64,000 nucleotides of DNA. Origin: a virus. Lineage: Duplodnaviria; Heunggongvirae; Uroviricota; Caudoviricetes. Numbering within the stretch: the first letter of the stretch is position 1; every line of letters begins with the position of its first letter. Below are positions 1 through 64,000 of this stretch, piece by piece. The notes under the pieces were generated by a model, which ran no database searches, was not told the origin of the DNA, and worked only from the letters and a program-made list of their open reading frames with translations. The stretch is taken from positions 12,612-76,611 of the IMG/VR virus record IMGVR_UViG_3300032225_001769; one strand, 5' to 3'. A program made the translations under genes and the position numbers.

Positions 1-106
1 AATCCAATTCAGTCAGACGTTCTGCAAGACTAGAATATTTACTGCTTGCTGGACTAGTAGTTTGACGAACAAATTCAATATATTTACTAGGATCAATATT
101 TGCCAT
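1..106 (-). CDS. mazG: MazG-like nucleoside triphosphate pyrophosphohydrolase, N-terminal part (runs off window)
   Basis: Manual translation MANIDPSKYIEFVRQTTSPASSKYSSLAERLTELD resembles the cyanophage MazG N-terminus. Usual position downstream of g41. Confidence 0.7.
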   Translation of the reverse strand, partial: MANIDPSKYIEFVRQTTSPASSKYSSLAERLTELD

Positions 107-108
107 AT

Positions 109-825
109 TTAAAATTTAAATCCCTCAAATGATTTTTTAGGTTTGTTTTCTTCATAATTATACTCCTCTTCCTGTCCACTGTCAAGTATTTTGATAATCC
201 ACCCTTTATAAGTTTTTCTTTCACCTTTCAATATTCTAGTAAAATAACTTTGCGAAAAATTATTATTTCTACAAAATTTTGCTAGATTTTTTACAATTAA
301 AATAGTTCCATTAATATTTTTTAATTCATAAGTGTTTTTAGAATGTGCTTTAGAAATTTTTTCCTTACAACTTTCATTAAGATTTCTTCCAGTCCTATAA
401 TCAATCATTTTATCAACAGTTTCTTTTGAAAGGATTTTACCTTTATGAGATTTACTTATTTTTTGTTTATGCTCTTCACTTAAAGGTTTTCCAATTAATT
501 TCTGTCTTCTTTTTTCTATAGAACTTTGAGATTGTTTAAACCCTCTAGCACACTTACCACCTTCTTTAATATTAAAACCATTTTCAACAGTATCATAGAA
601 TTTAATCCAATACTGTTCTCTATCATCCAATAGATTTGCATCTTCAACTTCTTCAACTATACCATAAACAAAATTATATTTACTGTATTTTTGTATTGCT
701 CTACTAATTTTAGTTTCATTAATTGTTCTAAAATGACGGAGAACTCTTCTCTGCAATTTTTCTACAGTTTGTCCTATGTATTTTTTATTAGTAGTTAGAT
801 TATTAATACAGTAAATAATTCCCAT
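109..825 (-). CDS. Free-standing GIY-YIG homing endonuclease (Seg-like) with NUMOD3-type repeats; C-terminus is a copy of the gp41 tail
   Basis: GIIY...KYIGQT motif, SEEHKQKISKSHKGK-type repeats, ends ILDSGQEEEYNYEENKPKKSFEGFKF. Start overlaps the g41 stop (TAATG). Confidence 0.9.
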   Translation of the reverse strand: MGIIYCINNLTTNKKYIGQTVEKLQRRVLRHFRTINETKISRAIQKYSKYNFVYGIVEEVEDANLLDDREQYWIKFYDTVENGFNIKEGGKCARGFKQSQSSIEKRRQKLIGKPLSEEHKQKISKSHKGKILSKETVDKMIDYRTGRNLNESCKEKISKAHSKNTYELKNINGTILIVKNLAKFCRNNNFSQSYFTRILKGERKTYKGWIIKILDSGQEEEYNYEENKPKKSFEGFKF

Positions 826-2204
826 TAGAATTTAAATCCTTCGAATGATTTTTTAATTTTTGGTTCATCAGAATAAGCAAATTCATCATCTTTTCCAGAA
901 TCTAAAATATCTTTTTGAGCGGATTGCTCCACATCATAAAGTCTCATCTTTGCTCTATCAATTCCTAAAACGAATCTCTTATATTTATCAGTTGAAGAAT
1001 ATCTATTTTTTAATTGTTTCACCATAATCTGCCCTAGACCTTCAAGTTCCTCCGTACTAATCAAAGCAAACATAAGGTCGGCAGTAGCAGGAAGACCAAA
1101 GGACTCACTAGTATCGGTTAATTCTGGATCAGAAGAACCAAAACCGCTTCGGGTAGTTTGTGTGGCACTTACAATCGGAACATTAAACTCAACTGCTAGT
1201 CCCCGAAGTTCTTCTGCAATTGATTTAATATATGAGTAAGAATTGACAGAACTATTTGCTTTATGTCTAGAAGAAGCACAGATATTGAGGTAGTCAATAA
1301 AAATAATATCAGGTCTAAATGATTTCTTAAGGGAAAGTTCGTTAAGAAGTGCCTTGAAATGTCCAGAGTGTGCCGAAGCAGTTGGATATTCTTTAATTAT
1401 AAGAGTTCCCTGTGTTTTCTTAGATAGACTCATTATCTTATTTTCAAATGCCGAACGTTGGAGATCAACCAATTGTTGAATTGGCACATTAAGAAGGTTT
1501 GCATCAATTCTTTCCGCAATCCTCTCTTCTGCCATTTCAAGAGTGATATAGAGTACGTTCTTGCCTTGTAGCAATGCTGCACTAGCAACATGGCACATGA
1601 ATAGAGATTTTCCTACACCTGTACCAGCAAGGGCAATATTTAAAGTCTTATTGGGCAATCCACCTTTAGTGATTTTGTTGAAATACTCCAAGTCAAATTC
1701 AATTTTATCTTCTTTACGATGATAAAATTCATAACGTTCCCCGTAATTCTGAAGATAGTCATGCCCGATGTTATTATCAAAAGATACTGCTAGAGCATCG
1801 GAAAGAATACTTGGAATTGCGTCACGAGTTTTTTTTCCATCATTACCATCGGCAATATGAATTGATTCCATTAGAGCAAGATAAATTGCTCTGTCACGAC
1901 ACCACTTCTCAGTAGTATCAAGTAACCAATTCTTTTCTACTACTGAATTATTAAGGTTTTCGCATATTTCACGAATATCTTTAATATCAGTTTCAGTTAA
2001 ATCAGTACGGTTTTCAATCTCAATACCAAGTGCTTCTTTAGTAATTGTGGAATTATACTTTACAATGAATTTAACAACTTCTTCAAAGACTATTTTTTCT
2101 GATTTTTGCTCAAAATATTCTGGTTGTATGAAAGGTATAACTTTCCTAGAATAATTTTCATCATATACCAAATTTCTTAGAATCGTAAGTTCAAGTCTTT
2201 CCAT
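825..2204 (-). CDS. gp41: DnaB-like replicative helicase gp41
   Basis: Walker A AGTGVGKS, FIDYL Walker B, SATQTTR motif, 459 aa. Confidence 0.97.
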   Translation of the reverse strand: MERLELTILRNLVYDENYSRKVIPFIQPEYFEQKSEKIVFEEVVKFIVKYNSTITKEALGIEIENRTDLTETDIKDIREICENLNNSVVEKNWLLDTTEKWCRDRAIYLALMESIHIADGNDGKKTRDAIPSILSDALAVSFDNNIGHDYLQNYGERYEFYHRKEDKIEFDLEYFNKITKGGLPNKTLNIALAGTGVGKSLFMCHVASAALLQGKNVLYITLEMAEERIAERIDANLLNVPIQQLVDLQRSAFENKIMSLSKKTQGTLIIKEYPTASAHSGHFKALLNELSLKKSFRPDIIFIDYLNICASSRHKANSSVNSYSYIKSIAEELRGLAVEFNVPIVSATQTTRSGFGSSDPELTDTSESFGLPATADLMFALISTEELEGLGQIMVKQLKNRYSSTDKYKRFVLGIDRAKMRLYDVEQSAQKDILDSGKDDEFAYSDEPKIKKSFEGFKF

Positions 2205-2212
2205 TGTTTTCT

Positions 2213-2758
2213 TTAAAGATTTTTTTTATGATGTGGTACGTCAAATACAAAAGTAATTCTAACGTTATCGCCAATATTTACTGCCTTGTGCGGAAGTTTA
2301 TTATTGAACCAAAAAAGTGTTCCAGGTTCAATAATAATAGTTTCATCACCAACAGTATACTCATATTTTCCCTGAATTGAAAGATGATATCTATCTTTTG
2401 TAAGATAGTATTTTCCCTCATCAATATGAGAACCTACGCTTTCATTTATGGGAAGTGCAAGAAATCCACATCTTCTAAGTTTTTTAAATTTGCCATTTAT
2501 AAACTTAAGAATTTCGGTATGTCTTTCATATGCTGGCGTTTTAATACAAATTTCAGTATCTCCAACATATTCATTTTCTTTAGTAATTCCTCCCATAATT
2601 AATTGAAGAACATCTGCAGTTACAAGATATTTTGTTGGATCTTGCTGTTCAGTATTCTCAATATTTTTTTGGGATCCCCAATCTTCTGGATACTGTTTTA
2701 GTTGTTCTAGTATTTTAGATACATCAACATTAGTTTCTATAATTCTGATGCTATTCAT
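2213..2758 (-). CDS. 2OG-Fe(II) oxygenase, aspartyl/asparaginyl beta-hydroxylase-like
   Basis: HxD (SHIDEG), distal His (NNKLPHKAVN) and RITFVFD strand. Confidence 0.8.
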   Translation of the reverse strand: MNSIRIIETNVDVSKILEQLKQYPEDWGSQKNIENTEQQDPTKYLVTADVLQLIMGGITKENEYVGDTEICIKTPAYERHTEILKFINGKFKKLRRCGFLALPINESVGSHIDEGKYYLTKDRYHLSIQGKYEYTVGDETIIIEPGTLFWFNNKLPHKAVNIGDNVRITFVFDVPHHKKNL

Positions 2759-3765
2759 ACCCCATAACTATATTCACCTTTAGCAATGACATCAAGTTTT
2801 TGCATTACCTCATCAGTAAAATAAGTTTCTGGTTCTTTTAAAATTTGTTTGGCATAGATTTTCTTACCATCAATTTCATATCGACCCGCTGTATTCTTCC
2901 ACATTCCACCAATTTCACCAAGTTCAAGAAGACCATAATAACGGTCAAGACCTCGTTCATCGTAGAATAACCGAATTTCTACTTGTTGATTCTCTTTGCT
3001 TAAACGTGATTTTTGAGTTTTTGCTCTAATTATATTCCCAATCACTTCCGTACCATCCTTTTCCTTAGACTTAGAAAGATAAATGATTGTTGATGCTGAA
3101 TACATCAATCCAGATCCACCTGACATTTGCTTACCACCATAAAGACTCATACTTTCATAGGTGTGATTTGTCACGAGCATTGGTATTTTTGCCTGACCCA
3201 ATTTAAGAGTCAACATTCTAAAGGCACCCTTAATTAGTTGTGCCTTAGTCATATCACGAGTATCTTTCTCGGCAAGTGTATCTGTAATTTCTTTATTAGT
3301 AGAAAGCATACCCAAAGAGTCCAGTACAAACATACAAGGTCGTCTTTCGTCTTTAGATTTTTTCAAATATAAATCAACTGCCTTCAGAGTCTTATTGCGA
3401 AAATCTTCAATCGTGACTACATTGACAACCACCAAACGAGTTGTGTCAATTCCCCTACTTTCCAAAAGGGATTTTGTGATTGCTGCTTCAGTATCAAAGT
3501 ACAGACAATATCCAGTAGGATTATTTTCAAGGAAATTCTTAACGACGGCAAGACTGAAGAAAGTTTTTCCAGTAGAAGTTTCACCTGCAATTGCAGTAAT
3601 TTTATTGCCAGATACCCCACCAAATATACTCCCAGATACAAGAGCGTTAAAAATGTAGCTACCAGTATCCACAAAAGTTTCAGTTTCATTAATCTCTGAT
3701 GCGAGTTGTGTATATTCTCCACCAATTTCCTTCACTATGTCACGCAAAAAACTTAAGTCGTCCAT
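2755..3765 (-). CDS. uvsX: RecA-like recombinase UvsX
   Basis: Walker A GETSTGKT, VLDSLGML, SGGSGLMY. Confidence 0.96.
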   Translation of the reverse strand: MDDLSFLRDIVKEIGGEYTQLASEINETETFVDTGSYIFNALVSGSIFGGVSGNKITAIAGETSTGKTFFSLAVVKNFLENNPTGYCLYFDTEAAITKSLLESRGIDTTRLVVVNVVTIEDFRNKTLKAVDLYLKKSKDERRPCMFVLDSLGMLSTNKEITDTLAEKDTRDMTKAQLIKGAFRMLTLKLGQAKIPMLVTNHTYESMSLYGGKQMSGGSGLMYSASTIIYLSKSKEKDGTEVIGNIIRAKTQKSRLSKENQQVEIRLFYDERGLDRYYGLLELGEIGGMWKNTAGRYEIDGKKIYAKQILKEPETYFTDEVMQKLDVIAKGEYSYGV

Positions 3766-3766
3766 T

Positions 3767-3904
3767 TCATTTCTCCTCTGATTTTTGATTGTTAATATAA
3801 TTCATTTTAAAATCCCTAAGTTTTTGATATAGTGCAGTGTCTCCGCCAAGAAGCATTGCATTGATAATTGTATTTAATTCCCCTTCATTAATAGGAAGTT
3901 CCAT
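3767..3904 (-). CDS. Small conserved hypothetical protein (45 aa, not in ORF track)
   Basis: MELPINEGELNTIINAMLLGGDTALYQKLRDFKMNYINNQKSEEK. Start overlaps the g43B stop (TAATG) and it fills the g43-uvsX gap. Confidence 0.75.
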   Translation of the reverse strand: MELPINEGELNTIINAMLLGGDTALYQKLRDFKMNYINNQKSEEK

Positions 3905-5250
3905 TAGGTAAAAAATGAATCTAAGTTTACAGTATATTCAGTTTTCCATCCAATAGAATCCAGAATAGATTTCAGTGGATCGAGAAAACTCTTTTCAAAT
4001 TGTAATTCATAATCAATGTATTTGTCAAGACCAAGTTCTGTAGGAAAGTCTTGAATAAAAGAAATAACATTTTCACGAATAATATTTGGTTTTTTGAGGT
4101 AGATAAACTTAATCTTTTCACCATTATTAATGAGTGAATATTTGTGAGTAAGATTTTTATCCTTAATATAATGATTAAACAAAAGTGCTCCGCGAACATG
4201 AATTGGAGTTCTTTCCTTATAAATGTCAGAATGAGATCTATATTTACGAATATCAGATGCTGTACGTGGAAATGCAATCTGCTCCGGAGAAAGTTTTCTG
4301 AATTTAGTACGACACTTATCAATATAAGTAATCACTTCACTCTCTGTACCACTCATCATAATCTTTAGACCGTCTTTAATCATCTGACGGCAGGGAGCAG
4401 GAGTAGAAGATTTAACTGCCTCAATTCCCATCATTTTGAGTTTAGGTTCCTCATAACGAACTCCTTCGCTATCCCAGACATTCAGAATGTAACGCTTTTT
4501 GGCAGTCCAGATTCCACGATCCGCAATGTTTTCCCTTTTCATTTGCATCTTCTGATCATAGGCATTTACATAATCTGCCAGTTCTTGGTAGCAACCTTCA
4601 ATATACTTTTCAAGTTCCACCTGAGCGATCTTATCAAGGAATGAGACAATGCCCTCAGTAGTTTTCTCTCTTCCCTTGTATACAGTCTCCACCAAAGGGC
4701 CCATATTAAGATAAATGGAATCGGTATCAGAAGCAATAACATAGTCAACATCATTTGTCTTAAGAACTTTATTTAAATACTTATTAATTTTTTCTTCAAT
4801 CCAACGAATTGAAACTTGCCCCGAAAGAGTAATTGCCTCCGCATTTGCTAGTTTAAAATAACGGAAGTACTGATTGCCAATAGCACCATAAGCACTATTA
4901 AGTTGAATCTTCCTTGCCATTTGGATATTGTTGCACCTTGCAATCTCTTTTTCCAGTGCTGTTGTCTTTTTCTTTTCATATTCCTGTTTTGCAGCAATCA
5001 TCTTTTTCTTATAGATGGTGCGATCATTATATATTTTCTCCATCAGTTCGGGAAGAAATCCCTTTACCCTGCGGTAGAGTGCCCCATTCGCAGTCATAGT
5101 AAGATTTACTTTTTTTAGTGGTGTTAAATCCAACTCTTGTTTGAGAAGTTTATCTACACTCACCTTTGTAGTAAGTTCTCTTACCTGTTTAAGTGCCTCA
5201 AGTTCTTCTACAATTTCCTCACGGGACATTTTACGAATATCTTTCCACAT
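3904..5250 (-). CDS. gp43: Family B DNA polymerase gp43, C-terminal subunit (43B: fingers, palm motifs B and C, thumb)
   Basis: KIQLNSAYG (motif B), ASDTDS (motif C), KKRY, clamp-binding tail NLDSFF. ATG at 5250 has GGAG 7 nt upstream, preferred over the GTG at 5292. Confidence 0.93.
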   Translation of the reverse strand: MWKDIRKMSREEIVEELEALKQVRELTTKVSVDKLLKQELDLTPLKKVNLTMTANGALYRRVKGFLPELMEKIYNDRTIYKKKMIAAKQEYEKKKTTALEKEIARCNNIQMARKIQLNSAYGAIGNQYFRYFKLANAEAITLSGQVSIRWIEEKINKYLNKVLKTNDVDYVIASDTDSIYLNMGPLVETVYKGREKTTEGIVSFLDKIAQVELEKYIEGCYQELADYVNAYDQKMQMKRENIADRGIWTAKKRYILNVWDSEGVRYEEPKLKMMGIEAVKSSTPAPCRQMIKDGLKIMMSGTESEVITYIDKCRTKFRKLSPEQIAFPRTASDIRKYRSHSDIYKERTPIHVRGALLFNHYIKDKNLTHKYSLINNGEKIKFIYLKKPNIIRENVISFIQDFPTELGLDKYIDYELQFEKSFLDPLKSILDSIGWKTEYTVNLDSFFT

Positions 5251-5251
5251 C

Positions 5252-5335
5252 TCAATTCTCCATAATTTTAGTATGCTTTTTGCGGTTTTCACTCATAGTA
5301 ATAATCTGCAAGTTGTCTTCGTGATGCTTTCCTCC
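5252..5335 (-). pseudogene. C-terminal remnant of an HNH endonuclease gene between 43A and 43B
   Basis: Translates GGKHHEDNLQIITMSENRKKHTKIMEN*, the GGxHxxxNLQxxTxxEN half of an HNH motif. No start codon precedes the motif. Confidence 0.75.
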
Positions 5336-5337
5336 TT

Positions 5338-5452
5338 ATAAGATGAGGATATTCTACAACATTTTCTCCAATTCCGCAATACGATTATTAAGTTCATCTT
5401 TTTCTATAAGCGTTTCTGGAGATATTGCATATTGCATAATAAGATGAGGATA
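5338..5452. repeat. 14-bp exact direct repeat ATAAGATGAGGATA (5338-5351 and 5439-5452)
   Basis: Read directly. One copy encodes YPHLI of motif A, the other lies just after the 43A stop. Confidence 0.9.
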
Positions 5453-6631
5453 AAGTGAATTCAAATCGAAATTGACAACATAATCATAAACACCAGGAAT
5501 AGGTTCTTTTACATAAGCACCAGCATACTTGGAATCTTTATCCGTTTTTTCCTTAGGAGGAATTACAATATTCCTTTTCTTCAGATAATTGTAGATGATC
5601 GTATCCCACATACGAACCTGAAAGAATACATCCTCATAGTTTACTTTGGCGTCATATGCCATCGTAAGAGCAAGTTCAATCAGTTTCATCTTGTCTTCCA
5701 AACGGTCAACAAGTTCTACGTCCTTAATGTTATACTCTACAAATTTCTGCCAACCTTTAGTATAGAAGTCTTTGAATGTATCAAATTCACTGTGATCCAA
5801 CTTTTGTTGCTGCAATTCCACATTTGCAATATGGTCAAGACGATATGATTCCTGATTTGTATATGTAAATTTCTTATACAAATTAAGATAGTCTAATTGG
5901 GAAATTCCACCAATATCATAAGAAATGTGCTTGCGACCAGAAATATAAGTCTCATCTTCGGTTACAAGACCCCAAGGTGAAAGTCTTTTCATCAATTTCT
6001 CACCAAGAATTCTATCGAGGCGACGAACAATATAAGGAATATCATAAAGTTGATTATTCCAACCGGTTACAATTTCTGGGGTATCGTTCATCCACCAATG
6101 AATAAAGTCATTGAGCATACTATATTCATCAGAAAATTGCCGATATTCAACATTTTTTTGATTATTTTTAAATGGCCCTACACCCCAAGTTGTAATTTTC
6201 TTTGTATTATAATTCTGAATTGTAATCAGAAGCATTTCTTCAGCAGCACTTTCTACATCAGGAAATCCATTTTCAGATGCCACCTCAATATCAATTGTTA
6301 CTAATTTGATTTTGGAAATATCAAATTTGATTTGATCTTCAGGATATTTTTCAGAAATATATTGATAAACGTATCTATCATTACCATAAATCTTGAAACT
6401 TTCTACATCACTGTATTTTTTAATGAATTCTCGACAATCACGTACAGATCCTGGTTGAATGGATTGTACATATTCACCCTCTAACGTGACGTATTCTGTT
6501 TGTTTTTTGGAGGGGACAAAAAAAGTTGGAGAAAACTTCTCACGAGTCATGAAACTGCTTCCATTTTCATAACCACGAATTAAGAAATAATCTCCGATCA
6601 TTTGAACGTTTGTATAGAAGCGATATGACAT
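5354..6631 (-). CDS. gp43: Family B DNA polymerase gp43, N-terminal subunit (43A: exonuclease plus palm motif A)
   Basis: ExoI DIE, GWN...YD, YNIKDV, motif A DLNSLYP, then stop after SPETLIEKDELNNRIAELEKML. Confidence 0.95.
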   Translation of the reverse strand: MSYRFYTNVQMIGDYFLIRGYENGSSFMTREKFSPTFFVPSKKQTEYVTLEGEYVQSIQPGSVRDCREFIKKYSDVESFKIYGNDRYVYQYISEKYPEDQIKFDISKIKLVTIDIEVASENGFPDVESAAEEMLLITIQNYNTKKITTWGVGPFKNNQKNVEYRQFSDEYSMLNDFIHWWMNDTPEIVTGWNNQLYDIPYIVRRLDRILGEKLMKRLSPWGLVTEDETYISGRKHISYDIGGISQLDYLNLYKKFTYTNQESYRLDHIANVELQQQKLDHSEFDTFKDFYTKGWQKFVEYNIKDVELVDRLEDKMKLIELALTMAYDAKVNYEDVFFQVRMWDTIIYNYLKKRNIVIPPKEKTDKDSKYAGAYVKEPIPGVYDYVVNFDLNSLYPHLIMQYAISPETLIEKDELNNRIAELEKML

Positions 6632-6900
6632 CAGGTAGTTAGTTCTAGATACTTTTCGACAATTTGTGGAGTTGGATCTGCTATAGTAAGAATACTATCA
6701 GAATGAATCATAAGTTCTCTTTGATTTGTAACCTCGGGCCAGGGTTCCAAATAAAATCCATCTACGGAGTCAATTTTATTAAATTCGTAAGGATTAATAA
6801 GTTTACAATCCGGTTCTCCCAGTTCAGATCCAACTTCAACAATTTCAGTGATTAAGACAGTATCAACTTTCAGTAGAAGACACTTTACTGTTTTTTCCAT
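6631..6900 (-). CDS. Conserved cyanomyophage hypothetical protein
   Basis: 89-aa ORF coupled to g43A. Resembles the upstream ORF (LK..E/T.I.....E...C.L.NP, L.PW). Confidence 0.75.
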   Translation of the reverse strand: MEKTVKCLLLKVDTVLITEIVEVGSELGEPDCKLINPYEFNKIDSVDGFYLEPWPEVTNQRELMIHSDSILTIADPTPQIVEKYLELTT

Positions 6901-7198
6901 TTACTTTTTCCTCATATAGTTCAATTATACTTTTAATTGGTTCCACGATTGTTACAATCCAATCTTTAGGAACTGCTATTTTATCTTCAAGTGTAAGCAA
7001 AATCCAAGGGGATAATGTTACATCGATAGAATTTTCAACTTCTGTTGATGGAGTTTCTGTCAGAAGAATTGATTTGTTAATATGAATTTTATGTGGATTT
7101 TCAAATAAATATCCACATACTTCCTGTCCAGAAATCAATTCTTTTGCATCGGAAACAATAGTCTCTCCAGATTTAAGTAATGCAATTTTGATCGACAT
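6863..7198 (-). CDS. Conserved cyanomyophage hypothetical protein (probable paralogue of the downstream ORF)
   Basis: MSIKIALLKSGETIVSD...LSPW...WIVTIVEPI. Sigma70-type promoter directly upstream. Confidence 0.8.
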   Translation of the reverse strand: MSIKIALLKSGETIVSDAKELISGQEVCGYLFENPHKIHINKSILLTETPSTEVENSIDVTLSPWILLTLEDKIAVPKDWIVTIVEPIKSIIELYEEKVNGKNSKVSSTES

Positions 7199-7220
7199 TT
7201 TTAGGTTTTCCTCTCAATCC

Positions 7221-7249
7221 ATTATAGCATAAAAAAAAGGGAGGTGCAA
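7221..7249 (-). promoter_or_regulatory. Sigma70-type promoter TTGCAC-N17-TATAAT (extended -10 TGn) for the g43 operon
   Basis: -35 at 7249-7244, -10 at 7226-7221. Confidence 0.75.
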
Positions 7250-7272
7250 CTGGATTTTGCCAGTTCCCTCCC
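7231..7272 (-). terminator. Long hairpin plus U-tract (GGGAGG-GAACTGG-CAAAAT-CCAGTT-GCA-CCTCCC-T8)
   Basis: Nested inverted repeats followed by 8 T on the minus strand. Confidence 0.8.
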
Positions 7273-7296
7273 TGCGGCAACGATAGTCAATACTAT

Positions 7297-7467
7297 TTAT
7301 TCTTCCTCACATCCCCCTCTACCACCCCCTCCAGGGTTAAATGGCACTGCATGACCCTTTGGAACTCTTTGCTTTTTATGAGTCTTTGGATCAATGACAG
7401 TGTGCGCCTGGGCCATCGGATAAGGAATCGTTTTTGTTTCCTTCATGAACTCCCGAAACGATTTCAT
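7297..7467 (-). CDS. 56-aa protein with a T4 internal-protein-like capsid targeting sequence, overlapping the hsp20 3' end (not in ORF track)
   Basis: MKSFREFMKETKTIPYPMAQAHTVIDPKTHKKQRVPKGHAVPFNPGGGGRGGCEEE*. Confidence 0.65.
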   Translation of the reverse strand: MKSFREFMKETKTIPYPMAQAHTVIDPKTHKKQRVPKGHAVPFNPGGGGRGGCEEE

Positions 7468-7897
7468 ATACCTTTCTCTTCTGATGTTCAGGAATAACTC
7501 TATTTAGTTTGATGATAAGTAATCCATCTTCAAAAGAAACATCACCAACAACTACATCATCTGATAAAGTCCAAGTGCGAGCAAATGCTCTCTTTGCTAA
7601 TCCCTGATGTAGATACTCATCATCAGATTTGCGAACTTTCCCCGATTCTACAGAGAGTTTATTCCATTCTGTAGATACTCTAATATCTTCTCTCTTGTAT
7701 CCAGCAAGTGCAATTTCCAATCTAAAATCAACACTACTTTCTTTAACTAGATTGTATGGTGGGTAGTTAGTATGCGATTCATATACGGTATCAAACCTTT
7801 TAAACCATTCATCCAATCCAATACTATTTCTTTGAACTTCCATCAAATACTTTGCAGTTTCTGGTACTGATAGTGTAAGCGAACTTGTTCCGAACAT
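7391..7897 (-). CDS. hsp20: Small heat shock protein Hsp20
   Basis: Alpha-crystallin domain (YPPYNL, EIALAGY, GLAKRAFARTW, FEDGLL). SD AAGGAGG. Confidence 0.95.
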   Translation of the reverse strand: MFGTSSLTLSVPETAKYLMEVQRNSIGLDEWFKRFDTVYESHTNYPPYNLVKESSVDFRLEIALAGYKREDIRVSTEWNKLSVESGKVRKSDDEYLHQGLAKRAFARTWTLSDDVVVGDVSFEDGLLIIKLNRVIPEHQKRKVYEIVSGVHEGNKNDSLSDGPGAHCH

Positions 7898-7926
7898 AAT
7901 AGACCTCCTTAAAGCGTCTGTAAATT

Positions 7927-7953
7927 AATGATGTCCCCGAAGGCAACATCATT
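7927..7953 (-). promoter_or_regulatory. 5'-leader hairpin of hsp20 with a C(UUCG)G tetraloop
   Basis: AATGATGT-TG-CC-TTCG-GG-G-ACATCATT on the minus strand. Confidence 0.6.
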
Positions 7954-7967
7954 ATTATATATTCGGA

Positions 7968-8002
7968 AAATAAAAAGTAGGAAGTGTTGAACTCCCCACT
8001 TT
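7968..8002 (-). terminator. Intrinsic terminator after regA
   Basis: AAAGTGGGGAGT-TCAAC-ACTTCCTACTTT followed by a T-rich tract. Confidence 0.7.
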
Positions 8003-8003
8003 C

Positions 8004-8447
8004 TTATTCGGTTTCCTCTTCCATCCGTTTCTTTTTGGCACCAATATTATATTTGGTCTCCAGAATCCAATCCGCCTTATCCTTATAAGAAAGAACTTTG
8101 ATTTGATTCAGAGGCGCAATATCTGAAATCTTAGAAACATCAACGATTTCTACCAGACCCCAATCTGCAATCAACTGAGCAATACGGTTACGACGCTGAA
8201 CGTCATTTACAGTAAGATTGGCGTGTTTGCCATCAAGTGCAAAAAGTTCTTTAAAATGGACAATATAATATTTACCTTGCTTATGAAGAATATGGCAAGA
8301 TTGATAAATTTTCTTTTCCTTGCGTGAAGCAACCCCAATACGAGTCAAAGTCTCACGAACTTTGAGAAAGTCATCAGGTTCATTTAGGATCACTTCCACC
8401 ATTTGGTCGGGTGTCCAATTTACAACAGGTTCTTGAACTACACTCAT
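8004..8447 (-). CDS. regA: Translational repressor RegA
   Basis: FLKVRETLTRIG, QSCHILHKQGKYYIVHFKELF. Confidence 0.96.
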   Translation of the reverse strand: MSVVQEPVVNWTPDQMVEVILNEPDDFLKVRETLTRIGVASRKEKKIYQSCHILHKQGKYYIVHFKELFALDGKHANLTVNDVQRRNRIAQLIADWGLVEIVDVSKISDIAPLNQIKVLSYKDKADWILETKYNIGAKKKRMEEETE

Positions 8448-8830
8448 TTTGTTCCTCCAGTTTCAAATTTCGATTTTATAAAAGTAAGTTGTTCTTTTGT
8501 TAGAATTTTCAAAGCCTGTTTTGCTTTCTCGTTACTATAACCATAGTAACGTTTAACATAATCAATATCTTTGATCGTATCTTTACGGATCCAAGGAGAA
8601 AATCTCTTCTTAACCCTCAGAATATTTATAAAAAAGTCATATTGCATCTTTTTGGGAAGAGAATGATACATATTCATTTCATTCACAAACATAAGGCAAT
8701 CAATATGCCCAGAAAGGCAACGATTGATGATATATGGGGAATATTCTCTTTCTGAAGAGGGATCTTCATCCATAATATTCTTTTTTGTTTGATTAATAGA
8801 ATTTAACCACTCTTTCAACTCATAAGTCAT
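8444..8830 (-). CDS. gp62: Clamp loader small subunit gp62
   Basis: PYIINRCLS, MQYDF, KRFSPW, YYGYSNEKA. Confidence 0.93.
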   Translation of the reverse strand: MTYELKEWLNSINQTKKNIMDEDPSSEREYSPYIINRCLSGHIDCLMFVNEMNMYHSLPKKMQYDFFINILRVKKRFSPWIRKDTIKDIDYVKRYYGYSNEKAKQALKILTKEQLTFIKSKFETGGTK

Positions 8831-9885
8831 CGTATAATCTCCAAATCATTACCATGTTTCCACAATTCAAGTTCAGTCCTAAGGCGCCCTTCAGACTTCA
8901 ATTTCTCATATCTTTTAGATGCCTTCTTCTTCCACCATTCAATAACTTGCTCAGGTTCATATCCAAATTTAGAAAGATAATACCTTTTCTTTTCGGTTAG
9001 AGTTTTTGCATGTTCAATACAAGAATTAAATTCATCCAACTTAGAATTACCTTTCAAAGAATTCCTAATGATAGAAATCATCTTAGTTTGAATCTTCAAT
9101 TTCTTCGAAGACTTATCTGCAGAAATCAATCTTTCTCCACCATTTGCAGTGTTATTAAACCACCAGAACATTTCCTTGAAGTAATCATCATGGAAAAGTG
9201 GTAAAAAATTACTTTCAGTATCTCCTATGTGTCGAATATATGGTTTAAGTCCATCATACATAGACACTCCTTTTGTTGTGCCATATAGTGAAGTTGTTTC
9301 AAAATACTGAAGATTAATTCCATATTTCTGATCAAATCTTCTCTTTAGTTCATTAGAAGATGCTAAAAGAGCAAGAAGTTTTCCACCCAGATAATTGTAT
9401 CCAAATGGTTGAACGGGAACAATATTAAATCCCATTACAAACTCGCTATTAATTCTAGAAAGTGAAATAACTTCACCAAAATGATCATTTCTCGGTTTTG
9501 AATTAATTGTAGGAGATCCAAAACGAACCACTCCAACTATTTTATTTGTAGTATCCTCAGTCACAATCCATTTCAAAGTTCTACCAGGAATTGCTTCCTC
9601 AATAGGATTTGAGGCAGTATCATTTAAAATTTCTGAATAAAGATCTTGATTATATTTGGATGCTGTTTTGGGATTAGTATCTACATCATGAATTGAAAAC
9701 GACATTTTATTTGGATGAATATTGAAGTTTGAAAAAATTTCATCTTCAGGCCCAAATAATTTTCCGGAAGCATTATTCATTCTACTTCCTTTAACATATC
9801 GAAGATAATCATCAATACGATTAAACTTAGAATAATATTCTATAAATTGATCTGCTGCCCAAATGGCATCTTCAATAGATAACAT
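8827..9885 (-). CDS. Conserved phage protein, DUF4338/DruA-like
   Basis: Motifs PFGYNYLGGKLLALL and FETTSLYG recall DUF4338 (not verified by search). Confidence 0.5.
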   Translation of the reverse strand: MLSIEDAIWAADQFIEYYSKFNRIDDYLRYVKGSRMNNASGKLFGPEDEIFSNFNIHPNKMSFSIHDVDTNPKTASKYNQDLYSEILNDTASNPIEEAIPGRTLKWIVTEDTTNKIVGVVRFGSPTINSKPRNDHFGEVISLSRINSEFVMGFNIVPVQPFGYNYLGGKLLALLASSNELKRRFDQKYGINLQYFETTSLYGTTKGVSMYDGLKPYIRHIGDTESNFLPLFHDDYFKEMFWWFNNTANGGERLISADKSSKKLKIQTKMISIIRNSLKGNSKLDEFNSCIEHAKTLTEKKRYYLSKFGYEPEQVIEWWKKKASKRYEKLKSEGRLRTELELWKHGNDLEIIR

Positions 9886-9886
9886 A

Positions 9887-10474
9887 TTATTTCACCAAAA
9901 AATTTTTTTCGTAGTCTAAAAGTTCCTGAGGAGTTACAATGTAATTATCAACAGAATCTGCTGGTTTACTATACCACCGCCTTCCATAATTTCTTGAAAC
10001 CAATTTGATATCTAAATATTGATATTTTTTATCAGTTGGAACATAAACTTTGTATTTTCCCGCTCGATTCGAAGTCAAAAATGATAGACTTCTATTTTGT
10101 TCGGATAAAATGTCAATAGTAGTACATGCTGTTTTAAATATTTGAAAGTACTTATCATAATCATTTACATATAGTTCATGATTGTCCATGAGCATCTGGT
10201 AAATGAATTGCGGAGAGTAACAGTGATCTCTACACAATACCCAAGTAGGATCAGTTCTCTTTTTTTCTAATGCTCTTTCAGTAATAAATCCAGAAGGTAC
10301 TGAAAGAGAGTGTACTAAGTCATAAAATGGGCGAGTAATAGATCTAACTGCATCCGTATTGTTTCTATTTTTCTGCCAAAAATCAAAAACTTTAAGATTT
10401 TCAAAATCAAGAAATGTTCTATAACAATAAACTTCTAATCTAGATTCTGTCGTAATTATTTCAATTTTCTTCAT
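9887..10474 (-). CDS. Hypothetical protein
   Basis: 195-aa ORF tightly packed in the operon. Confidence 0.7.
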   Translation of the reverse strand: MKKIEIITTESRLEVYCYRTFLDFENLKVFDFWQKNRNNTDAVRSITRPFYDLVHSLSVPSGFITERALEKKRTDPTWVLCRDHCYSPQFIYQMLMDNHELYVNDYDKYFQIFKTACTTIDILSEQNRSLSFLTSNRAGKYKVYVPTDKKYQYLDIKLVSRNYGRRWYSKPADSVDNYIVTPQELLDYEKNFLVK

Positions 10475-10670
10475 AATCAGGTTTATTATATTTTAGATAT
10501 TCAAAAAAAGTAAGTTTCATCTCTTTCTGAGTCATACCACAATGTTTTGCAGCCGCAGGAAGAGTCATTTTAGCACGAAAAAGACCTTCATTTGCCTCTT
10601 GCACATTCTGGGGAGTTGTCTTTACTGGAATTTCTTTTAGTTGCCTATAAGTAATTTTATAAAGGTTCAT
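10461..10670 (-). CDS. Small conserved hypothetical protein (possible HTH)
   Basis: MTLPAAAKHCGMTQKEMKLTF. Overlaps both neighbours. Confidence 0.7.
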   Translation of the reverse strand: MNLYKITYRQLKEIPVKTTPQNVQEANEGLFRAKMTLPAAAKHCGMTQKEMKLTFFEYLKYNKPDYEEN

Positions 10671-11611
10671 GAAAACTCACACTCAACCATTATTTCAGTT
10701 AAAGCAGCTAGAAGATTAATTTCCTGATCGGCACAAAATGCACACTGATATTGATACTTTGCAATCACAAGAACGGCAGCAGGTATAGATGCAGGAAGAA
10801 GACAATCGTAGCAGGCATCATAAATTCTTCTTAGTAGAACAGGAGCATCATTGTCTAAGTTTGATACTACCCATTTACGAACTTCTGTGAAGTTCTTTTC
10901 CTTAAGGTTCTTAATAAGTTCATTTACAGAAATATCAGAAAAAGATGCAAGAATGCCAGAATCAATTTTACCACTCGTAGAATATCTCTGACATTCATTA
11001 AGAACTCTCCTAAAATCTGGGAAGTGCTTGGAAATCAGTTCCGCAACGACTTTTTGATCATACTCGATGCCTTCCGCATCCAAGATGTTCTGTAGCCGCT
11101 TGAAAAAGGATCCTGCCAACTGCGCTTTTTGTTTTCCTTTGATGGTGAAGTCGATGACGGCACATCGGGAGTGTAGTGGTTCAATAATTTTGTTTCTATA
11201 GTTACAGGTGAAGATGAATCGACAGTTGCTATAAAATGCCTCAATATTTGCCCGTAGTAGGAGTTGAACATCATTGGTGGTATTGTCTGCCTCGTCCACA
11301 ATAATGACTTTGTGTTTAGAAGATCCCGTAAGTGAGACGGTCGAAGCGAAGTTCTTCGCTTGGTTCCGTACAGTATCCAAGAAACGTCCTTCGTCGGATC
11401 CGTTAATGACATAAAAATCTGCTCCTATTTCATTACATAATGCTTTTGCTATTGTAGTCTTGCCGATACCAGGAGGCCCTGCAAGAAGAAGATTTGGAAT
11501 CTCACCCCTCTCCACAAACTCTTTAAAGGTTTTTTTAGTATCATCAGGAAGAATACAGTCGTCAATTACTTTCGGTCTGTACTTTTCTGTGAGTAAGAAT
11601 TCACTTGTCAT
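10667..11611 (-). CDS. gp44: Clamp loader AAA+ subunit gp44
   Basis: EKYRP, GPPGIGKT, DEAD, SRC motif. Confidence 0.97.
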   Translation of the reverse strand: MTSEFLLTEKYRPKVIDDCILPDDTKKTFKEFVERGEIPNLLLAGPPGIGKTTIAKALCNEIGADFYVINGSDEGRFLDTVRNQAKNFASTVSLTGSSKHKVIIVDEADNTTNDVQLLLRANIEAFYSNCRFIFTCNYRNKIIEPLHSRCAVIDFTIKGKQKAQLAGSFFKRLQNILDAEGIEYDQKVVAELISKHFPDFRRVLNECQRYSTSGKIDSGILASFSDISVNELIKNLKEKNFTEVRKWVVSNLDNDAPVLLRRIYDACYDCLLPASIPAAVLVIAKYQYQCAFCADQEINLLAALTEIMVECEFS

Positions 11612-11756
11612 AATTTAAATAAAAGGTATCTTTTTCAAGGAAATGAATTTTATCGTGAATAGCATTTAGTGCATTCTGTTTTATATCCCAGTGATCTTCC
11701 TCGTCACTGACAAGGATATTTACTGTAGATGTAACTTCAACTCTAAGTACTTTCAT
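11601..11756 (-). CDS. Small hypothetical protein (51 aa, not in ORF track)
   Basis: MKVLRVEVTSTVNILVSDEEDHWDIKQNALNAIHDKIHFLEKDTFYLNYDK. ATGA overlap with the upstream stop. Confidence 0.6.
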   Translation of the reverse strand: MKVLRVEVTSTVNILVSDEEDHWDIKQNALNAIHDKIHFLEKDTFYLNYDK

Positions 11757-12262
11757 ACCCATTCTGGGCGCCTTTCTGGCATACGAAGATAATTACTACT
11801 AACCCAAGGTTTTGATGCAATATACATTTTATATGCCTCAAATGTATCTATGGAAGTATCAAGTTTGTATTCATCAGGCATCGCCCTCGCAAATGGTGTT
11901 ACCTCGGTAACTTTGCCTTTAGGAAAAAGGTAGTATGCCTCCAGCAAAGTATTATAGCACGAATGAACCTTGCCGTAACGAAGAGTGTATTCGTCACAGA
12001 GGTTCATACCGTGCTTGATCAACCAGTAAGAATTATCAATGCTTTCTGCAGCCCACTTGGTACAAGGATGGCTCCTGAATGCGCCCTTGACGGTGCTGTA
12101 GGGGGTGCCGTCTGCCTTATGAAGGTGTCCATACCCGTGATACCAGTCAGACGCTACGATGGAGAGCATTTGGCAGCACTCAAGAGGCATTTTAACGATG
12201 TGTTTGTCAGGAAGTGCGATAGCACTCTCCGCAGGAAATTCAGAAGTCACAAAAATATTCAA
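11753..12262 (-). CDS. Pyrimidine-dimer DNA glycosylase / endonuclease V-like protein
   Basis: MNIF...DKHIVKMPLE..QML, HPCTKW, Y..RYGK.H. Confidence 0.75.
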   Translation of the reverse strand: MNIFVTSEFPAESAIALPDKHIVKMPLECCQMLSIVASDWYHGYGHLHKADGTPYSTVKGAFRSHPCTKWAAESIDNSYWLIKHGMNLCDEYTLRYGKVHSCYNTLLEAYYLFPKGKVTEVTPFARAMPDEYKLDTSIDTFEAYKMYIASKPWVSSNYLRMPERRPEWV

Positions 12263-12287
12263 AGTTAGTTCCTCAAAGTTTTAATAA

Positions 12288-12713
12288 TCAAAAACAAAAT
12301 TTACGAAGATACTTGATTGTTTCCTTTGGTTTATCTTCCAACCAATATGCTTCGTGCTCCAGTCTCCGATTGTCTTTTTTCTTGACTAGAGACAATGAAT
12401 TGTCGAGATATTGTAACTTTTCTGCAGTCAAAAGCATTCTGTTTAATGGAATTCCAATCGGTTTCATACCAATACACGATTGCACTACATGAACCGCTTC
12501 ATGATAAACAGTATCATTTAGATTCTTATTTGCATTTCCCCTATTCATAAGGGTCTTGGTGCAAACGAAAAATGTTTTATTGTCATTGATAATCCCACCA
12601 TCATAATTGGTATTAGAGCACCAGGAGATATTTTCCTTGACAGTAAAGTGTGCCTTTGCAATAAGATCTAAGATTTGCTTACCTTCTGGACTCAAGTAAT
12701 ATGTAAAAATCAT
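12288..12713 (-). CDS. Hypothetical protein with HExxH (zincin-like) motif
   Basis: TVYHEAVHVVQ and downstream EHEAY. Confidence 0.65.
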   Translation of the reverse strand: MIFTYYLSPEGKQILDLIAKAHFTVKENISWCSNTNYDGGIINDNKTFFVCTKTLMNRGNANKNLNDTVYHEAVHVVQSCIGMKPIGIPLNRMLLTAEKLQYLDNSLSLVKKKDNRRLEHEAYWLEDKPKETIKYLRKFCF

Positions 12714-13378
12714 TAGGAAAAATCTGAATCCGGTTCCAATGCAATATAATAGTTCAGATTATACTTTGTATTGGTGAATTTTGACAAAAGTTTTTTTGAC
12801 ACAACAACGTTATATGCACCAGAAATAATTTTAATATTCTCTACTTTAAAGTTGAAGGTAAATTCCAAATCAGTTTCACCAACTACGATGGAATATTCGT
12901 TGGAAGTATCATTTTTCTTATCACGAACTACCAATCGAATCACACCAGATTCTCCAACTGCAGAAAGGTCGGGAAGTTGATAAACAGACGCTGCCTTAAT
13001 GAGTTTTTCCAAAGAAGCACTCTCAAGTTGAAAGCAAACATCTTGCGAAGGAAGTGCAATTTCTTTATCTGGGGGAGAAATAATCACATTAGGATCAGCA
13101 TAAAAATACTTTACCCTACGCTTACCCTCACGAATAGTGATATGAGAATCGTTAGTAAAATCTAGTTCAGGATCCTGATGAAGACTGAGACCATTTAGAA
13201 ACTGATTCAGATCATAAATTGCAAAGTTGCGGGGAAACTCTTCGACAATATCTGCTTCGGCAAGAATATTTTTTGCCACAGAAATAGTACGAAGTTTATT
13301 ACCTTGCTTTACCAGAATTGAATTATTGATTCCGGCAAAGTTCTTAAGAATAGTCAGTGTGTTATCAGAGAGTTTCAT
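12713..13378 (-). CDS. gp45: Sliding clamp gp45
   Basis: MKLSDNTLTILKNFAGINNSI, AIYDLNQFL, YYIALE. Confidence 0.96.
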   Translation of the reverse strand: MKLSDNTLTILKNFAGINNSILVKQGNKLRTISVAKNILAEADIVEEFPRNFAIYDLNQFLNGLSLHQDPELDFTNDSHITIREGKRRVKYFYADPNVIISPPDKEIALPSQDVCFQLESASLEKLIKAASVYQLPDLSAVGESGVIRLVVRDKKNDTSNEYSIVVGETDLEFTFNFKVENIKIISGAYNVVVSKKLLSKFTNTKYNLNYYIALEPDSDFS

Positions 13379-13390
13379 TTTGTATTTTAA

Positions 13391-13801
13391 TCAACGGGAA
13401 AATTCAGAAAATCCATTATCTTTGCGAGAGTAATGACCATCAAAATGGAGCAATAGCATAGCATAATGAATCACTTTGAGCAAGTCACGTTTGTTGCGAC
13501 CATCCTTATCACCATAACGAGAACCATATTTTAGGATATTTGCTTGACAGAACCCTGCGGCAAGTTTTTTTGCTGCCATGAGGTCAATAGTTTGAATGTC
13601 TGCATAACCATCTTGATCACCACAGTAATGCCCATGGTAAGTGCTAGTCACATAGTCTTCAACCTCTTTAAGGATTTTATCCTCATTGTATTTCCACAGA
13701 TGATTTTTAAATTGTTCGGGCATATTTTCAGGAGTTTTTATATAATTTAGTTGATTAACTAATTCTTTAAGATATTCATCCATAATGAAGGGGAAAGTCA
13801 C
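13391..13801 (-). CDS. DUF3310-like protein (true start may be internal)
   Basis: TY..HY, FCQANILKYGSRYGDKDG, DLLKVIHY. Confidence 0.6.
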   Translation of the reverse strand: MTFPFIMDEYLKELVNQLNYIKTPENMPEQFKNHLWKYNEDKILKEVEDYVTSTYHGHYCGDQDGYADIQTIDLMAAKKLAAGFCQANILKYGSRYGDKDGRNKRDLLKVIHYAMLLLHFDGHYSRKDNGFSEFSR

Positions 13802-13816
13802 AATTAACCTTCCCCA

Positions 13817-13845
13817 ATTATATCAGAAAGGACTGGGTTCGTCAA
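13817..13845 (-). promoter_or_regulatory. Sigma70-type promoter TTGACG-N17-TATAAT embedded in the cobS 3' end
   Basis: -35 at 13845-13840, -10 at 13822-13817. Confidence 0.8.
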
Positions 13846-14956
13846 GATCTGGGAGAACTTCATTTGAGACCTCAGTTGGCATCACAAAATCAACATCGAT
13901 TTTATCGTAAAGTTCCAGGAAAGATTGCTTGGTTTCATCATCAAAACGATTGACACAAACTTGAATTGCCTTTGCCTTATCATTAAAGATACTATAGGCG
14001 CGAATAATATGAACCAGACGACGAGTACTGATAATTTCCTCAATACCACCATCATAGAAGGTTTTACGAATCACATCACCCCAATCAACCAGACGCTTAC
14101 AGAAATCACGATCCTCCACACCAAGATCAAGAGCAACACCTTCAAGAATCTTCTGCTCAACAGCGGGAGAGGGATAGGATTGCTCAAAGGTCACAGGAAA
14201 ACGCTCCAGGAACGCTTCGTTGAGTACGTTGGTGCCAATGAAGCGACCATCATCAGATCCCTTACCTTTGGTGTTTGCAGTGGCAATCACATTAAATCCT
14301 GCAGCAGGTTTTACAAAAGTACCAATCTTTTTGAGGAAAACACCTTTACCTTCCAAGATGGATTGAAGGCAGAGAATTTTATTGGAGGCAAGATCAATCT
14401 CATCAAGAAGAAGAACTGCGCCACGCTGAAGTGCTTCAATCACAGGGCCATTGTGCCATGCAGTTTCGCCATTTACCAAACGGAATCCACCAATAAGATC
14501 ATCTTCATCAGTCTCAATGGTAATATTGATACGAATCAATTCACGCTTGAGTTGGGCACAAACTTGCTCCACACTGAAAGTCTTACCATTACCCGAAAGA
14601 CCAGTAATGAACGTAGGGTAAAAAAGATTGGAATCAATAATTTTTTTAATATCGTTAAAGTTACCAAACTTTACGAAGGTATCATCTTTTTCTGGAATAA
14701 GGTTTTGTTCCACGGAAGGAAGAGCAGAAGGTGCAGTATAAATGCGTTCAATTTGATCAACTTCTTCTTGAGTTACTTCAAGATTCCAACGACCACGATT
14801 AGTCTTAAAAGGTTCCAGGCGGCGAGTTACAGTCTGATAATTCAGATTACTGAAGGCACAATAACCACGAATATCACCAGAACTAAATTCGGAACCAAAC
14901 AATTCTTTCAGTTCGGCAAACAGTTGATCGTCAGTCACAGAAATTTTACGAGGCAT
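13823..14956 (-). CDS. cobS: MoxR-type AAA+ ATPase (phage CobS-like)
   Basis: GLSGNGKT, LLDEID, ATANTKG, NEAFLERF. N-terminal DNA-binding-like extension. Confidence 0.9.
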   Translation of the reverse strand: MPRKISVTDDQLFAELKELFGSEFSSGDIRGYCAFSNLNYQTVTRRLEPFKTNRGRWNLEVTQEEVDQIERIYTAPSALPSVEQNLIPEKDDTFVKFGNFNDIKKIIDSNLFYPTFITGLSGNGKTFSVEQVCAQLKRELIRINITIETDEDDLIGGFRLVNGETAWHNGPVIEALQRGAVLLLDEIDLASNKILCLQSILEGKGVFLKKIGTFVKPAAGFNVIATANTKGKGSDDGRFIGTNVLNEAFLERFPVTFEQSYPSPAVEQKILEGVALDLGVEDRDFCKRLVDWGDVIRKTFYDGGIEEIISTRRLVHIIRAYSIFNDKAKAIQVCVNRFDDETKQSFLELYDKIDVDFVMPTEVSNEVLPDLDEPSPF

Positions 14957-14990
14957 GATGTAGTTAGGCGTGTTTCATTTGAACTCTCTT

Positions 14991-15049
14991 ATTATACACA
15001 CAAAAAAGGGGCAGGTAAGTGCCCCTTGTGACGGTTTGGAAAGTGGTCA
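14991..15049 (-). promoter_or_regulatory. Promoter with imperfect palindrome (15028-15049), internal terminator hairpin (15002-15025) and TATAAT
   Basis: TGACCA-N10-CGTCAC, 31 nt, TATAAT, with GGGGCA-N6-TGCCCC-T6 in between. Confidence 0.65.
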
Positions 15050-16186
15050 ATCTTTGTTTTTTCCTTTTTCCCTCATTTTCTTTGCATTCTCAAGCGTTCT
15101 TTGTCTTGCCGCTTCTCTTTCATTTTGGGGAATATTAATATTAATTAGAGCACCAACCTTTTCTTTCGGTGGTTCAATTTTTGCTTCAAGAATACTCTCT
15201 CTCCACTCCTCACTCATGTTCACCATAATGACTTCTGCCTGATCTACAGACTCAGCATAACCTTCATCAAGAAGATATGAGAGAATTACATCATAAAGAT
15301 CTTCATGAACTTTGACATTTCTCATGTCAGTTGTTCGTTTTCTTGGTTTCTTTCTTTGTGATGGTTCAGGGCCTCTTACTTTTGTAGCAGTATCAGCAAG
15401 ATTCCCAAGAACTTTGGCATATGCTTTCAGTTCCTTATCAGTTTTTGGTCTAATTTTAGATTCAAAATCTTCATAAATCTCAGTTATCTCATCCCAAGTA
15501 TATTCACTCAAATCATAACCTTCCTCAATAAGTTGATTTACCCAAATCTCAACCTCTTCATTTGCAAGTGATTTTAAACCATGCTTCTTAACATGCTCGC
15601 CTGCACGAATACCTGCTTCATGAGTCTTAGATATAACTTTTCCAGCAGTTGTAGTAGCAGCCTTATGACGCTCCATACCTGCCTTATAAGCACCAACTGC
15701 ACGGAAAATATTACGAGCAATTGCATCCCTTATGGGTTTTTTTGATTTTGGTTGCTCTGCTTTTGCCTGACTTTCGGCACCACGAGATTCCGGTTCTTTC
15801 CTTTCTACTTCTTTTTTCTCAGTAGCTTCTTTGGAAGCGTTTTTCTTTGCTTCCTTCTTTGCCCGTGCTTTTGCTTCTCTCGCATCTATTCCCGCCTTTA
15901 CTTCATCATAAGAAGGCCCAGAATATTTTCTTTTTGCTTCTGTAAGAACATAAAGATCTTCCGACAAATCATAAACATACTCCACAAAGGACTCAAGACC
16001 AACATTTTTAATGAGAATATCAATACCATCTTCATTAAGTCCATATGAATAGAAGTACTCGGTGGCAACTTCTACAATATCCTCATCGTAGATGGTATTA
16101 TTATACTCATTAAATTGTTCTCTGAGTTCTTCATTATAAACTGCATTATAAAGAAAATGCATGTCTTTGATTTGTTCGGAGTTCAT
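15047..16186 (-). CDS. Acidic/basic modular hypothetical protein, possible internal head protein
   Basis: 379 aa, LSYLLDEG module, late-type TCTAAATA upstream. Confidence 0.7.
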   Translation of the reverse strand: MNSEQIKDMHFLYNAVYNEELREQFNEYNNTIYDEDIVEVATEYFYSYGLNEDGIDILIKNVGLESFVEYVYDLSEDLYVLTEAKRKYSGPSYDEVKAGIDAREAKARAKKEAKKNASKEATEKKEVERKEPESRGAESQAKAEQPKSKKPIRDAIARNIFRAVGAYKAGMERHKAATTTAGKVISKTHEAGIRAGEHVKKHGLKSLANEEVEIWVNQLIEEGYDLSEYTWDEITEIYEDFESKIRPKTDKELKAYAKVLGNLADTATKVRGPEPSQRKKPRKRTTDMRNVKVHEDLYDVILSYLLDEGYAESVDQAEVIMVNMSEEWRESILEAKIEPPKEKVGALININIPQNEREAARQRTLENAKKMREKGKNKD

Positions 16187-16224
16187 ATTCTCTTAAAGTG
16201 TTTTTCCTAGTTTTATTTAGAAAA

Positions 16225-18399
16225 TTAAGCAATTAGTTGCACAAACTCACCCAGAATTTTTTTATTCATTTTTTTGCTCTTCAGACTTTTCACAAATGCA
16301 GACTTAATTTGAGTCTTGGTAGCATCTCCTGCAACATCAAACCCCACTTCATTTGAAAGAGCGGAAGCAGAAATTCCAAAATATGTTTGATAACCAGAAC
16401 TTTTAATTGAAAAGGACTTTTCTTTTTTCCAAATATTTGAAATTTTAAGGTATTCGGCAGAATTATCTTCAGTATAACGACGAATGAAGTTAGAAGCCTG
16501 ACCAGATTCCAAAATTCTCATACCAATAAAGTTAACACTTGGAAAATTATCACGAAGATTGTGAAGAAGAACATCACTAAAATGATTCCATGGTACATTC
16601 AAAGAATATGTATTTCCAGTTTTACGATCTCGCAAAAATGAATTGTTACCTAGACTTCCAACTCCAATGAAAGATGTTTTATCAGCACGGGTCATTTCTC
16701 TATGATAAGGCAAAGTATTTGCTTCACCATCAGTCAAGATTACGCACTGAACTTTTTGAATTTTATGTTCTTTCTGAAAGGCTGGTAGAATTTCATGAAG
16801 AACTACCAAAGTTTCATTTAGAGGAGTTCCGGATAAGTCCAGTCCCATAGGAACTGGATAACTGGTATAACTGCGTTGATAAAAGATGTTGGCAATCCTG
16901 TAAATATTCAACATCTGATCTTCTAGAGTTTTACTATTTGTCTTACTAGTAAGCATGTTCATCAAGGAAAAATGAGGCTCAAGATAAAGAATACCATCTT
17001 TCTTTTTATATCGTGGATCTGGCATAATTGCACTATTGAACTCATCATACTTGACTACTGGATAAGAAGTTGTAAACGAATACACCTCAAAAGGAATATT
17101 GACTTTTTTACAGAACCAGACAAGATTGAAGAGTTGCTTTACAGTATCCAGCAACACTTTATCCATAGAACCAGACCAATCTAGAATGAACACCAGACCA
17201 TGATTCTTGCCCTCTGAAAGCGTTGTAACTTTTCGGAATAGATCTTCATTATATTTGTAGGTATGCAGTCTAGAGCAGTCCAGAACACCTGTACGTGATG
17301 TTGTAGCACGAGCATACGAATCTGCTGCCTTACGACATTCAAACTCCTTCACCAAATAGTTGACTTCCTTTTGTGCAGAACGCTTGAACTCGCGGAAATC
17401 TTTATCAACTTCATTAAAAATTTCCTCAGATTTAAGGTTACGAGTACTAAGATAGGATGTCCAAGATTCACTACAACGATTATGAATCTCCACGTTGTCT
17501 ACAATAATTTTCTTTAGATTAACTTTGGGAATTTCTACATATATGTTTTCAATAGAATGAGGATTTACAAGATCTTTAATCGCTTCTTCCAAAGACTTTA
17601 CGGTTTTTACTTCTGGTTCTTTTGGTTCGGAAGTTTTTTGAATTGGCGAATTTGATGATGTTTGATTAGAATCATTAGAACTAGGACTATTAGAATCTTT
17701 GATTTGAGATTCATCATTTTCACCTTCACCCTCCGAATCTGATTCACCTTGACCATCTTCTTCCTGATCACTAAAGTCAGAAGCAGAATTATTACCAGAA
17801 CCAGGATTCATATTTCCTGATAATTGAATAGAAATTTGAGTCTCTTCCTGCTGATTTTCCTTACAGTACTTATAGAGAGCTTCAGCAGCATCTAGTGCAT
17901 CATTAAAAGTTTCTGCAGAACCAATTTGATCAATGATCTTCTGCTCCTCTTCAGTAAAATTGATGGGAAGAAAATTACCAATTTTAAAATAAAGATTGGC
18001 ACGATCAGCAAGATTATAAGTAGAAATATCATCATCATTGGTAGAAAAGAAATCTTGCTCATGAAGTTCCCTATATCCACCATAGAAAGTCTTGGCAAGA
18101 CCAGCATATTTGCGCTTCATCAATTTCTCAACTCGCGCATCTTCCGTGATGTTTACATATTGTTGAGGAACTCTAACTTGCTTAGTCCAGTCCTCATCAG
18201 GTGTGAATAGAGCATGTCCAACTTCATGACCAACCAGAAGGTCATACACAATATTACTCGCCCTCTCCCACATCGGCAGAGTCAGCACCCGAGTATGGAC
18301 ATTGAAGCAAGCAGTCTCCACTTTCTTATGTTCTACAAGAAGGTCTTCAGTCGCCAAAAGACGGGCGAGCATTCCTTTGATTTCGTGATTGACGGACAT
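16225..18399 (-). CDS. CobT-like VWA-domain protein with N-terminal HExxH peptidase-like domain
   Basis: HEVGHAL, acidic linker, MIDAS DWSGS...GTP...ILTDGE. Confidence 0.88.
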   Translation of the reverse strand: MSVNHEIKGMLARLLATEDLLVEHKKVETACFNVHTRVLTLPMWERASNIVYDLLVGHEVGHALFTPDEDWTKQVRVPQQYVNITEDARVEKLMKRKYAGLAKTFYGGYRELHEQDFFSTNDDDISTYNLADRANLYFKIGNFLPINFTEEEQKIIDQIGSAETFNDALDAAEALYKYCKENQQEETQISIQLSGNMNPGSGNNSASDFSDQEEDGQGESDSEGEGENDESQIKDSNSPSSNDSNQTSSNSPIQKTSEPKEPEVKTVKSLEEAIKDLVNPHSIENIYVEIPKVNLKKIIVDNVEIHNRCSESWTSYLSTRNLKSEEIFNEVDKDFREFKRSAQKEVNYLVKEFECRKAADSYARATTSRTGVLDCSRLHTYKYNEDLFRKVTTLSEGKNHGLVFILDWSGSMDKVLLDTVKQLFNLVWFCKKVNIPFEVYSFTTSYPVVKYDEFNSAIMPDPRYKKKDGILYLEPHFSLMNMLTSKTNSKTLEDQMLNIYRIANIFYQRSYTSYPVPMGLDLSGTPLNETLVVLHEILPAFQKEHKIQKVQCVILTDGEANTLPYHREMTRADKTSFIGVGSLGNNSFLRDRKTGNTYSLNVPWNHFSDVLLHNLRDNFPSVNFIGMRILESGQASNFIRRYTEDNSAEYLKISNIWKKEKSFSIKSSGYQTYFGISASALSNEVGFDVAGDATKTQIKSAFVKSLKSKKMNKKILGEFVQLIA

Positions 18400-18422
18400 T
18401 TGTTTTTGTGCGGTATGACGCT

Positions 18423-18481
18423 ACTATACGAAAAAGGGAGGTGCAAAGACCCCCCCGATGTGCCAGTTTGAAAAGTGGTTC
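18423..18481 (-). promoter_or_regulatory. Promoter with imperfect palindrome (18460-18481), internal terminator (18431-18456) and TATAGT
   Basis: GAACCA-N10-TGGCAC, 31 nt, TATAGT. Confidence 0.65.
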
Positions 18482-18796
18482 TCAACTAGTTCTTGTACCT
18501 TCAACAATACTCTCAATCCATGCTTCACTCATTGCACCCATAATTCCTTCTGCAGACTTCTCATCAGAAGCAAAACCTTCATCAAGAAGATATGAAAGAA
18601 CTTCTTCACGAACTGAACGAGGATTGGTATAGGGATTTACATCAGAACTATACTGGTGCCCACCAACGTTTTTACCAAGATGTTTTCCTAGTCTTCTTTT
18701 TTTCTCCAATTCATGCTGTTGTTTTGGTGTATTCGGTTTTGGAATAAGTTTGCCGGTAATTCCAACTTCTGTCTTATCTTTATCTTTTCTTGCCAT
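18482..18796 (-). CDS. Hypothetical protein sharing the LSYLLDEG module
   Basis: 104 aa, TATAAATA late promoter at 18817-18824. Confidence 0.7.
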   Translation of the reverse strand: MARKDKDKTEVGITGKLIPKPNTPKQQHELEKKRRLGKHLGKNVGGHQYSSDVNPYTNPRSVREEVLSYLLDEGFASDEKSAEGIMGAMSEAWIESIVEGTRTS

Positions 18797-18862
18797 TGTT
18801 ACAAAAACTTTTTAAATATTTATAAAAGAGAAAGTATTCATCTTCTTAAAATTATGAATGAT

Positions 18863-19027
18863 TTATTTAAAATTCTGATAAATGAGTGGAGCGCAATAAG
18901 GTGGGCGCTGTTCCCAAGGAACGTTTTTACGGCGAAGGTCAGAGCATAAACGCTGCTCTAGTGTAGGATTTTCCACGCTCTTCATATGTTGAGAGAGCAT
19001 TTTAAGTAGGAAAAGAAAATCAAGCAT
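18863..19027 (-). CDS. Small hypothetical protein (54 aa, not in ORF track)
   Basis: MLDFLFLLKMLSQHMKSVENPTLEQRLCSDLRRKNVPWEQRPPYCAPLIYQNFK. SD AGGAG and TATAAATA at 19051-19058. Confidence 0.6.
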   Translation of the reverse strand: MLDFLFLLKMLSQHMKSVENPTLEQRLCSDLRRKNVPWEQRPPYCAPLIYQNFK

Positions 19028-19053
19028 TTTAATCTCCTAGTATTTTTTAATAT

Positions 19054-19191
19054 TTATAAAAAAGAAGCACCCTTTTCAGGGTGCTTGTTCTTAAATGCCT
19101 TAAGTCGTGCTTTTGCTTGTCGTAGTGCCTGAGGTTTGAGTTTCCTCTTCTGCTCCTTTTTGGAGTGATGATAGCGATTTGGAACTTGCAT
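19054..19191 (-). CDS. Small very basic protein (45 aa, not in ORF track) whose last codons form a terminator
   Basis: MQVPNRYHHSKKEQKRKLKPQALRQAKARLKAFKNKHPEKGASFL*. Has its own promoter. Confidence 0.75.
   Translation of the reverse strand: MQVPNRYHHSKKEQKRKLKPQALRQAKARLKAFKNKHPEKGASFL
19058..19086 (-). terminator. Intrinsic terminator inside the coding sequence of the 45-aa ORF
   Basis: AAGCACCCT-GAAA-AGGGTGCTT-CTTTTTT. Confidence 0.8.
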
Positions 19192-19213
19192 GGTTCTTTT
19201 TGTTTACGGTTAC

Positions 19214-19270
19214 ATTATACCAAAGAATCTACATTTTTCAATAGGTGTGTGCCAGTTTATTTATTGGCAC
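19214..19270 (-). promoter_or_regulatory. Promoter with perfect-arm palindrome GTGCCA-N10-TGGCAC (19249-19270) and TTGAAA-N16-TATAAT
   Basis: Read directly. Confidence 0.75.
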
Positions 19271-20985
19271 TAGAGTTCAGTTTTGTATGAGAATCCTTTT
19301 CTTTTTTCAAACTTAATCACACTGTTAAATTTATCTTCCAGTCCAATTTTATGAGAAATGACAAATATATTAGTATCTTTAATGTCGTACTTAATAATTT
19401 TTAAAAACTCCTCAGTTCCAAAATTATCTAGAGAACTATCAAAAATCTCATCAAAAATCATTAAATTTGTATTGACAGAATTTTTAACTCTCGCAACTTC
19501 TCTCCAGGCAAATACTAGAGCAAGATTAATTTTTGCCTTCTCACCTTCACTAAAAGAACTATAAGAAAAATCTTCGTGAATAGGTGACTTGATACTCTCA
19601 TTAAATTCTTCATCTAGATGAAAATTAATGTAAAAATCCATCATCTGCAAATAACGATTCACCTGCTGATTAATTAAAGGAAGATATTTTTTGATTATTT
19701 TAGTTTTCACACCATCATCTTTAAGAAGAGAGTATACAAAATCATAATGAATTATCTCTTCTCGCTTATCTCCTAAATTCTCAAATACCGTTTGAAGATT
19801 AGTTTGAAACTCTTCTAACTTTTCATGCTCAGTATTTTTATTTTCAAGTTGTTCGGTAAGTGTTTGAATTTCACTTTCCAAATCTCTAACCTGTCGTTGG
19901 TTAGAGGAAATCCTAGTATTGTTTTGGGAAATATCATTATTGAGTTTTGCAATTTCCTTAGATAAAGCAATAAATTGTCTTTCCCTCTCTTCTTCCAATT
20001 TTATAGATTCTTCAAGGTCTTTATATCCTTTCTGAAGTTCTTTTGCATTATTTTGGGAATCTGAAATTTTATTTAATCGAAACTCCTCATCAATTGTTTG
20101 AGTGCAAGTCGGACAAACCGTATTTTCGGTAAAGAATTTATGCTCTTTGGTAATTGTAGATACTTTTTGAGATATTTTGCCTTTTAGATTGCCCAATTTT
20201 TTCAATTTATCAGTCGCACCAATAACTTCCTCCTGTTCTTTAGTATAACCAAAGATACTTTCTTCAATAACCGAATTTTCAAGCATATACTTGTCAACTT
20301 CGTCAATTAAACTGACGATCTTTTGATTATTGGAATTTATATTGTCCTTTCCACGATTCTCTAATTGTTCAATAAAGTTTTTTTGCATTTTAACTTTATC
20401 TTTAAGAGAATCTTTCTTTAGTTCCAAAGATCTAATCAAATCCTTTCTCTGGCGAATCTTATCTTTAACCAGGGCATTCATTGAAGAAAAAATACGAATA
20501 TCCAATAGATCTTCAATCACTTCACGACGATGTGCCGTAGCCAGTTGCATAAAAGGTACAAAAGTGCTTGAACCCAGAATTACAATCTGGGTAAAACTGC
20601 GATAATTGACCTTTAAAATATTTTCTTCTAGAATTTTTTGATTTGCTCGATCATCTGCTTCTTTATGTAAAACAACCCCATTTACCTCAATATCAAACAC
20701 ACTTGGTTTAATTCCACGACGAACAAGATATTCTTTATTATTCACAGAAAACTCAATCTCTACCAGACAATCCTTTTCGTTGGTGCTGTTAGGGAGTTGA
20801 TTTTTGTTAATTTTACGAAATGATTTGTTAAAGAGAGCAAATGTGAGGGCATCTAGAAGAGTTGATTTTCCCGCACCATTCGTACCAACAATCAAGTTAG
20901 TTTGATTCTTTTGGAAGTCTATCTCAGTAAAATGCTGCCCGGTAGAAAGAAAATTCTTCCATCTAATTTTTTTAAAGATTATCAT
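19270..20985 (-). CDS. gp46: Recombination endonuclease subunit gp46 (SbcC/Rad50-like)
   Basis: GTNGAGKS, CPTC zinc hook, FSEGE signature, FDEIFD. Confidence 0.97.
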   Translation of the reverse strand: MIIFKKIRWKNFLSTGQHFTEIDFQKNQTNLIVGTNGAGKSTLLDALTFALFNKSFRKINKNQLPNSTNEKDCLVEIEFSVNNKEYLVRRGIKPSVFDIEVNGVVLHKEADDRANQKILEENILKVNYRSFTQIVILGSSTFVPFMQLATAHRREVIEDLLDIRIFSSMNALVKDKIRQRKDLIRSLELKKDSLKDKVKMQKNFIEQLENRGKDNINSNNQKIVSLIDEVDKYMLENSVIEESIFGYTKEQEEVIGATDKLKKLGNLKGKISQKVSTITKEHKFFTENTVCPTCTQTIDEEFRLNKISDSQNNAKELQKGYKDLEESIKLEEERERQFIALSKEIAKLNNDISQNNTRISSNQRQVRDLESEIQTLTEQLENKNTEHEKLEEFQTNLQTVFENLGDKREEIIHYDFVYSLLKDDGVKTKIIKKYLPLINQQVNRYLQMMDFYINFHLDEEFNESIKSPIHEDFSYSSFSEGEKAKINLALVFAWREVARVKNSVNTNLMIFDEIFDSSLDNFGTEEFLKIIKYDIKDTNIFVISHKIGLEDKFNSVIKFEKRKGFSYKTEL

Positions 20986-21242
20986 TTTTTGGGAGGAATC
21001 ACAATATCATTTGGAGTAACTATAGCATACTTATAGTTGTAAAGTTTACATGTTCTTATGGCAAGATCATCATCAACTTCTACTATATCCATTTCTTTTT
21101 CTTCTTGATCTTCTAGCATTAATGCATATCGAGTTGCGTCATCTTCATCTTTAAACAAAAACAGAACTTTTTGTCCATATTTGTCCTGGACGGCAAATGC
21201 ACCATCGTCTTTTTGATCCTTAAGTGTAAGTAGAAACATCAC
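20982..21242 (-). CDS. Conserved hypothetical protein between g47 and g46
   Basis: 86 aa, overlaps both neighbours by ATGA. Confidence 0.75.
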   Translation of the reverse strand: MMFLLTLKDQKDDGAFAVQDKYGQKVLFLFKDEDDATRYALMLEDQEEKEMDIVEVDDDLAIRTCKLYNYKYAIVTPNDIVIPPKK

Positions 21243-22279
21243 TCAACTTCGCAAGATTCTTTATAAAGATTATGAAGAATATCTTTAATAATATTCTTAT
21301 CGAATTGAACTTCTGCCTCATCAATATAGCGATTTAGAATTGAAATAGTATTCTCTTCCTCATCAACTACAAACTCTTCACTTTCTTGAATTTCAAAATT
21401 TTCAATAATTTTTAGATCTTGAATACCTGCAGCATAGAGTTTATCTAAAAATTTTTCAAAATCTTTTGGTTTAGTTTTTTTACGAACAATTACTTTAACA
21501 ATCTTATTCTCATATTCCCTAGCATCAAATGTTTGATAAGGAGTATCTTCATAATAAATGTTATAGAATAATTTATAGGGATTATTGATTGGAGTATGAA
21601 TCAAGGTTTCCGTATCAAAAATATGAAATCCACGAGTATCATTTACATCTGTCCAATACATTTCATAAGGATTACCAAGATAGAAGATAGATCCATTGTC
21701 AGAACGAGTATGGTAATGCCCAGAAAATACCTTCGTGAACTTTGAAAAAATATTTGAATCCAGTCCATGATCCTCCATAATTAAATTTTTATTGACATGG
21801 AAACCCTGAAGTTCTAAATGCCCAAAGGCAACTTTTGCTTTGGATTTTTTAATTACATTCATCGTTTCTTCGTGATTCTCACTACAAATCCAAGGAATAA
21901 AGGTCATATCAATACCACCAACCTTTGTATTTGTTGGAGAACTATATGTTTTAATATTTGGATAATCTTTTAGGAGAAGTTCTGGGGCATTAATTTCAGT
22001 AGAATTGCGTAGAAATATATCGTGATTACCAACAATCATATGAACCTCATATTTTCTAAGAGGTTCTAATACAACTCTTCTAGTCCAATCAAGACCCCAG
22101 AAATCAATACTTTTACGATTATCAAAAGCATCGCCCATATGAATGACTACTTCCACTCCGTGCTTTTCTAGGGAAGGAAAGAAGACATTATCATAAAAAA
22201 GTTGGAAATACTCATGTAAATTTTTAGAAGCTTTGCGGGCACTCCAATGGGTGTCAGTTAAGCAGGCTATGATTGTCAT
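21239..22279 (-). CDS. gp47: Recombination endonuclease subunit gp47 (SbcD/Mre11-like)
   Basis: DTH, GDAFD, GNHD, GHLE, SGHYH. Confidence 0.97.
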   Translation of the reverse strand: MTIIACLTDTHWSARKASKNLHEYFQLFYDNVFFPSLEKHGVEVVIHMGDAFDNRKSIDFWGLDWTRRVVLEPLRKYEVHMIVGNHDIFLRNSTEINAPELLLKDYPNIKTYSSPTNTKVGGIDMTFIPWICSENHEETMNVIKKSKAKVAFGHLELQGFHVNKNLIMEDHGLDSNIFSKFTKVFSGHYHTRSDNGSIFYLGNPYEMYWTDVNDTRGFHIFDTETLIHTPINNPYKLFYNIYYEDTPYQTFDAREYENKIVKVIVRKKTKPKDFEKFLDKLYAAGIQDLKIIENFEIQESEEFVVDEEENTISILNRYIDEAEVQFDKNIIKDILHNLYKESCEVE

Positions 22280-22755
22280 CGATTATTATTCCTGTATTGA
22301 ATGTTGTCCTTCATAGTGTTGTATTCTGAATTGCTCCCAGAAAGCAAATTATCATCAATAACCATAACCTCATCAAATCCTGTACGCTCAATAATTTTAT
22401 TTTTAATCTCCAATTGTTTCTTTTCTTTTTGTATTCGTCTCAAAAATGCATAGTGAATAATCTGAGTAAAATATGCAAATGGATTCTGAGATTTTTCTGG
22501 ATTAAAATTATGAATGTATTGAACACAATTCTCAATACCATCAGAAATCATATCCTCCCGAAACATATAATTTACAAAATTTGGTTTGTATGAAAGATGC
22601 GTAGCAATCTTCAAAAAACATCCCCCAATATAATCTGGAATTCTTGGTTTTGGTAAATCATTCTCTTTAGCAAAGGCAACTTTATTACGATGAACCGTAA
22701 TTGCTTCTAGGAATTCTTTATTATTCACATAATGCTCTGATTTCTTTTTGGGCAT
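22276..22755 (-). CDS. gp55: Late-transcription sigma factor gp55
   Basis: HYVNNKEF, FREDMISDGIENC, NPFAYFTQI. Confidence 0.97.
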   Translation of the reverse strand: MPKKKSEHYVNNKEFLEAITVHRNKVAFAKENDLPKPRIPDYIGGCFLKIATHLSYKPNFVNYMFREDMISDGIENCVQYIHNFNPEKSQNPFAYFTQIIHYAFLRRIQKEKKQLEIKNKIIERTGFDEVMVIDDNLLSGSNSEYNTMKDNIQYRNNNR

Positions 22756-22789
22756 AATATCTTACTTTTAAGTTTTATAAGTTATGTTT

Positions 22790-22840
22790 ATTATAGCATA
22801 CCCTAGGGGGCTTGACAAGTAGAGAAATCTTGTGTAGACT
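22790..22840. promoter_or_regulatory. Overlapping divergent sigma70-type promoters
   Basis: Minus: TTGTCA(22818-22813)-N17-TATAAT(22795-22790) toward g55. Plus: TTGACA(22812-22817)-N17-TAGACT(22835-22840). Confidence 0.75.
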
Positions 22841-22867
22841 AGGTTTGTCGCCGTTAAAGATGAGGCT

Positions 22868-23272
22868 TTAGCTTTCTTTAGAGTCTTTAAATATCTTTTC
22901 AAGATTCTTACGAGCATCTTCTACAGTAGAGATATATCCCATCTTATCTGTTATATTAACTTTACCATTATCACTAATTGGTGAGTTAGGTTCATCATTA
23001 AGATATTTGTTATAAAATTTGATAGTGATTGGATCATTAATTTCAGTCATTGTAATCACTTTATCAAATTTGATAAAGTAAAAGTCATCATCCGGAATTT
23101 CCATCCATGGTTTAATTTTTATTATTAGACCACTTTGAGATTGTTGTACTTTCATTATAACAGGATTCTGTAATACAATAATCGGATCACCATCATTTTC
23201 ATCAACACAAATTAATGAAAATATTTCTTCTCCTGATACTAATTTTAATGAGCAATAAAAGTCTTCATTCAT
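22868..23272 (-). CDS. Conserved T4-like hypothetical protein downstream of uvsW
   Basis: LKLVSGEEI...PW motif, 134 aa. Confidence 0.8.
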   Translation of the reverse strand: MNEDFYCSLKLVSGEEIFSLICVDENDGDPIIVLQNPVIMKVQQSQSGLIIKIKPWMEIPDDDFYFIKFDKVITMTEINDPITIKFYNKYLNDEPNSPISDNGKVNITDKMGYISTVEDARKNLEKIFKDSKES

Positions 23273-24734
23273 TATTCTTTAGTGGTATATTTACAATATC
23301 ATAGTTAAAATTTTCTTCAGAGTAGATTTTAATTCGTTCAATTAAGTGATTAAGAGTATAATTCTTTCTTGATTTATAACTAATATCATCGGCAATGTCA
23401 TATAGAGTTGCCTTTACCTTATTCTCACCTTTTCTTAGCACTCTTCCGATTGATTGGAGATTACGGACTCTAGACTTTGAAGGTGAAGCGAAAATAACAT
23501 TATGTAGATTCTTAATGTTAATACCTGTAGAAAATGTACCATAAGAAGCGACAATAATAGCGTTATTTTCCTTTTCTGTAATCTCTCTAACTTTTTCACG
23601 TTCTTCAGTTTCTACGCCACCATGTACGAAGAAAACTTGTCTATCATCAATTTTGCTACTATTTATCATTTCATATAAAGGTTTCCCATGAGTTTCTACA
23701 CGATTAAAAAGCACAAGAGTATTTCCCTTTAAATCTAGTGCAAGATTTTTAATGAAGTTATTTCTTTTTTGATGATTGATAATATATTGAACTTCATCCT
23801 CAAAAGTTTCAAATCTATTCGGTGGATGCTTTAATAGAAGTATTTTAATATCTAACTTAGCTAGATGACCTTTCTTCATAAGTTCATCAGTATTAATGAT
23901 TTTATATGAAGGCCCAAATAATCCTTCTAATACCCATTTGTGAGTTTCACTTCCATCTAGAGTTCCGGTAAACCCAAAACGATACTTAGCATCACAAAGT
24001 TTTGTCATTATAGATATTAATGACTTGGATTTAAATTGGTGTGCCTCATCTCCTACGACTACATTAAATCTGGAAAAATACTGTTTGGGCAATTTGTAGA
24101 TACTTTGCCAAGTAGTAATAATAACTTGGGAGTCAGTTTCTCTTTCTTTACCAGCGTAAATCTTGTGGCAGTATGAACCAACATCAAACCCATAACTTGC
24201 AAAATCTTTATACATTTGCTCTACAAGGGAAGTCGTTGGAACAACTACGAGAATATTTTGTCCTTTCTCAACATAATATCTCACAATACCATATATCATC
24301 AACGACTTTCCAGAAGCAGTTGGAGATATCAATAATTTTCTATTATGTCTTAAAGCGTCGTATACTCCCTCAACTTGATAGTCGCGTGGGGTATGTGAAC
24401 AAATAGTATTTAAATAATCCTTTACACCTTCTTTGGAGATATTTTCATTTACTTCAAAGGGGAGTCCATAATATTTACTATCTTTAAAATCGTATGTGTA
24501 ATCGTGATCTTCACAGAATCTGATAATTCTGTCTAAGAGACCAACATATATCTCTTTAGTGTCTACATTAAACAAATATATACGACCATCCCACCACTTA
24601 TTCTTATATGCAGGAGAAAATTTCGCATTAGGAACTTCAAATTGAAATGCGTCTCTTAATTCGTAATAGACATGAGGTTCTGCAGTAATATGCAAATATA
24701 TCTCATTCTTTTTTGATATAGTCAAATGACTCAT
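23265..24734 (-). CDS. uvsW: SF2 DNA helicase UvsW
   Basis: SPTASGKS, DEAH, TGT, QSIGRVLR. Confidence 0.97.
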   Translation of the reverse strand: MSHLTISKKNEIYLHITAEPHVYYELRDAFQFEVPNAKFSPAYKNKWWDGRIYLFNVDTKEIYVGLLDRIIRFCEDHDYTYDFKDSKYYGLPFEVNENISKEGVKDYLNTICSHTPRDYQVEGVYDALRHNRKLLISPTASGKSLMIYGIVRYYVEKGQNILVVVPTTSLVEQMYKDFASYGFDVGSYCHKIYAGKERETDSQVIITTWQSIYKLPKQYFSRFNVVVGDEAHQFKSKSLISIMTKLCDAKYRFGFTGTLDGSETHKWVLEGLFGPSYKIINTDELMKKGHLAKLDIKILLLKHPPNRFETFEDEVQYIINHQKRNNFIKNLALDLKGNTLVLFNRVETHGKPLYEMINSSKIDDRQVFFVHGGVETEEREKVREITEKENNAIIVASYGTFSTGINIKNLHNVIFASPSKSRVRNLQSIGRVLRKGENKVKATLYDIADDISYKSRKNYTLNHLIERIKIYSEENFNYDIVNIPLKNNE

Positions 24735-24769
24735 TCATAAAATATCGGTTATAGGTATTTATTTGTATT

Positions 24770-24791
24770 AAAAAAGAGGCATTTCTGCCTC
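24770..24791 (-). terminator. Intrinsic terminator after uvsY
   Basis: GAGGCA-GAAA-TGCCTC-TTTTT. Confidence 0.8.
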
Positions 24792-25227
24792 AATTATATC
24801 CTGCAGTAAATTTTAAAAATTCTATACTGTTCTTAATTTGATAACTTCTGTTAGAAATCATCTTAATGACCTCTTCAAGAAACTTAAGTATAATATCATA
24901 GTATCTAATTTTAAGATCAATTTTATTCAATCTCTCATCAGCATCCATATGCCTCTGTATGGCATCTTTCTCTCTTACCTTATACGGAAATGGTTCATCT
25001 ACGTAGACCTCTGCTGGTGCCTTTCCTGTGTAGTAGTTATAGCGTTCTAATCGTACTCTGTTGTAAGTCTCTCTTGCTTTTTCACGAAGAAGAGTAATTG
25101 TATTATATAGAGTATAATATTTCGAATGGAGTTGAGGAATTTTTAGAGATTCATCATGTAAATTATCAGGATCAATGACAGAATCTCTCTGCCACATGTC
25201 TTGAATTTCATCCAAATTTAAATTCAT
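24790..25227 (-). CDS. uvsY: Recombination mediator UvsY
   Basis: D..NL..ESLKIPQLHSKY, RSYQIKNSIEF. Confidence 0.9.
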   Translation of the reverse strand: MNLNLDEIQDMWQRDSVIDPDNLHDESLKIPQLHSKYYTLYNTITLLREKARETYNRVRLERYNYYTGKAPAEVYVDEPFPYKVREKDAIQRHMDADERLNKIDLKIRYYDIILKFLEEVIKMISNRSYQIKNSIEFLKFTAGYN

Positions 25228-25772
25228 AAAGGTTTTCCGTCTGTTCCTAGTATATCATATATTGTGTATTTAAAGGTAACTCTAGCACTAAGAAATATCG
25301 TATCAATTGGAGTTGCGTCAAATTCTAAAGATGATAATGCTACAGGAAATAAATCTCTGAATTTTACAATAGCAATATCTCTATAATTACTATTCAAAAT
25401 ATGAAGTGATCCATCACTAAATGCCTGTTTTGAATCTCTTACTTCTTGGTCATTTGTAGTTAGATTTTTATATTGCTCAGCAGTTTCTGGAAATCCTAAT
25501 CCTGTTAACCAATTATGAATTATCATATAGTTTTCCATATTTTCATCAACCAAAAATTTTAGTGAGAAATCTCCATAAGTCAAAATTTCTCCTGGAACAT
25601 CAAGGTTTTTTAAGTATGATGGTTGTTTAGCAACTCCTAAAGTAATTTCTGGGATTACTGCAGAATTGCAGAAATATGAAACTTTAGGTTCCTTTGCCAG
25701 AGTAAATTTAAATCCAACTGGCGAAAGAAAATTTCTATTTTGTATTTGATTAGAAAATGTTGAAGTTGCCAA
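25224..25772 (-). CDS. gp3: Tail tube terminator / tail completion protein gp3 (probable TTG start at 25772)
   Basis: RNFLSPVGFKF, LTYGDFSLKFLVDENMENY..IHNWL, FRDLFP..LS.LEF. Confidence 0.9.
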   Translation of the reverse strand: MATSTFSNQIQNRNFLSPVGFKFTLAKEPKVSYFCNSAVIPEITLGVAKQPSYLKNLDVPGEILTYGDFSLKFLVDENMENYMIIHNWLTGLGFPETAEQYKNLTTNDQEVRDSKQAFSDGSLHILNSNYRDIAIVKFRDLFPVALSSLEFDATPIDTIFLSARVTFKYTIYDILGTDGKPL

Positions 25773-25801
25773 TGTCTTTATCTTTTTATTTGTATTTAGA
25801 T

Positions 25802-25827
25802 AAAAAAAGGGATCCCGAAGGATCCCC
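25802..25827 (-). terminator. Intrinsic terminator after g23
   Basis: GGGATCC-TTCG-GGATCCC-T7. Confidence 0.9.
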
Positions 25828-25847
25828 ATGAGATTTGTGAGAAAGAC

Positions 25848-27254
25848 TCACATAAGGTTTTGTACCGCAACTCTTCTGTAGTAGACGTTGGTGTTTCTTT
25901 CAAGAGCACCAGGGTTAGCAGTATCTGCACCCTTAGCAAATGGGTTAGCAACAATACCGTAACGAGTCTTAAATCCAATTTTTGGTTGGAAAGTGTTCTC
26001 ACCAACGGCACGAACCATTTGGAGAGGAACATAAGGACAGTAGAAGAGACCAGCATCATAAGGGGAAGAACCCTTATAACCGACAACATAATACTGACCA
26101 CTAGTTGCACCAGAGTTGGTGAAACCACCAGCATAAGGATCGATATAGACCTTATACTTACCTTGGAGAATACCAGCGAAGGTATTGCCAGTGTCATCAA
26201 CGTTAAGGTTAGCGTTGAGTGCTGGGGTGTAATCAAGAACACCTGCCATGGTGAGTGCCGAAGCAACGTCAGCAGAACAGAGGATCATGTTACCCTTTCC
26301 TCTACGAGTTTGTTGTGCGATTGCGTTAGCATCGCGCTCGATTTGGAAGATAAGACCTTTGAACTTCTCAACTGACCAACGACCATTGGAGTCAACGTCA
26401 AGGTCAAAAGTACCAGCGGTAGCAACGTTGGTCTGAGCACCAGGCTTAGCAACGTTATAGATGGTACGGATGACTTCACGGTTGATTTCAGCAAGAATCT
26501 CAGTTGACAGAAGATTTGCCAACTCAGCTTCTGCATTCAGACCGTGAATTGCCTTGAGGTCTTGAGCGAGTTCAAGTGAATACTCAGCTTTCAGAGCACG
26601 GGACTTTGCAGTAACGGTGATTTTCTCGATTGAGAAAGACATCTCGTTGAACTGACCACCCTCAGCAGTACCAAGGTTTTCTGCGTTATCAGTACGCATA
26701 CCTTGACCAACGTTATAAAGTGTTGGGTTAGTTCCAGCTGCATCAAGAAGACCTGGGTTTGAACCTTGCTGAGCAGTAGTACCAAGACCAACTGCACCAC
26801 TAGTCCATCCTTCGGTTTTATTGAAGGTTGAACTTTGACCAGAGAATGCGGAATCTACTTCGTTGTATAATGCTTCCGTACCAAGTTGTGTCTTGTAGCG
26901 TGAACGCATTGCGAAGATAAGTCCTGTAGGACCGTTCATTGGTTGAACACCTGCGAGGTCATAAGCGACCAAGTTAGGCATTGCGCGTCTGATCAAGGAG
27001 ATCAGAACGGGGTCGAAACCAGCTACTGGTGAAGAAGCAGCTGCGCTGAAACCAGCATTGGATCCTGTAGCAGTGCTATTGGTTGGAACGTTTTCCGAAA
27101 GAAACTCGCGCTCTTCACGGATAGTTTTTTCTTGGTTTTCGAGCAGGACAGCGGTAACCATTCTACGATGAGAATCCTTGATTGTATCAAGTCCCTGATA
27201 GTCCAGGATTGGTGCCCACTTCTCCTGCAAATATTCTGCATTGAACATCTGCAT
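25848..27254 (-). CDS. gp23: Major capsid protein gp23
   Basis: KWAPIL, GVQPMNGPTGLIFAMR, KSRALKAEYSLELAQDLKAIHG, IGFKTRYG. Confidence 0.99.
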   Translation of the reverse strand: MQMFNAEYLQEKWAPILDYQGLDTIKDSHRRMVTAVLLENQEKTIREEREFLSENVPTNSTATGSNAGFSAAASSPVAGFDPVLISLIRRAMPNLVAYDLAGVQPMNGPTGLIFAMRSRYKTQLGTEALYNEVDSAFSGQSSTFNKTEGWTSGAVGLGTTAQQGSNPGLLDAAGTNPTLYNVGQGMRTDNAENLGTAEGGQFNEMSFSIEKITVTAKSRALKAEYSLELAQDLKAIHGLNAEAELANLLSTEILAEINREVIRTIYNVAKPGAQTNVATAGTFDLDVDSNGRWSVEKFKGLIFQIERDANAIAQQTRRGKGNMILCSADVASALTMAGVLDYTPALNANLNVDDTGNTFAGILQGKYKVYIDPYAGGFTNSGATSGQYYVVGYKGSSPYDAGLFYCPYVPLQMVRAVGENTFQPKIGFKTRYGIVANPFAKGADTANPGALERNTNVYYRRVAVQNLM

Positions 27255-27307
27255 TTTTGTTTACCTCTATTTAAAATGTGTTAGTTTGATTTTGTATTAT
27301 ATAGAAA

Positions 27308-28480
27308 TCACTTAGTAGTTCTACTGAGAACTGAGAGGTATCTTTCCATAATTCCACTTATTTGTGGAGTTTCTGGATACTCTACGCTTTCAGATAAATT
27401 CTCGGTAACTTCTCTTTGAGTACCAGCATTAGATGGGAAGTATGATTCCCTCAGAGTTACCAGTTTCTCACGATAGTCTGACTCACTATCAAACTCAACA
27501 TTTTCTGCAAGAGAAGCGAGTTTGTCCTTCTGAGAAAGTGCTAGACCCTCAGCGACATCTGCAAAGATTACATCGGCAACCGACTCTGCTAATCTGTTAT
27601 TAAGAGCAATATTTTTTTCAATTTGCTCGTTGAGTTTTTCTTCCATTTCATCAAGTTTATCTACCATACTCTCGATTACATCATATTTCTCTTCAGGGAT
27701 TGATACATAATGATCTTCAAAAAGACCTCTCATTCCAAGAAGGAATGATTCGGTCATTTCAGTTTTAAGTCCTTGCTCAATTGCAAGGGCATTTTCTGAA
27801 ACCCACTCATCTGCAACATACTCAAGATAAGCATCAACTCTTTCAATGAGTCCTTGCTTAATATTCTCAACTTCTTCGATGAGTGCATTCTCATAAGTTT
27901 CTTGAATCTGCTCTTTGATCTCAGATACTTTTGATCTGATGGCAGCTTCAAAAATGGTTCTTGCTTTCTCTTGGAATTCCTCAGAAAGATCCTCACCTGA
28001 AAGGAGAGCATTGACATCTTCTTCGATATCATACTCTTCTTTCATTTCATCTTCATCATCATCCTCAGAATCATCCTCAGAATCATCCTCTTCGGATTTC
28101 TTAGGATTCTTTTTACCATATTCCTTTTTATCTTCCTTTTGATCCTTTTCGCTACCTTCATCTTCTTTCTCGGAAGCCTCTAAAAGTGCCTCGTCTTCGT
28201 CATACTCTGCATCTTCTTTTGCAAGTCCCTGCATAGGTTGTGCTGCTGCAGCCTTAGCATTAACAACATTCTTGACTTGTTGAAGAGTTGTACCAGGAGT
28301 ATTGAGTTTTGCTGACTCATCATCTGTGCGATAATTTTCTGGAGTAGGGCCACCCAAATCTTCCCAAGCACCAGTTTGTCCAGGAGCAATTCCAGTGGAC
28401 AACCTTTGCATTGGTTCAGCGGATGCAGCTCCTTTGGTTACTACGTTTTCCATTTCTTGTAAATTGCTACCAACGGACAT
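27308..28480 (-). CDS. gp22: Prohead core scaffold gp22
   Basis: Acidic, KARTIFEAA, YLEYVADEW, GLKTEMTESF. Confidence 0.93.
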   Translation of the reverse strand: MSVGSNLQEMENVVTKGAASAEPMQRLSTGIAPGQTGAWEDLGGPTPENYRTDDESAKLNTPGTTLQQVKNVVNAKAAAAQPMQGLAKEDAEYDEDEALLEASEKEDEGSEKDQKEDKKEYGKKNPKKSEEDDSEDDSEDDDEDEMKEEYDIEEDVNALLSGEDLSEEFQEKARTIFEAAIRSKVSEIKEQIQETYENALIEEVENIKQGLIERVDAYLEYVADEWVSENALAIEQGLKTEMTESFLLGMRGLFEDHYVSIPEEKYDVIESMVDKLDEMEEKLNEQIEKNIALNNRLAESVADVIFADVAEGLALSQKDKLASLAENVEFDSESDYREKLVTLRESYFPSNAGTQREVTENLSESVEYPETPQISGIMERYLSVLSRTTK

Positions 28481-28506
28481 TTTAGATCTTGTGTATAATC
28501 TATATT

Positions 28507-28514
28507 TATTTATA
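28507..28514 (-). promoter_or_regulatory. T4 late promoter TATAAATA (other copies at 8623, 18817, 19051, 29647, 34200, 46295, 55579)
   Basis: Exact gp55 consensus on the minus strand, mostly just upstream of gene starts. Confidence 0.85.
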
Positions 28515-28516
28515 AT

Positions 28517-29167
28517 TTAAAGATTTGTGAGAAAATTTTGGAACAATTCAACTTTATGTTCCTGAAGTTTTCTTTCGTCAATTAGGGTATTAATTCTTCT
28601 TTTTGTATTAGTTGCAAGTTGCTCACGAAGAATTCCCCCATCCCAAATCCATTCTTTACCTTCCATAATTCCCTGAACAAATGCATCAGGAGCAGAAGGA
28701 TCTGCAACAATATCTGCCGCAGTTGCAAGCATGAAATCATTGCCAACTATTTTATGACCTTCATTAGTCAATTGAAGAGAACCTACACCACGAGAAGAAA
28801 CACCAAGACAAACTCCTTCAGAAATAAGTGCTTTGGCAATTTTTCCCATCGGAGTTTCAAGAAGTTTTGCTTTTCCCACAAAATTAGAACCCTCTCTAAC
28901 AAGAGATGTAATCATATGAGATGCACGATCTAGATTAACTGTAGGCCCATCTGGATGCCCAAGTTCTCCTAAAGCACGACCCTTATTAATAAAATTCTCA
29001 GTATATCTTTGAACTTCTTTAGAAAGAGTGCTCATAGGATACATTCTTCCATTACGATTACAAATATCACCTTGAAGGAAAATACCTTCAATATACATTT
29101 TCTTTTCGGCACCTTTTCCTTCGGTGATAAATTTAACTTTTTGTACTTCTTCTGTGATGAGTTTCAT
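28517..29167 (-). CDS. gp21: Prohead protease gp21
   Basis: NRNGRMY, GELGHP, GVSSRG, DIVADPSAPDA. Confidence 0.97.
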   Translation of the reverse strand: MKLITEEVQKVKFITEGKGAEKKMYIEGIFLQGDICNRNGRMYPMSTLSKEVQRYTENFINKGRALGELGHPDGPTVNLDRASHMITSLVREGSNFVGKAKLLETPMGKIAKALISEGVCLGVSSRGVGSLQLTNEGHKIVGNDFMLATAADIVADPSAPDAFVQGIMEGKEWIWDGGILREQLATNTKRRINTLIDERKLQEHKVELFQNFLTNL

Positions 29168-29168
29168 T

Positions 29169-29435
29169 TTAGTTTGTGAATGCTACTTTATTTGCTCTAA
29201 TTTGACCAGATGTCCAGATAACATCAGATCCCAATTTTGCTAAAAATTCTACAGATCCTGATGGAATTGCAAAATAATTTGTAGTTGCTGCACCAACAAT
29301 AGTAGATAATCCAACAGTAACTATCCCTGCCGTACTATTATATAATCGGACACAAGTAGCAGATCCAATACTAGTAGCTGCCCCAGCGGAGGTTGCTGTA
29401 TTTACTTCAGCATCAATAATTTTAGTAATTGGCAT
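29169..29435 (-). CDS. Small head-module protein
   Basis: 88 aa within the head operon. Confidence 0.7.
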   Translation of the reverse strand: MPITKIIDAEVNTATSAGAATSIGSATCVRLYNSTAGIVTVGLSTIVGAATTNYFAIPSGSVEFLAKLGSDVIWTSGQIRANKVAFTN

Positions 29436-29620
29436 TATTCTAGATCCTCAGAATGTTCTTCATCATTCTCCACATCTTCTCCACCAAATAATGATGATGC
29501 AACATATGGTTTTGCACCATCAATTCTTTCAGATGCCTTAGCAAATAATAAATCTTTGATTTTATCGCTGATTTCAGATGGCCCAGAATCTGTGGCGATC
29601 AAATCTATAAGTTCTTCCAT
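29435..29620 (-). CDS. Prohead core protein (gp67/gp68-like position)
   Basis: MEELIDLIA...ISDKIKDLLFAKASERI. Late promoter upstream. Confidence 0.7.
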   Translation of the reverse strand: MEELIDLIATDSGPSEISDKIKDLLFAKASERIDGAKPYVASSLFGGEDVENDEEHSEDLE

Positions 29621-29649
29621 AAAATTTAATATAGTATTATAATAATTAT

Positions 29650-31335
29650 TTATATCTCTGCTTTCTTAACATCTTTAGGGGATGGTGGTTCTGGAGGAGG
29701 TGGTGCTTGCAATTGTGGGTCAATTCCCTGATCTGATGACATTGGATCCATTCCCAATTGATCTGGAGGTGGTAACGGTTCTCCAGTAATTGGATCTATT
29801 GTTGCTGGATCTGGAATAATACCTTTTTTAATTTCAGATTTAATTTCCTGATCAATTTCGATAATTTCAGAATCTGTTTGACGGAGTATTTTTCTACGAA
29901 CATAATTTTGAGAATAATATTTCCCAATATAAGGTTCAATAGTTGCAAGAATTCCAAGTCTTTCTGTCATCAATTCCGATTCTTTAAGTTCTGCAAATTG
30001 ATTGTCATAGAGATAATCGTATTGGATATGATCACTCATTGCATCCCAATCTTCTGGGGTAACAATATTTTTTAATACCAATTGTGTTTTTAACATATCA
30101 CTGAAAAGATTAGAAAATCTTTTTCTCAATCTTCCAACAAATTTAGAAAATTTTAATTCATCTCTAAGAATCTCTGATGATCTTCCAAGATTAAATCCAT
30201 CACCACTTCCAGTAATTCTGGATTCTGGAACACCAAGTGCTCTATAGAGTTTTTTCTGAAAATATTCAATATCAGAAAGTTCTCCTAAATTTTGCCCTCC
30301 AGGAAGTGTTGTAATTTCTGTTCCTCTTCCACCTTCACGACGAGGTAACCAAAAATCTTCCATCATAGACATAAATTTTCGATCATCTCTCACTTCTCCA
30401 GTGGATGCATCATAAATCAATTTATTTCTATAGCGAGACATAACCTCTTTGAGATATTGCTCTGCCTTTACTTTTGGTAGATTTCCAACATCAATATAGA
30501 ATATTCTTCTTTCTGGAGCACGAGATAGTCTGTAAATAACTAAAGAATCTTCAATCATTCTCAATTGATTGAGTGCCTTAATTGCTTTATGAAGATATGA
30601 AAGAATTGTTCCTTTGTTTCTGTCTTGAAGCCCAGAAGTTACATATGTGATTGAATCTTTTGCAATTTTAATTTGTTTTTGAGATCCTCCACTAGAAAAT
30701 GATCCAGCAGCATATTGTGAAGTGGGGGAATATGCAAAAAATTCTTCAATTTCTGGAAAAAATACTTTATCTGTTTCTTGTATAGCGTTTACATTAATTA
30801 AATTTCTATTATTTTTTTTCTTTTCTTGGCGAATAAATTTCATTTTCATAGGATCAATATATCTAAGATCCTGAATACCATCTTGAGGTCTTTTAATATC
30901 AATTACTTTCAAATAGAATAACTTACCATCTACATACCAATTTCTAAAAATCTCATGAGATTTTCTATCAAAATCTAAAAGTTCTTTGATATATTTAAAC
31001 TCTTCTCTAATTTTTTCCTTTAATTTGTCACTAGCATTGAGATTGGATAGTTCAATTTCAACAGGAGAATCATAAAGATCACTCACAATTGCTTCATTGA
31101 CAACATCCTCAATAGCATTATCACATTCCGGATGTAATGCCATTTCACGATATCTTTTTACCAAATCAAATTCAGTTCTATAAACACCTTCAATATCTAA
31201 ATATTGACCATAAAATCCACTTGAAATAAAATTGTCTACCCCATCGTCATTGTTAGGTGGGACGGGGGAGACAATAGATTTAGATTTTAATTTTTCATTA
31301 GAATCATCAATCGAAAATCCAAAAAGTTTTGCCAT
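29650..31335 (-). CDS. gp20: Portal protein gp20
   Basis: YREMALHPE, RAPERRIFYIDVGNLPK, EDFWLPRREGGRGTEI. Confidence 0.99.
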   Translation of the reverse strand: MAKLFGFSIDDSNEKLKSKSIVSPVPPNNDDGVDNFISSGFYGQYLDIEGVYRTEFDLVKRYREMALHPECDNAIEDVVNEAIVSDLYDSPVEIELSNLNASDKLKEKIREEFKYIKELLDFDRKSHEIFRNWYVDGKLFYLKVIDIKRPQDGIQDLRYIDPMKMKFIRQEKKKNNRNLINVNAIQETDKVFFPEIEEFFAYSPTSQYAAGSFSSGGSQKQIKIAKDSITYVTSGLQDRNKGTILSYLHKAIKALNQLRMIEDSLVIYRLSRAPERRIFYIDVGNLPKVKAEQYLKEVMSRYRNKLIYDASTGEVRDDRKFMSMMEDFWLPRREGGRGTEITTLPGGQNLGELSDIEYFQKKLYRALGVPESRITGSGDGFNLGRSSEILRDELKFSKFVGRLRKRFSNLFSDMLKTQLVLKNIVTPEDWDAMSDHIQYDYLYDNQFAELKESELMTERLGILATIEPYIGKYYSQNYVRRKILRQTDSEIIEIDQEIKSEIKKGIIPDPATIDPITGEPLPPPDQLGMDPMSSDQGIDPQLQAPPPPEPPSPKDVKKAEI

Positions 31336-31361
31336 ATTATAAGTTTATTTGTATATTTTAT

Positions 31362-31955
31362 TTAGTTAATGTTTTCACCACCAGCATTTGTACCATTACC
31401 TTTGATTGCTTCCCACCACTGTACTTGGAATTCGCAAGTAAATTGTTCAATTTCATCAGTAGTATCATAAGAAAGTTGAATCTGTGCAAGATTTGTTGGG
31501 AAAATATCATACATGTGATATGCTCTAAGAGTAGAACCATCACGATCCAATTGATAAACAAAAGCATCTGCTTGATAAAGTGCTGGGTCAGTAACTCCAG
31601 TTGCATCAGAAAGTCTATTGATCGTATTCATCCACTTTTCAAGAGCAGAGCGAATTGCAAAGTCAGTATCATTGATTACTGTAACAGTCCAACTTTCAAA
31701 AGTTCTATCTCCTGCAACTTTTAAAATTCGTCCTCTAAATGGAACATTAACAGGGCCAACGGTCGATGCTGGAAGAGCAGCTGTTTTGACTAAGAATCTA
31801 ATCTTGTCAAGAGTATTGGAATCTGTTGGAGAAGATGCTGGAAATGATAGTACAACTTCAAAAAGATTTGCACGAGCACCACCACCGGAAAGCTTACTCT
31901 TGAAGTCGGTAATCTTCCTTAAAGGAGGTGTATTTAATTGATTTCTGGTTGCCAT
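31362..31955 (-). CDS. gp19: Tail tube protein gp19
   Basis: GGARANLFEV, VPFRGRILKVAGDRTFESW. Confidence 0.97.
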   Translation of the reverse strand: MATRNQLNTPPLRKITDFKSKLSGGGARANLFEVVLSFPASSPTDSNTLDKIRFLVKTAALPASTVGPVNVPFRGRILKVAGDRTFESWTVTVINDTDFAIRSALEKWMNTINRLSDATGVTDPALYQADAFVYQLDRDGSTLRAYHMYDIFPTNLAQIQLSYDTTDEIEQFTCEFQVQWWEAIKGNGTNAGGENIN

Positions 31956-31976
31956 TGTGTTTTACCTCTAGATTAA

Positions 31977-34163
31977 TTAGAATTGTCCGATTACTTCATC
32001 AAAAGAAACGCCAGTTCTGGTGGCAACGAAGGTAAGACCAATATAATTAATTGATCTTGCAGGTTTAATGTAGATGTCAGCAACAAATTCATTATTGTCA
32101 ATTACCGCCGCAGTATTATTTGTTTCATCACAAACAACAACATAATCATAAACTCCTCTCTTTGATTGAACATCTCGAAGGAATGGTTCAATAATATTTA
32201 CAAAATTTGTTCTTGTAATTTCATCATTGAATTCAAAAAGTTGATCTTTAGCAGCATCAGAGATAGCTGTTTCAAGATAGATAAAGAGGCGACGAACGTT
32301 AATTCTATCGAATGCTGATGCTTTTCCATATCCAGTTTTATCACCAAATAGAATAATTCCTGCTCCTGGTGAGAAGATGACTGGATTAATTCTATTTGAA
32401 AATAGACGATCTCTTTGAGACTTAGTAGGATTATATGCTAACTTAACAGCATTCAAGATTGCACCTCTTGAAGTTCCTGCTGGAGAATACCAGGCATAAT
32501 TATTAATGTCATTGCGAGCACAAGTTCCAGCAATATCCCCATTCAAGGGTACATATCTGAAGGTATTTGAGAATCTATCATACATGTACTTATAACCACT
32601 ATCAAATACTGCATAAGTTGAAGAAGTGATAGGTGCATAGAACTGAAGAACTTTATCAGTAATATCTGCATCAGATCTTACAGTTACTGCCCCTTGATCT
32701 GATGTATCAGTAAGTGCAGATCCTCTATAGGGAGAAATAAATGCGATAGCATCTTTTCTTAATTCTGCAACTGAAATAAGTCTTTCTGCGAGTGCCTGAG
32801 CATCATAAATGTTGTAATTTCCAGATCCCATTAAAAGGAAATCGACTTTAAAGTTATTGGCATTTTCAAATGAACTGTATCCTGCAGAAATTTTTGCAAT
32901 TGTTGCAGTTAATGCTCCAGATGTTGTAATTCCAGCTTGCCCGTTATAATCCAATCCTCCATTTAGAATTAAATTTTTTGCTCCACATGCACCAAAAATT
33001 ATACCGCTTGCTCCTTGATCCCAATTATAATTTGTCGATACTGTAAATCCAGCACTAAATCCTGTGGGAGTAATTGCTGCTGGAGAAGAACCACCAAAAA
33101 TATATTGAGAATCATTTGTAAGATACTTTCTCCAGTAAGAAGGACTTCCAACTGAGAATTGGGCATCCGATGCTTTAGAAAGATTTAAGTGCTTCTCAAG
33201 AATTGTTCCCGCATTGCCAGTAATTGCCCCTAAAGCATCAATTACTACAACATGAACCTCATCAAATCTTGAACCTCTTACATTAGCATAATCTGACGTA
33301 AACGGACGATCTGCAATACTATTCCAGTTAATTGTGATTTCTGATGTTGCTGTTCCAACAAAACCAGTGCCGATTGTAAGAGTTTGTTGATCAAACCAAT
33401 CTACTGAAGTTGAAGCAGTAGTTGTTGCAACTCCAACAGAAGCATTATTTGTTAAGTATAAAGATCCATAAGTTACGCCAGTTTCAAAGGCATAAATTGA
33501 ATTTGGTTGATAATCTACATTTCTAATTATTCCTGCAGCAGATACATGATTTAAAAGTTTTACTGAAATTGTTCCAGAACCAACTTCGGTAACGATACCT
33601 TTAAAATATCCATCAAGAAGAGAAGTTCCTGCAGCTCCTGCTACAACTTTTCCTGCGGTAGATTGTGTGATACCATATCCAACTAAAATATTTGTTGTGG
33701 TAATTCCAATGATTTGATCTGCCTTCGCATCAATCATCCCCACTATAATTCCATTAGACCAAGATCCGGGATTTCTTGCAGCAACAGTTACGCTAGGAAT
33801 TATGGATTCATCATATCCCAATTCGGTATAATGATCTAAACTTTTAATTTTAATGCTCGATGCTGCACCAGAGAAACCATTCTTTAAATCTGTATCATCT
33901 GCTCTTATTACTCTTAATGATCCACCATAAGCAAGATAAGAAGAAGCAACTAACCAATTTTCATAATGCTTATCTATTGCATATGGTTCCCCAAAATTAT
34001 TAAGTAGATCCTGTTCAGTTTCCACTAAAGTTGGCGAATCAACAGGCCCTTTTGCAAAAGGAGCTACGATTGCGCCAATTTTATTTGAAGTTGGGCCGAC
34101 TCTTCCAATAGTTAAGTCAACTTCTCTTACTACAATTCCAGGGGATGCTAAATTTAGCGCCAT
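31977..34163 (-). CDS. gp18: Tail sheath protein gp18
   Basis: SPGIVVREVDLT, SPAGTSRG, FDRINVRRLF, KPARSINYI. Confidence 0.98.
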   Translation of the reverse strand: MALNLASPGIVVREVDLTIGRVGPTSNKIGAIVAPFAKGPVDSPTLVETEQDLLNNFGEPYAIDKHYENWLVASSYLAYGGSLRVIRADDTDLKNGFSGAASSIKIKSLDHYTELGYDESIIPSVTVAARNPGSWSNGIIVGMIDAKADQIIGITTTNILVGYGITQSTAGKVVAGAAGTSLLDGYFKGIVTEVGSGTISVKLLNHVSAAGIIRNVDYQPNSIYAFETGVTYGSLYLTNNASVGVATTTASTSVDWFDQQTLTIGTGFVGTATSEITINWNSIADRPFTSDYANVRGSRFDEVHVVVIDALGAITGNAGTILEKHLNLSKASDAQFSVGSPSYWRKYLTNDSQYIFGGSSPAAITPTGFSAGFTVSTNYNWDQGASGIIFGACGAKNLILNGGLDYNGQAGITTSGALTATIAKISAGYSSFENANNFKVDFLLMGSGNYNIYDAQALAERLISVAELRKDAIAFISPYRGSALTDTSDQGAVTVRSDADITDKVLQFYAPITSSTYAVFDSGYKYMYDRFSNTFRYVPLNGDIAGTCARNDINNYAWYSPAGTSRGAILNAVKLAYNPTKSQRDRLFSNRINPVIFSPGAGIILFGDKTGYGKASAFDRINVRRLFIYLETAISDAAKDQLFEFNDEITRTNFVNIIEPFLRDVQSKRGVYDYVVVCDETNNTAAVIDNNEFVADIYIKPARSINYIGLTFVATRTGVSFDEVIGQF

Positions 34164-34220
34164 CTGTATTCCTCTACAATTCCAGAATTATTCTAAAAGT
34201 ATTTATAAAAATCCGCCTTT

Positions 34221-36929
34221 TCAACGATAATCCCATTCATTTGATCGATCTCCATACTCATCAACATTCCAAACTTCTAATGATTGAATTTCATTTTGTG
34301 CTGTGGCAAACATCCATCGATCTCCAGTCTCTGGTTCTACATAAACCTCAGTATCATCTAATCCATCTAAAATAAATCCAAATGGTGCCATATCCTGTTC
34401 AATTTGATTTTTTTGTTCCTCATAAATTCTTTTACGAACATCATTGTTCGTCATCTCTTTAAAGTAATCTTGTGCAACTAACCAACAGAATATTACAAGA
34501 CACATTGCAAGATCATCATTACAACCTTCTTCTGCCTCAAATGATCTACTTTTTTGAATAAAAGTTGTGAGTTCCGAAATCATATCATAATCATTAATTA
34601 AAAGTTTATCATCCTCTACCATTGTTCTTAAATTGGAGCATCCCAACTTCTTAACTGCGGATGTCATACGAACACCAAGTTGCGACTTTTTCCCACTAAA
34701 TCCAGATCCGACAATTTGACCAGCACGACCACGCATTGAACACATTAGGACATTATCATATTCCAAATCATAATGTAAAATATTTGCTACTTGATCTCCA
34801 ATATCATTCACTTCAACTAATAACCAAGAATCATTATATGCTTTTGCTACTTCATGAATAATAGACGGAAACATCATTGGTTTGATTTCATTATTTTTAT
34901 ATTTTGCCACAGTTCTATAAGGAAAATTGGTGATATCAAAAACTATAAAAGCAGAATAGTCAATTCCAACTCCTCTTGCTACGTCAACAGTAATTAAATA
35001 ATTATTGTCTTCTTTTGGATCTTCATAAACATCAAGTCCTTTACTTCTTTTTAGGGGATCTTCGTAAACTAGTGATTTAAGTTTTGTTGGATTAATTAGT
35101 GTATCTACTGAGCCCAAAAATTCACAATTAAATTCGACGTTAAATTGTTGTAAATTGGTGTTGGCGATAGTCTGTTCTTTCCATTTTGCATCTCTACCCG
35201 GCACTTCAGACCAATGCACATCTGTAGGAACATATTCGTTCTTACCCTTCTCAGCGTCATGCCACATACGGTAGAAATGATTCATACCATGAGGTGTGGA
35301 TACAATAATTACCTTTGTTGATTTACCAGAAGAAATGGTAGGGTAAACTGATGCAAAGAACTGATCTGCAATATTATTTGGAATAAACGCAAATTCGTCT
35401 AAGAATATGATATTATATGATCCTCCACGAACAGCAGATGCTGATGTAGAGGCAGCAATAATTTTTGAACCGTTTTCTAGTTCTAATGATTGCTTGTTCC
35501 ACGACACAATACCTTGTTGCATCCATTTTGGAAGATTTTCATATGCAAGTTGTAATCTACTTAAAAGATCTTTTGCTGTAGATGCTTTGTTTGCAAGTAT
35601 GGCAATGTTTACATTATCGTTGAAAACGGCATAATGGAGTAAGTAGGATACGCAAGTTGTGGAATTATGAGTTGGTATAAAAGTCTTACCGCATAAGAAT
35701 AGATGATCTTCACTATCTACTTGAATACAAGCAACCGGAACACTATCAACTTTTTCAATCTTATGAATATAATGTCTATTTTCTTGTATTCTAGTTGTTC
35801 TTTGAGTATCGATATTATCTAATTTTCTTGGAAGATTAAATACTTGCTCTTTAGTTGTAAATGATACTGTATGGTAATAATTGCCTTTTATCTTTTTATG
35901 TCTTATATTTGATTTGATTCCTAATGTTGACAATAGTTCTACAACTTGCAATATGAGATTATAATTTTTTTGATAGAATTCAAATGATCTGGTATTTTTT
36001 GTTACTGACCCATCAGTATCCATTAATCCGCGAAGTAATTCTAACCTATCTTCATAGGAAGATCTTAAATAATTTTGTGGAATATGTTTGTTTTTTAATA
36101 AATTGTGAGATTTTAATTTTAATTTAAAATCTCTAACTTTAAATCTCATACAATTACCATCTTCTCTTTCATGTTCTATATCCAATATAGTCTTATAGAA
36201 CTCATAATCATCTTTATGTGCTACAATTCTTCCATCTGAAGAATATCCATCTCCCAACCAAACTCCAAGAAGATATGGATCAATATCTAATGAGTTTTTA
36301 ATAAAATTGATTGGTTTGGATTTTTCAATATATAATGACCCTTGAACGCCACTTCCTCTTTTATTTTTAGTTTTTGTTTCGTACTTATCGTATATTTCTT
36401 GAGATGTTAATACTTTTTTACCAGTTCTCCAATATGAACTATCAACCTCCCATAAATGACCCGCATCTGCGACTATTTCTTCACCATTATCAAAGTATAA
36501 TTTATAGCAATTGTGATTATACATGGTTTCGGTTTTCATAGTTACCGAAACTTTATTTCCAGATGGAGATAGTATATCATCCCCAACTTTAAGATCTCCC
36601 ATGGTTGTCCAACCAGATGGTGTTGGAATTGAAGTATCTAATGCTAATGCCTTACCCGTCTGCCTAGGCATCTTACAAATATTAAATCGGTTTTCATGAA
36701 ATCTTTGAATTAATTTTTCCTGAAATGGAAACAAATTAAAAGGAATCAGACCATCATCAAGAGATACAATTTTAATATAATTTTTTGCAAAATATACCGG
36801 ATCCTTTGCACATTGTAACCATTCAAGGACTTGTTCTTCAGTCCATTCAATAGTTGTATTTGCCCTCTTTAGATTTGGATTAGAGAGATAAGCATCTGAC
36901 TGCTTTAGTTGAATATCTTCAATTGCCAT
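34221..36929 (-). CDS. gp17: Terminase large subunit gp17, intein-containing (573 aa after splicing)
   Basis: PRQTGK|STT Walker A interrupted, FLDEFAF, STPHG, DVARG, DDLAMCL. Confidence 0.98.
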   Translation of the reverse strand: MAIEDIQLKQSDAYLSNPNLKRANTTIEWTEEQVLEWLQCAKDPVYFAKNYIKIVSLDDGLIPFNLFPFQEKLIQRFHENRFNICKMPRQTGKALALDTSIPTPSGWTTMGDLKVGDDILSPSGNKVSVTMKTETMYNHNCYKLYFDNGEEIVADAGHLWEVDSSYWRTGKKVLTSQEIYDKYETKTKNKRGSGVQGSLYIEKSKPINFIKNSLDIDPYLLGVWLGDGYSSDGRIVAHKDDYEFYKTILDIEHEREDGNCMRFKVRDFKLKLKSHNLLKNKHIPQNYLRSSYEDRLELLRGLMDTDGSVTKNTRSFEFYQKNYNLILQVVELLSTLGIKSNIRHKKIKGNYYHTVSFTTKEQVFNLPRKLDNIDTQRTTRIQENRHYIHKIEKVDSVPVACIQVDSEDHLFLCGKTFIPTHNSTTCVSYLLHYAVFNDNVNIAILANKASTAKDLLSRLQLAYENLPKWMQQGIVSWNKQSLELENGSKIIAASTSASAVRGGSYNIIFLDEFAFIPNNIADQFFASVYPTISSGKSTKVIIVSTPHGMNHFYRMWHDAEKGKNEYVPTDVHWSEVPGRDAKWKEQTIANTNLQQFNVEFNCEFLGSVDTLINPTKLKSLVYEDPLKRSKGLDVYEDPKEDNNYLITVDVARGVGIDYSAFIVFDITNFPYRTVAKYKNNEIKPMMFPSIIHEVAKAYNDSWLLVEVNDIGDQVANILHYDLEYDNVLMCSMRGRAGQIVGSGFSGKKSQLGVRMTSAVKKLGCSNLRTMVEDDKLLINDYDMISELTTFIQKSRSFEAEEGCNDDLAMCLVIFCWLVAQDYFKEMTNNDVRKRIYEEQKNQIEQDMAPFGFILDGLDDTEVYVEPETGDRWMFATAQNEIQSLEVWNVDEYGDRSNEWDYR
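35664..36650 (-). mobile_element. 329-aa class 3 (Ala1) intein with LAGLIDADG homing endonuclease
   Basis: Starts ALALDT, block B DAGHLW, LGVWLGDG and LRGLMDTDG, block F VACIQV, ends IPTHN before Ser+1. Confidence 0.95.
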
Positions 36930-36938
36930 AATTTTTAA

Positions 36939-39900
36939 TCAAACTCCACCGTATGCAAATATCCAAACTCCACCAACAGCAGTTGAAGTTGAGAATAGTT
37001 CTATCATCATACTTGCTTGAGCAGCACCACCACCACCAAGTTGATAAACATTACTACCATTACTACATTGACTTGCAGTTACTCCAGTAAACGTAAAAGT
37101 ATTTGCACCAGTATGAGGAGTAATAAAAATCCTAATGCCCCTATTTGCCGTAAAATTAGTTAGTGTAACTGTTCTATTTCCATTAGCATTAGGTTGCCAG
37201 AATATTACATCTGGACCAGTAAAATCTACTGTAAGTGTGCTTGCCTGTGTAGTAGAAGTAGAAATAAAATTGGATGGTGTTGAACTAATAGTAACTTGCC
37301 CTGTAAAACCAGAAATAGTAACACCAGTACCAGCAACAATAGAAGTTACAATACCAGTTAGATTAGTTCCAGAACCATTATAAGAAGTTGCAGTAACTAC
37401 ACCAGAGAATGTTCCACCATCACTGCTTACAAGTTTAGTGGTAGTCACAACTCCAACACTCATTCCAAGTGATGAAGTATTTCCATAACCTAATACTGAA
37501 TTTAGGTTTTGTGTTCCAGTAATCGTAACAATACCAATTCCATTAGCAGGTACAATTGAAACTCCACTTCCGGCAATAATTTGATTAACAATCGTTGGTT
37601 TGTTTAGAATAGAAGCAATACCAACCGTTGAAGTCCAATCACTATTGACTTGAGTAGTTCCATTAATCGTAACTCTTCCTGTTGAACCTGATACTGAAAT
37701 TCCACCAGTACCAGCAACGACAGAAGTTACAATACCAGTTAGATTTACACCATTTCCAATATAAGAAGTTGCGGATACAACTCCAACATTTATTCCAAGT
37801 GCCGAAGTATTTCCATTGGTTAATACTGAATTTAAATTCTGTGTTCCAGTTGCATCAATTGTGACTGTACCAATTCCATTAGAAGGAGAAAGTGTTACTC
37901 CCGTCCCGCCAATAATCTTATTAACAATTGTTGGTTTGTTTATAATTGCAGTAACACCAACAGTGGCATTCCAATCAGAATTAAGTTGTGTTCTTAGTCC
38001 AGGAATTTGGTCATAATGAGTTCCATTATAAATTAACAAATCACCGTCTTGAAGTGTTAGGTTTCCACTCCCAAAATTAGTTGTAGCAGTCCCAACTACC
38101 GTATATTCCCAACCCGTTTGTCCCGTTGCATCTGATACTGGTGGATTGTTAGTAACAACATTATATGTTCCTTTATAAACAACCGCACCAACAACAGTGG
38201 GAGTTGATTCCCAAGACATTACATAATTACCAGCAACATTAGTAACCTTCAGGAACTTATCTGCAGTTGCTGCTGTTTGTGATGGGAAATATGTTAATCT
38301 TGAATTATCGTAGAAAGTAATACCAGTAGTGCTGCCAGTTCCTGCAAATGTTAATCCTTCAGTATTAATTGTTAAATCTAATGTTTTTGTGATTGAACCA
38401 ATCGGTGCATTGTAAAATCTATATTCTGCTCCCTGTTTACTATTTGTAAAGTTTTCTCTTGCATAAACTTCTATATTGTTTGCTGCAGGTCCAGTTGGAA
38501 ATGTAGTAGTACCAAATCCAACTGTACTATAACGACTTAAAATATCACCAGAAACTATTGCACTTGGAGATGCAGCAGTTCCACGACCTGCACGACTAAT
38601 ATAAGCGGGAAATACTCCAGTGCCAAATGCATCATTTGTAATACGACTTACTGCATTATCATTACCAGTAATATGAAGCATTCCACCAGCATTTATAACT
38701 GGTTGATATGCTCCACCTGCTGAACCAATGATACTTACTCCACCAATATCCCCCGCAGGAATAGTTGGAGGATAATATTGAGTGCGTCCTGTGCGGTCTG
38801 TATAATATGCCGTTCTATTACTGCTGTCTTGAATTTTTATTGAACGATTGAATACAACATCTGCAGTTGCACCAAGAGAACCAAAATAAACATCCCGAGC
38901 AGGATTTTTAATTTTTATATTATTATCTGATAAAATCCATTCACCAACTTCTAAACCTGCACCACCTTTGATGTAGAAATTACCATCCTTTGCACCCAAT
39001 GCCTGGTCGTTTCCTAATGTTTCGTCCTGAACGTAAATCGTACCAGTTCCAAACCAGACCTCTTTAAATCTTCTTGCAGGAGAACCTAAAGACCAGACAT
39101 TCGTTGTATATGGAAGAATATCCGAATGAGTAACAACATTACCACCAGCACCAGCATTTAATGTAATATCAGTATTATCAATTGTTGCAACTGATAATCC
39201 AGGATTTACAACTGCACGAGCAAAATTGATGATTGTTCCATATGGTATAGGGGATAAACCTGCACCTACGGGGAAAGTCTTATCAGTAATAATAACATTA
39301 TTATAAGAACCAGTACCAATACCAATAATTGCACTTCCAACTGAAATGCCTGCACCAGCAATTACATCACCGATTTGAAGTGTAGGGGATGGAACTGCTT
39401 GGAGTTGATATACTGCATAGTTAACACCAGTAATGCCATAGGTTAATCCATAACTACCAATCCCAAGATTAGCATATGGTCCGTATTCAAGAACTGAACT
39501 TAAATTTGCTCTTGTAATATTTGCAACAATTGAAGATACTCCAGTAATAACCGAACCAACTGGAAGATTTACAAACGAAACTCCAATACCATTCGTGGTT
39601 GTATTTCCACGAGTTGTGACTGTATTCAGAGTTTCGTTAATTAGAAGTCCACCAATATAGGTTGAAAATCCTGCTGTATTGGTAGATGAGTTCCATCTTA
39701 AAAATGCTCCGTCATAAGCAGCAGAATTAGTTGCAACACCTACAACATCATCCAAATATCTTAGACGAGTTTCACCACCACCGCCTAATGTGGATAGTTG
39801 TTGCTGAATACGAGAAAGGAAGAGTTTATAATGCTTCTCTAAATCTTCAAGTGTTGCGAACTTTTGATCCAGAGGAGTTAATGGGTCATTTTGTTGCTTA

Positions 39901-40235
39901 ACATCTGATGGTTCGGAAAGAAGTCCTAATGATCTCTCCATCAATGTTGGGTATTTTGGTTCTTCAAGTTCTTCTTGAAGTTCTTCTACTACTTCAAAAA
40001 TTTCTTCAATTTCTTCTTGAATATTTGGTTGCATCTCTTTGGAAGACAACAAGTCCTCAAATACTTTGAGTGCTTTATGTCCTTTTTTATTTTTTATTTT
40101 ACTCTTTGCTTTAAGAATAGAAACTTCTTCAAAAACAGAATTTAATCCCAAGTCACCGACTAAAGATTCAAATTCTTCCTTTTTTTGTTTCTTTTCTTGC
40201 GCTACTAACTTGAAGAGTTCAGATAATTCATTCAT
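36939..40235 (-). CDS. Large fibre-like virion protein with conserved coiled N-domain and repeated Gly/Thr/Val modules
   Basis: N-domain ending RIQQQLSTLGGGGETRL, then tandem NSDW...NKPT modules. Confidence 0.7.
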   Translation of the reverse strand: MNELSELFKLVAQEKKQKKEEFESLVGDLGLNSVFEEVSILKAKSKIKNKKGHKALKVFEDLLSSKEMQPNIQEEIEEIFEVVEELQEELEEPKYPTLMERSLGLLSEPSDVKQQNDPLTPLDQKFATLEDLEKHYKLFLSRIQQQLSTLGGGGETRLRYLDDVVGVATNSAAYDGAFLRWNSSTNTAGFSTYIGGLLINETLNTVTTRGNTTTNGIGVSFVNLPVGSVITGVSSIVANITRANLSSVLEYGPYANLGIGSYGLTYGITGVNYAVYQLQAVPSPTLQIGDVIAGAGISVGSAIIGIGTGSYNNVIITDKTFPVGAGLSPIPYGTIINFARAVVNPGLSVATIDNTDITLNAGAGGNVVTHSDILPYTTNVWSLGSPARRFKEVWFGTGTIYVQDETLGNDQALGAKDGNFYIKGGAGLEVGEWILSDNNIKIKNPARDVYFGSLGATADVVFNRSIKIQDSSNRTAYYTDRTGRTQYYPPTIPAGDIGGVSIIGSAGGAYQPVINAGGMLHITGNDNAVSRITNDAFGTGVFPAYISRAGRGTAASPSAIVSGDILSRYSTVGFGTTTFPTGPAANNIEVYARENFTNSKQGAEYRFYNAPIGSITKTLDLTINTEGLTFAGTGSTTGITFYDNSRLTYFPSQTAATADKFLKVTNVAGNYVMSWESTPTVVGAVVYKGTYNVVTNNPPVSDATGQTGWEYTVVGTATTNFGSGNLTLQDGDLLIYNGTHYDQIPGLRTQLNSDWNATVGVTAIINKPTIVNKIIGGTGVTLSPSNGIGTVTIDATGTQNLNSVLTNGNTSALGINVGVVSATSYIGNGVNLTGIVTSVVAGTGGISVSGSTGRVTINGTTQVNSDWTSTVGIASILNKPTIVNQIIAGSGVSIVPANGIGIVTITGTQNLNSVLGYGNTSSLGMSVGVVTTTKLVSSDGGTFSGVVTATSYNGSGTNLTGIVTSIVAGTGVTISGFTGQVTISSTPSNFISTSTTQASTLTVDFTGPDVIFWQPNANGNRTVTLTNFTANRGIRIFITPHTGANTFTFTGVTASQCSNGSNVYQLGGGGAAQASMMIELFSTSTAVGGVWIFAYGGV
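37278..37991 (-). repeat. Tandem duplication of a ~112-aa module in the fibre-like protein
   Basis: TQLNSDW...NKPTIV...GTQNLNSVL...NLTGIVTS twice; unit starts are 336 nt apart. Confidence 0.85.
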
Positions 40236-40236
40236 A

Positions 40237-42039
40237 CTAACAATTCCACTTTCTCAATGACTTATTTATTCTCGAATTAGGATCATTGGCAGTTTTTGCA
40301 CTAGTTAATTTTGCTTTCACGCCGGACATACGACTACAAAATGACTTTCTTCTATTTGCTTTTTTAGAACCTGGTTTTAACTTTGATGGTTTTGTTGTAA
40401 CCGCAAGTGAGAGATGTGATCCAGGATTCTCTTTACGGTAAGAAGCGATTCCTTTTTTGTTTAGACCACCCTCAGGATTCTTTCCCTCTTTTCTTTGCCA
40501 AGCAGCAGATGCTTCAATCATAAATTCAGTGAATGATTTTGTTTTTGGTTCATAATGTGCAACCTGCAATTGAGTTTTCTTCTTTGCTAATGGAAGTTTT
40601 GCACCTGTTGGTTTTGGTTCTTTTCCTTTTTCATAAACTGGTTTTCCGCCACCAAGACCAGATCCTGGTTTTAACTTTGGTTCATTAGAAATACTTTCTC
40701 CAACTAATCTACTTCCAATACCTCTACTTGCTTTCAGTGGTTCAGGTTTGATAATATCAATAAACTCCACATAATGATTTCCATTCGCATCTTCGATATT
40801 TACAGATTCCTTCTTTGTCTCAGCACTATCAATATAATCAGCGGCTGTATCAATATAATCTGCTGCCTTAGTAATTTTTGATTGAACCCATGCTAGAATA
40901 TCACCTTCACCTTTACCCACTTTTTTCTTTAATCTTTTTGCAGCGTTCATAATTGTGTTTAGTTCAGAACGCGCCATAGAATATTCGTGATCTACAGACT
41001 CTGGAAAATTACCTGGATGTGGAGTATTTGGCGTATGATCCTTCAAAGTAATAGGCATTGAGAACATGTCCCAATATTTTTGTCCGTATTTGCACTCATC
41101 ACGAGTTTCTTCTTTTGCACATTTTGGACAATATCTCTTCATCTCCGATGCTTCTTTTACTGGAACACAATTTGGAACCATTTTCTTACCTTTTTTTTTC
41201 ATACCTTCTTGTTTGTAACCATCCCAACAATCTTCCGATTTTGTACCCCAATTAGCAGCACCAACTTTACGACATTTAACGAGTGCTCCTGATGCATAAG
41301 CACTAGGCCAAACATCATATCTCGACTTTACTTTATTATAACAAGAATCTTTCTCACCACTTCCTTTTCCTGGTTTATCTTTTACTTCTTGAATATTCAT
41401 TTCTTCTTTAATTTTTTTATCTGTCGAAACATAAGTTGGTTTTGCGGCACCAGATTTTTCTTGTTGCCTAGGATCTGCTGCTTTTTTTCTTTTTGATGCT
41501 GATAATCTCTCTTCTTTAGGCATACTTGCTCTTCTCTCAGAAGATACACACTTTGGAACTCCTTCCCCAGGTTCATCACTTGCACAAGTTCCACCAGTTA
41601 CAATATTTACCCAACCAGGTTTTTTATCTTTTGATTTAGATTTACCAAACCAATCACGAAGACCTTCATCTCCAGATTTAGTTTCTTCTTTTATTCTTCT
41701 TTTCTTCATAATTCGTCTTATTAGACTATCACTCGCATAAGATGCATCAGGTAATTCAGTAATACCTCTTTGAAGATCGGTCACTGCGTCTTCTTTTACA
41801 TTTACGTCTTTAAACTTTTTATGATCTTTTTTTGCATTTGCCTCCATTTTTTTCAGACGAGTATAATAATCGGGAAACTCATCTAAATGTTGAAGAGCAA
41901 TATCAGTTGCTAAAGTTTTATTGCGGGTATGTTCGTGTTCAATTGGAATTCCCATTTCAAGTTGTTTTTTTATAAAAGGTACATCCATACGATGTTTCTT
42001 TGCAATTTGCTCAACAGTTCTATGAGATTTCAGTTGCAT
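40237..42039 (-). CDS. Multi-module basic protein, possible internal head polyprotein
   Basis: Modules EHEHT...HLDEFPDYYTRL, RYDVWPSAYASG..VKCRK, RRKSFCSRM...LRKWNC; internal KSFTEFMIE. Confidence 0.65.
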   Translation of the reverse strand: MQLKSHRTVEQIAKKHRMDVPFIKKQLEMGIPIEHEHTRNKTLATDIALQHLDEFPDYYTRLKKMEANAKKDHKKFKDVNVKEDAVTDLQRGITELPDASYASDSLIRRIMKKRRIKEETKSGDEGLRDWFGKSKSKDKKPGWVNIVTGGTCASDEPGEGVPKCVSSERRASMPKEERLSASKRKKAADPRQQEKSGAAKPTYVSTDKKIKEEMNIQEVKDKPGKGSGEKDSCYNKVKSRYDVWPSAYASGALVKCRKVGAANWGTKSEDCWDGYKQEGMKKKGKKMVPNCVPVKEASEMKRYCPKCAKEETRDECKYGQKYWDMFSMPITLKDHTPNTPHPGNFPESVDHEYSMARSELNTIMNAAKRLKKKVGKGEGDILAWVQSKITKAADYIDTAADYIDSAETKKESVNIEDANGNHYVEFIDIIKPEPLKASRGIGSRLVGESISNEPKLKPGSGLGGGKPVYEKGKEPKPTGAKLPLAKKKTQLQVAHYEPKTKSFTEFMIEASAAWQRKEGKNPEGGLNKKGIASYRKENPGSHLSLAVTTKPSKLKPGSKKANRRKSFCSRMSGVKAKLTSAKTANDPNSRINKSLRKWNC

Positions 42040-42048
42040 TGATATACT

Positions 42049-42477
42049 CTAAGATTTATCTTTACTATTTAGAAAACCTTGCTTAAGTAATTTTTGCAAT
42101 TCTGAAGTCGATCCAACAAATACTGCGTTGTTGGTCACATTATTAGTTGTTTTCACATCATTTTCTTCAATTGCTCTCATTTTCTTTTGAAGATCTATTA
42201 ATTTATCTGCAGTATCCCCAACACTTTTTAAAATTTGACCGGCAACTTCATATGCTCTTGGACTAGCAGTCTCTGCTGCTAATTCCATAATTCCATTTAA
42301 AGTTTCCTGTCCTTTTTCAATAAGCGAATATAATTGTGCTCTACTATATTCGTAGTCTTTTTGAATATCATCTTGAGATGTTTTTATTAATTCAACATCT
42401 GATGTTTTTGATTCAACATCAATAATACTACTTTCAGTATTCAGTGCTCTATCAATAGACTCAAAATTGTTTACCAT
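42049..42477 (-). CDS. gp16: Terminase small subunit gp16
   Basis: DYEYSRAQLYSLIEKG, SPRAYEV, NNAVFVGSTSELQK. Confidence 0.9.
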   Translation of the reverse strand: MVNNFESIDRALNTESSIIDVESKTSDVELIKTSQDDIQKDYEYSRAQLYSLIEKGQETLNGIMELAAETASPRAYEVAGQILKSVGDTADKLIDLQKKMRAIEENDVKTTNNVTNNAVFVGSTSELQKLLKQGFLNSKDKS

Positions 42478-42489
42478 ATCAATTATTGT

Positions 42490-43287
42490 TTAAATATCCT
42501 TCTGTTGTGTTGGACTATAAGATTTAGAATCGTTAAAGAATTCCCAATTCTCATCAAATAGGAACTCATCTCCGGGATTTGCATCGATTGGATTTGGAAC
42601 GACAGTGTATCTCGATTCTCTTTTTGCATTTTCTATATCTGTACCGGCATACACATCAACTTGTACCTTACGAATAAGTCCATCGGTAGTATCTGAAACC
42701 GGGCCAAAGAAATAAGTTTTTGCAGTAAATTTCAAAGTATATATTAAAGATCTTCTTTCTGAAAAATCTCCTTCATAATCATCTTTAAAAGAAATATCGT
42801 CCAAATTTAAAGGAATATCTCTTTTTTCTCCAATTGATGATACAAGATCTATAGTCAATGTAAATGTTGGTTGAAAATATGGAAGAATTTGTTCGACAAT
42901 TTGCCACGAATCATCATTCAATTTTGTTAGAATACTTAGTTCAAATCCAATATTATATGGAACTGGCATAAAGACTTTCTTTAATTGATTGCCATCGGAT
43001 GCTTTGAAAGTCTGAGTAACCCCCAATTTCCTTGTCGAATCATATTTAATAGAAGTAATTTCATATGACATTCTGGGTAAAGTAATCGCAACTGGTTTGT
43101 TTAATTTCTCTTGTTGCTGAATCTTTGCAAGAAACTTTTGCATCGGCCCATATGCCAATGGAACTTTCATATCAGAAATAGTTTCATCCTGACTATTTTG
43201 ATGTTGAATATGAATATCATTAAAAAGAGTTCCGAAGGCAACTATTGTCTTTTTAATAATTTCGTGATAGTAATAATTTGATAACAT
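42490..43287 (-). CDS. gp15: Tail sheath stabiliser / completion protein gp15
   Basis: IVAFGTLFN, VPLAYGP, LPRMSYE, EQILPYFQP. Confidence 0.95.
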   Translation of the reverse strand: MLSNYYYHEIIKKTIVAFGTLFNDIHIQHQNSQDETISDMKVPLAYGPMQKFLAKIQQQEKLNKPVAITLPRMSYEITSIKYDSTRKLGVTQTFKASDGNQLKKVFMPVPYNIGFELSILTKLNDDSWQIVEQILPYFQPTFTLTIDLVSSIGEKRDIPLNLDDISFKDDYEGDFSERRSLIYTLKFTAKTYFFGPVSDTTDGLIRKVQVDVYAGTDIENAKRESRYTVVPNPIDANPGDEFLFDENWEFFNDSKSYSPTQQKDI

Positions 43288-44747
43288 TAGTATATACCGA
43301 ATGGATTTGATTCGCTAAAATCTATTATTGAATCTGCTTCTTCTTCTATTACCTTGTTTTCGGAATACTTATAGTTAGTTGTATCCAAATCATATGCTTT
43401 TAATGTGTATACTGCAGATGATGCAGATCCTACAATTACTTCACCTTCGCTAAATGTTCCACTATTTAGATAAACTCTTAAAATTTTATCAATATCTTTT
43501 CCTGGATTGTCCCAATATTTAACTATTGCTGAAGTTCCTGATAGATTTCCTACTACTTCTTCGGAAACAATATATGTTCCAAATCCAATTATTGGTGGGG
43601 AGGAAACAGTTATTGTCGGTAATGAAGTATATCCAGATCCAGCATTAACCATTAATACCTCAGAAAGTCTGCCATTAGAAATTTTTGCAATTGCAGTAGC
43701 AGTTGTGCCAATACCTATTGGGGGAGATATAGTTATGGTTGGTGTGGAATAATATCTATCTCCCTTATCGGTAATTTGAATTTCTTTAATGACATTAGTT
43801 GAAATATTACTTATTGCAGTAGCTCCTTTTCCACCACCACCAGATATTGTAACCTGCGGTGATATAGTATATCCGTAACCAGAATTTGTAATTAAAATTT
43901 TACTTATCGATCTAACTCTACCTTTGGAAGTTGTTATAGCTACTGCAGTTGCTCTAGAAGAATCATTATCTGTACTTGTTGTTCCCAAAATTTGATTGAA
44001 TTCAAATCCTAAACTTGGACTTGGAGGAGGACTTATGGTTACAATAGGATCTGAAATATAACCATAACCATCATTAGTAAGTATTATTTCGTTCACGCCA
44101 CCATAAGGACTAACAACTGCTTCACATTGTGCAATTCCACCAAATGCAACCAATTTTAGATCAGTTATATATCCAGTATCAGATAATGTATTTTCAATCT
44201 CAACAATATCAGTATCAATTTCCTCGTCCTCATATTCAAACAGTTCACATTTTAATTCATAGACATAATTTTTTCCCAATTGATAAAAGGGATTTTCAAA
44301 TTCTACTCTTTTTATTTCAAAAATTCTTTCGCCCAGTGGAAAATAAATTAAATCTCCTTCTTTTGGTCTACTAGATATTGATAATTTTTCTCCTGGTGAA
44401 TAATTTTTTTCTCCCTCAATGATTGATGTTAAGAATGGTGTTATAAATTCTTCAAATCTTTCTCTTGAAATTATTAATGATAGTTCATTTTTAAGAGAAA
44501 TTCCAAATTTACTCATAATATCACTACCAGGAGAATAACCTTCATAGTTATTCAGATATGCTTCTAAGATAAAATTATCATCAAATTTAGAAGATTGAAC
44601 CTCTCTAACAATATTATCAGTTTTTAATTGCTTTCTTGGAATATAATATACCTCAATTCCAAACATTCTTAAATGTTCATTGATTAAATCTTGAACTAAA
44701 TTTTGTTCTTCGCGGGAACCTTGTAGAAAGTAAGGATTGAGTGCCAT
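43287..44747 (-). CDS. gp14: Neck protein gp14 with inserted Gly-Tyr repeat domain
   Basis: RPKEGDLIYFPL, FYQLGKNYVYELKCELFEY, DFSESNPFG. Confidence 0.93.
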   Translation of the reverse strand: MALNPYFLQGSREEQNLVQDLINEHLRMFGIEVYYIPRKQLKTDNIVREVQSSKFDDNFILEAYLNNYEGYSPGSDIMSKFGISLKNELSLIISRERFEEFITPFLTSIIEGEKNYSPGEKLSISSRPKEGDLIYFPLGERIFEIKRVEFENPFYQLGKNYVYELKCELFEYEDEEIDTDIVEIENTLSDTGYITDLKLVAFGGIAQCEAVVSPYGGVNEIILTNDGYGYISDPIVTISPPPSPSLGFEFNQILGTTSTDNDSSRATAVAITTSKGRVRSISKILITNSGYGYTISPQVTISGGGGKGATAISNISTNVIKEIQITDKGDRYYSTPTITISPPIGIGTTATAIAKISNGRLSEVLMVNAGSGYTSLPTITVSSPPIIGFGTYIVSEEVVGNLSGTSAIVKYWDNPGKDIDKILRVYLNSGTFSEGEVIVGSASSAVYTLKAYDLDTTNYKYSENKVIEEEADSIIDFSESNPFGIY

Positions 44748-44749
44748 AG

Positions 44750-45592
44750 TTATCCAATAAAATCATATGGTGGTAGTTCGTATTCAGTTACCATTCTTTG
44801 TCTAATATCTTCCAATTCTTTTTCAGCGTCTTCATATATTTCTCTACCATTTAATTCAATTCCTCCAGGAAGTTTTACTCCTCTAAATTTTATAAGATTT
44901 TGTCCCCATTGCTTTTTAATTAATGAAGTGAGGTATTTTTTAATGAAACTATCATTATAGACATTAGTAAAATCATTTGGGTCTAAAATTCTATAGCAAT
45001 CAATTACAAAAAAGGTATCTGCTTTCTGTGCTTGCCAATCAATATCTAAGTACATTCTATTTTGTCTTTTATTAAATCTTATCTGTTTATCAGTTTTTAG
45101 AAGAAAATCAATATCTTCCAAATATGATTTAACCATAGCAAATTGAAGAAGTTCAACAGAATTGAAATAATATAAATCATTTAAAAATAACTGATATTTA
45201 ATACTAAACATTCCTCCAGAAATGTCACTAGTATCAAATTTATATACCTTTTCAATACCAATTACTGAATCTGGAATTTGAATGAAATTGGAAGTCTCAT
45301 AAAAATTGAAAGTAGTAGATCCAATACCACTAATATTTGCAGATCCTGTTGTGGTTACGATTCCAACTCCATTAGTTCCCTTACCTCGACCCCGAGCCAA
45401 ATCCTGTTCAGTTACCTTGTATTTCAAATACATTCTTTCAACACCATCAAAATGCCTCTCCTGGAAGTACTGTAAGGCGTCATCAACCAAATCATCTATT
45501 TGGTCATCATCGACGTTAATTTCCAGTACAGGGGCACCTAGACGCCTTAGGCAGTAATCTACGAGTTGTTGTCTGCTTGCTGGTTTTGCCAT
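44750..45592 (-). CDS. gp13: Neck protein gp13
   Basis: LRRLGAPVLEINV, KKQWGQNLIKF, LPGG..LNG. Confidence 0.96.
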   Translation of the reverse strand: MAKPASRQQLVDYCLRRLGAPVLEINVDDDQIDDLVDDALQYFQERHFDGVERMYLKYKVTEQDLARGRGKGTNGVGIVTTTGSANISGIGSTTFNFYETSNFIQIPDSVIGIEKVYKFDTSDISGGMFSIKYQLFLNDLYYFNSVELLQFAMVKSYLEDIDFLLKTDKQIRFNKRQNRMYLDIDWQAQKADTFFVIDCYRILDPNDFTNVYNDSFIKKYLTSLIKKQWGQNLIKFRGVKLPGGIELNGREIYEDAEKELEDIRQRMVTEYELPPYDFIG

Positions 45593-45921
45593 TAGTATTC
45601 ACCACCATCTATAGTTAAAAGTATAGTACCTTTCACAATTAAATCTCCACCAATATATAAATCACCTGCAAATGATGTAATTCCAGTAACATTTAATCTA
45701 TATGTCGATGTTATTCCAGTTACATTTAAATTTTTTAAATTTCTTAAAGTATCTGTGGTGATAAAATTTCCACTATTTGATGCATATTCTAGTACGTATC
45801 CATCCGCAAGTGATGATGCATCAACATCACTTAAATCTACTAATCTGTTGGATGGTGCAATACTATTAGAGAGTACTCTAATAACATTTTGTCCACCAAT
45901 TCTATCTGGTATAGTTGGCAT
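45592..45921 (-). CDS. Small virion-associated hypothetical protein
   Basis: LVDLSDVD, C-terminal IDGGEY. Confidence 0.7.
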   Translation of the reverse strand: MPTIPDRIGGQNVIRVLSNSIAPSNRLVDLSDVDASSLADGYVLEYASNSGNFITTDTLRNLKNLNVTGITSTYRLNVTGITSFAGDLYIGGDLIVKGTILLTIDGGEY

Positions 45922-46271
45922 TATCGTGTAACTCCTGCTCTAACTAGGGCCATTCCTTCCACTGCTTTATATTTTTTTCCACCAGAACCAAGTCCCACAT
46001 GCTCCAACATCACATCATAAACATATCTTCCAGGTTTCAAATTTGAAGTTTGATCATCTGTTAATGAAATTTGGATTGCTCCGACAAGAGGATCAATTAT
46101 TGTTGATGCAAAAGAAACAGAAGTTGAACTAGAAGGACTTTTACGCAACTGTGAAGTTGCGGAATATCCAGAGATATTCAGGGCCGAATTTGTTCTAGCA
46201 TCCTCTAATCCAAATATAGTGGAAAAGTCAAATCCTTGATCAATGACAATATTAGAAACATAGACTGCCAT
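45921..46271 (-). CDS. Small virion structural protein (BppU-like beta fold possible)
   Basis: NIVIDQGFDF, QLRKS, LKPGRYVYDV. Late promoter upstream. Confidence 0.7.
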   Translation of the reverse strand: MAVYVSNIVIDQGFDFSTIFGLEDARTNSALNISGYSATSQLRKSPSSSTSVSFASTIIDPLVGAIQISLTDDQTSNLKPGRYVYDVMLEHVGLGSGGKKYKAVEGMALVRAGVTR

Positions 46272-46312
46272 TTTTTTAATATATTCCTTAAGACTATTTA
46301 TATCTTAAAGAT

Positions 46313-46483
46313 TCATAGGGTCATAAGAGATGTGAGAGTTTCTTGCTGCTTTAAATAAAGTTTGCAATATAGTTTTGCAAATAACTTCAATTCATCTGCG
46401 TTTAATTCATCAATTAACCTAGATTGCTTTTCATATTCAAAAAGTTTATTAATACTTTTTAAATCAATATCATTTGGATGCAT
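46313..46483 (-). CDS. Small helical protein (56 aa, not in ORF track)
   Basis: MHPNDIDLKSINKLFEYEKQSRLIDELNADELKLFAKLYCKLYLKQQETLTSLMTL. Confidence 0.7.
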   Translation of the reverse strand: MHPNDIDLKSINKLFEYEKQSRLIDELNADELKLFAKLYCKLYLKQQETLTSLMTL

Positions 46484-46670
46484 TTAATAACTCCTTGAGA
46501 ATGGATTTAATTTCGTCAATATCATTTCGCATTTCATCTAATTGTCTTTTTTCAGAATCTCTTTTATTGAGAGAGTTGACATAATTATTATATGATAATG
46601 TATCACAATTCACAATAGCACCAGTTCGTTCATCTCGATATAGATTTGGATAACCTTCAACTTTTATCAT
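46470..46670 (-). CDS. Small conserved hypothetical protein
   Basis: MIKVEGYPNLYRDERTGAIVN plus a coiled-coil tail. Confidence 0.8.
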   Translation of the reverse strand: MIKVEGYPNLYRDERTGAIVNCDTLSYNNYVNSLNKRDSEKRQLDEMRNDIDEIKSILKELLNASK

Positions 46671-49600
46671 CGGATTGCTATCGTTCTAAGTTGTTTAATT
46701 ATTGGAACATATGCTTGATTTGTTCCTGAGAAAACAATTTTAATTCTATATCCAGTAAATAACCCAAGATTATCTGCAGTAAATTGATATTCTTTAAATT
46801 CGCCATTTAAACTTGACGAAACGATTGTATCAGGTCTTCCACTATTCTTGGATAAATCTACAACAGAATATCCATCATTGTTGATATATGAGATATTATC
46901 ATAACCTGGGAAAAGTTCAAATGATTGTGCAACTTCACTAGAATCTGCTCTATCTAGACTATAAAGAACTCTAAAATCCGAAGATTCATGACAATAAGCA
47001 GACAGAATAACCTTCAAGCATTTTGCTGGGTTACTTAGTAAAATAGTGTTAGAGACATATACTGCGGAATGTGGATCATATATTGTAGAATTCACCCTGC
47101 CATCATATGCATAATCTGTAATTGGTCGATTAATTCTATTACTATAAAATTCAGTAAATGCAGTATCAGTAAAAAGTGCTGGAGATAAGTTTTTATCGGT
47201 AGTAGTAAATGTTATTCCAGTAGTAAATGATTTATTTCTGGGTAGATTGGTTAATTTTATAGATTCATTTACTTTGGAGCACACAATTCTTGTAGAATTT
47301 AAACTATTTAACTGTCCTAGTTGTACTGGTTCAAATGAATTGTCTAGGAATGAAGTTTCATTTCCGCCTATACTAGTCCCAGTAACAGATCTAATCTTTG
47401 CATTTATAGATGTTGCAGATCCTGGAGTTAAGATGTCATAAGTTGGAACTAAAGCATTAAACTGAATATTTTCTGTTGCTAAAACTTTAGATCCACCAAG
47501 AGTTTGTTGACTTGTGAATGAAAGTTGAGGAGCACCAGTGAGAGATCCATCATTACTTCGGTTTATTCCATTTCCATTTGCTGAAGTGTCAATTTCTACA
47601 TAGTATCCATCTAGTCCAATATTAAGATCGCTGATATCATGTGTTTTATTGATTCTTCTTAAAGAAATTCCATTCAATTCATACTTATACATTAAACTAT
47701 TAATTGAATGAGTAGAAACAATAGTAGAATCAATTCCTCTTCCTCCAGAAATTAATGTCAATGCCCCACCAGAGGTAACTTGACTATATCCAATAATCTC
47801 ATTATCAATTTTTACATATCCTGGATTATTTGCACTGACTGCAATTCCTTCAAAAGTTGCAAAACTTGTAGTATCTCCAATAGCAACGCTAATTGAAGAT
47901 ATATTTTCCGCAAGCAATTCTGAGGTTAATACAACCGGAGCAACATTAGACTTGACATTTTTGAGTGATAATTGATTTGTATTTGAATACATTCCGTGAT
48001 CAAAATGATCAACTTTCAAGAAATTTCCAGAATTGGTATTTGTTGGACTTACTTGAGAAGTTACGGAAGAACTGATAATAGAAGTATTTGCAAAAGAAAT
48101 CCTAGATCCAGAATCACTATAATATACTAAGTTTGCAGTTCCATTTTTAGTAAAATCTTCCGCTTGAACTCCAGTAAGATACAGAGTATCAATAGTATTT
48201 ACAGTAATGGTAATTCTCGCACCTACGCCAGTTCCACTTCCAGCACCCACAGTTGATGTTACAATTCCTACAACATCTCCTGTTGCATATCCATTTCCAG
48301 CAGATACAATAGTTGGTGTCCCAGTAATTACTCCATTAGATGCTGTAATATTTAAAGTCAATCCAGATCCTTGTCCAGTAATATTAAACGTTGATACATT
48401 TGTATCAGTGATATAATTTTTTCCACCCGTAGTGAGTCCAACAGAAGCAACTAAACCTCCAGTACTAATAATAGTACCATATCTATATGCAATTGTACTT
48501 TCCCCAACTTTTCTTCCTGCAGTTAAAATTCCAGAAAGATTGGATGATGTAGTAATTCCAATAGTAGCAGTTTTTGGTAATGTTGTCAGTGGGTTATTAT
48601 TTAATTTTTGTACGTATCCATTACTTTCATCTAATGTTGGGTTGTAGAAAAATGCTGTACCAGTATCTGATGTAAATTCTGCTTTATACAGTTTAAACTT
48701 CAAATCTTGCATGTCACTTGGTGTCCATTCTGCGCCATTTTGGGATTTATATAATCTACCAAGAGAAAATTGTCTCGTATATCTGATGCTATCAGCATCT
48801 GGTAAGGATGCAGTATTTACAGTTTTCTCTTTCATTACCGCAGTCCATAAGTAATACTTATCACTTGTATCAGCAATGACAACTATTGCATATTGTTTTC
48901 CTGGAGGCAAGTAAATTGGGGATGGGAATACTACGTGAGTTGCAACTTCTGCATTATCTGAAATTGAAATATCCTCAGGTCTTAATACTGCAGGAGTTCC
49001 AAGAACACTTCTTGTTGGGATTCCAAATTCAACAGTTCTTATTTCAACTCTTACCGGATTATTTCCACTATCTTTTGTTGCAAAATATAAATCTACTGCA
49101 GTTAAAAATGCTCCATTTGCATCATCATTTGTATTGATTGTGGATGGTGATTCTATTTTGCCACCAACAGCAAAAGTTTGTGCTAAAGGATCGTAATATC
49201 TGGCATGAGTTACATATTCTTTCCATGTTTGAGTTTGTGTTGTTTCATTTGTAGTCATTGTAGTCGTAACTACATTTTCAAATATTTCAACCGTGCCTTC
49301 TGAAGTGTAAAGTGCTTCTGCACTGGAAAGATCTTTATTTCCTGGGAGAGGTGCTTGATTAGTGGAACTTGATGTTATTCTAAATGTTTTTTTGCCAGTA
49401 TTAATTCTTACTGTAGGGGCAGGATCCGTATTGGGATTTTTTAGGAAAAATGTACCAATTAAATCGCCACAATTGTCAGAAATTAATCTAAGATCTTTAA
49501 CATAAGCAACTGCTCCAGTTTTTTGTCCAACTAATCTCATACCCCTTTTCAAATAACCATAATATTTTCCTTGAGCCTCCTCACATAAAGAATAAGTGTC

Positions 49601-52600
49601 AATATTTAAAACCTTTGATGAAGAACTATATGCCGAAGGTAACTTTTCATCAGGAAAATATGGATTTATTTGGTATTTTTTTGATGGTGAATTGAATTGT
49701 CCATACTTATGATCTCCTGAAGCAACTCTAAAAGTAATTAAATCTTCGCCACCATAAGTTCCAATTACAGTTTCACCAACCTCAAATTGCTTTGATGCTC
49801 CATAATTTTGTAGTGTACTATCATTTGCAATTTCTACAAGTTTTGGTACAAAATCTATAGAACTATTTCCATCAAGAAAATGATAGAATTGTGTTTTTGG
49901 TTTTAAATTGGATGAAGAAAATTCAGTATTTCTAGATCTCATGTATTGTTCTGCGGAAGATCCCAAAAATAATCTTTCTGTTGATACACTAATATCTGTA
50001 GAACTGGTCGTTACATTTTTACTAGAATTTAATACTTCAATTCTATCACTAGTACGAATGCTCCCATTACCAGTAAATTCTACTTGCCCAACTGTATGTA
50101 CATCAGGGCCCGAAACTACTCCAAGATCCAATTTCATAGATTTTGATATGGAAACTTGTCTGTCAGATAATTGTACAGTTCTAACCCAATGATCTTCTTC
50201 AGGAGTTAATTTTATAATTCCAATATATTCTAAAATGTGAAATGGATTTACATTTTCTTGAGTAGTTGCAAAAGGTTGCTCTATCCATCCAACAGAATTA
50301 TACTTTAATGTTACAATTTTTCCAGTTTTTTGTACATTTGAATCTAATAGTTCAAAATTGGTAGATAGGTCTAAGGTTTCATCAGTCGTACTGGATGCTG
50401 GTGCTAATTGACTTTTAAGCGTATTTCTACTTATAATAGGTCGCAGTTCATTACCACCAATAGATGACCCAGATTCTGATATTTGAATTTTGGATACATC
50501 CATATTAATTAAATTATAATTTTTAAAGTCATCTACAAAAAATCCAGATTTGAATCTATCTTTTCCATCAGCATCTTGAATTTGAAGCGATGCTGTTGAT
50601 GACTCTAATAATGATAGAGAAGTGACTCTTTCCAAATTACCAACTCTATTTTCTATTAATCCAATATCTCTCATTGTATATCTTCTATTGTCAAGAAGAG
50701 ATATTTGTGCATCTGAAGGATTATAGAGATATGGTGGTAAAGTAATGGTTGCAATTTCCATTACATCATCATTTTTGTTGGGCGGTTTTGGTGTTTTTGA
50801 AGATATTCCTTTCTGAAGCAATAAAGTGCCAAATTTATTTACATACACCTTATCAATTCTTGCCAAATAATATTCATATCCAATCAAAGAACTTTCGTTT
50901 GGTGATAAAATCGTTCCATTTGTAAAAGTTCTTGAATCAAAATCGAATGGGGATTTAGTTACCGAAGAAAATACTGGCACTCTTGGTCTAAAATCTAAAG
51001 TATCAGAACATCTAATTCCCTTAGATCCAATAGCAGGTATATCTCTTAAAAATCTTTGTTCATCATAACTTAATACAGTAAATACATCTCCAGAATCACT
51101 TGTAGGTACAGTATAGTAATCGAACACTAGAAGTAATTGTTTGGAAGGTTGTGTAGTATTATCATTTCTAACAATTTTGGAATAATCATAATATTGTTCT
51201 TTTTGACCTTTATCCAATTTGTAGGAAGATGTTAAATTTTTATATTTTCCTTCAGTTATTGAGATAATATCTGTAGTAATATTTGATTCTTCAAATGATG
51301 CGGATTCTCCAGAAGAAAATTTATTTTCATTCAAATATACAACTCCCAAAATATTTGAAGCTGGTATTTTTTCAACTATTCTTGCGATTGCTTTGCTAGA
51401 ATTTCCTAATATATTTTCACCAATTATTGCATTTGCATATACATTTGCACTTGCACTAAATTCAATTTTGTCCAATACCGGAGCACTAGTACCAAAGGAT
51501 TCATAAATTGCAAGTACCTTTGCTACATCGGGATAATTCAGACAAATTTCTTCATCTTGAACTCTTAATCCATAAAATTTATTATATGTTAATCCATCAT
51601 TAAGTGATGAACTAGTATTACTTCCAGATTCTGCATATTTTGATAATGTTATATTAAGTGTTTTACTTCTATTATATTCCTTTTTCTTACTTTTGATTCC
51701 ATTTTTAATTAATGATGCATTAATAACTGAACCAGTGTCAGATGCTTTGGTTAAATTACTTACAGTTACTGTATTTCCTGATAATGAAAATTTGTCAGAT
51801 GTTAATGGTTCGATTACACCATCAGAATAGTGAATTGAATATCTTTCTTCGTCAAATGTTTGCAAAAATGAACTGGTAATCCCAACAAAATCTGAGGTAT
51901 TAAAACTTAAACTATTTGAAGATACGTTTTTAGTTATTTGTGAAGAAATCGAAATATTTGATCCCGATAGATTTACTGATGAAATATTTCTATCCGGTAA
52001 TTCTGCATACAAAAATCCGGAAGTATTATTTCTTATAGTTGGCGATCCAATTAAAACCTCATATTGTCCTGTGGTTGGTAAAGATCCATCACATACATTA
52101 GTGACGCTAGTAGTAGTGCCAACTGTAATTGAAAGTCCATCTGCAGAAACTTGAGTTACTCTATTGAATGTCTCTACGAGTAAACCAGGTTCTTTATATC
52201 TAATGATACTTCCTAATTTTATTCCGGTAAAAATTGATCCGTTAGATGTTGTAGTTCCAGTACTTCCATCAATATTCACCTTTACGATACCATTTGGTAA
52301 TCTGAATTTTTCTAGATAAGAATCTGCAATAAATGCAGCAGTATATCCAGATACGGCAGTTGACTGATATACTGATTTAATATCGTCTGTAGAATATACT
52401 TGAATTAATTTAATAGTTCTGGGAAAATCTACACCATTGAGTTGAATTTGTTCATCAACAGAAAATGATCCCGAAGTTTGGCGCAAATATACTATTGCTG
52501 ATCCACTACCATCAGCAGTAGCATACCCAGTTGCTCCACTACTTTTTCCTTTAATAAATGAAGTTTTTGGCAATTCTGAAGAAGATACTGAAGAATTTAA

Positions 52601-54004
52601 GGTGATCTTAGTATATGTCTGAATATCATATAGATATAGATCCCATTTTGTGGATGCATCATAATAAGCAGCATCTGTTAAATTCAGTGTATATGCACGA
52701 GCGTCTCCAATTTTAGTCCCACCTGTGGGAACAGCACTTGTTGAATCCTTTCTCAAATCATAAAGATCTATAGTTGATCTAAATTTTGGAGTTCCCGAAG
52801 CGTTATTAACCCTCAGAAGATTTCCCATCTCAAATGGAACATTTACTCCCGAGATTGATTCTGTATCTCTAGGTTTATCGACATCAAGAATAGTTGTACC
52901 TGTGGTGGTTACATCATATCCCTTAACGTAACATTTTCCTGGAGATATTTTTACACACATCAAGTCATCTGATGGAGTATTCCCTTGATCTGTTTTTTCA
53001 TTACTAAAAAATATTCCATTATTGCCAAGTCTATCATTTAATGAATTATGTATTGAAGGAATAAACGGATCTACTGAATAATCTCCAGATTCATCATAAG
53101 TTCTTTTTGCGAAATAGTCCTTTATTAGCGAATATTGAGTTTGCGCTTCAATTTTTTTAATCTTTCCATCTTGAACTCGTAAAAGTTCAATAAAATCTGT
53201 ATCATTAGTATCTGTTAAGAGTTTTTTGGTTAAACTTAAATTAATCTTAAATCTATCTGCTCCAGGAGCTGCATAGTTTGTAAAACCCTTTGCATTATCA
53301 AATAAGGTATTATTATCTTTAGATGTGATGATTAATTCATCAACTTTTAAACCTACTCTGTATGATGGTGTGTTTGTATAATAATCTAGAATTAATGTAT
53401 CGTTCTCAACATTCGCAAAATATCCTCTAACAAAATATACACCCTTTGCAATAGAAACAGCAGATCCTATAGAAGTTGCATTTGTTGCTATTAAGGATGC
53501 AAAAGGAGATCCCGCATTAATAGTAGTATTTCCATACACTATGGATTCATTTGCAGACAAATACTCCCCATCTTCGAAGGGGTTGAATACAAAATTATTA
53601 TCAGAGTCTGAATATTTTACATATACTGTCAAATATTCTACATTATTGCCATCAGGTAAAACAACTTTTTGAATAGTTGCAGTTGTTCCTGAAGATTGCC
53701 CGATTATTTTTTTACCTACAAAATAATCAATATATGCCGAAATATCTGTTCCAAAATTACTTGGATTTAGTTTTACGGAATAATATTGACCATCATATCC
53801 AATATTTCCTGGGATCACCATTGATCCCTCTTTAAACATATGACTACCAAAAGATTCTATCTGGTTTTGAAGAATCGATTGAGACGTTGTTAATTCTCTA
53901 GCCTGAACTGGTCGCCCTGGATTAAATAAAACTTTATAAAAATTCTTTTCAGAATCAAAGTCGTCATAATATGGACTAACATTTAAATTCGTTTTTTGTG
54001 CCAT
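46667..54004 (-). CDS. Very large virion structural protein (DUF4815/VrlC-like)
   Basis: NLNVSPYYDDF, QARELT..QSILQ, YAAPGADR, RFKSGFFVDDF, DPLAQTF. Confidence 0.85.
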   Translation of the reverse strand: MAQKTNLNVSPYYDDFDSEKNFYKVLFNPGRPVQARELTTSQSILQNQIESFGSHMFKEGSMVIPGNIGYDGQYYSVKLNPSNFGTDISAYIDYFVGKKIIGQSSGTTATIQKVVLPDGNNVEYLTVYVKYSDSDNNFVFNPFEDGEYLSANESIVYGNTTINAGSPFASLIATNATSIGSAVSIAKGVYFVRGYFANVENDTLILDYYTNTPSYRVGLKVDELIITSKDNNTLFDNAKGFTNYAAPGADRFKINLSLTKKLLTDTNDTDFIELLRVQDGKIKKIEAQTQYSLIKDYFAKRTYDESGDYSVDPFIPSIHNSLNDRLGNNGIFFSNEKTDQGNTPSDDLMCVKISPGKCYVKGYDVTTTGTTILDVDKPRDTESISGVNVPFEMGNLLRVNNASGTPKFRSTIDLYDLRKDSTSAVPTGGTKIGDARAYTLNLTDAAYYDASTKWDLYLYDIQTYTKITLNSSVSSSELPKTSFIKGKSSGATGYATADGSGSAIVYLRQTSGSFSVDEQIQLNGVDFPRTIKLIQVYSTDDIKSVYQSTAVSGYTAAFIADSYLEKFRLPNGIVKVNIDGSTGTTTSNGSIFTGIKLGSIIRYKEPGLLVETFNRVTQVSADGLSITVGTTTSVTNVCDGSLPTTGQYEVLIGSPTIRNNTSGFLYAELPDRNISSVNLSGSNISISSQITKNVSSNSLSFNTSDFVGITSSFLQTFDEERYSIHYSDGVIEPLTSDKFSLSGNTVTVSNLTKASDTGSVINASLIKNGIKSKKKEYNRSKTLNITLSKYAESGSNTSSSLNDGLTYNKFYGLRVQDEEICLNYPDVAKVLAIYESFGTSAPVLDKIEFSASANVYANAIIGENILGNSSKAIARIVEKIPASNILGVVYLNENKFSSGESASFEESNITTDIISITEGKYKNLTSSYKLDKGQKEQYYDYSKIVRNDNTTQPSKQLLLVFDYYTVPTSDSGDVFTVLSYDEQRFLRDIPAIGSKGIRCSDTLDFRPRVPVFSSVTKSPFDFDSRTFTNGTILSPNESSLIGYEYYLARIDKVYVNKFGTLLLQKGISSKTPKPPNKNDDVMEIATITLPPYLYNPSDAQISLLDNRRYTMRDIGLIENRVGNLERVTSLSLLESSTASLQIQDADGKDRFKSGFFVDDFKNYNLINMDVSKIQISESGSSIGGNELRPIISRNTLKSQLAPASSTTDETLDLSTNFELLDSNVQKTGKIVTLKYNSVGWIEQPFATTQENVNPFHILEYIGIIKLTPEEDHWVRTVQLSDRQVSISKSMKLDLGVVSGPDVHTVGQVEFTGNGSIRTSDRIEVLNSSKNVTTSSTDISVSTERLFLGSSAEQYMRSRNTEFSSSNLKPKTQFYHFLDGNSSIDFVPKLVEIANDSTLQNYGASKQFEVGETVIGTYGGEDLITFRVASGDHKYGQFNSPSKKYQINPYFPDEKLPSAYSSSSKVLNIDTYSLCEEAQGKYYGYLKRGMRLVGQKTGAVAYVKDLRLISDNCGDLIGTFFLKNPNTDPAPTVRINTGKKTFRITSSSTNQAPLPGNKDLSSAEALYTSEGTVEIFENVVTTTMTTNETTQTQTWKEYVTHARYYDPLAQTFAVGGKIESPSTINTNDDANGAFLTAVDLYFATKDSGNNPVRVEIRTVEFGIPTRSVLGTPAVLRPEDISISDNAEVATHVVFPSPIYLPPGKQYAIVVIADTSDKYYLWTAVMKEKTVNTASLPDADSIRYTRQFSLGRLYKSQNGAEWTPSDMQDLKFKLYKAEFTSDTGTAFFYNPTLDESNGYVQKLNNNPLTTLPKTATIGITTSSNLSGILTAGRKVGESTIAYRYGTIISTGGLVASVGLTTGGKNYITDTNVSTFNITGQGSGLTLNITASNGVITGTPTIVSAGNGYATGDVVGIVTSTVGAGSGTGVGARITITVNTIDTLYLTGVQAEDFTKNGTANLVYYSDSGSRISFANTSIISSSVTSQVSPTNTNSGNFLKVDHFDHGMYSNTNQLSLKNVKSNVAPVVLTSELLAENISSISVAIGDTTSFATFEGIAVSANNPGYVKIDNEIIGYSQVTSGGALTLISGGRGIDSTIVSTHSINSLMYKYELNGISLRRINKTHDISDLNIGLDGYYVEIDTSANGNGINRSNDGSLTGAPQLSFTSQQTLGGSKVLATENIQFNALVPTYDILTPGSATSINAKIRSVTGTSIGGNETSFLDNSFEPVQLGQLNSLNSTRIVCSKVNESIKLTNLPRNKSFTTGITFTTTDKNLSPALFTDTAFTEFYSNRINRPITDYAYDGRVNSTIYDPHSAVYVSNTILLSNPAKCLKVILSAYCHESSDFRVLYSLDRADSSEVAQSFELFPGYDNISYINNDGYSVVDLSKNSGRPDTIVSSSLNGEFKEYQFTADNLGLFTGYRIKIVFSGTNQAYVPIIKQLRTIAIR

Positions 54005-54010
54005 TTTTCT

Positions 54011-55561
54011 TTAAAATTCCAGGATAATTTTAATGTCTTCTTTTTGTCGTGAACTTCTGGAGACTAGAGCTCTATTATCGATGTAAATAATATCTCCCGA
54101 TGATTTATTTATCTCGGGATTTGCCAATCCTTTTGTGAAAGTGACACCGAGATCTATGACTTTATTTCCCACAGTAATTTTATTTGTTGGGGTTGGATCA
54201 CCAAAAGTTGTATCAATAGATCCTGAAAAGGGTGAAATTGTTCCACCAGATGAACTAAATGTCAATACTTCCGCATCATTGCTTACAGTATTATAATCTG
54301 TCTGATCACCAGAGTTGCTATTAGATCCGAAAAATAATGATCTATCTTGATAATATTTTAAAACCTGAGTTTCACTATCATAAGAAGCAACATATCCCCT
54401 TGCAGTTCCACCACTAACTGTTTGTGTAATTCTATTACCAATTGTGGGAGTGCCAGAAGATAATTTCATTGAATATAATGATGAATATTGATTATCTTTA
54501 AAAATGGAATTACTTGAATATGTAGTTGGATTTTTTAAGATACCAATTTGTGAAAAAGTAGTGTCTGTTGGAAAATCTTTGGTAGAATCATCAAATCGTG
54601 CATAAATTAAAACTTTATCAGTACCCAATTCGGCATAAATGTCATATCCATGACCTTTAGATGGTGGAATAATTGGTATAAGTTTTGCTGGATTGCTAAT
54701 ACTTGAAGGTTGGACTGATCCTAAATCAACTATACCATAGGTATATCCAGAACCTCCAGAAACCACGGTAGTTGAAACTATTACACCATTTTCAGTTTCG
54801 ACTAAAACTTTGCCCCCAGTTCCATCGCCAAGAATATTACAAGTTCCACTACTATATCCAATTCCACCATTTTCAATGTAAACTTTTTTAATCTGATTAT
54901 TGTTTGCAGTGGAATCTCCATTTTCTCTGACTCTAACTATTTCAGAATCGATAGTTGTCGTTGTCCAATCATTAGGAACAACAATATATTCAGTAGAATC
55001 AAATTTAATTACATCTGATGGGGAAATTGTAAAAAGATATTTCCAAATATATCCATCTCCACTCTCTCCAGCTGGAGATGGTTCTACATCTGTAAATTTC
55101 GGTTCGTCTAAAGACCCATTAATTGATGGATTTATACCAGAAGACCCATTATCAATACAGATATAGACCCTATAATCACTATTAATAACATAATAGTTTG
55201 CATCATAAAGTCTATTTTGTTTACTTATTGGCGTTTGATTTGAAATAGTGTAATCATGCCTATACATTTCATATTTTGTATTGACAGACCATTCATTCTT
55301 TCTTATAATTCTTCTAACATTTGAACTGGTAATTCTTTTACCAAAGATAGATGTGTCACGATAATGACTCAGATAACTAAGATTATCAATTGGTGATGGT
55401 GGATCAATATTCCATGTAGTACTTCTTCCAAATCCAACTTCTGTGGGATTTGTCAATCCAAGAAAAACATAATATGCATTATCTTTCGTAGGATCTGTTA
55501 TAGATTCTATAAAATTAGATGCATTTAAAATTCTAAACTGATCTGTTACAACTGCGGCCAT
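54011..55561 (-). CDS. gp8: Baseplate wedge subunit gp8
   Basis: YYVINSDYRVYICIDNG, DGYIWKYLFTI, IIPPSKGHG, RQKEDIKIILEF. Confidence 0.93.
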   Translation of the reverse strand: MAAVVTDQFRILNASNFIESITDPTKDNAYYVFLGLTNPTEVGFGRSTTWNIDPPSPIDNLSYLSHYRDTSIFGKRITSSNVRRIIRKNEWSVNTKYEMYRHDYTISNQTPISKQNRLYDANYYVINSDYRVYICIDNGSSGINPSINGSLDEPKFTDVEPSPAGESGDGYIWKYLFTISPSDVIKFDSTEYIVVPNDWTTTTIDSEIVRVRENGDSTANNNQIKKVYIENGGIGYSSGTCNILGDGTGGKVLVETENGVIVSTTVVSGGSGYTYGIVDLGSVQPSSISNPAKLIPIIPPSKGHGYDIYAELGTDKVLIYARFDDSTKDFPTDTTFSQIGILKNPTTYSSNSIFKDNQYSSLYSMKLSSGTPTIGNRITQTVSGGTARGYVASYDSETQVLKYYQDRSLFFGSNSNSGDQTDYNTVSNDAEVLTFSSSGGTISPFSGSIDTTFGDPTPTNKITVGNKVIDLGVTFTKGLANPEINKSSGDIIYIDNRALVSRSSRQKEDIKIILEF

Positions 55562-55591
55562 ATTATTAGTTTTTTCTATATTTATAATTTA

Positions 55592-58500
55592 TTATACAGT
55601 CTTTATTGGTAGTGCTCCAGTATATCTTAATCCATAATTTCTTCTTTGAATTGAAGAAAATGTAGTTAACCCAGAATCAACTGTAGTTCCGCTAACTCCT
55701 ATTGAAATTGGTGAACTAGATCTAGTAAATCCAGACATTCTTCCCCAAGAGTAATTTCCAATTGTGGATCCGGAAGTTGTAAGTCCTGTTACAGAAGTTG
55801 TGGATAATATGTTGCAAGTAATAATTCCAACACCAGCATTATTAGAATATGCACTAATATTGTAGATATTGTCTAAGAATGTAGTTCCGACTCCAACAAC
55901 CGAAGAATTTGAAGTATAAATTGAAGTAACTCCTCTTCCAACTTTGGTGTTAAAAATATAAATTGGATATCCGACAGAAAGCCCTGCTCCAACAGAATTT
56001 AAATGAAATTTGAGTGCTAAAACAGTACCTATTCCAGTTGTCGTACTTATACCAGTAATAATTCCCGAAAAACCCTCAACTGAAGAAATGTTAGTTATAA
56101 TTTCTTTTTTAAAATTGGTAGTTAATCCAACAGTATTTACAGAATTGTAATCAATAATCACTGCATCAAATTTAATATTTGGAAATGAAATGTTTTCATA
56201 ATTAAAGAATTGTGCATTATCAACAAAAATCTCAGTATTTGTAGTTGAGAAATTTTTAATTATCTTTGCTGTTGGGTAAATTAAGGATTCTATAGAGTTC
56301 CTAGTTTTATAAACTATTTCTCCATTAATAACACTATCTTTTTTCTGTTTAGTCCAACTCATCGGTTTATAATTAATGTCATCTACTCCTTGATAAGAAT
56401 ATAAATTAGTTTCAAATTTATCGGAATATGATAAATTAAATACTGTTCTTTCATTCTGAGATATTGATCCAGGTATATTATCATTTTTTAGTATCTGAAC
56501 AATATCACCTTTCTTTATAGTTTCTAGTATATTTGTATTAAGTTTACTATCAGATTCTCTAGTTCCCCTATAGAAGAATATTGCAATACTATCTTCTGGT
56601 TTTGGTGCAGTTGTAAATACAAAAGATGTACCTCCCTCAAATTGATATGAAACACCAGGATCTTGAATAACTCCATTAATAACAATGAATAACAAATCAT
56701 TCATATCAATAAGCGAATCTTCTGCTTTTTCGAAACTAAGAAGTTTTGAATTATAATATAATGGGAATCTAGTTCTTACCCCATCTTGATAATTTTTTAC
56801 AGAATCTATATAATCAAGTTCTCCAAATTGCCAAGAAGCGAAAGAATCTGAAAATGTATCAATAACTGTCAATTTAAATTCTGATATTGGGGAAGATAAT
56901 CTCTTATCTGTAACTAATCCAATAGCTTTGAATACATCTCCACGATTAAATGCATAACCTTGTCTAGAAATTTTGAATGACGAAACTCCAAAATAGGTAG
57001 ACCCTATTCCAGTAGAAGAACTAATTCCCGAATCAACATCGACTGTCAATAATAATCCAATTCCAGTGGCAGTAGTTGTTCCTATTCCCAATCTAGAAAC
57101 ACCAACAACTTCTAAATTTTCATAAGATGGTGGAGAAACAAATATTTTTGGATTTGTATAAGAAGTTCCACCGCTAATAACTGTAAATGATAGTGTTCCT
57201 CCCGCACCAACAGATGCTCTTATAGATGCTGCTGCTCCAGTATGCCCACTTTGATATACACTCACTCCTATAGAAACTAGACCATTATATCCAGAACCGA
57301 GATTATCAGTTGTTCCTAGTCCAACGGATACAATACTTCCACCACTTAAAACTGCCGTTACAGATGCGCCAACGAGAGGTGCATATCCCAATCCCAATGA
57401 TGACCCAAGAGAAACAATTATTCCACCTCTTGGAGTCTGGTTTTGATTTATATCATATTGAGAAGTAATATAATCTCCATTAGATGGATCCTGTATTCCA
57501 GAAAATACTACACTTGATATTCCAGAATTCTCAATAATTCTAAAGTTATTTTGTGGATTGTTAACTGTAGTTGGTGTTTGGAAAATTCCATTTATAAAGA
57601 GAACACCATTTCCACCAGTAGATCCCAATCCTACAGTATTAATACCTTGACTAGTTAATGTAAAGGTTCTTCCTATTCCAGTAAATTTGTATGATATATC
57701 ATCATAAATTTGGTTTGTAGTATAATCATTTCTTAAAAATACTCTTCCAGAAAAATCTGATGTTTCATACGACAAATTTCCCCTATCTACTATTAATTGT
57801 GGGTTTCCTCTTGGAGATTCCGTAAAGAAAATTTTACTTCCGACAATATTAAAAGATCCTTTATAAACAGTAGCTATTCCTGTAGTATCTTGGTGAATAG
57901 TTGCAGATGAACCAACAAAACCTCTGGAAACTTCAACAAGCGATACTGAACCACTATTAGTAATAGGTCCTCTACTTGTAGTACCAAATCCAACAGAAAT
58001 AACCTTCATATACTCATTATCGACTCTGAGTATATCTTTTGGTGATATTGACGAGATTCCACTTAAAGAGAATATGCTAGAAATGCCACTAATCTGTCCA
58101 CCATTATTGGTGAGATTGTACCTTATTGGAGTAAATAGTAATGGGTATTGAACAATATTATCAACAGTGATTATTGATTTATTATTCTTGTGATACATCT
58201 CTAGTTGATGAGCATTACCCAAACCATAAGAAGTAAATGTTACACCTACCCCCAATAGTGCATAATCTTTTCTGGTTGATATTTTAAATGTATCTTCAGA
58301 TAATTTGATAGCATAAACTTCAGATGGTAATCTATTGGTAATTACCCCTACAGAATTTAATGTGGAACCTATTCCTACCGCACTTTGTCCAACTCCGATA
58401 TATGTGGAGTTTGGAGTATAAATTAATCTCTCACCATTACTAAAGAAATGGTTTGATATTTTAAATACTCCAGTAGAAGGATTTACAATATTTGCATCGA

Positions 58501-61500
58501 CAGGATTAAAAATTTTTGCAAATATTAAATTTCCATCAGTTTTTAAATCGAACTCTAATTTATTAATTCTATCTCCATTAATTGAATTATATTGTGCAAT
58601 CTCAAAAAATTCATCAATTTTTCCATAAGAAAGATTTGGGGGAATATTTGCAGGATTTACGTCACTATAAAAACATTGATTAAATGATAGTATATTAATA
58701 TTGGAATTTATGTTCTGATCTTTATAAAATTTGAATTCAAAATTATTTCCAGAATATTCACCACCAAATGTTCCTATACCTAAAGTACCTATTCCTAATG
58801 CCCCCTCAACTGAAAGGAATGCAGATTGCTGTACGTATACATTTGTATTATCTTGAACTAATAATATTTTGTGTAATGCACTTGTGGATCCTATACTCAC
58901 CTTAACAAAAGATTTAATCGCATTAAAACTAGATTTGTTTAGTGTTGTTAAAGTTGTAGATGCTGCAGAAACATTTTTAAGGTATTTTGATTCATAAATT
59001 GCAGTTTGCTCTAAACCATCTATTTCTCCGGGCAATTTAAATCTATAAGTTCCTACTCCAACAGATGTTGTCCCAAATCCAACAATTTTTGAACGAATAT
59101 TAACAGAATTTGCCGAATTGTTGGTATATATTAATGATATTATTCCAGATGAAATATTGGCACTGAAATTTCCAATTAAATTTCCAGAGTAACTATTTGT
59201 TAAAGATTCTGAATCTGAATAATACTCAGAAATATAAGTATTAGTACCATCGTAGTTCAAATAAACATTTGAAAGATTCATTTGATTAGTTAAATTATCA
59301 ATTATTTGAACGTTTGCATACAAGGATTCAAACTTACCCGTTGGGATAGAAATAATTGATGCCGATGCTCCTGATTGTGAGGTTGTTACTACACCAGTTA
59401 AATTTACAAATCCTATAGATGTAGTTCCAACTCCCGATACGGATGAATTGAATTTACTTCTAATTAATTTAACATCATAATCATAATCATATGGATTTGT
59501 TGGTGTAAATTGAAGATAATTATCGAATATTTCATCAGTATAGATTGAAAATGTCCCATATTCGGAATCATTATTGGAATTGGATACTGATTCTTGGAAT
59601 ATTTCAAATACATTATTTGCATCAGATAATATAGTTAATTCTGTGAATTGGATTTGTGTTTTTGAAGTATTTGAAATTTTGAAAAGTAAATTATTATATG
59701 ATTCTGATGGTGAAATTTTAAAAATATTTAAAAATGTTGATGGAGAACCATCCGTATCTGAAAAATCTTTACTGATATTATCTATTTTTAAAACTCTATT
59801 GCTTATGCACTCAATATAATCTCCCAATTTTTTAGTTTTTAATTTTATAAATTTTGAAGATTGGTTAACTATATCAATATCTTTAACTAAATCAAAATTA
59901 TAAATTGTATCTACTCTGTTCTCATTTGTTATATCATGAATGACACTCAAATACTCTGAACTTGATATTCCAGATTTTGCACTAGATATAATTTCAGTAT
60001 CTGCAAAATTCTTTAATCCAATAGTATGAACCAAACTATTTACAGGTGTTTTTAAGTTTTCATACTCAATGGGACTTTTTATAGTATAAGAAAGATTTTG
60101 ATAATAATCATTATCTGAAATTGCTTGAGTATCTTGATTTAATTTCCCAATGTCATTTGCCCAACCAACATCTTTTTTCACGGAATAATCAATTTTAAAT
60201 ATTCCCAAATTCTGGTCTATTTTACTTATTGTTGCAATATTTCCAGATTCTTTTCCTATAATAACTTCACCCAAGGATAGGTTATAAGTACCACGTACTT
60301 TGATAAAATTATTCTCATAATTTGAAATAATTAAATCCCTTTCTATTCCATCAGAAACAATTTTTTCCCCGATTGTAAAATATGCTATTTTTTGTGTAAC
60401 TTTAAATTTTGGATAGTCGCTATACTTTATAATATTTGCAACAGAATCTTGAATAGTTTTTGCTATTCCAGTATTTGTTGTTAATCCGGTAATGTTAAAT
60501 GTAACTTTGTCTAGAGTTTCAGAATTATCATAGTTGCTGACAGTAAAGAATTGATAATTATAATCTTCAGAATTAAATCCTGATCCAGTAGAACTTTGTT
60601 TTTGTATTCCTTCAATAAAAACTTTGTCTCCAATATTAAATGGATTTGTACTAAATCCAAGACTTGGAGTAGTTATTGCACAGGTAAAAATTCCAGTAGA
60701 GGATGATTCAACCTTTTGAATACTAATTCCATTCGTATTATTTGCAGAGAATAATGTTACAGTTGTTGATGGCAATCCTTTTGGTTGTTGAATAATATTC
60801 AATGAGTTAATAGAACTTCCAAGTAAAGTTGATTCTAAGATTCCGCTATCTATTTTTTCTCCGGTTTCAGAATTAACAATTACAATTGAAGGTGCAGTTA
60901 CATAATTTTTACCACCATCTAAAATATCAATTTGAGAAATTGTATTAGAATTTTCAATTGTAATTAGAGGTGAGATATATGCATCTGGGCGTAAAGTTTT
61001 ATCGGAAGAATATTCAAATCCTTCATCAACAATTCTGACTTCTTTTGGATATCCTATTGATTTTGATTTTGCAATAATATATGCATCTTTACCATCTTTA
61101 GAATTTGATCCAGAGAGTGATGGAAGTTTTTTATATCCTGTCCCTCCAGAAACAATATTAAGTCTATTAATAGATCCCTGTTCAGATATTGAAGTTGTAG
61201 AATACTCTAAAGTATCACATTCACTCGATGAATATGCTAATTTTTCTGGATATTGATTTAATGACACACTAAAAGTAGTTGTTCCTACACCAAAAATAGA
61301 ATACGTATTATTATATTGACTGTCTACAAATAATATTTCGGAATAATTATTTGTATCTTTATCCGAAGTACTTATATATCCAGATTTTTCTAGGTTATAA
61401 TATAATCTAGTCGGTAAATTCTCATCATATTTTATAGTTAAAGATGCAGTTGATGTAATTCCTATTGATCCTAACCCAACCAATGTAGATCCGCTAGTTG

Positions 61501-64000
61501 TACCGGTTGAAACAAATTCATTTTTAAATTCTTGGTCATAATAAATTTTAAATTTATATCCTGATAAAGAGGAATCTGATAAATTAAATACTAAATTATT
61601 GTTCTTAACCGATTTTATTTGTGGATTTATTGCTGAAATACTTTGAGATTTGCCACCAGTACCAGCAATACTTACCACAATCGGTGGATTAGTTATAGAA
61701 TCAATATATGTTTCAGAAAGTTTAATATTATTATTGTCAATTCTATACACAAAATATGATCCGGTATATAATCCTGATGCAACTAAATCTGTTGAAGAAT
61801 AATATACTTTATCGCCAGTATTTAAATTATGGGAATTGATCGTAACAATATTATTTGAGGTATTAATTCCGGTTGAATTAAATCCTAAAGGATTTATGAG
61901 AATCTTACCATCCGATAAGTTTCTCTTAACATAAATTGAAATTGATGTTCCAATCCCAATAGAAAGAGATGGATTGACAGTCAAATTAATCAAATCGCCA
62001 TTATTTAAACTGTGTGTAGTTGAAATTGAAATAGTGGATTTAATTTTTTCAACCTTACCAATTACTTGGTTGTAAGTACTGCTAAAAGAATACCCATCAT
62101 TATCAGCACCATTAATGGTTGTAAAAAATACCTCTGAAGAATCTAGAGTTGTTTTTATACCTATTGTATTTTTGTTTTTGTTTACAATATATACTGTCTC
62201 AGAATTTCCAGACTTTGGTAAATAGAATGATGAAGAACTGGATGTAGTTGATATGGAAATTTGAGGATTTCCTTGAGGTATTGTAAAAATAACTTTCTGA
62301 TTATCTTTAAATGGGTGATTTTCAATATAAATTCCATTAGTTGGTATTGTTCTGGTTACTGAAGAAACTCCAAATGCAAAAGTTATAGAACTGGTAATTC
62401 CAACATTTGTACCGACTCCAATACTTTCCTTTGGATTAAAATAAACTCTATCAGTTGGATATGAGTCAAAATAATTTGTATTTTTTGAAAATGTTAAGGA
62501 ATCTGGTAAGAAATTTATTTGAGTTGTTGCTGTATGTGATACTCCAGTTGAACCTCTTTGAACTTTCAGAATATTTAAATTTGCAAATACTTCAAGAACT
62601 TTTAAAGTTTCATTACCAATAACAATACTACTTCCAACTGATACTGGTTCAGGTGGAAATTGTGATAGATAAATTTCTGTAGATAATCCTGCAGTAGATG
62701 AAGTTATTGATGAAATACAGGAAGATGTATATGAAGTAACTCCTATTTGATATGAACCGTTTAATTGACTTAAACTAGTTGAAAATCCAGAAACCGTAAT
62801 ATAGTCTCCAGTTGATAATGTATGACATGGTTTAATCGATACATTTACTTCTCTTTCGTTTTTCCAACTAAAAACAACATTTTCATAAGTTTGTATTGTG
62901 GTATTGATATTTGTAATTTCCTTTCCTTTCAATGAAGAAACTTTTACAATTAATCCACCTCCAGAGGTATTTAAATTATCAAATTCAAGAGAATCATTAA
63001 CTTTATAGTCCGACCCAGAATTTAATATGTCAAAACTTTCTACAGATCCCTCTGTTACTGACTCGATAATAGATTTTTGATTTGAAAATTCATTTGATTC
63101 AACTATAAAATCATTGGAAGCATATTGATCAGAAATTTTATATGGGAAAGTATTTCTAATTAAAGAAGAATTATTAAAATCAAAAGATTGATCAATATTA
63201 GAATTATCATCGATATAATTTGATCTATACTTGTTTCCAATAAAATATGGAAATGTTGGTATTAAGGTTTGACTTTCTAATGTGGCAAAATATGCATACA
63301 CACCATTTGGAAAATCTTTTGTTTTTCCAAATCTTCCATTATATTCATCCAAATCTCCAGAATTTGTGTAGATATAATCTTCAACAAAAAATCCGGATGG
63401 GAATTGTGGTCTATCTTCAATATTGTTAGTATTTAATTCATATCCAGATTTTAATAATTTCAGAGAACTGCTATCATAAGGGTCTACGTACCCATAGGGG
63501 CCGTATATTGGATTCCCGTCATAAGCCCATCCAATAATTTGGGAATGCTCGGCACCATTATCATTAAAACAGTTTCTGAGGGTACTAAAATATCCAGAAA
63601 TTGAGTATTCTAAATTGTCTAATTTTTCAACGAATAATTCATTTCCATTTTTTTTATTGTCATTAATAGTTAATTCTCTAACGCTGACTCCAATAAGGGC
63701 ATTAATTCCAGATGATTTTACTAAAATGGTTGTAGAAGTTGAATACCCTATTCCAGGATTAATAATTTTTACGGAGACTATTTTCCCATCCAATATAATT
63801 GGTCGCAATTCTGCACCTATTCCAGAATTAGTGGGATCTATCACAATTAATTCTGGAATAGAATAATAATCATATCCACCATACTGTAGATTGATGGAAT
63901 CAATTGTTCCATTAACGATAACTGGTTTTAATTGTGCTTCCTTGCCAGTTTTTATTGATACTAATGGTTTTTTATGAAAATTTAGTACAGTTGATCCATA
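55592..64000 (-). CDS. gp7: Baseplate wedge initiator gp7-like giant protein (5' end outside window)
   Basis: Frame is open to the window edge. HSQIIGWAYDGNPIYGPYGY, LDEYNGRF, FPYFIG; lies upstream of g8. Confidence 0.85.
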   Translation of the reverse strand, partial: YGSTVLNFHKKPLVSIKTGKEAQLKPVIVNGTIDSINLQYGGYDYYSIPELIVIDPTNSGIGAELRPIILDGKIVSVKIINPGIGYSTSTTILVKSSGINALIGVSVRELTINDNKKNGNELFVEKLDNLEYSISGYFSTLRNCFNDNGAEHSQIIGWAYDGNPIYGPYGYVDPYDSSSLKLLKSGYELNTNNIEDRPQFPSGFFVEDYIYTNSGDLDEYNGRFGKTKDFPNGVYAYFATLESQTLIPTFPYFIGNKYRSNYIDDNSNIDQSFDFNNSSLIRNTFPYKISDQYASNDFIVESNEFSNQKSIIESVTEGSVESFDILNSGSDYKVNDSLEFDNLNTSGGGLIVKVSSLKGKEITNINTTIQTYENVVFSWKNEREVNVSIKPCHTLSTGDYITVSGFSTSLSQLNGSYQIGVTSYTSSCISSITSSTAGLSTEIYLSQFPPEPVSVGSSIVIGNETLKVLEVFANLNILKVQRGSTGVSHTATTQINFLPDSLTFSKNTNYFDSYPTDRVYFNPKESIGVGTNVGITSSITFAFGVSSVTRTIPTNGIYIENHPFKDNQKVIFTIPQGNPQISISTTSSSSSFYLPKSGNSETVYIVNKNKNTIGIKTTLDSSEVFFTTINGADNDGYSFSSTYNQVIGKVEKIKSTISISTTHSLNNGDLINLTVNPSLSIGIGTSISIYVKRNLSDGKILINPLGFNSTGINTSNNIVTINSHNLNTGDKVYYSSTDLVASGLYTGSYFVYRIDNNNIKLSETYIDSITNPPIVVSIAGTGGKSQSISAINPQIKSVKNNNLVFNLSDSSLSGYKFKIYYDQEFKNEFVSTGTTSGSTLVGLGSIGITSTASLTIKYDENLPTRLYYNLEKSGYISTSDKDTNNYSEILFVDSQYNNTYSIFGVGTTTFSVSLNQYPEKLAYSSSECDTLEYSTTSISEQGSINRLNIVSGGTGYKKLPSLSGSNSKDGKDAYIIAKSKSIGYPKEVRIVDEGFEYSSDKTLRPDAYISPLITIENSNTISQIDILDGGKNYVTAPSIVIVNSETGEKIDSGILESTLLGSSINSLNIIQQPKGLPSTTVTLFSANNTNGISIQKVESSSTGIFTCAITTPSLGFSTNPFNIGDKVFIEGIQKQSSTGSGFNSEDYNYQFFTVSNYDNSETLDKVTFNITGLTTNTGIAKTIQDSVANIIKYSDYPKFKVTQKIAYFTIGEKIVSDGIERDLIISNYENNFIKVRGTYNLSLGEVIIGKESGNIATISKIDQNLGIFKIDYSVKKDVGWANDIGKLNQDTQAISDNDYYQNLSYTIKSPIEYENLKTPVNSLVHTIGLKNFADTEIISSAKSGISSSEYLSVIHDITNENRVDTIYNFDLVKDIDIVNQSSKFIKLKTKKLGDYIECISNRVLKIDNISKDFSDTDGSPSTFLNIFKISPSESYNNLLFKISNTSKTQIQFTELTILSDANNVFEIFQESVSNSNNDSEYGTFSIYTDEIFDNYLQFTPTNPYDYDYDVKLIRSKFNSSVSGVGTTSIGFVNLTGVVTTSQSGASASIISIPTGKFESLYANVQIIDNLTNQMNLSNVYLNYDGTNTYISEYYSDSESLTNSYSGNLIGNFSANISSGIISLIYTNNSANSVNIRSKIVGFGTTSVGVGTYRFKLPGEIDGLEQTAIYESKYLKNVSAASTTLTTLNKSSFNAIKSFVKVSIGSTSALHKILLVQDNTNVYVQQSAFLSVEGALGIGTLGIGTFGGEYSGNNFEFKFYKDQNINSNINILSFNQCFYSDVNPANIPPNLSYGKIDEFFEIAQYNSINGDRINKLEFDLKTDGNLIFAKIFNPVDANIVNPSTGVFKISNHFFSNGERLIYTPNSTYIGVGQSAVGIGSTLNSVGVITNRLPSEVYAIKLSEDTFKISTRKDYALLGVGVTFTSYGLGNAHQLEMYHKNNKSIITVDNIVQYPLLFTPIRYNLTNNGGQISGISSIFSLSGISSISPKDILRVDNEYMKVISVGFGTTSRGPITNSGSVSLVEVSRGFVGSSATIHQDTTGIATVYKGSFNIVGSKIFFTESPRGNPQLIVDRGNLSYETSDFSGRVFLRNDYTTNQIYDDISYKFTGIGRTFTLTSQGINTVGLGSTGGNGVLFINGIFQTPTTVNNPQNNFRIIENSGISSVVFSGIQDPSNGDYITSQYDINQNQTPRGGIIVSLGSSLGLGYAPLVGASVTAVLSGGSIVSVGLGTTDNLGSGYNGLVSIGVSVYQSGHTGAAASIRASVGAGGTLSFTVISGGTSYTNPKIFVSPPSYENLEVVGVSRLGIGTTTATGIGLLLTVDVDSGISSSTGIGSTYFGVSSFKISRQGYAFNRGDVFKAIGLVTDKRLSSPISEFKLTVIDTFSDSFASWQFGELDYIDSVKNYQDGVRTRFPLYYNSKLLSFEKAEDSLIDMNDLLFIVINGVIQDPGVSYQFEGGTSFVFTTAPKPEDSIAIFFYRGTRESDSKLNTNILETIKKGDIVQILKNDNIPGSISQNERTVFNLSYSDKFETNLYSYQGVDDINYKPMSWTKQKKDSVINGEIVYKTRNSIESLIYPTAKIIKNFSTTNTEIFVDNAQFFNYENISFPNIKFDAVIIDYNSVNTVGLTTNFKKEIITNISSVEGFSGIITGISTTTGIGTVLALKFHLNSVGAGLSVGYPIYIFNTKVGRGVTSIYTSNSSVVGVGTTFLDNIYNISAYSNNAGVGIITCNILSTTSVTGLTTSGSTIGNYSWGRMSGFTRSSSPISIGVSGTTVDSGLTTFSSIQRRNYGLRYTGALPIKTV

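Follow-up and report, generated by a model that had tools for sequence, protein, structure and literature searches.

A GIY-YIG endonuclease cassette with a replacement g41 3' end, and a displaced helicase tail containing a promoter-like element upstream of mazG

Two helicase-type tails between g41 and mazG

The window analysed here, a 64,000-nucleotide stretch of a Caudoviricetes record, has at its low-numbered end g41, a GIY-YIG open reading frame and mazG, in tandem on the minus strand. The g41 gene (825-2204; 459 aa; Pfam DnaB_C, 76.3 bits) specifies a DnaB-like replicative helicase 85% identical to that of Synechococcus phage S-SRM01; as developed below, it is a hybrid of a resident body and a nuclease-linked 3' end. 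The window ends inside mazG, of which it contains the 5' part (2-106, minus strand); the whole gene in the record encodes 135 aa, and the MazG Pfam family is found at the same place in relatives. The GIY-YIG gene (109-825, minus strand; 238 aa) is tightly packed between the two: its ATG overlaps the g41 stop in a TAATG (823-827, minus strand), which is present in every family member examined and suggests translational coupling, and its own stop (111-109) is separated by 2 nt from the mazG ATG (106-104).

Both g41 and the GIY-YIG gene end in a helicase-type tail. When the two products are compared by BLASTP, the C-termini alone align (18/27 identities, E 3e-7). The upstream tail, of ...GKDDEF... 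type, supplies the last 27 codons and the stop of g41 (825-908, minus strand); the downstream one, of ...GQEEEY... type, comprises 26 codons and a stop (109-189, minus strand) and is read in frame as nuclease residues 213-238, with no nuclease stop ahead of it. The I-L-D-S codons common to both are recoded (ATT TTA GAT TCT versus ATA CTT GAC AGT), and the g41 frame continues through its tail to a normal ...F-E-G-F-K-F end. A chimeric assembly was considered as the source of this layout and rejected, because more than 20 independent metagenomic contigs display it.

The nuclease gene has its own start codon, lies outside any intron or intein, and appears intact: the Pfam families GIY-YIG (PF01541; 34.3 bits, cut-off 22.6) and NUMOD3 (22.9 bits, cut-off 20.4) are both matched, the conserved catalytic Tyr, Tyr, Arg, Glu and Asn are present, and Y5, Y16, G18, R27, E70 and N85 are invariant across 33 homologues. 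In the AlphaFold2 model a GIY-YIG catalytic domain (residues 1-90, window 556-825, minus strand; pLDDT 83-96; Pfam stretch 1-79) is followed by a NUMOD3-type linker of helical repeats (100-161) and a compact C-terminal DNA-binding domain (166-213, pLDDT about 88-91), the latter two lying within 187-528 (minus strand). The last strand, 209-213, closes the folded part at residue 213; residues 218-238 of the tail are predicted to be disordered (pLDDT below 50). Distant homologues end 3-8 residues past a K-G-W/M/Y-x-I-K motif. The resemblance to I-TevI, the endonuclease of the T4 td intron, extends to the GIY-YIG domain with the same catalytic residues, the long linker and the small C-terminal DNA-binding domain. 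It differs in that the present element is not intron-encoded and that significant alignment is limited to the catalytic domain (1LN0/1MK0, E 1.5e-6, residues 4-88 only). An Rfam scan of window 1-3000 gave neither a group I intron nor a match to any further RNA family above threshold; one snoRNA model match was sub-threshold and attributed to chance. The gene is thus best described as a putative free-standing homing endonuclease gene of the Seg/I-TevI kind, whose product would be expected to cleave site-specifically and to spare its own allele.

Polarity, linkage and transfer of the cassette

Relatives lacking the nuclease identify the resident tail. The downstream tail agrees at 74-77 of 81 nt (91-95%) with the genuine g41 tails of the nuclease-free contigs that have the most similar mazG (L036-L042), and shares their mazG junction; other carriers give the same result (98% for L006 with L112, 94% for L016 with L172). 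The upstream tail agrees with nuclease-free tails at 56-63 of 84 nt (~70%), and with those of nuclease-bearing contigs at 83/84 (L004) and 79/84 (L005). In the cultured nuclease-free phages S-SRM01 and S-SKS1, QEEEY-type g41 tails run straight into mazG. The KDDEF type was seen next to the nuclease only. One may still ask whether polarity could be reversed, the KDDEF-type tail being resident and the QEEEY type having arrived with the nuclease; nothing speaks for this except the symmetry of the repeat, and the tail comparisons, down to the identical mazG junction and the confinement of the KDDEF type to the nuclease's side, already refute it, leaving it a negligible probability.

A first-pass annotation had picked out the two similar tails, the recoded shared codons, the lack of a nuclease stop and the ATG/stop overlap, every one of which is borne out by the sequence. 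It had proposed that a unit of replacement g41 3' end plus endonuclease sits at the I-L-D codons, the resident tail being displaced and fused to the nuclease. The QEEEY-type ends of nuclease-free g41 genes, at the DNA level too, favour that polarity and support the core of the proposal. The extent of the unit has to be amended: a replacement g41 end is linked to the nuclease as supposed, but the unit is longer than the tail and has a sharp start 89 nt upstream of the I-L-D codon.

This start was located from positions at which 15 unique nuclease-bearing alleles all share a state seldom seen in 36-105 nuclease-free ones. Such positions cluster from -89 to -60 relative to the I-L-D codon, with none further upstream; fixed differences between carriers and empty alleles occur at the I-L-D codons as well. 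The nuclease-linked block (909-997, minus strand) lies upstream of the duplicated tail, and in it ...RY-SSTDKYKRFVL... replaces ...RY-NDPTvFKRFVv....

Comparison with contig L004 reveals the cassette at its full length. A block of ~900 nt, which begins ~196 nt before the I-L-D codon and finishes with the final codon of the nuclease, so comprising the last ~280 nt of g41 and the nuclease, is 98-100% identical; the flanks differ, with g41 bodies 72-86% identical and mazG genes that cannot be aligned, and identity falls exactly after CTTGAC. L009 and L013 repeat the pattern of near-identical cassette and differing flanks. Because so similar a block is found in such different surroundings, the cassette moves as a unit. 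Homologues of 63-98% identity are all located between g41 and mazG; the nuclease occurs in about 25 viral contigs, and over 100 g41-mazG loci that are similar in other respects lack it. Presence is therefore sporadic at a single conserved locus, with signs of lateral transfer.

The replacement end is strongly diverged as well as nuclease-linked, and one way to understand it is to locate its origin at the site itself: the end would have been duplicated locally when the nuclease first landed, and the upstream copy would have diverged in place, with no foreign phage lineage involved. That copy would have been selected to escape self-cutting, to avoid loss through the repeat and to place no promoter ahead of the nuclease. 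In keeping with such an origin, the replacement tails all form one related, nuclease-linked group, the left junction copies the normal g41-stop/ATG overlap, and no nuclease-free native carrier of the haplotype, and hence no donor, was found among the cultured phage records searched or 80 further contigs. Contig L096 carries the upstream block alone. S-SM2 and Bellamy gave the best match (72% over 65 residues) and were rejected as donors, their alleles being of the ordinary NDLS type. Against local duplication, the linked block reaches 89 nt past the duplicated part and includes amino-acid changes, and fungal precedents have been read as foreign C-termini (PMC3630166); moreover, however the unit first arose, it now passes as a whole from one background to another. 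We regard local duplication as unlikely.

A promoter-like element in the tail codons

Within the codons of the displaced tail, upstream of mazG, lies a sigma-70-type promoter-like element (157-185, minus strand) that matches TTGACA-17 nt-TATAAT at 12/12 positions, one of two such matches in the 64 kb. Nuclease-free alleles (n=87) match at 9-12/12, always with 17-nt spacing, and 80 of the 87 score at least 11/12. Behind the nuclease, in 15/15 sequences including fused, stop-broken (L017) and tail-less forms, the element is again at 10-12/12 with 17-nt spacing; in all 15 unique replacement tails it is destroyed (5-7/12). Codon choice follows the element: its Asp codon is GAC in 103/104 alleles, whereas other Asp columns are mostly GAT, and its TAT codon is found in 104/104. 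Such constraint at synonymous sites suggests conservation beyond coding needs and would fit promoter activity. Part of the conservation could be attributable to the protein (L-D ... E-Y-N). The element is a consensus match with conservation, not a mapped start site; it probably drives mazG, and the mazG of S-PM2 has been reported under a putative early promoter (PMC2297514). A conserved promoter-like element in the last codons of cyanophage g41 appears to be newly uncovered here, and its presence there would account both for the persistence of the displaced end and for the location of the insertion point.

Tail-less forms retain only the -35, the 17 nt, the -10, AAGGAG and the ATG. As the element is kept where the peptide is broken or deleted, preservation would concern the promoter and start region of mazG rather than the peptide. 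The first-pass annotation held that fusion of the original tail to the nuclease keeps coupling to mazG; this was right in spirit but overlooked the promoter, the main conserved thing. In the nuclease tree, tail-bearing forms are basal, among them P0088 (63% identical), whose tail is frameshifted; but the tree requires at least eight changes between the fused and tail-less states, and recombination is likely. Local alignments of tail-less spacers with displaced tails were no better than shuffles except for one pair (p = 0.03), too little to demonstrate by sequence that the spacer descends from the tail. A pattern scan of viral contigs for the tail-less spacer added a single further tail-less carrier, and the spacer turned up in no genome without the nuclease.

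A second perspective on the tail supposes that the peptide is adaptive: an acidic and aromatic extension that docks the nuclease on replisome partners of gp41, favouring cutting or repair at forks. Candidate partners would be the clamp, the clamp loader or a loader protein. In 39 of 89 protein clusters the tail is in frame and intact up to the conserved ...F-x-G-F-K-F motif, the predicted disordered extension would be free to bind, and the last 20 residues of T4 gp41 are required for stimulation of primase by clamp and clamp loader (PMC3012046). Yet in about half of the clusters the tail is missing or cut by a stop or frameshift (L017, L088, P0031, P0042, P0053 and P0059 among them), with the promoter-like DNA still kept. 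In addition, the L005 tail has drifted more than its mazG (85% versus 95%), with replacements in the acidic part. Intact tails can be explained without selection on the peptide, since each transfer would leave a fresh recipient tail behind and the DNA would be constrained as promoter and start region. A predicted complex of a gp45 clamp trimer (window 12713-13378) and the C-terminal 39 residues of the nuclease scored 0.27, against a mark of 0.32, and counts neither for nor against docking. The gp59 loader family (PF08993) had no match in the phage record, which is 65% complete, but matched no control genome either and is equally neutral. The first-pass suggestion that the tail recruits the nuclease to the replisome finds no support, and we judge a docking role improbable.

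A proposed mechanism and known systems

The account that we consider likely, taken as a whole, is that of a mobile GIY-YIG cassette that carries a spare g41 end, with the resident tail kept as promoter DNA of mazG. The nuclease gene would be able to sit inside the coding sequence of an essential gene, with neither intron nor intein, because it travels as a cassette. The first part of the cassette would stand in for the final ~58 g41 codons (window 997-825) and keep the helicase whole; the second part, the nuclease ORF, would be translated by re-initiation at the new g41 stop (TAATG). Its right edge would fall at the resident I-L-D codons, immediately upstream of the promoter (-35 TTGACA, 17 nt, -10 TATAAT), so that the resident tail stays behind the nuclease and the promoter and start region of mazG remain intact. 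As the tail is an open frame and is joined in phase, translation of the nuclease would run on through 26 disordered helicase residues, apparently an incidental by-product. Spread would occur by double-strand-break repair (homing) into nuclease-free g41 alleles; with the displaced tail and mazG serving as right-hand homology, each transfer would leave the recipient's own tail behind the nuclease. Resistance of the new g41 end to cleavage is plausible: having no promoter, changed I-L-D codons and a changed block 60-89 nt upstream, it may render the allele uncuttable, and a promoter-less tail may also prevent a strong early promoter from driving the nuclease. The displaced tail retains everything to the right of the junction; therefore, the recognition site would have to extend into the left side or the upstream block. 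The sequences themselves establish the architecture, its polarity, the linked block, the lateral transfer of the cassette and the conservation of the promoter-like element; that the nuclease cleaves, where it would cut, that the promoter is active and why the end was recoded are inferences.

The closest known kind of system is the 'mobile ORF' (mORF) gene hybrid of fungal mitochondria; no phage precedent for the arrangement was found in the literature searched. The hybrids include atp6 of Allomyces macrogynus and atp6, atp9, cox2 and nad3 of Glomus sp. (PMC3630166; Paquin et al. 1994, as cited there). There too an endonuclease ORF lies in the 3' part of an essential gene, with a substitute C-terminal piece in phase with the gene core; the displaced native C-terminus is nearer to element-free relatives than the inserted one (91-98% versus 64-81%, PMC3630166; here 91-95% versus ~70%); and in one Glomus case, atp9, the enzyme is also GIY-YIG (PMC3630166). 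The differences are several. The host is a phage instead of an organelle; translation of the nuclease begins at a start codon of its own that is coupled to the new stop; the displaced native tail is fused in frame to the nuclease C-terminus; this piece, far from being a decaying pseudogene, bears both a conserved promoter-like element and the region where the following gene starts; and dozens of natural variants exist, fused, broken or pared down.

Intronless homing in T4 (SegF, SegG, SegB and MobE; PMC2988022) offers a second comparison. Here also a free-standing GIY-YIG gene lies between conserved genes, is polymorphic for presence at one locus and is co-transferred with flanking host sequence; in nrdA/mobE the start overlaps the upstream stop (UAAUGA). 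The T4 elements, however, lie between genes and involve no duplication, whereas the present right junction is inside the target coding sequence and the unit always includes a replacement gene end. Endonuclease-split genes form a third comparison, and the window itself contains a split g43 (3904-6631). In Aeh1, nrdA is split by mobE. In both, a homing endonuclease gene is found inside a replication or nucleotide-metabolism gene that is essential and still functional, as for g41; the difference is that two host pieces reassemble there as proteins, while g41 remains one piece by means of its substitute end.

A more elaborate reading makes the whole a three-part adaptation: a target doubly constrained as helicase tail and promoter, a promoter-less and uncuttable substitute end, and a tail that serves as docking peptide and/or a half-site over the -35 that serves as operator. 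Were this reading true, nuclease action or mazG expression would be tied to the replisome, in a manner comparable to I-TevI, which also acts as a repressor where a sequence resembles its homing site; we think it rather doubtful.

Introns or inteins and gene splitting are two routes by which a homing endonuclease can reside in an essential phage gene; a spare gene end, so far described for fungal mitochondria, would be a third. The family is abundant in metagenomes, and its fused, broken and pared-down states provide a natural series on how insertions settle. Since a near-identical cassette occurs in different backgrounds, the g41-mazG interval is an exchange hotspot, a point of relevance to the intense exchange of mazG that has been reported for cyanophages (PMC2297514).

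The nuclease-linked block may also contain a T4-late-promoter-like motif, GATAAATA (982-989, minus strand), 156 nt upstream of the nuclease ATG; the assignment is tentative, and SSTDIY variants of the block lack the motif. The window has fewer copies of the ATAAATA core than expected (17 versus 39 +/- 6); 16 of these 17 are in coding-strand orientation, and most stand 17-36 nt ahead of ORF starts.

The locus and its two helicase tails

The g41-mazG region reads on the minus strand: g41 (825..2204), a DnaB-type helicase of 459 aa (Pfam DnaB_C, 76 bits); a nuclease ORF of 238 aa (109..825), in which a GIY-YIG domain and a NUMOD3 motif exceed their Pfam cut-offs; and mazG, with its ATG at 106-104. 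Across the phage's record (140.6 kb, ~65% complete), the nuclease gene occurs once and mazG is intact, at 135 aa. The first-pass annotation described a helicase tail present twice, and the duplication is real: in a BLASTP comparison of the g41 and nuclease proteins, the C-termini are the sole significant match (18/27 identical, E 3e-7). Its particulars also hold: the I-L-D-S codons are recoded between the tails with exactly the synonymous-site differences given; the nuclease ATG overlaps the stop of g41 in TAATG, at 827-823 (-); and the nuclease has no stop of its own before the tail, the first in the ORF lying at 111-109 (-), 2 bases 5' of the mazG ATG.

The annotation took the downstream, QEEEY-type copy (109-189, -) as resident and the upstream, KDDEF-type copy (825-908, -) as its replacement, and asked whether nuclease-free relatives end in KDDEF instead. 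They end in QEEEY, and DNA identity agrees. In the Synechococcus phage S-SRM01, the closest cultured relative (helicase 85% identical), there is no nuclease at g41-mazG, and g41 adjoins mazG directly with a QEEEY-type tail; the g41 end of S-SKS1 has the same arrangement. Dozens of nuclease-free g41 genes on viral contigs carry a tail with 88-96% protein identity to the downstream copy, several with a mazG junction identical to the one behind it. At the DNA level, these tails match the downstream copy at 74-77/81 bases and the upstream copy at just 56-63/84; the downstream tail is therefore the resident one. The upstream copy matches g41 tails from two further contigs that carry the nuclease (83/84 and 79/84). 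In ten carriers of the nuclease, the displaced tail is close to the genuine g41 tail of whichever nuclease-free contig has the most similar mazG (98% for L006 against L112, 94% for L016 against L172, 91-95% for the window).

A promoter-like element in the displaced tail

A consensus scan finds a perfect sigma-70-type promoter match within the displaced tail (minus strand): TTGACA at 185-180, from the L-D-S codons, and TATAAT at 162-157, from the Y-N codons, 17 nt apart. Only two such perfect matches occur in the 64 kb; the other (55281-55309, +) lies on the strand opposite nearly all genes. The homologous site scores 9-12/12 in 87 unique nuclease-free tails (at least 11 in 80 of them), always with 17-nt spacing, and 10-12/12 in 15 unique sequences behind the nuclease. 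These include L017, whose tail is severed by an in-frame stop, and spacers that have no tail at all, where TTGACT or TTGACC is followed after 17 nt by TAAAAT or TAGAAT. Replacement tails score merely 5-7/12 (15/15). Codon choice runs the same way: the Asp of I-L-D is GAC in 103/104 empty (nuclease-free) alleles, other conserved g41 Asp columns being mostly GAT, and the Tyr of the element is TAT in 104/104. The constraint thus acts on the DNA, and it outlasts the peptide. S-PM2 mazG is said to be under a putative early promoter (PMC2297514).

We conclude that the nuclease is placed just upstream of a putative mazG promoter, and that the displaced tail is retained as this promoter and the mazG start region. 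The embedded element would then account for the persistence of the old tail, and translation of the tail as a nuclease C-terminus would be a by-product of the in-frame junction.

The match TTGA(C/T)A-17-TAT(A/G)(A/C)T also occurs in the g41 tails of P-SSM2, S-SM2 and Bellamy, genomes in which g41 is followed by a methyltransferase-like or small unknown ORF instead of mazG; the element thus goes with the end of g41, not with mazG as such. A second match within g41 (TTGATA-17-TATGAT, 10/12; 933-961, -) lies over G-I-D-R...L-Y-D codons and is probably a side effect of conserved protein sequence.

The mobile unit and the nuclease family

When 15 unique carrier alleles are compared with 36 to 105 unique empty ones, positions fixed in carriers and rare in empty alleles form two clusters: one from -89 to -60 nt relative to the I-L-D codon (SSTDKY in carriers, NDPTvF in empty alleles), the other the I-L-D codons themselves; none lies further upstream than -89. 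The mobile unit is thus larger than the tail. Contig L004 shares 98-100% identity with the window over ~900 nt, a stretch that begins ~196 nt before the I-L-D codon and takes in the entire nuclease gene; the g41 bodies of the two are 72-86% identical and their mazG genes do not align. Identity drops exactly past CTTGAC, where the displaced tail begins. L009 and L013 repeat the pattern, which marks a recent lateral transfer of the g41 3' end together with the nuclease, the recipient's tail being left behind. The linked block and this identity support the cassette, inserted at the I-L-D codons, that the first reading had proposed. The nuclease-linked upstream block also occurs in a nuclease-free g41 (L096, IMGVR_UViG_3300043412_000031, ~1260-1700), which is near-identical to carrier L005 until ~14 nt before the I-L-D codon and continues into a resident-type tail with promoter. 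This allele may have arisen by partial co-conversion, or by precise nuclease loss between the two tail copies.

All placeable homologues (63-98% identity) lie between g41 and mazG, each with the TAATG overlap; among cultured phages no close homologue was found (best 34% identical). The nuclease retains the I-TevI catalytic residues. The fused tail is intact in 39/89 protein clusters; in L088 (nuclease 63% identical) it is frameshifted before ...FEGFKF, and in many members, which have no tail, the ORF stops 2-4 codons past L-D, leaving a conserved 37-nt spacer with AAGGAG ahead of mazG. In a tree whose root is set by distant homologues, the basal branches bear the tail, and at least eight state changes are required, so that either the fused or the tail-less state may be the older. 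Distant homologues terminate 3-8 residues past a K-G-W/M/Y-x-I-K motif, and in the AlphaFold2 model the last strand spans residues 209-213, 218-238 being disordered; the fusion point is thus the natural end of the nuclease fold.

It had also been suggested that the tail docks the nuclease to replisome partners. The last 20 residues of T4 gp41 do matter for stimulation of primase by clamp and clamp loader (PMC3012046), so that some binding by the peptide is conceivable, but half of the nuclease family lacks the tail, each transfer would be expected to supply a fresh one, and in L005 the tail has drifted faster than its mazG; docking is accordingly unsupported and improbable.

Relation to known systems and a possible mechanism

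The layout matches, feature for feature, the mobile-ORF gene hybrids of fungal mitochondria (Allomyces atp6; Glomus atp6, atp9, cox2 and nad3): an in-phase inserted C-terminus, an endonuclease ORF and, shifted downstream, a native C-terminus that still resembles its counterpart in relatives without the element (PMC3630166). The g41 cassette differs in its phage host, in a nuclease with its own coupled start, in fusion of the native tail to the nuclease, and in the putative promoter role of the displaced piece. A T4 mobile-element review, a 2023 survey of phage nuclease genes and a cyanomyovirus genome comparison hold no phage precedent; a full-text literature search found none either, though this search was limited and is not proof of absence.

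A plausible course of events is as follows: the nuclease is probably made at low level through re-initiation after g41, as also proposed for T4 mobE (PMC2988022); its cut in empty alleles would fall somewhere from the upstream block to the I-L-D codons; with a carrier as template, repair would copy the substitute end and the nuclease; displaced tail and mazG would supply homology adjoining the break, in the manner of exons flanking an intron. In the substitute end, the conserved ...SF(E/D)GFKF terminus of the helicase is restored, the bases fixed between carriers and empty alleles differ, and the promoter is absent.

Within the nuclease-linked g41 block, GATAAATA (982-989, -), 156 nt before the nuclease ATG, matches the cyanophage/T4 late-promoter core and could serve the nuclease as a late promoter. 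The ATAAATA core is depleted in the window (17 copies, 39 expected); 16/17 lie on the coding strand, most of them 17-36 nt ahead of an ORF start. The late-promoter-like motif is missing from SSTDIY variants of the block.

Landing sites seem to exist on either side of g41: S-SRM01 has an annotated homing endonuclease gene (2433-3014) flanked by the recombinase gene and the start of g41, where the window has a cupin/2OG-oxygenase-like ORF (2213-2758). The DNA polymerase gene of the window (3904-6631, -) is divided between an ORF at 5354-6631 and one at 3904-5292, which starts with GTG.

Follow-up and report, generated by a model that had tools for sequence, protein, structure and literature searches.

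Gene 43 of this uncultured T4-like cyanophage, which encodes the DNA polymerase gp43, is broken within its palm domain, and the locus therefore raises two questions: what broke the gene, and how its two products could still form a polymerase. The window, which is the whole 64,000-nt stretch of DNA that we analysed, comes from a metagenomic virus record (IMGVR_UViG_3300032225_001769). In the window, 43A and 43B are separate cistrons on the minus strand, in different frames and with 103 nt between them, and have the following layout.

5354 to 6631, minus strand: 43A, 425 aa, with the N-terminal and 3'-5' exonuclease domains and the first part of the palm, including motif A
5251 to 5353, minus strand: intercistronic gap, 103 nt
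3904 to 5250, minus strand: 43B, 448 aa, with the remaining palm, the fingers and the thumb
5438 to 5470, minus strand: palm motif A, FDLNSLYPHLI, with the catalytic D389, on 43A; aligns to FDLTSLYPS of RB69
4885 to 4911, minus strand: motif B, KIQLNSAYG, in the second finger helix, on 43B
4717 to 4743, minus strand: motif C, YVIASDTDS, with D175 and D177, on 43B
5258 to 5261, minus strand: GGAG Shine-Dalgarno sequence of 43B, 7 nt 5' of its ATG and inside the last codons of the endonuclease relic described below

The C terminus of 43A reads SPETL-IEKDELNNRIAELEKML and is followed by a TAG stop codon at 5354-5356, while 43B starts at the ATG at 5250 with the sequence MWKDIRKMSREEIVEELEALKQVRELT. 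An upstream GTG at 5292 was rejected as the start of 43B because its relatives are variable 5' of MWKD and conserved from MWKD onward. Compared with 43A, 43B is read in the +1 frame, and the stretch between them contains stops, and therefore more than a single nonsense change separates the two. Pfam families PF03104 and PF00136 score above their curated cut-offs in the split gp43, with 43A matching DNA_pol_B_exo1 (1e-21) and positions 19-94 of the DNA_pol_B profile, and 43B matching positions 99-452 of the latter. The Exo I D-x-E motif is present as DIE at residues 114-116 of 43A, and every catalytic motif is intact. 43A is 80% identical to residues 2-410 of S-SRM01 gp43 (80-82% for the gp43 pieces). 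Alignment to unsplit cyanophage gp43 stops after SPETLIE and restarts at TKVSVDKLL, placing the break at S-SRM01 residues 410-416 and RB69 residue ~431, between motif A and the fingers. The pieces align to RB69 residues 341-431 and 529-640, and a model of an unsplit relative, P0121, has an RB69-like fold (TM 0.82-0.85 to RB69 gp43, E = 1e-65). By its exonuclease domain, its motifs A, B, and C, and its fold, the polymerase is a T4-type family-B replicative gp43. A preliminary description of the sequence had proposed a genuine two-cistron gene in which 43B has its own start and the catalytic aspartates sit on different chains. The ORFs, the motifs, and recurrence in relatives bear out the first proposal, and the location of motif A on 43A and motif C on 43B bears out the second.

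Both halves of the gene are present at 18 loci, and the same conserved N-terminal segment, or head, opens 97 of the 120 best metagenomic matches to 43B, on contigs of up to 255 kb. Among these 120 matches, 73 are exactly 448 aa long, with 76-91% identity. The same stop, frame change, and start recur in the 18 loci and 97 proteins, from many samples. When 50,697 cultured-phage records were searched with the head by tblastn, S-CAM7 alone matched, and partially, and no cultured phage with the split was found in that collection.

The two protein ends created by the break are both predicted to be helical.

5357 to 5407, minus strand: tail helix of 43A, IEKDELNNRIAELEKML, residues 409-425, corresponding to arm 1 of a helical hairpin
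5170 to 5250, minus strand: head helix of 43B, residues 1-27, of which residues 16-27 match arm 2 of the hairpin and residues 1-15 are a new N-terminal extension

These helices had been described as non-homologous, which turned out to be wrong: at the same site, unsplit relatives contain an in-frame helical hairpin, and its two arms are the homologs of the tail and the head. The search for such unsplit homologs with a hairpin at SPETL, suggested in the preliminary description, identified the cultured phage S-CAM7, L036, and P0123-P0131, with arm-1 homology to the tail seen in S-CAM7, L036, and P0123/P0124. New sequence is limited to the first ~15 residues of the head and the last 3 of the tail. 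In the gp43 of S-CAM7 (NC_031927 gp177, 867 aa), a homologous helix-loop-helix is inserted at the site of the break, and both the YAISPETL and the RRVKG signatures of the window are present; this gp43 is, however, one continuous chain, and its loop contains no endonuclease, stop, or start. Spacing from SPET to ANG is 64-66 residues in diverse unsplit hairpin forms, compared with 34 in plain forms, and the AlphaFold2 model of P0121 shows a helix at residues 409-422, a turn at 423-425, and a second helix at 426-441, with block-mean pLDDT of 86-95 there. Judged from these alignments and this model, the hairpin is older than the split. The tail motif N-x-RIAELE-x-ML is conserved in the 18 loci, head residues W2, M8, E12, I13, E16, L17, and L20 are invariant in the 97 proteins, and in both helices the hydrophobic face is invariant while solvent positions vary. 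The ratio pN/pS is 0.33 in the tail (pS 0.57) and 0.30 in the head, compared with 0.18-0.22 in the core; head residues 1-15, at 0.51, are evolving as protein-coding sequence. Purifying selection is thus shown to act on the tail and head, although synonymous divergence in the head is low (pS 0.20-0.38) and its conservation may therefore partly reflect recent spread.

Co-folding of 43A with 43B, also suggested in the preliminary description, was done with the alignments made for the present analysis. It gave ipSAE values of 0.83, 0.83, and 0.84, compared with 0.00 for the best control, and passed a mark attained by 58 of the 80 solved complexes and by 2 of the 110 mismatched pairs; given that RB69 gp43, whose fold the two halves make up, has been solved as a single chain, this pass was expected and shows likeness to that fold rather than binding. 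The partner pLDDT is 88 and at least 89% of contacts agree between runs. The co-fold supports formation of a complex by the two products, with the motif A strand of 43A predicted to pair with the motif C sheet. The interface is also predicted to include contact between the hydrophobic faces of the tail (L414, I418, L421, M424, and L425) and the head (W2, I5, M8, I13, L17, L20, and V23), in line with the tail-head contact proposed earlier. From this model, the tail and head probably act as a clasp, repacked as in the former hairpin.

Palm, finger, and thumb contacts could instead assemble the chains by themselves, with the tail and head being severed hairpin arms that are not needed for association and the real role of the hairpin, for example in contacting the replisome, being older than the split. 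The hairpin is kept in unsplit enzymes, and therefore was not born for assembly and may have another role. Furthermore, all of the 40 contacts predicted with most confidence lie in the palm sheet and none is a tail-head pair, and gp43 halves from Aeromonas phages, split at the finger tip, co-purify and are active with no added zipper (PMC2988022). Against this explanation, the head has gained ~15 residues that extend arm 2, its invariant W2 and M8 are predicted to touch 43A, and the hydrophobic faces of the two helices do not vary, although their solvent positions do. We consider assembly through fold contacts alone less likely than not.

The origin of the break is suggested by the gap, most of which can be read as the end of an endonuclease gene.

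5252 to 5335, minus strand: relic of a gene for an HNH homing endonuclease, made up of the final 27 codons and TGA and reading GGKHHEDNLQIITMSENRKKHTKIMEN*

The protein sequence of the relic is identical to the C terminus encoded by the HNH genes that are intact in L025, L029, and L037 (188 aa), and at the nucleotide level it is 98.6% identical to L029. The window gap aligns to the L029 gap in two blocks that flank a deletion of ~509 nt, with the junction TTATAA/GGAGG at 5336/5335. A gap gene is present in 15 of the 18 two-half loci, encoding an HNH protein in 10 (PF01844, 5.6e-9) and a GIY-YIG-like protein in 5 (phrog_314, 2.7e-9; PF22945, 1.5e-4, which is below its cut-off). The GIY-YIG-like proteins are 175-181 aa long and have a helix-turn-helix module in common with the HNH proteins (45% identity, E = 3e-12). 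L015 and L021 have a longer relic, from an independent deletion. The relic is the sole HNH match in the 140.6-kb genome, and no intact HNH or GIY-YIG-like copy was found elsewhere in the window's own genome. Most relatives have ATTATGGAGAATTGA(A/G)ATG at the end of the gap; in these, a single nucleotide separates the end of the endonuclease stop from the ATG of 43B. The strong AAGGAGG in the window was rejected as a ribosome-binding site, as it comprises Lys-Gly-Gly codons of the HNH relic, and a TCCTC/GAGGA hairpin that would sequester it as a Shine-Dalgarno sequence was dropped for the same reason. Between 5000 and 7000, promoter-like sites in a sigma-70 scan were fewer than in shuffled sequences, and a terminator scan found none. 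To judge from these sequence comparisons, the break is a landing site, or scar, of homing endonucleases, and the gap in the window is the fossil end of an HNH gene.

A single chain might be restored by recoding or splicing, and T4-like phages do use translational bypass, group I introns, and inteins; the Leu codon at the end of 43A is also immediately followed by the stop. However, the 570-773-nt gaps of relatives contain a complete endonuclease ORF, and the first 15 codons of the head, with their invariant W2 and M8, behave as coding sequence. Bypass of the T4 gene 60 type was rejected with the TTG codons at 5312-5310 and 5255-5253 both outside the 43B frame. A group I intron was rejected as well: an Rfam scan of 4900-5700 gave no family at threshold and a lone chance lncRNA match (E = 0.19), the RNA fold of the gap is no better than that of shuffled sequence (z = +1.0), and an element of 103-157 nt is, as is generally known, too short for such an intron. 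An intein or split intein requires Cys, Ser, or Ala at the N-terminal splice junction and a block G His-Asn followed by Cys, Ser, or Thr at +1. Here the tail ends in EKML and the head starts with MWKD, no intein blocks are present, and the Pfam scan gave no Hint or intein match, which agrees with the earlier statement that there is no intein. A single chain formed by any of these routes is very improbable. Still less credible is an artefact or a dead gene, whether a mistake in assembly or sequencing or a polymerase pseudogene carried by a defective phage. Although the source is a metagenomic virus record estimated to be 65% complete, the identical break in 18 independent loci and 97 proteins, the purifying selection, the intact motifs, and a deletion junction with just 2 nt of microhomology, and therefore no repeat able to mislead an assembler, put the split well outside what chance or artefact could produce.

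The sequence around the break has a different history from the rest of the gene, as seen from sliding identity.

5062 to 5432, minus strand: mosaic (co-converted) tract, comprising the end of 43A, the gap, and the first ~63 codons of 43B

Identity to L029 is 91-99% near the break (gene nt ~1200-1500), compared with 62-83% over most of the remaining gene. The limits of the tract are set by the nearest plain alleles, L007 and L013, which cannot be aligned from gene nt ~1220 to ~1570 but are 85-97% identical to the window over much of the downstream part. On a backbone tree built from motif B onward, outside the co-converted tract, the split rows can be explained with no fewer than 7 changes, and a monophyletic grouping of them is rejected (delta lnL 213, AU p = 6.9e-8). 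The module of tail, gap, and head is found on at least 6 different polymerase backbones, and must therefore have moved horizontally. As read from the tree and the alignments, it is mobile and not the mark of one lineage, with either the module entering plain alleles or plain segments entering split ones. Homing with co-conversion of flanking sequence is the likely route of transfer, given the mosaic pattern and the incongruence of the trees. It is possible, and we suggest it only tentatively, that the endonuclease gene, the two complementary helix codings, the stop, and the ribosome-binding site with ATG form a self-compensating, gene-splitting mobile unit. If so, homing into a gp43 without a hairpin would install the break and the clasp that makes it tolerable in one step, a counterpart at the level of quaternary structure to introns for RNA and inteins for protein.

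We consider with good confidence that the window encodes a putatively functional family-B replicase of two subunits, which a homing endonuclease gave rise to and which has outlasted it. In the proposed history, a subfamily of cyanomyophage gp43 has a helix-turn-helix hairpin of ~30 residues between motif A and the fingers, near RB69 residue ~431, and a freestanding homing endonuclease gene would have entered the codons of the hairpin loop. Through this insertion, 43A would have acquired a stop behind arm 1, and 43B would have acquired a ribosome-binding site of its own, an ATG, and an arm-2 extension of ~15 residues. The module, which comprises arm 1, the endonuclease gene, and arm 2 with ~35 codons beyond it, has since spread to many gp43 backbones, likely by homing and co-conversion of flanks. 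In the window, the ~509-nt deletion then took the body of the endonuclease gene and its late promoter, retaining just 84 nt with the translation start of 43B. 43A and 43B would be translated separately, probably from one transcript, and could reassemble by completion of the palm sheet, motif A coming from one chain and motif C from the other, while the tail and head helices probably repack like the former hairpin, as a clasp.

Petrov et al. reportedly described split gene 43 of Aeromonas and Acinetobacter phages in 2006 and 2010. A 43A/43B pair is found in Aeromonas phages 44RR, 31, 25, and 65 and in Acinetobacter phage 133 (PMC2988022, PMC3061061). The cistrons of 44RR are separated by 49 untranslated nt, while phage 25 has a freestanding homing endonuclease gene (PMC2988022, PMC3061061). 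Like these, the window has a T4-like family-B replicase in two adjacent cistrons with a separate start for 43B. However, their breaks separate the two finger helices at the finger tip, whereas the window's break is inside a lineage-specific hairpin between motif A and the fingers. The 43A of 44RR (498 aa) ends at S-SRM01 residues ~477-481, ~65 residues beyond the break in the window, and the split is therefore independent of the Aeromonas and Acinetobacter ones, as had been proposed. Other phage 'genes in pieces' are nrdA of Aeh1, split by mobE, and T4 genes 39/60, split by mobA (PMC2988022). As in these cases, an endonuclease gene interrupts the coding sequence for an essential enzyme, with a complete ORF between the halves in relatives and the 27-codon relic in the window; the two polypeptides reassemble in those cases and are predicted to do so here. 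In contrast, the host gene is a different one, two endonuclease families (HNH and GIY-YIG-like) occupy one site, and the split module occurs on at least 6 backbones. The split PolB of Methanothermobacter thermautotrophicus, whose break is in the part of the palm C-terminal to the fingers and whose genes lie 85 kb apart, and an engineered Pfu polymerase broken in a finger helix (PMC3061061) also work as two non-covalently joined chains, but neither is tied to a mobile element. Our literature search found no paper on a split cyanomyophage gp43; the cyanophage 'split DNA polymerase' that it returned was podovirus PolA only.

The break is a new natural addition to the positions at which family-B polymerases tolerate a split, and it comes with a comparison set of four forms: plain, hairpin-bearing but unsplit (among them that of the cultured S-CAM7), split around an endonuclease gene, and split around a relic. 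For Aeromonas phages, including 44RR, whether the short gap in gene 43 arose before or after endonuclease invasion was left open (PMC2988022). In the present system that question is answered, since the gap is shown by its sequence to be a fossil endonuclease. How such split polypeptides reassemble is also an open question (PMC2988022), for which the two-helix clasp is a candidate and testable answer. Use of g43 as a phylogenetic and diversity marker is affected because the break region has its own history. An essential replication gene of marine and freshwater cyanophages thus appears to have been remodelled and shuffled by homing elements.

Gene 43 of the window, which encodes gp43, the family-B replicative DNA polymerase, is divided into two cistrons:

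5354-6631, minus strand: 43A, 425 aa; N-terminal domain, exonuclease domain and first part of the palm
ATG 5250 to 3904, minus strand: 43B, 448 aa; a 27-residue head, then polymerase sequence again

The 43A protein ends with SPETL and a 17-residue tail before a TAG stop, and a 103-nt gap separates it from 43B, which is in frame +1 relative to 43A. The ATG at 5250 is taken as the start of 43B because relatives vary upstream of MWKD and are conserved from MWKD on; an alternative GTG at 5292 is immediately preceded by TGA. With motif A (D389) in 43A and motifs B and C (D175 and D177 in motif C) in 43B, the preliminary description of a split polymerase with motifs A and C on different chains is borne out. 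The closest cultured phages, S-SRM01, S-T4 and P-SSM2 (Kyanoviridae), each have a single gp43 of ~830 aa, to which homology is lost after SPETLIE and returns at TKVSVDKLL. The source virus record is 140.6 kb long, with an estimated completeness of 65%. Between 43B and uvsX there is a 45-aa ORF (3767-3904, minus strand) whose start overlaps the 43B stop; small ORFs of 38-65 aa occupy the same place in several relatives (S-T4, P-SSM2, and metagenomic loci L087, L088 and L090).

An artefactual split was rejected: the head is present in 97 of the 120 best matches to 43B, counting longer gene calls, and the two halves occur together in 18 metagenomic loci, where stop and start are the same. Exactly 448 aa is the length of 73 of these 120 matches, which are 76-91% identical and come from contigs of up to 255 kb. 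The pN/pS ratio is 0.33 for the tail (pS 0.57), 0.30 for the head and 0.18-0.22 for the core (11-12 loci).

Fifteen of the 18 loci have a gap of 570-773 nt that contains a freestanding endonuclease gene. Of these, ten encode an HNH protein of 186-188 aa (PF01844, 5.6e-9; several HNH PHROGs) and five a GIY-YIG-like protein of 174-181 aa (phrog_314 'homing endonuclease', 2.7e-9; its PF22945 match is below that family's cut-off). The endonuclease stop is 1 nt ahead of the 43B ATG in most of these loci, and 14 of the 15 have a late-promoter word of the T4 type, TATAAATA, downstream of the 43A stop (L029:1676-1721 and the equivalent in 13 others). The gap between the gp43 halves is a homing-endonuclease site. 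One gene of each family was compared:

L029:1722-2288: HNH gene
L023:1549-2094: GIY-YIG-like gene

Both encode a common helix-turn-helix module (45% identity, E = 3e-12) in swapped positions, N-terminal in HNH (residues 5-48) and C-terminal in the GIY-YIG-like protein (131-174). The shared module suggests a common DNA target, and the swap looks like domain shuffling around it. The full-length HNH copy at L025:1933-2499 has HEVYH against HEVDH in the others, which may be an inactivating change. L009 (2331-2500), and likewise L010, has an extra ~170 nt between the HNH gene and 43B, with a 54-aa ORF seen in no other locus that has two CxxC pairs and a zinc-ribbon look.

Read in one frame, the window's gap corresponds to the final 27 codons of the HNH gene. 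Its alignment with L029 consists of two blocks, 94% and 98.6% identical, that flank a clean deletion of ~509 nt with the junction TTATAA|GGAGG. AAGGAGG, which spells Lys-Gly-Gly within the HNH motif, was rejected as a strong Shine-Dalgarno sequence; 43B has its working GGAG in the relic's last codons. No second HNH copy was found in the genome. The relic in L015 and L021 is longer (171 nt) and has another junction, so the endonuclease has been lost at least twice. The window's deletion runs through the late-promoter word, leaving TATAAGGA at 5339-5332. The relic also contains a 14-codon ORF, MSENRKKHTKIMEN (5254-5296, minus strand), whose start was an internal Met codon when the HNH gene was whole; this ORF stops 1 nt ahead of the 43B ATG and could couple translation into 43B.

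The tail and head had been described as non-homologous helices, which is not borne out, and unsplit homologs with a helical hairpin at SPETL do exist. The cultured phage S-CAM7 has an unsplit gp43 (867 aa) with an in-frame insertion exactly at the split site, consisting of helix, short polar loop and helix; one arm aligns with the tail and the other with head residues 16-27. The same hairpin, in diverse sequences, occurs in unsplit metagenomic proteins (P0121, from locus L036, and P0123-P0131), and SPET-to-ANG spacing is 64-66 residues in these forms versus 34 in plain, hairpin-less gp43. P0121 as modelled by AF2 (mean pLDDT 84.6; TM 0.83 to RB69 gp43) has helices at 409-422 and 426-441 around a turn at 423-425, with block-mean pLDDT of 86-95 there. 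P0123 and P0124 come close to the split module (the end of 43A, the gap or endonuclease gene, and the start of 43B) but keep the loop S-NGKNDE, where the split form has KML-stop, the endonuclease and MWKDVRKMSREEIVE. Because unsplit relatives carry the arms, the tail and the greater part of the head did not originate with the split; by this alignment, novelty is confined to ~15 residues at the start of the head and three at the end of the tail. The SPETL site of gp43 seems to be a general insertion hotspot. Other marine T4-like gp43 proteins (P0133, P0134 and also P0235) have either different, longer insertions there (69-75-residue spacing) or a short variant (37).

Comparison of alleles argues that the module is mobile. 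The window and L029 are 91-99% identical around the break (gene nt ~1200-1500) and only 62-83% over most of the remaining gene, and the window's flanks are nearest to plain alleles. Among the latter, L007 and L013 match the window at 85-97% along much of the downstream stretch, with no alignment from gene nt ~1220 to ~1570. A backbone tree built on the 335 columns that start at motif B scatters the split rows over at least six positions between plain ones, and constraining them to a single group lowers the log-likelihood by 213 units (AU p = 6.9e-8). Closely related backbones carry differing endonucleases (P0001 HNH, P0002 GIY-YIG-like). Homing with co-conversion of flanks would be the obvious mechanism.

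The preliminary description also had the two helices reassemble the polymerase. Co-folding of 43A with 43B, using custom-made alignments, gave ipSAE of 0.83, 0.83 and 0.84 (best control 0.00); 58 of the 80 solved complexes attained the mark, as did 2 of the 110 mismatched pairs. Because 43A and 43B together make up a fold that was solved as a single chain, this pass is expected and indicates likeness, not binding. Partner pLDDT was 88, contacts agreed by at least 89% between runs, and the most confident contacts join the 43A motif A strand to the 43B motif C sheet. The predicted interface includes tail residues L414, I418, L421, M424 and L425 and head residues W2, I5, M8, I13, L17, L20 and V23, of which W2, M8, I13, L17 and L20 are invariant across 97 proteins. 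The tail and head are a candidate clasp between the chains. Overall, the observation behind the preliminary description was confirmed and its interpretation supported in part.

Endonuclease-split genes are already known as a general phenomenon, the 'genes in pieces' including Aeh1 nrdA/mobE, T4 39/60 mobA and phage 25 gene 43 (PMC2988022); our literature search found no paper on split cyanomyophage gp43. In phages 133, 44RR, 31, 25 and 65, gp43 is naturally split at the finger tip (PMC3061061), whereas the window's break comes after RB69 residue ~431; in 44RR, which we checked (43A 498 aa, gap 49 nt), the break is ~65 residues beyond the window's equivalent. Two questions posed previously (PMC2988022) are whether 44RR had its short gap before an endonuclease invaded, and how the halves reassemble. 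In the window, the short gap is the fossil of an endonuclease gene, and for reassembly a candidate clasp can be named.

Follow-up and report, generated by a model that had tools for sequence, protein, structure and literature searches.

A small basic gene family of T4-like cyanophages whose reading frame runs through a terminator hairpin and may be expressed from a non-stop message

A small open reading frame, found directly after gp46 in most relatives, is a real protein-coding gene of T4-like cyanophages. Structure prediction indicates that the encoded peptide, ∼37 residues in length, is a single long basic helix. Judged from the DNA, the gene layout resembles that of the bacterial ribosome-rescue factors ArfA and BrfA, and this layout is both real and conserved in the family. 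We assign a probability of roughly one half to the reading that the peptide is made from a non-stop mRNA and that its level depends on host tmRNA capacity.

The gene is described here from the window, i.e. the whole 64-kb (64,000-nucleotide) stretch of DNA analysed, which comes from the IMG/VR record of a T4-like cyanophage (140.6 kb, 35.6% G+C) with the small open reading frame just 3′ of gp46. The features below are given in window coordinates, and all are on the minus strand.

19270–20985, minus strand: gp46, SbcC-like recombination endonuclease subunit, the upstream gene (phrog_77, E 1.3e-181)
19249–19270, minus strand: 22-nt palindrome GTGCCA-N10-TGGCAC, which shares the final base of the gp46 stop and is situated shortly before the −35 box
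19214–19241, minus strand: sigma-70-type promoter, TTGAAA, 16 nt, TG-extended TATAAT (TGgTATAAT), 11/12 matches
19054–19191, minus strand: small basic open reading frame (P0001; phrog_3309), ATG at 19191, 45 codons, TAA at 19056–19054
19081–19191, minus strand: conserved core, codons 1–37 (from pN/pS), with a predicted basic helix at residues 11–36 (AF2)
19065–19086, minus strand: terminator hairpin within the open reading frame, codons 36–42, 9 bp, GAAA loop
19086–19078, minus strand: 5′ arm of the hairpin (codons 36–38)
19077–19074, minus strand: GAAA loop
19073–19065, minus strand: 3′ arm of the hairpin
19057–19064, minus strand: U tract, consisting of C, six T and A, and encoding Ser-Phe-Leu
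19054–19056, minus strand: TAA stop, 9–11 nt past the stem and right behind the U tract
19051–19058, minus strand: TATAAATA, a T4-type late-promoter motif of the next gene, which includes the TAA
18863–19027, minus strand: downstream 54-codon open reading frame with a strong AGGAG ribosome-binding site and no PHROG match

An earlier note on this DNA had described a 45-residue product rich in Lys, Arg and His, a hairpin, a U tract and a TAA beyond the tract, and each of these elements is present on the minus strand where that note placed it.

The evidence for a protein-coding gene comes from the pattern of substitutions. Over codons 4–36 of 71 distinct sequences, pN/pS is 0.18 in the reading frame versus 1.37 and 2.48 in the off frames, and entropy is 34 at third codon positions versus 11.5 and 6.6 at the other positions. 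Codons for Ser, Arg and Leu change between codon families among relatives, and 15 residues of the conserved region are invariant. The first 37 codons are under purifying selection. AlphaFold2 predicts one helix at residues 11–36, with a mean pLDDT of 74. The succession of promoter, ∼150 nt and terminator would also fit a small RNA, and the window copy has no Shine-Dalgarno sequence ahead of its ATG, which raises the question of whether the locus is a promoter-to-terminator small RNA or a chance open reading frame and not a protein gene at all. This is very improbable in view of the coding-frame substitutions, the strong AAGGAGG ribosome-binding sites carried by marine relatives and hundreds of protein-level homologues. 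The non-coding RNA reading was rejected, as Rfam and tRNA searches of the locus gave no match and substitutions follow a coding frame.

The product matches phrog_3309, a family with function unassigned, at E 2.5e-11, with residues 1–36 aligned to profile positions 1–37 of 42. A tblastn search gave matches in 164 phage records, all of cyanophages or marine viruses; a protein search gave 321 homologues, and an exhaustive profile search 142 clusters at 50% identity, nearly all of them short proteins. In all, no fewer than 164 phage records and over 570 viral contigs contain the family, which is present in both ocean and freshwater cyanophages. The gene has been left unannotated in several reference cyanophage genomes (S-SKS1, S-RSM4, S-SZBM1, P-SSM4). 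In Prochlorococcus phage P-HM2 it is PHM2_134 (T4-like gene cluster 587, phrog_3309), which belongs to the same family, is situated directly after gp46 and has an in-frame hairpin. PHM2_134 differs in that its annotation gives a 66-residue hypothetical protein extending over part of the next gene. In the 2010 gene-cluster table, coordinates for cluster 587 stand in only one genome column (124954–125154, those of P-HM2).

A host origin was not found among 185,579 prokaryote genomes, where the four matches all resemble phage contigs. Three of 201 Cyanobiaceae genomes match; one match is a phage contig, and the other two are a divergent 45-residue relative with a normal stop. These two (L255:1134–1475 and L256; genomes G111 and G197) are 45–46 residues long and retain TPNWQHHSRK and the C-terminal helix, with the middle replaced by a Gly/Cys-rich stretch. 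Their neighbours mostly lack a Pfam match, one being an AAA_33 kinase-like protein, and the relative is either a host gene or a prophage remnant. Members of the family (L082, L084, L085) are also found in one Prochlorococcus single-cell genome and in metagenome-assembled genomes labelled Methanobacteriota, Poseidoniales and Sphingobacteriales. The contigs are probably cyanophage contigs binned into these genomes, because they carry gp46-like and peptidase genes. In a few relatives (L202:592–954, L237:595–1104, P0155, P0167, P0168, P0170) the basic helix is extended by a hydrophobic stretch with an Ala-x-Ala-like motif at its end and a His-rich tail behind it. These extended forms look like signal peptides or membrane anchors, which would be a different use of the same N-terminal module.

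The hairpin in the window has the properties of an intrinsic terminator, with a 9-bp stem that contains five G-C pairs, a GAAA loop and a CUUUUUUA tail. The 51-nt hairpin RNA folds with −17.1 kcal/mol (z = −4.05), and 0 of 200 shuffled sequences fold as well. Five other clean terminator-like sites are present in the 140.6-kb record, and in all of these the stop of the upstream gene is before or at the start of the stem. The small open reading frame is the only gene-like frame in the record that spans a whole terminator with no rival gene ending upstream of it.

Transcription termination usually takes place 7–9 nt after the stem. Most terminated transcripts would therefore end before the UAA, at +9 to +11, is complete. 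The UAA starts 9 nt after the stem, and so some terminated transcripts may include it. A ribosome close behind the polymerase could also suppress termination.

The layout was followed through the family in 240 viral loci retrieved with three query alignments, from which 191 distinct members were counted. At the DNA level, the coding frame runs through the hairpin and terminator in the window and in 175 of the 191 relatives, the stop being past the hairpin. In the main, gp46-linked clade, 0 of 138 sequences have an in-frame stop in the hairpin region; stops are found there in the off frames of 30/138 and 35/138. The hairpin begins in conserved codons 34–36, so a stop before it is impossible and only stops in the loop or 3′ arm could be avoided; with ∼24% of off-frame hairpins containing a stop and about ten independent stem types, the deficit corresponds to a p of only roughly 0.05. 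Among the 138 main-clade members the hairpin takes 91 distinct sequences, which fall into about ten unrelated stem types and occupy one shared codon position. When the gene is found in other genomic contexts, the open reading frame and hairpin have moved together. The U tract is poor in many marine relatives, which have 3–5 T in 9.

What follows the hairpin is not conserved. The distance from stem to stop ranges from 1 to 681 nt (median 21), and stop position varies accordingly. Changes in the length of the T run give tails that end in SFL, FFINI or FFYK, and the frame crosses the late-promoter motif in each of the three registers, in 26, 20 and 3 sequences. Marine forms, such as PHM2_134 of P-HM2, continue for 26–120 nt, into the start of the next gene. 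The encoded tails comprise 0–35 residues, plus one fusion of ∼230 residues; even close strains have different tails, and these extend over the start of the next gene. The earlier note had predicted a conserved N-terminal part joined to variable, terminator-encoded tails, and this is the pattern seen, with a conserved part of ∼37 residues. That such tails vary between strains, collide with the next gene's start and are tolerated indicates that they are seldom translated, and if so, the selected peptide would normally be made from a truncated message. This variation is the strongest indirect argument for expression of the non-stop kind. In one locus (L053:1500–2316) an extra T in the U tract joins the small open reading frame in frame to the downstream gene, giving 271 codons; this fusion may be genuine or may stem from a homopolymer error in sequencing.

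The earlier note had taken homologues that stop before the hairpin to speak against its reading. None is found in the gp46-linked clade, but about 15 of the 191 relatives keep a conventional ending with a normal stop. Short forms of 38–46 residues have a normal stop soon after the helix, and these come from a sample biased towards divergent members. In about seven relatives the stop lies within a terminator hairpin; it does so in L170, L175 and L180, as well as in three relatives with AT-rich hairpins (L174, L189, L190). In four relatives the stop is 0–6 nt ahead of a tRNA gene: 6 nt separate the two in L171, L179 and L181, and in L210 (597–722) the stop adjoins tRNA-Leu. The open reading frame of L188 (598–726) enters tRNA-Ile by 19 nt and has its stop in the D-loop region, where RNase P cleavage would take the stop off. 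Some family members stand at the head of phage tRNA arrays. No 3′ element was seen in L168, L187, L223 and L232. Nearly every member thus has an RNA 3′-end-forming element where it ends, and the strictly stop-less form is a clade trait that is not found in every member. Since the short forms have normal stops, the peptide would work without a stop-less message in some phages.

These short forms are also what would be expected if the gene encodes an ordinary small basic phage protein, for instance a nucleic-acid-binding partner of the gp46/gp47 nuclease, whose unconstrained C-terminus overlaps the operon terminator by chance, the genome being compact. The functional protein would then come from transcripts that include the stop, either by read-through or as longer (late) messages, with no designed role for tmRNA. 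Such an explanation is possible, if less probable. The start of the hairpin in conserved Lys codons means that the overlap is partly forced, and homology to any rescue factor is absent. Gene order also suggests co-expression: among 183 distinct loci, 44 have the small open reading frame overlapping the upstream long open reading frame, often as TAATG with gp46, and another 46 have it within 25 nt. An ordinary protein does not readily account for 175 distinct sequences free of a stop in the loop or 3′ arm, where relatives of other clades (L170, L175, L180 above) have gained one, nor for retention of the hairpin when the open reading frame occurs in other contexts. The strain-variable tails and the long fusion would, moreover, be costly if they were routinely translated.

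The same gene order bears on the promoter. The earlier note had credited the gene with its own strong promoter; the site is present and has 11 of 12 matches, but it is derived in the window's lineage, and about half of the relatives adjoin or overlap the upstream gene. The promoter is the best site in its region, where promoter-like sites number 5 compared with 5.4 expected and so are not above chance. It is part of a palindrome-bearing insert confined to the window and five relatives (L003, L004, L005, L041, L074). On the minus strand the region at 19192–19300 presents, in order, the true gp46 end, the palindrome, the −35 box and a repeat, in degenerate form, of the 3′ end of gp46, and this second copy supplies the −10 box. 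The insert looks like a small mobile promoter cassette.

Downstream, the TAA of the small gene is within the late-promoter motif of the next gene. The late promoter of cyanomyoviruses has been given as NATAAATA (Kindly see PMC2984593). In the 64-kb window all 8 copies of TATAAATA are on the minus, coding strand, between 8623 and 55586, and their total is not above chance. Two of these motifs (19051, 18817) precede the two small open reading frames downstream of the small basic gene.

Another explanation would be that the open reading frame is mainly a translation-dependent 3′-end device and the peptide is secondary. Ribosomes that read the hairpin might modulate termination and hence read-through to downstream genes; alternatively, a ribosome or tmRNA at the 3′ end might set the stability of the gp46 message by non-stop mRNA decay. 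Consistent with this are the constant location of the open reading frame at an RNA 3′-end element, terminator or tRNA 5′ end, the frequent stop/start overlaps with the upstream gene, and the promoter of the next gene directly behind the terminator. However, in a pure leader selection would not hold 15 residues invariant and pN/pS at 0.18 over 37 codons in very divergent phages, and the downstream genes have a promoter motif of their own; the explanation is unlikely. Leader-peptide attenuators are similar in having a short open reading frame whose translation covers a terminator hairpin. They differ in that the phage peptide sequence is strongly conserved, the downstream genes have their own promoter motif and no alternative anti-terminator fold is seen.

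The reading preferred here, a peptide made from a non-stop message, would work as follows. In the window, and in about nine of ten sampled relatives, the terminator lies directly behind the conserved part, and the frame meets a stop only where the sequence beyond happens to supply one. Transcripts ending at the terminator would lack a stop codon, and ribosomes would run to the 3′ end of such messages. While host tmRNA-SmpB is plentiful, the peptide would receive a tag and be degraded; if trans-translation becomes saturated or declines in the course of infection, untagged peptide would be released and accumulate. By analogy, the regulatory logic of ArfA and BrfA may thus have been reached by an unrelated protein.

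To our knowledge, ArfA and BrfA are the only well-studied families that are switched on by failure of trans-translation via stop-less messages. ArfA (YhdL, PF03889) is found in Gamma- and some Betaproteobacteria. The Lys-His motif of the ArfA and BrfA tails contacts U534 of 16S rRNA. Both factors are made from non-stop messages and gated by trans-translation, and in both a basic C-terminal part with the Lys-His motif occupies the empty mRNA channel (PMC6881298; PMC8012679). BrfA has a rho-independent terminator within its open reading frame and undergoes SsrA-mediated degradation unless trans-translation fails (PMC6881298). Cyanobacteria have tmRNA and SmpB, with ArfB in about half and ArfA in none (PMC11633108).

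The phage gene resembles BrfA (YqkK of Bacillus subtilis, RF2-dependent; PMC6881298) in encoding a small basic protein with a terminator in the coding region before the stop, and in having a basic stretch a few residues before the truncated end, with a Lys-His pair at window residues 36–37. In contrast to BrfA, it has no sequence similarity and no conserved Lys-His pair in the family, is predicted as one helix where BrfA has helices plus a strand, is virus-encoded, and is often directly behind another gene, whereas BrfA stands alone. At the position of K36-H37, [KR]H is present in 50 of 191 relatives and Leu occupies the second place in 124; the Lys-His motif of the ArfA and BrfA tails is therefore not conserved among these 191. 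With ArfA the phage gene shares a hairpin within the open reading frame and a stop at variable distance downstream, and the active ArfA product, which lacks the encoded tail, may be counted as a further shared feature. The two differ in that Escherichia coli arfA is cut by RNase III, while the phage hairpin looks like a terminator. There is also a six-residue N-terminal look-alike, RYHHSK in the phage peptide and RYQHTK in ArfA, of which positions 6–7 vary in the phage family.

The earlier note saw no direct sequence homology to ArfA or BrfA, and profile searches and hhalign agree. Searches of Pfam with the small protein (E up to 10) gave no match, PF03889 had none in six frames of the phage record, and a profile search of all PDB chains, including ribosome-bound rescue factors, gave 0 matches at E up to 10. 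No named relative was found in NCBIfam and the ESM Atlas. An hhalign comparison with 12 ArfA sequences gave a probability of 0.33%, with six aligned columns that correspond to the look-alike. Homology to ArfA was rejected, as the look-alike is not significant and PF03889 is absent. A literature search gave no report connecting ribosome-rescue factors with cyanophages, none describing a stop-less gene of this kind in a virus or for cyanobacterial ribosomes, and no mapping of cyanophage transcript 3′ ends.

As to what the peptide does, most likely it is a ribosome- or RNA-binding basic helix, and the leading candidate role is back-up release of stalled ribosomes. A co-fold of the peptide with Synechocystis RF2 (RF2_SYNY3), used as a stand-in, scored 0.46, compared with 0.00 for the best of three controls. 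This low-scoring pass gives weak support: among 80 solved complexes 58 reach the mark, as do 2 of 110 mismatched pairs, and passes at 0.60 or under comprise only 7 of the 80 solved complexes, plus both of the passing mismatches. At least 77% of contacts are shared between the runs, and the partner pLDDT is at least 57. The pass may represent a generic attraction of a basic helix to an acidic protein, or it may reflect memory of solved ArfA/BrfA-RF2 complexes. That T4-like cyanophages carry their own release-factor-dependent alternative ribosome-rescue factor is a doubtful, though specific, proposal. If it holds, the stop-less message would make the putative factor appear only once the tmRNA-SmpB of the infected cell is exhausted, and ribosomes stalled on degraded host mRNA debris would be freed for late phage protein synthesis. 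It would then be without precedent both in viruses and on cyanobacterial ribosomes.

The small basic gene family is abundant in cyanophages yet largely unannotated. Whatever the function of the peptide, the family provides a clean natural test case for the use of stop-less messages. If the layout works as in ArfA and BrfA, these phages would monitor the translation-rescue capacity that Prochlorococcus and Synechococcus have during infection, and might also repair it, which would add a new level to the takeover of hosts among microbes of global importance.
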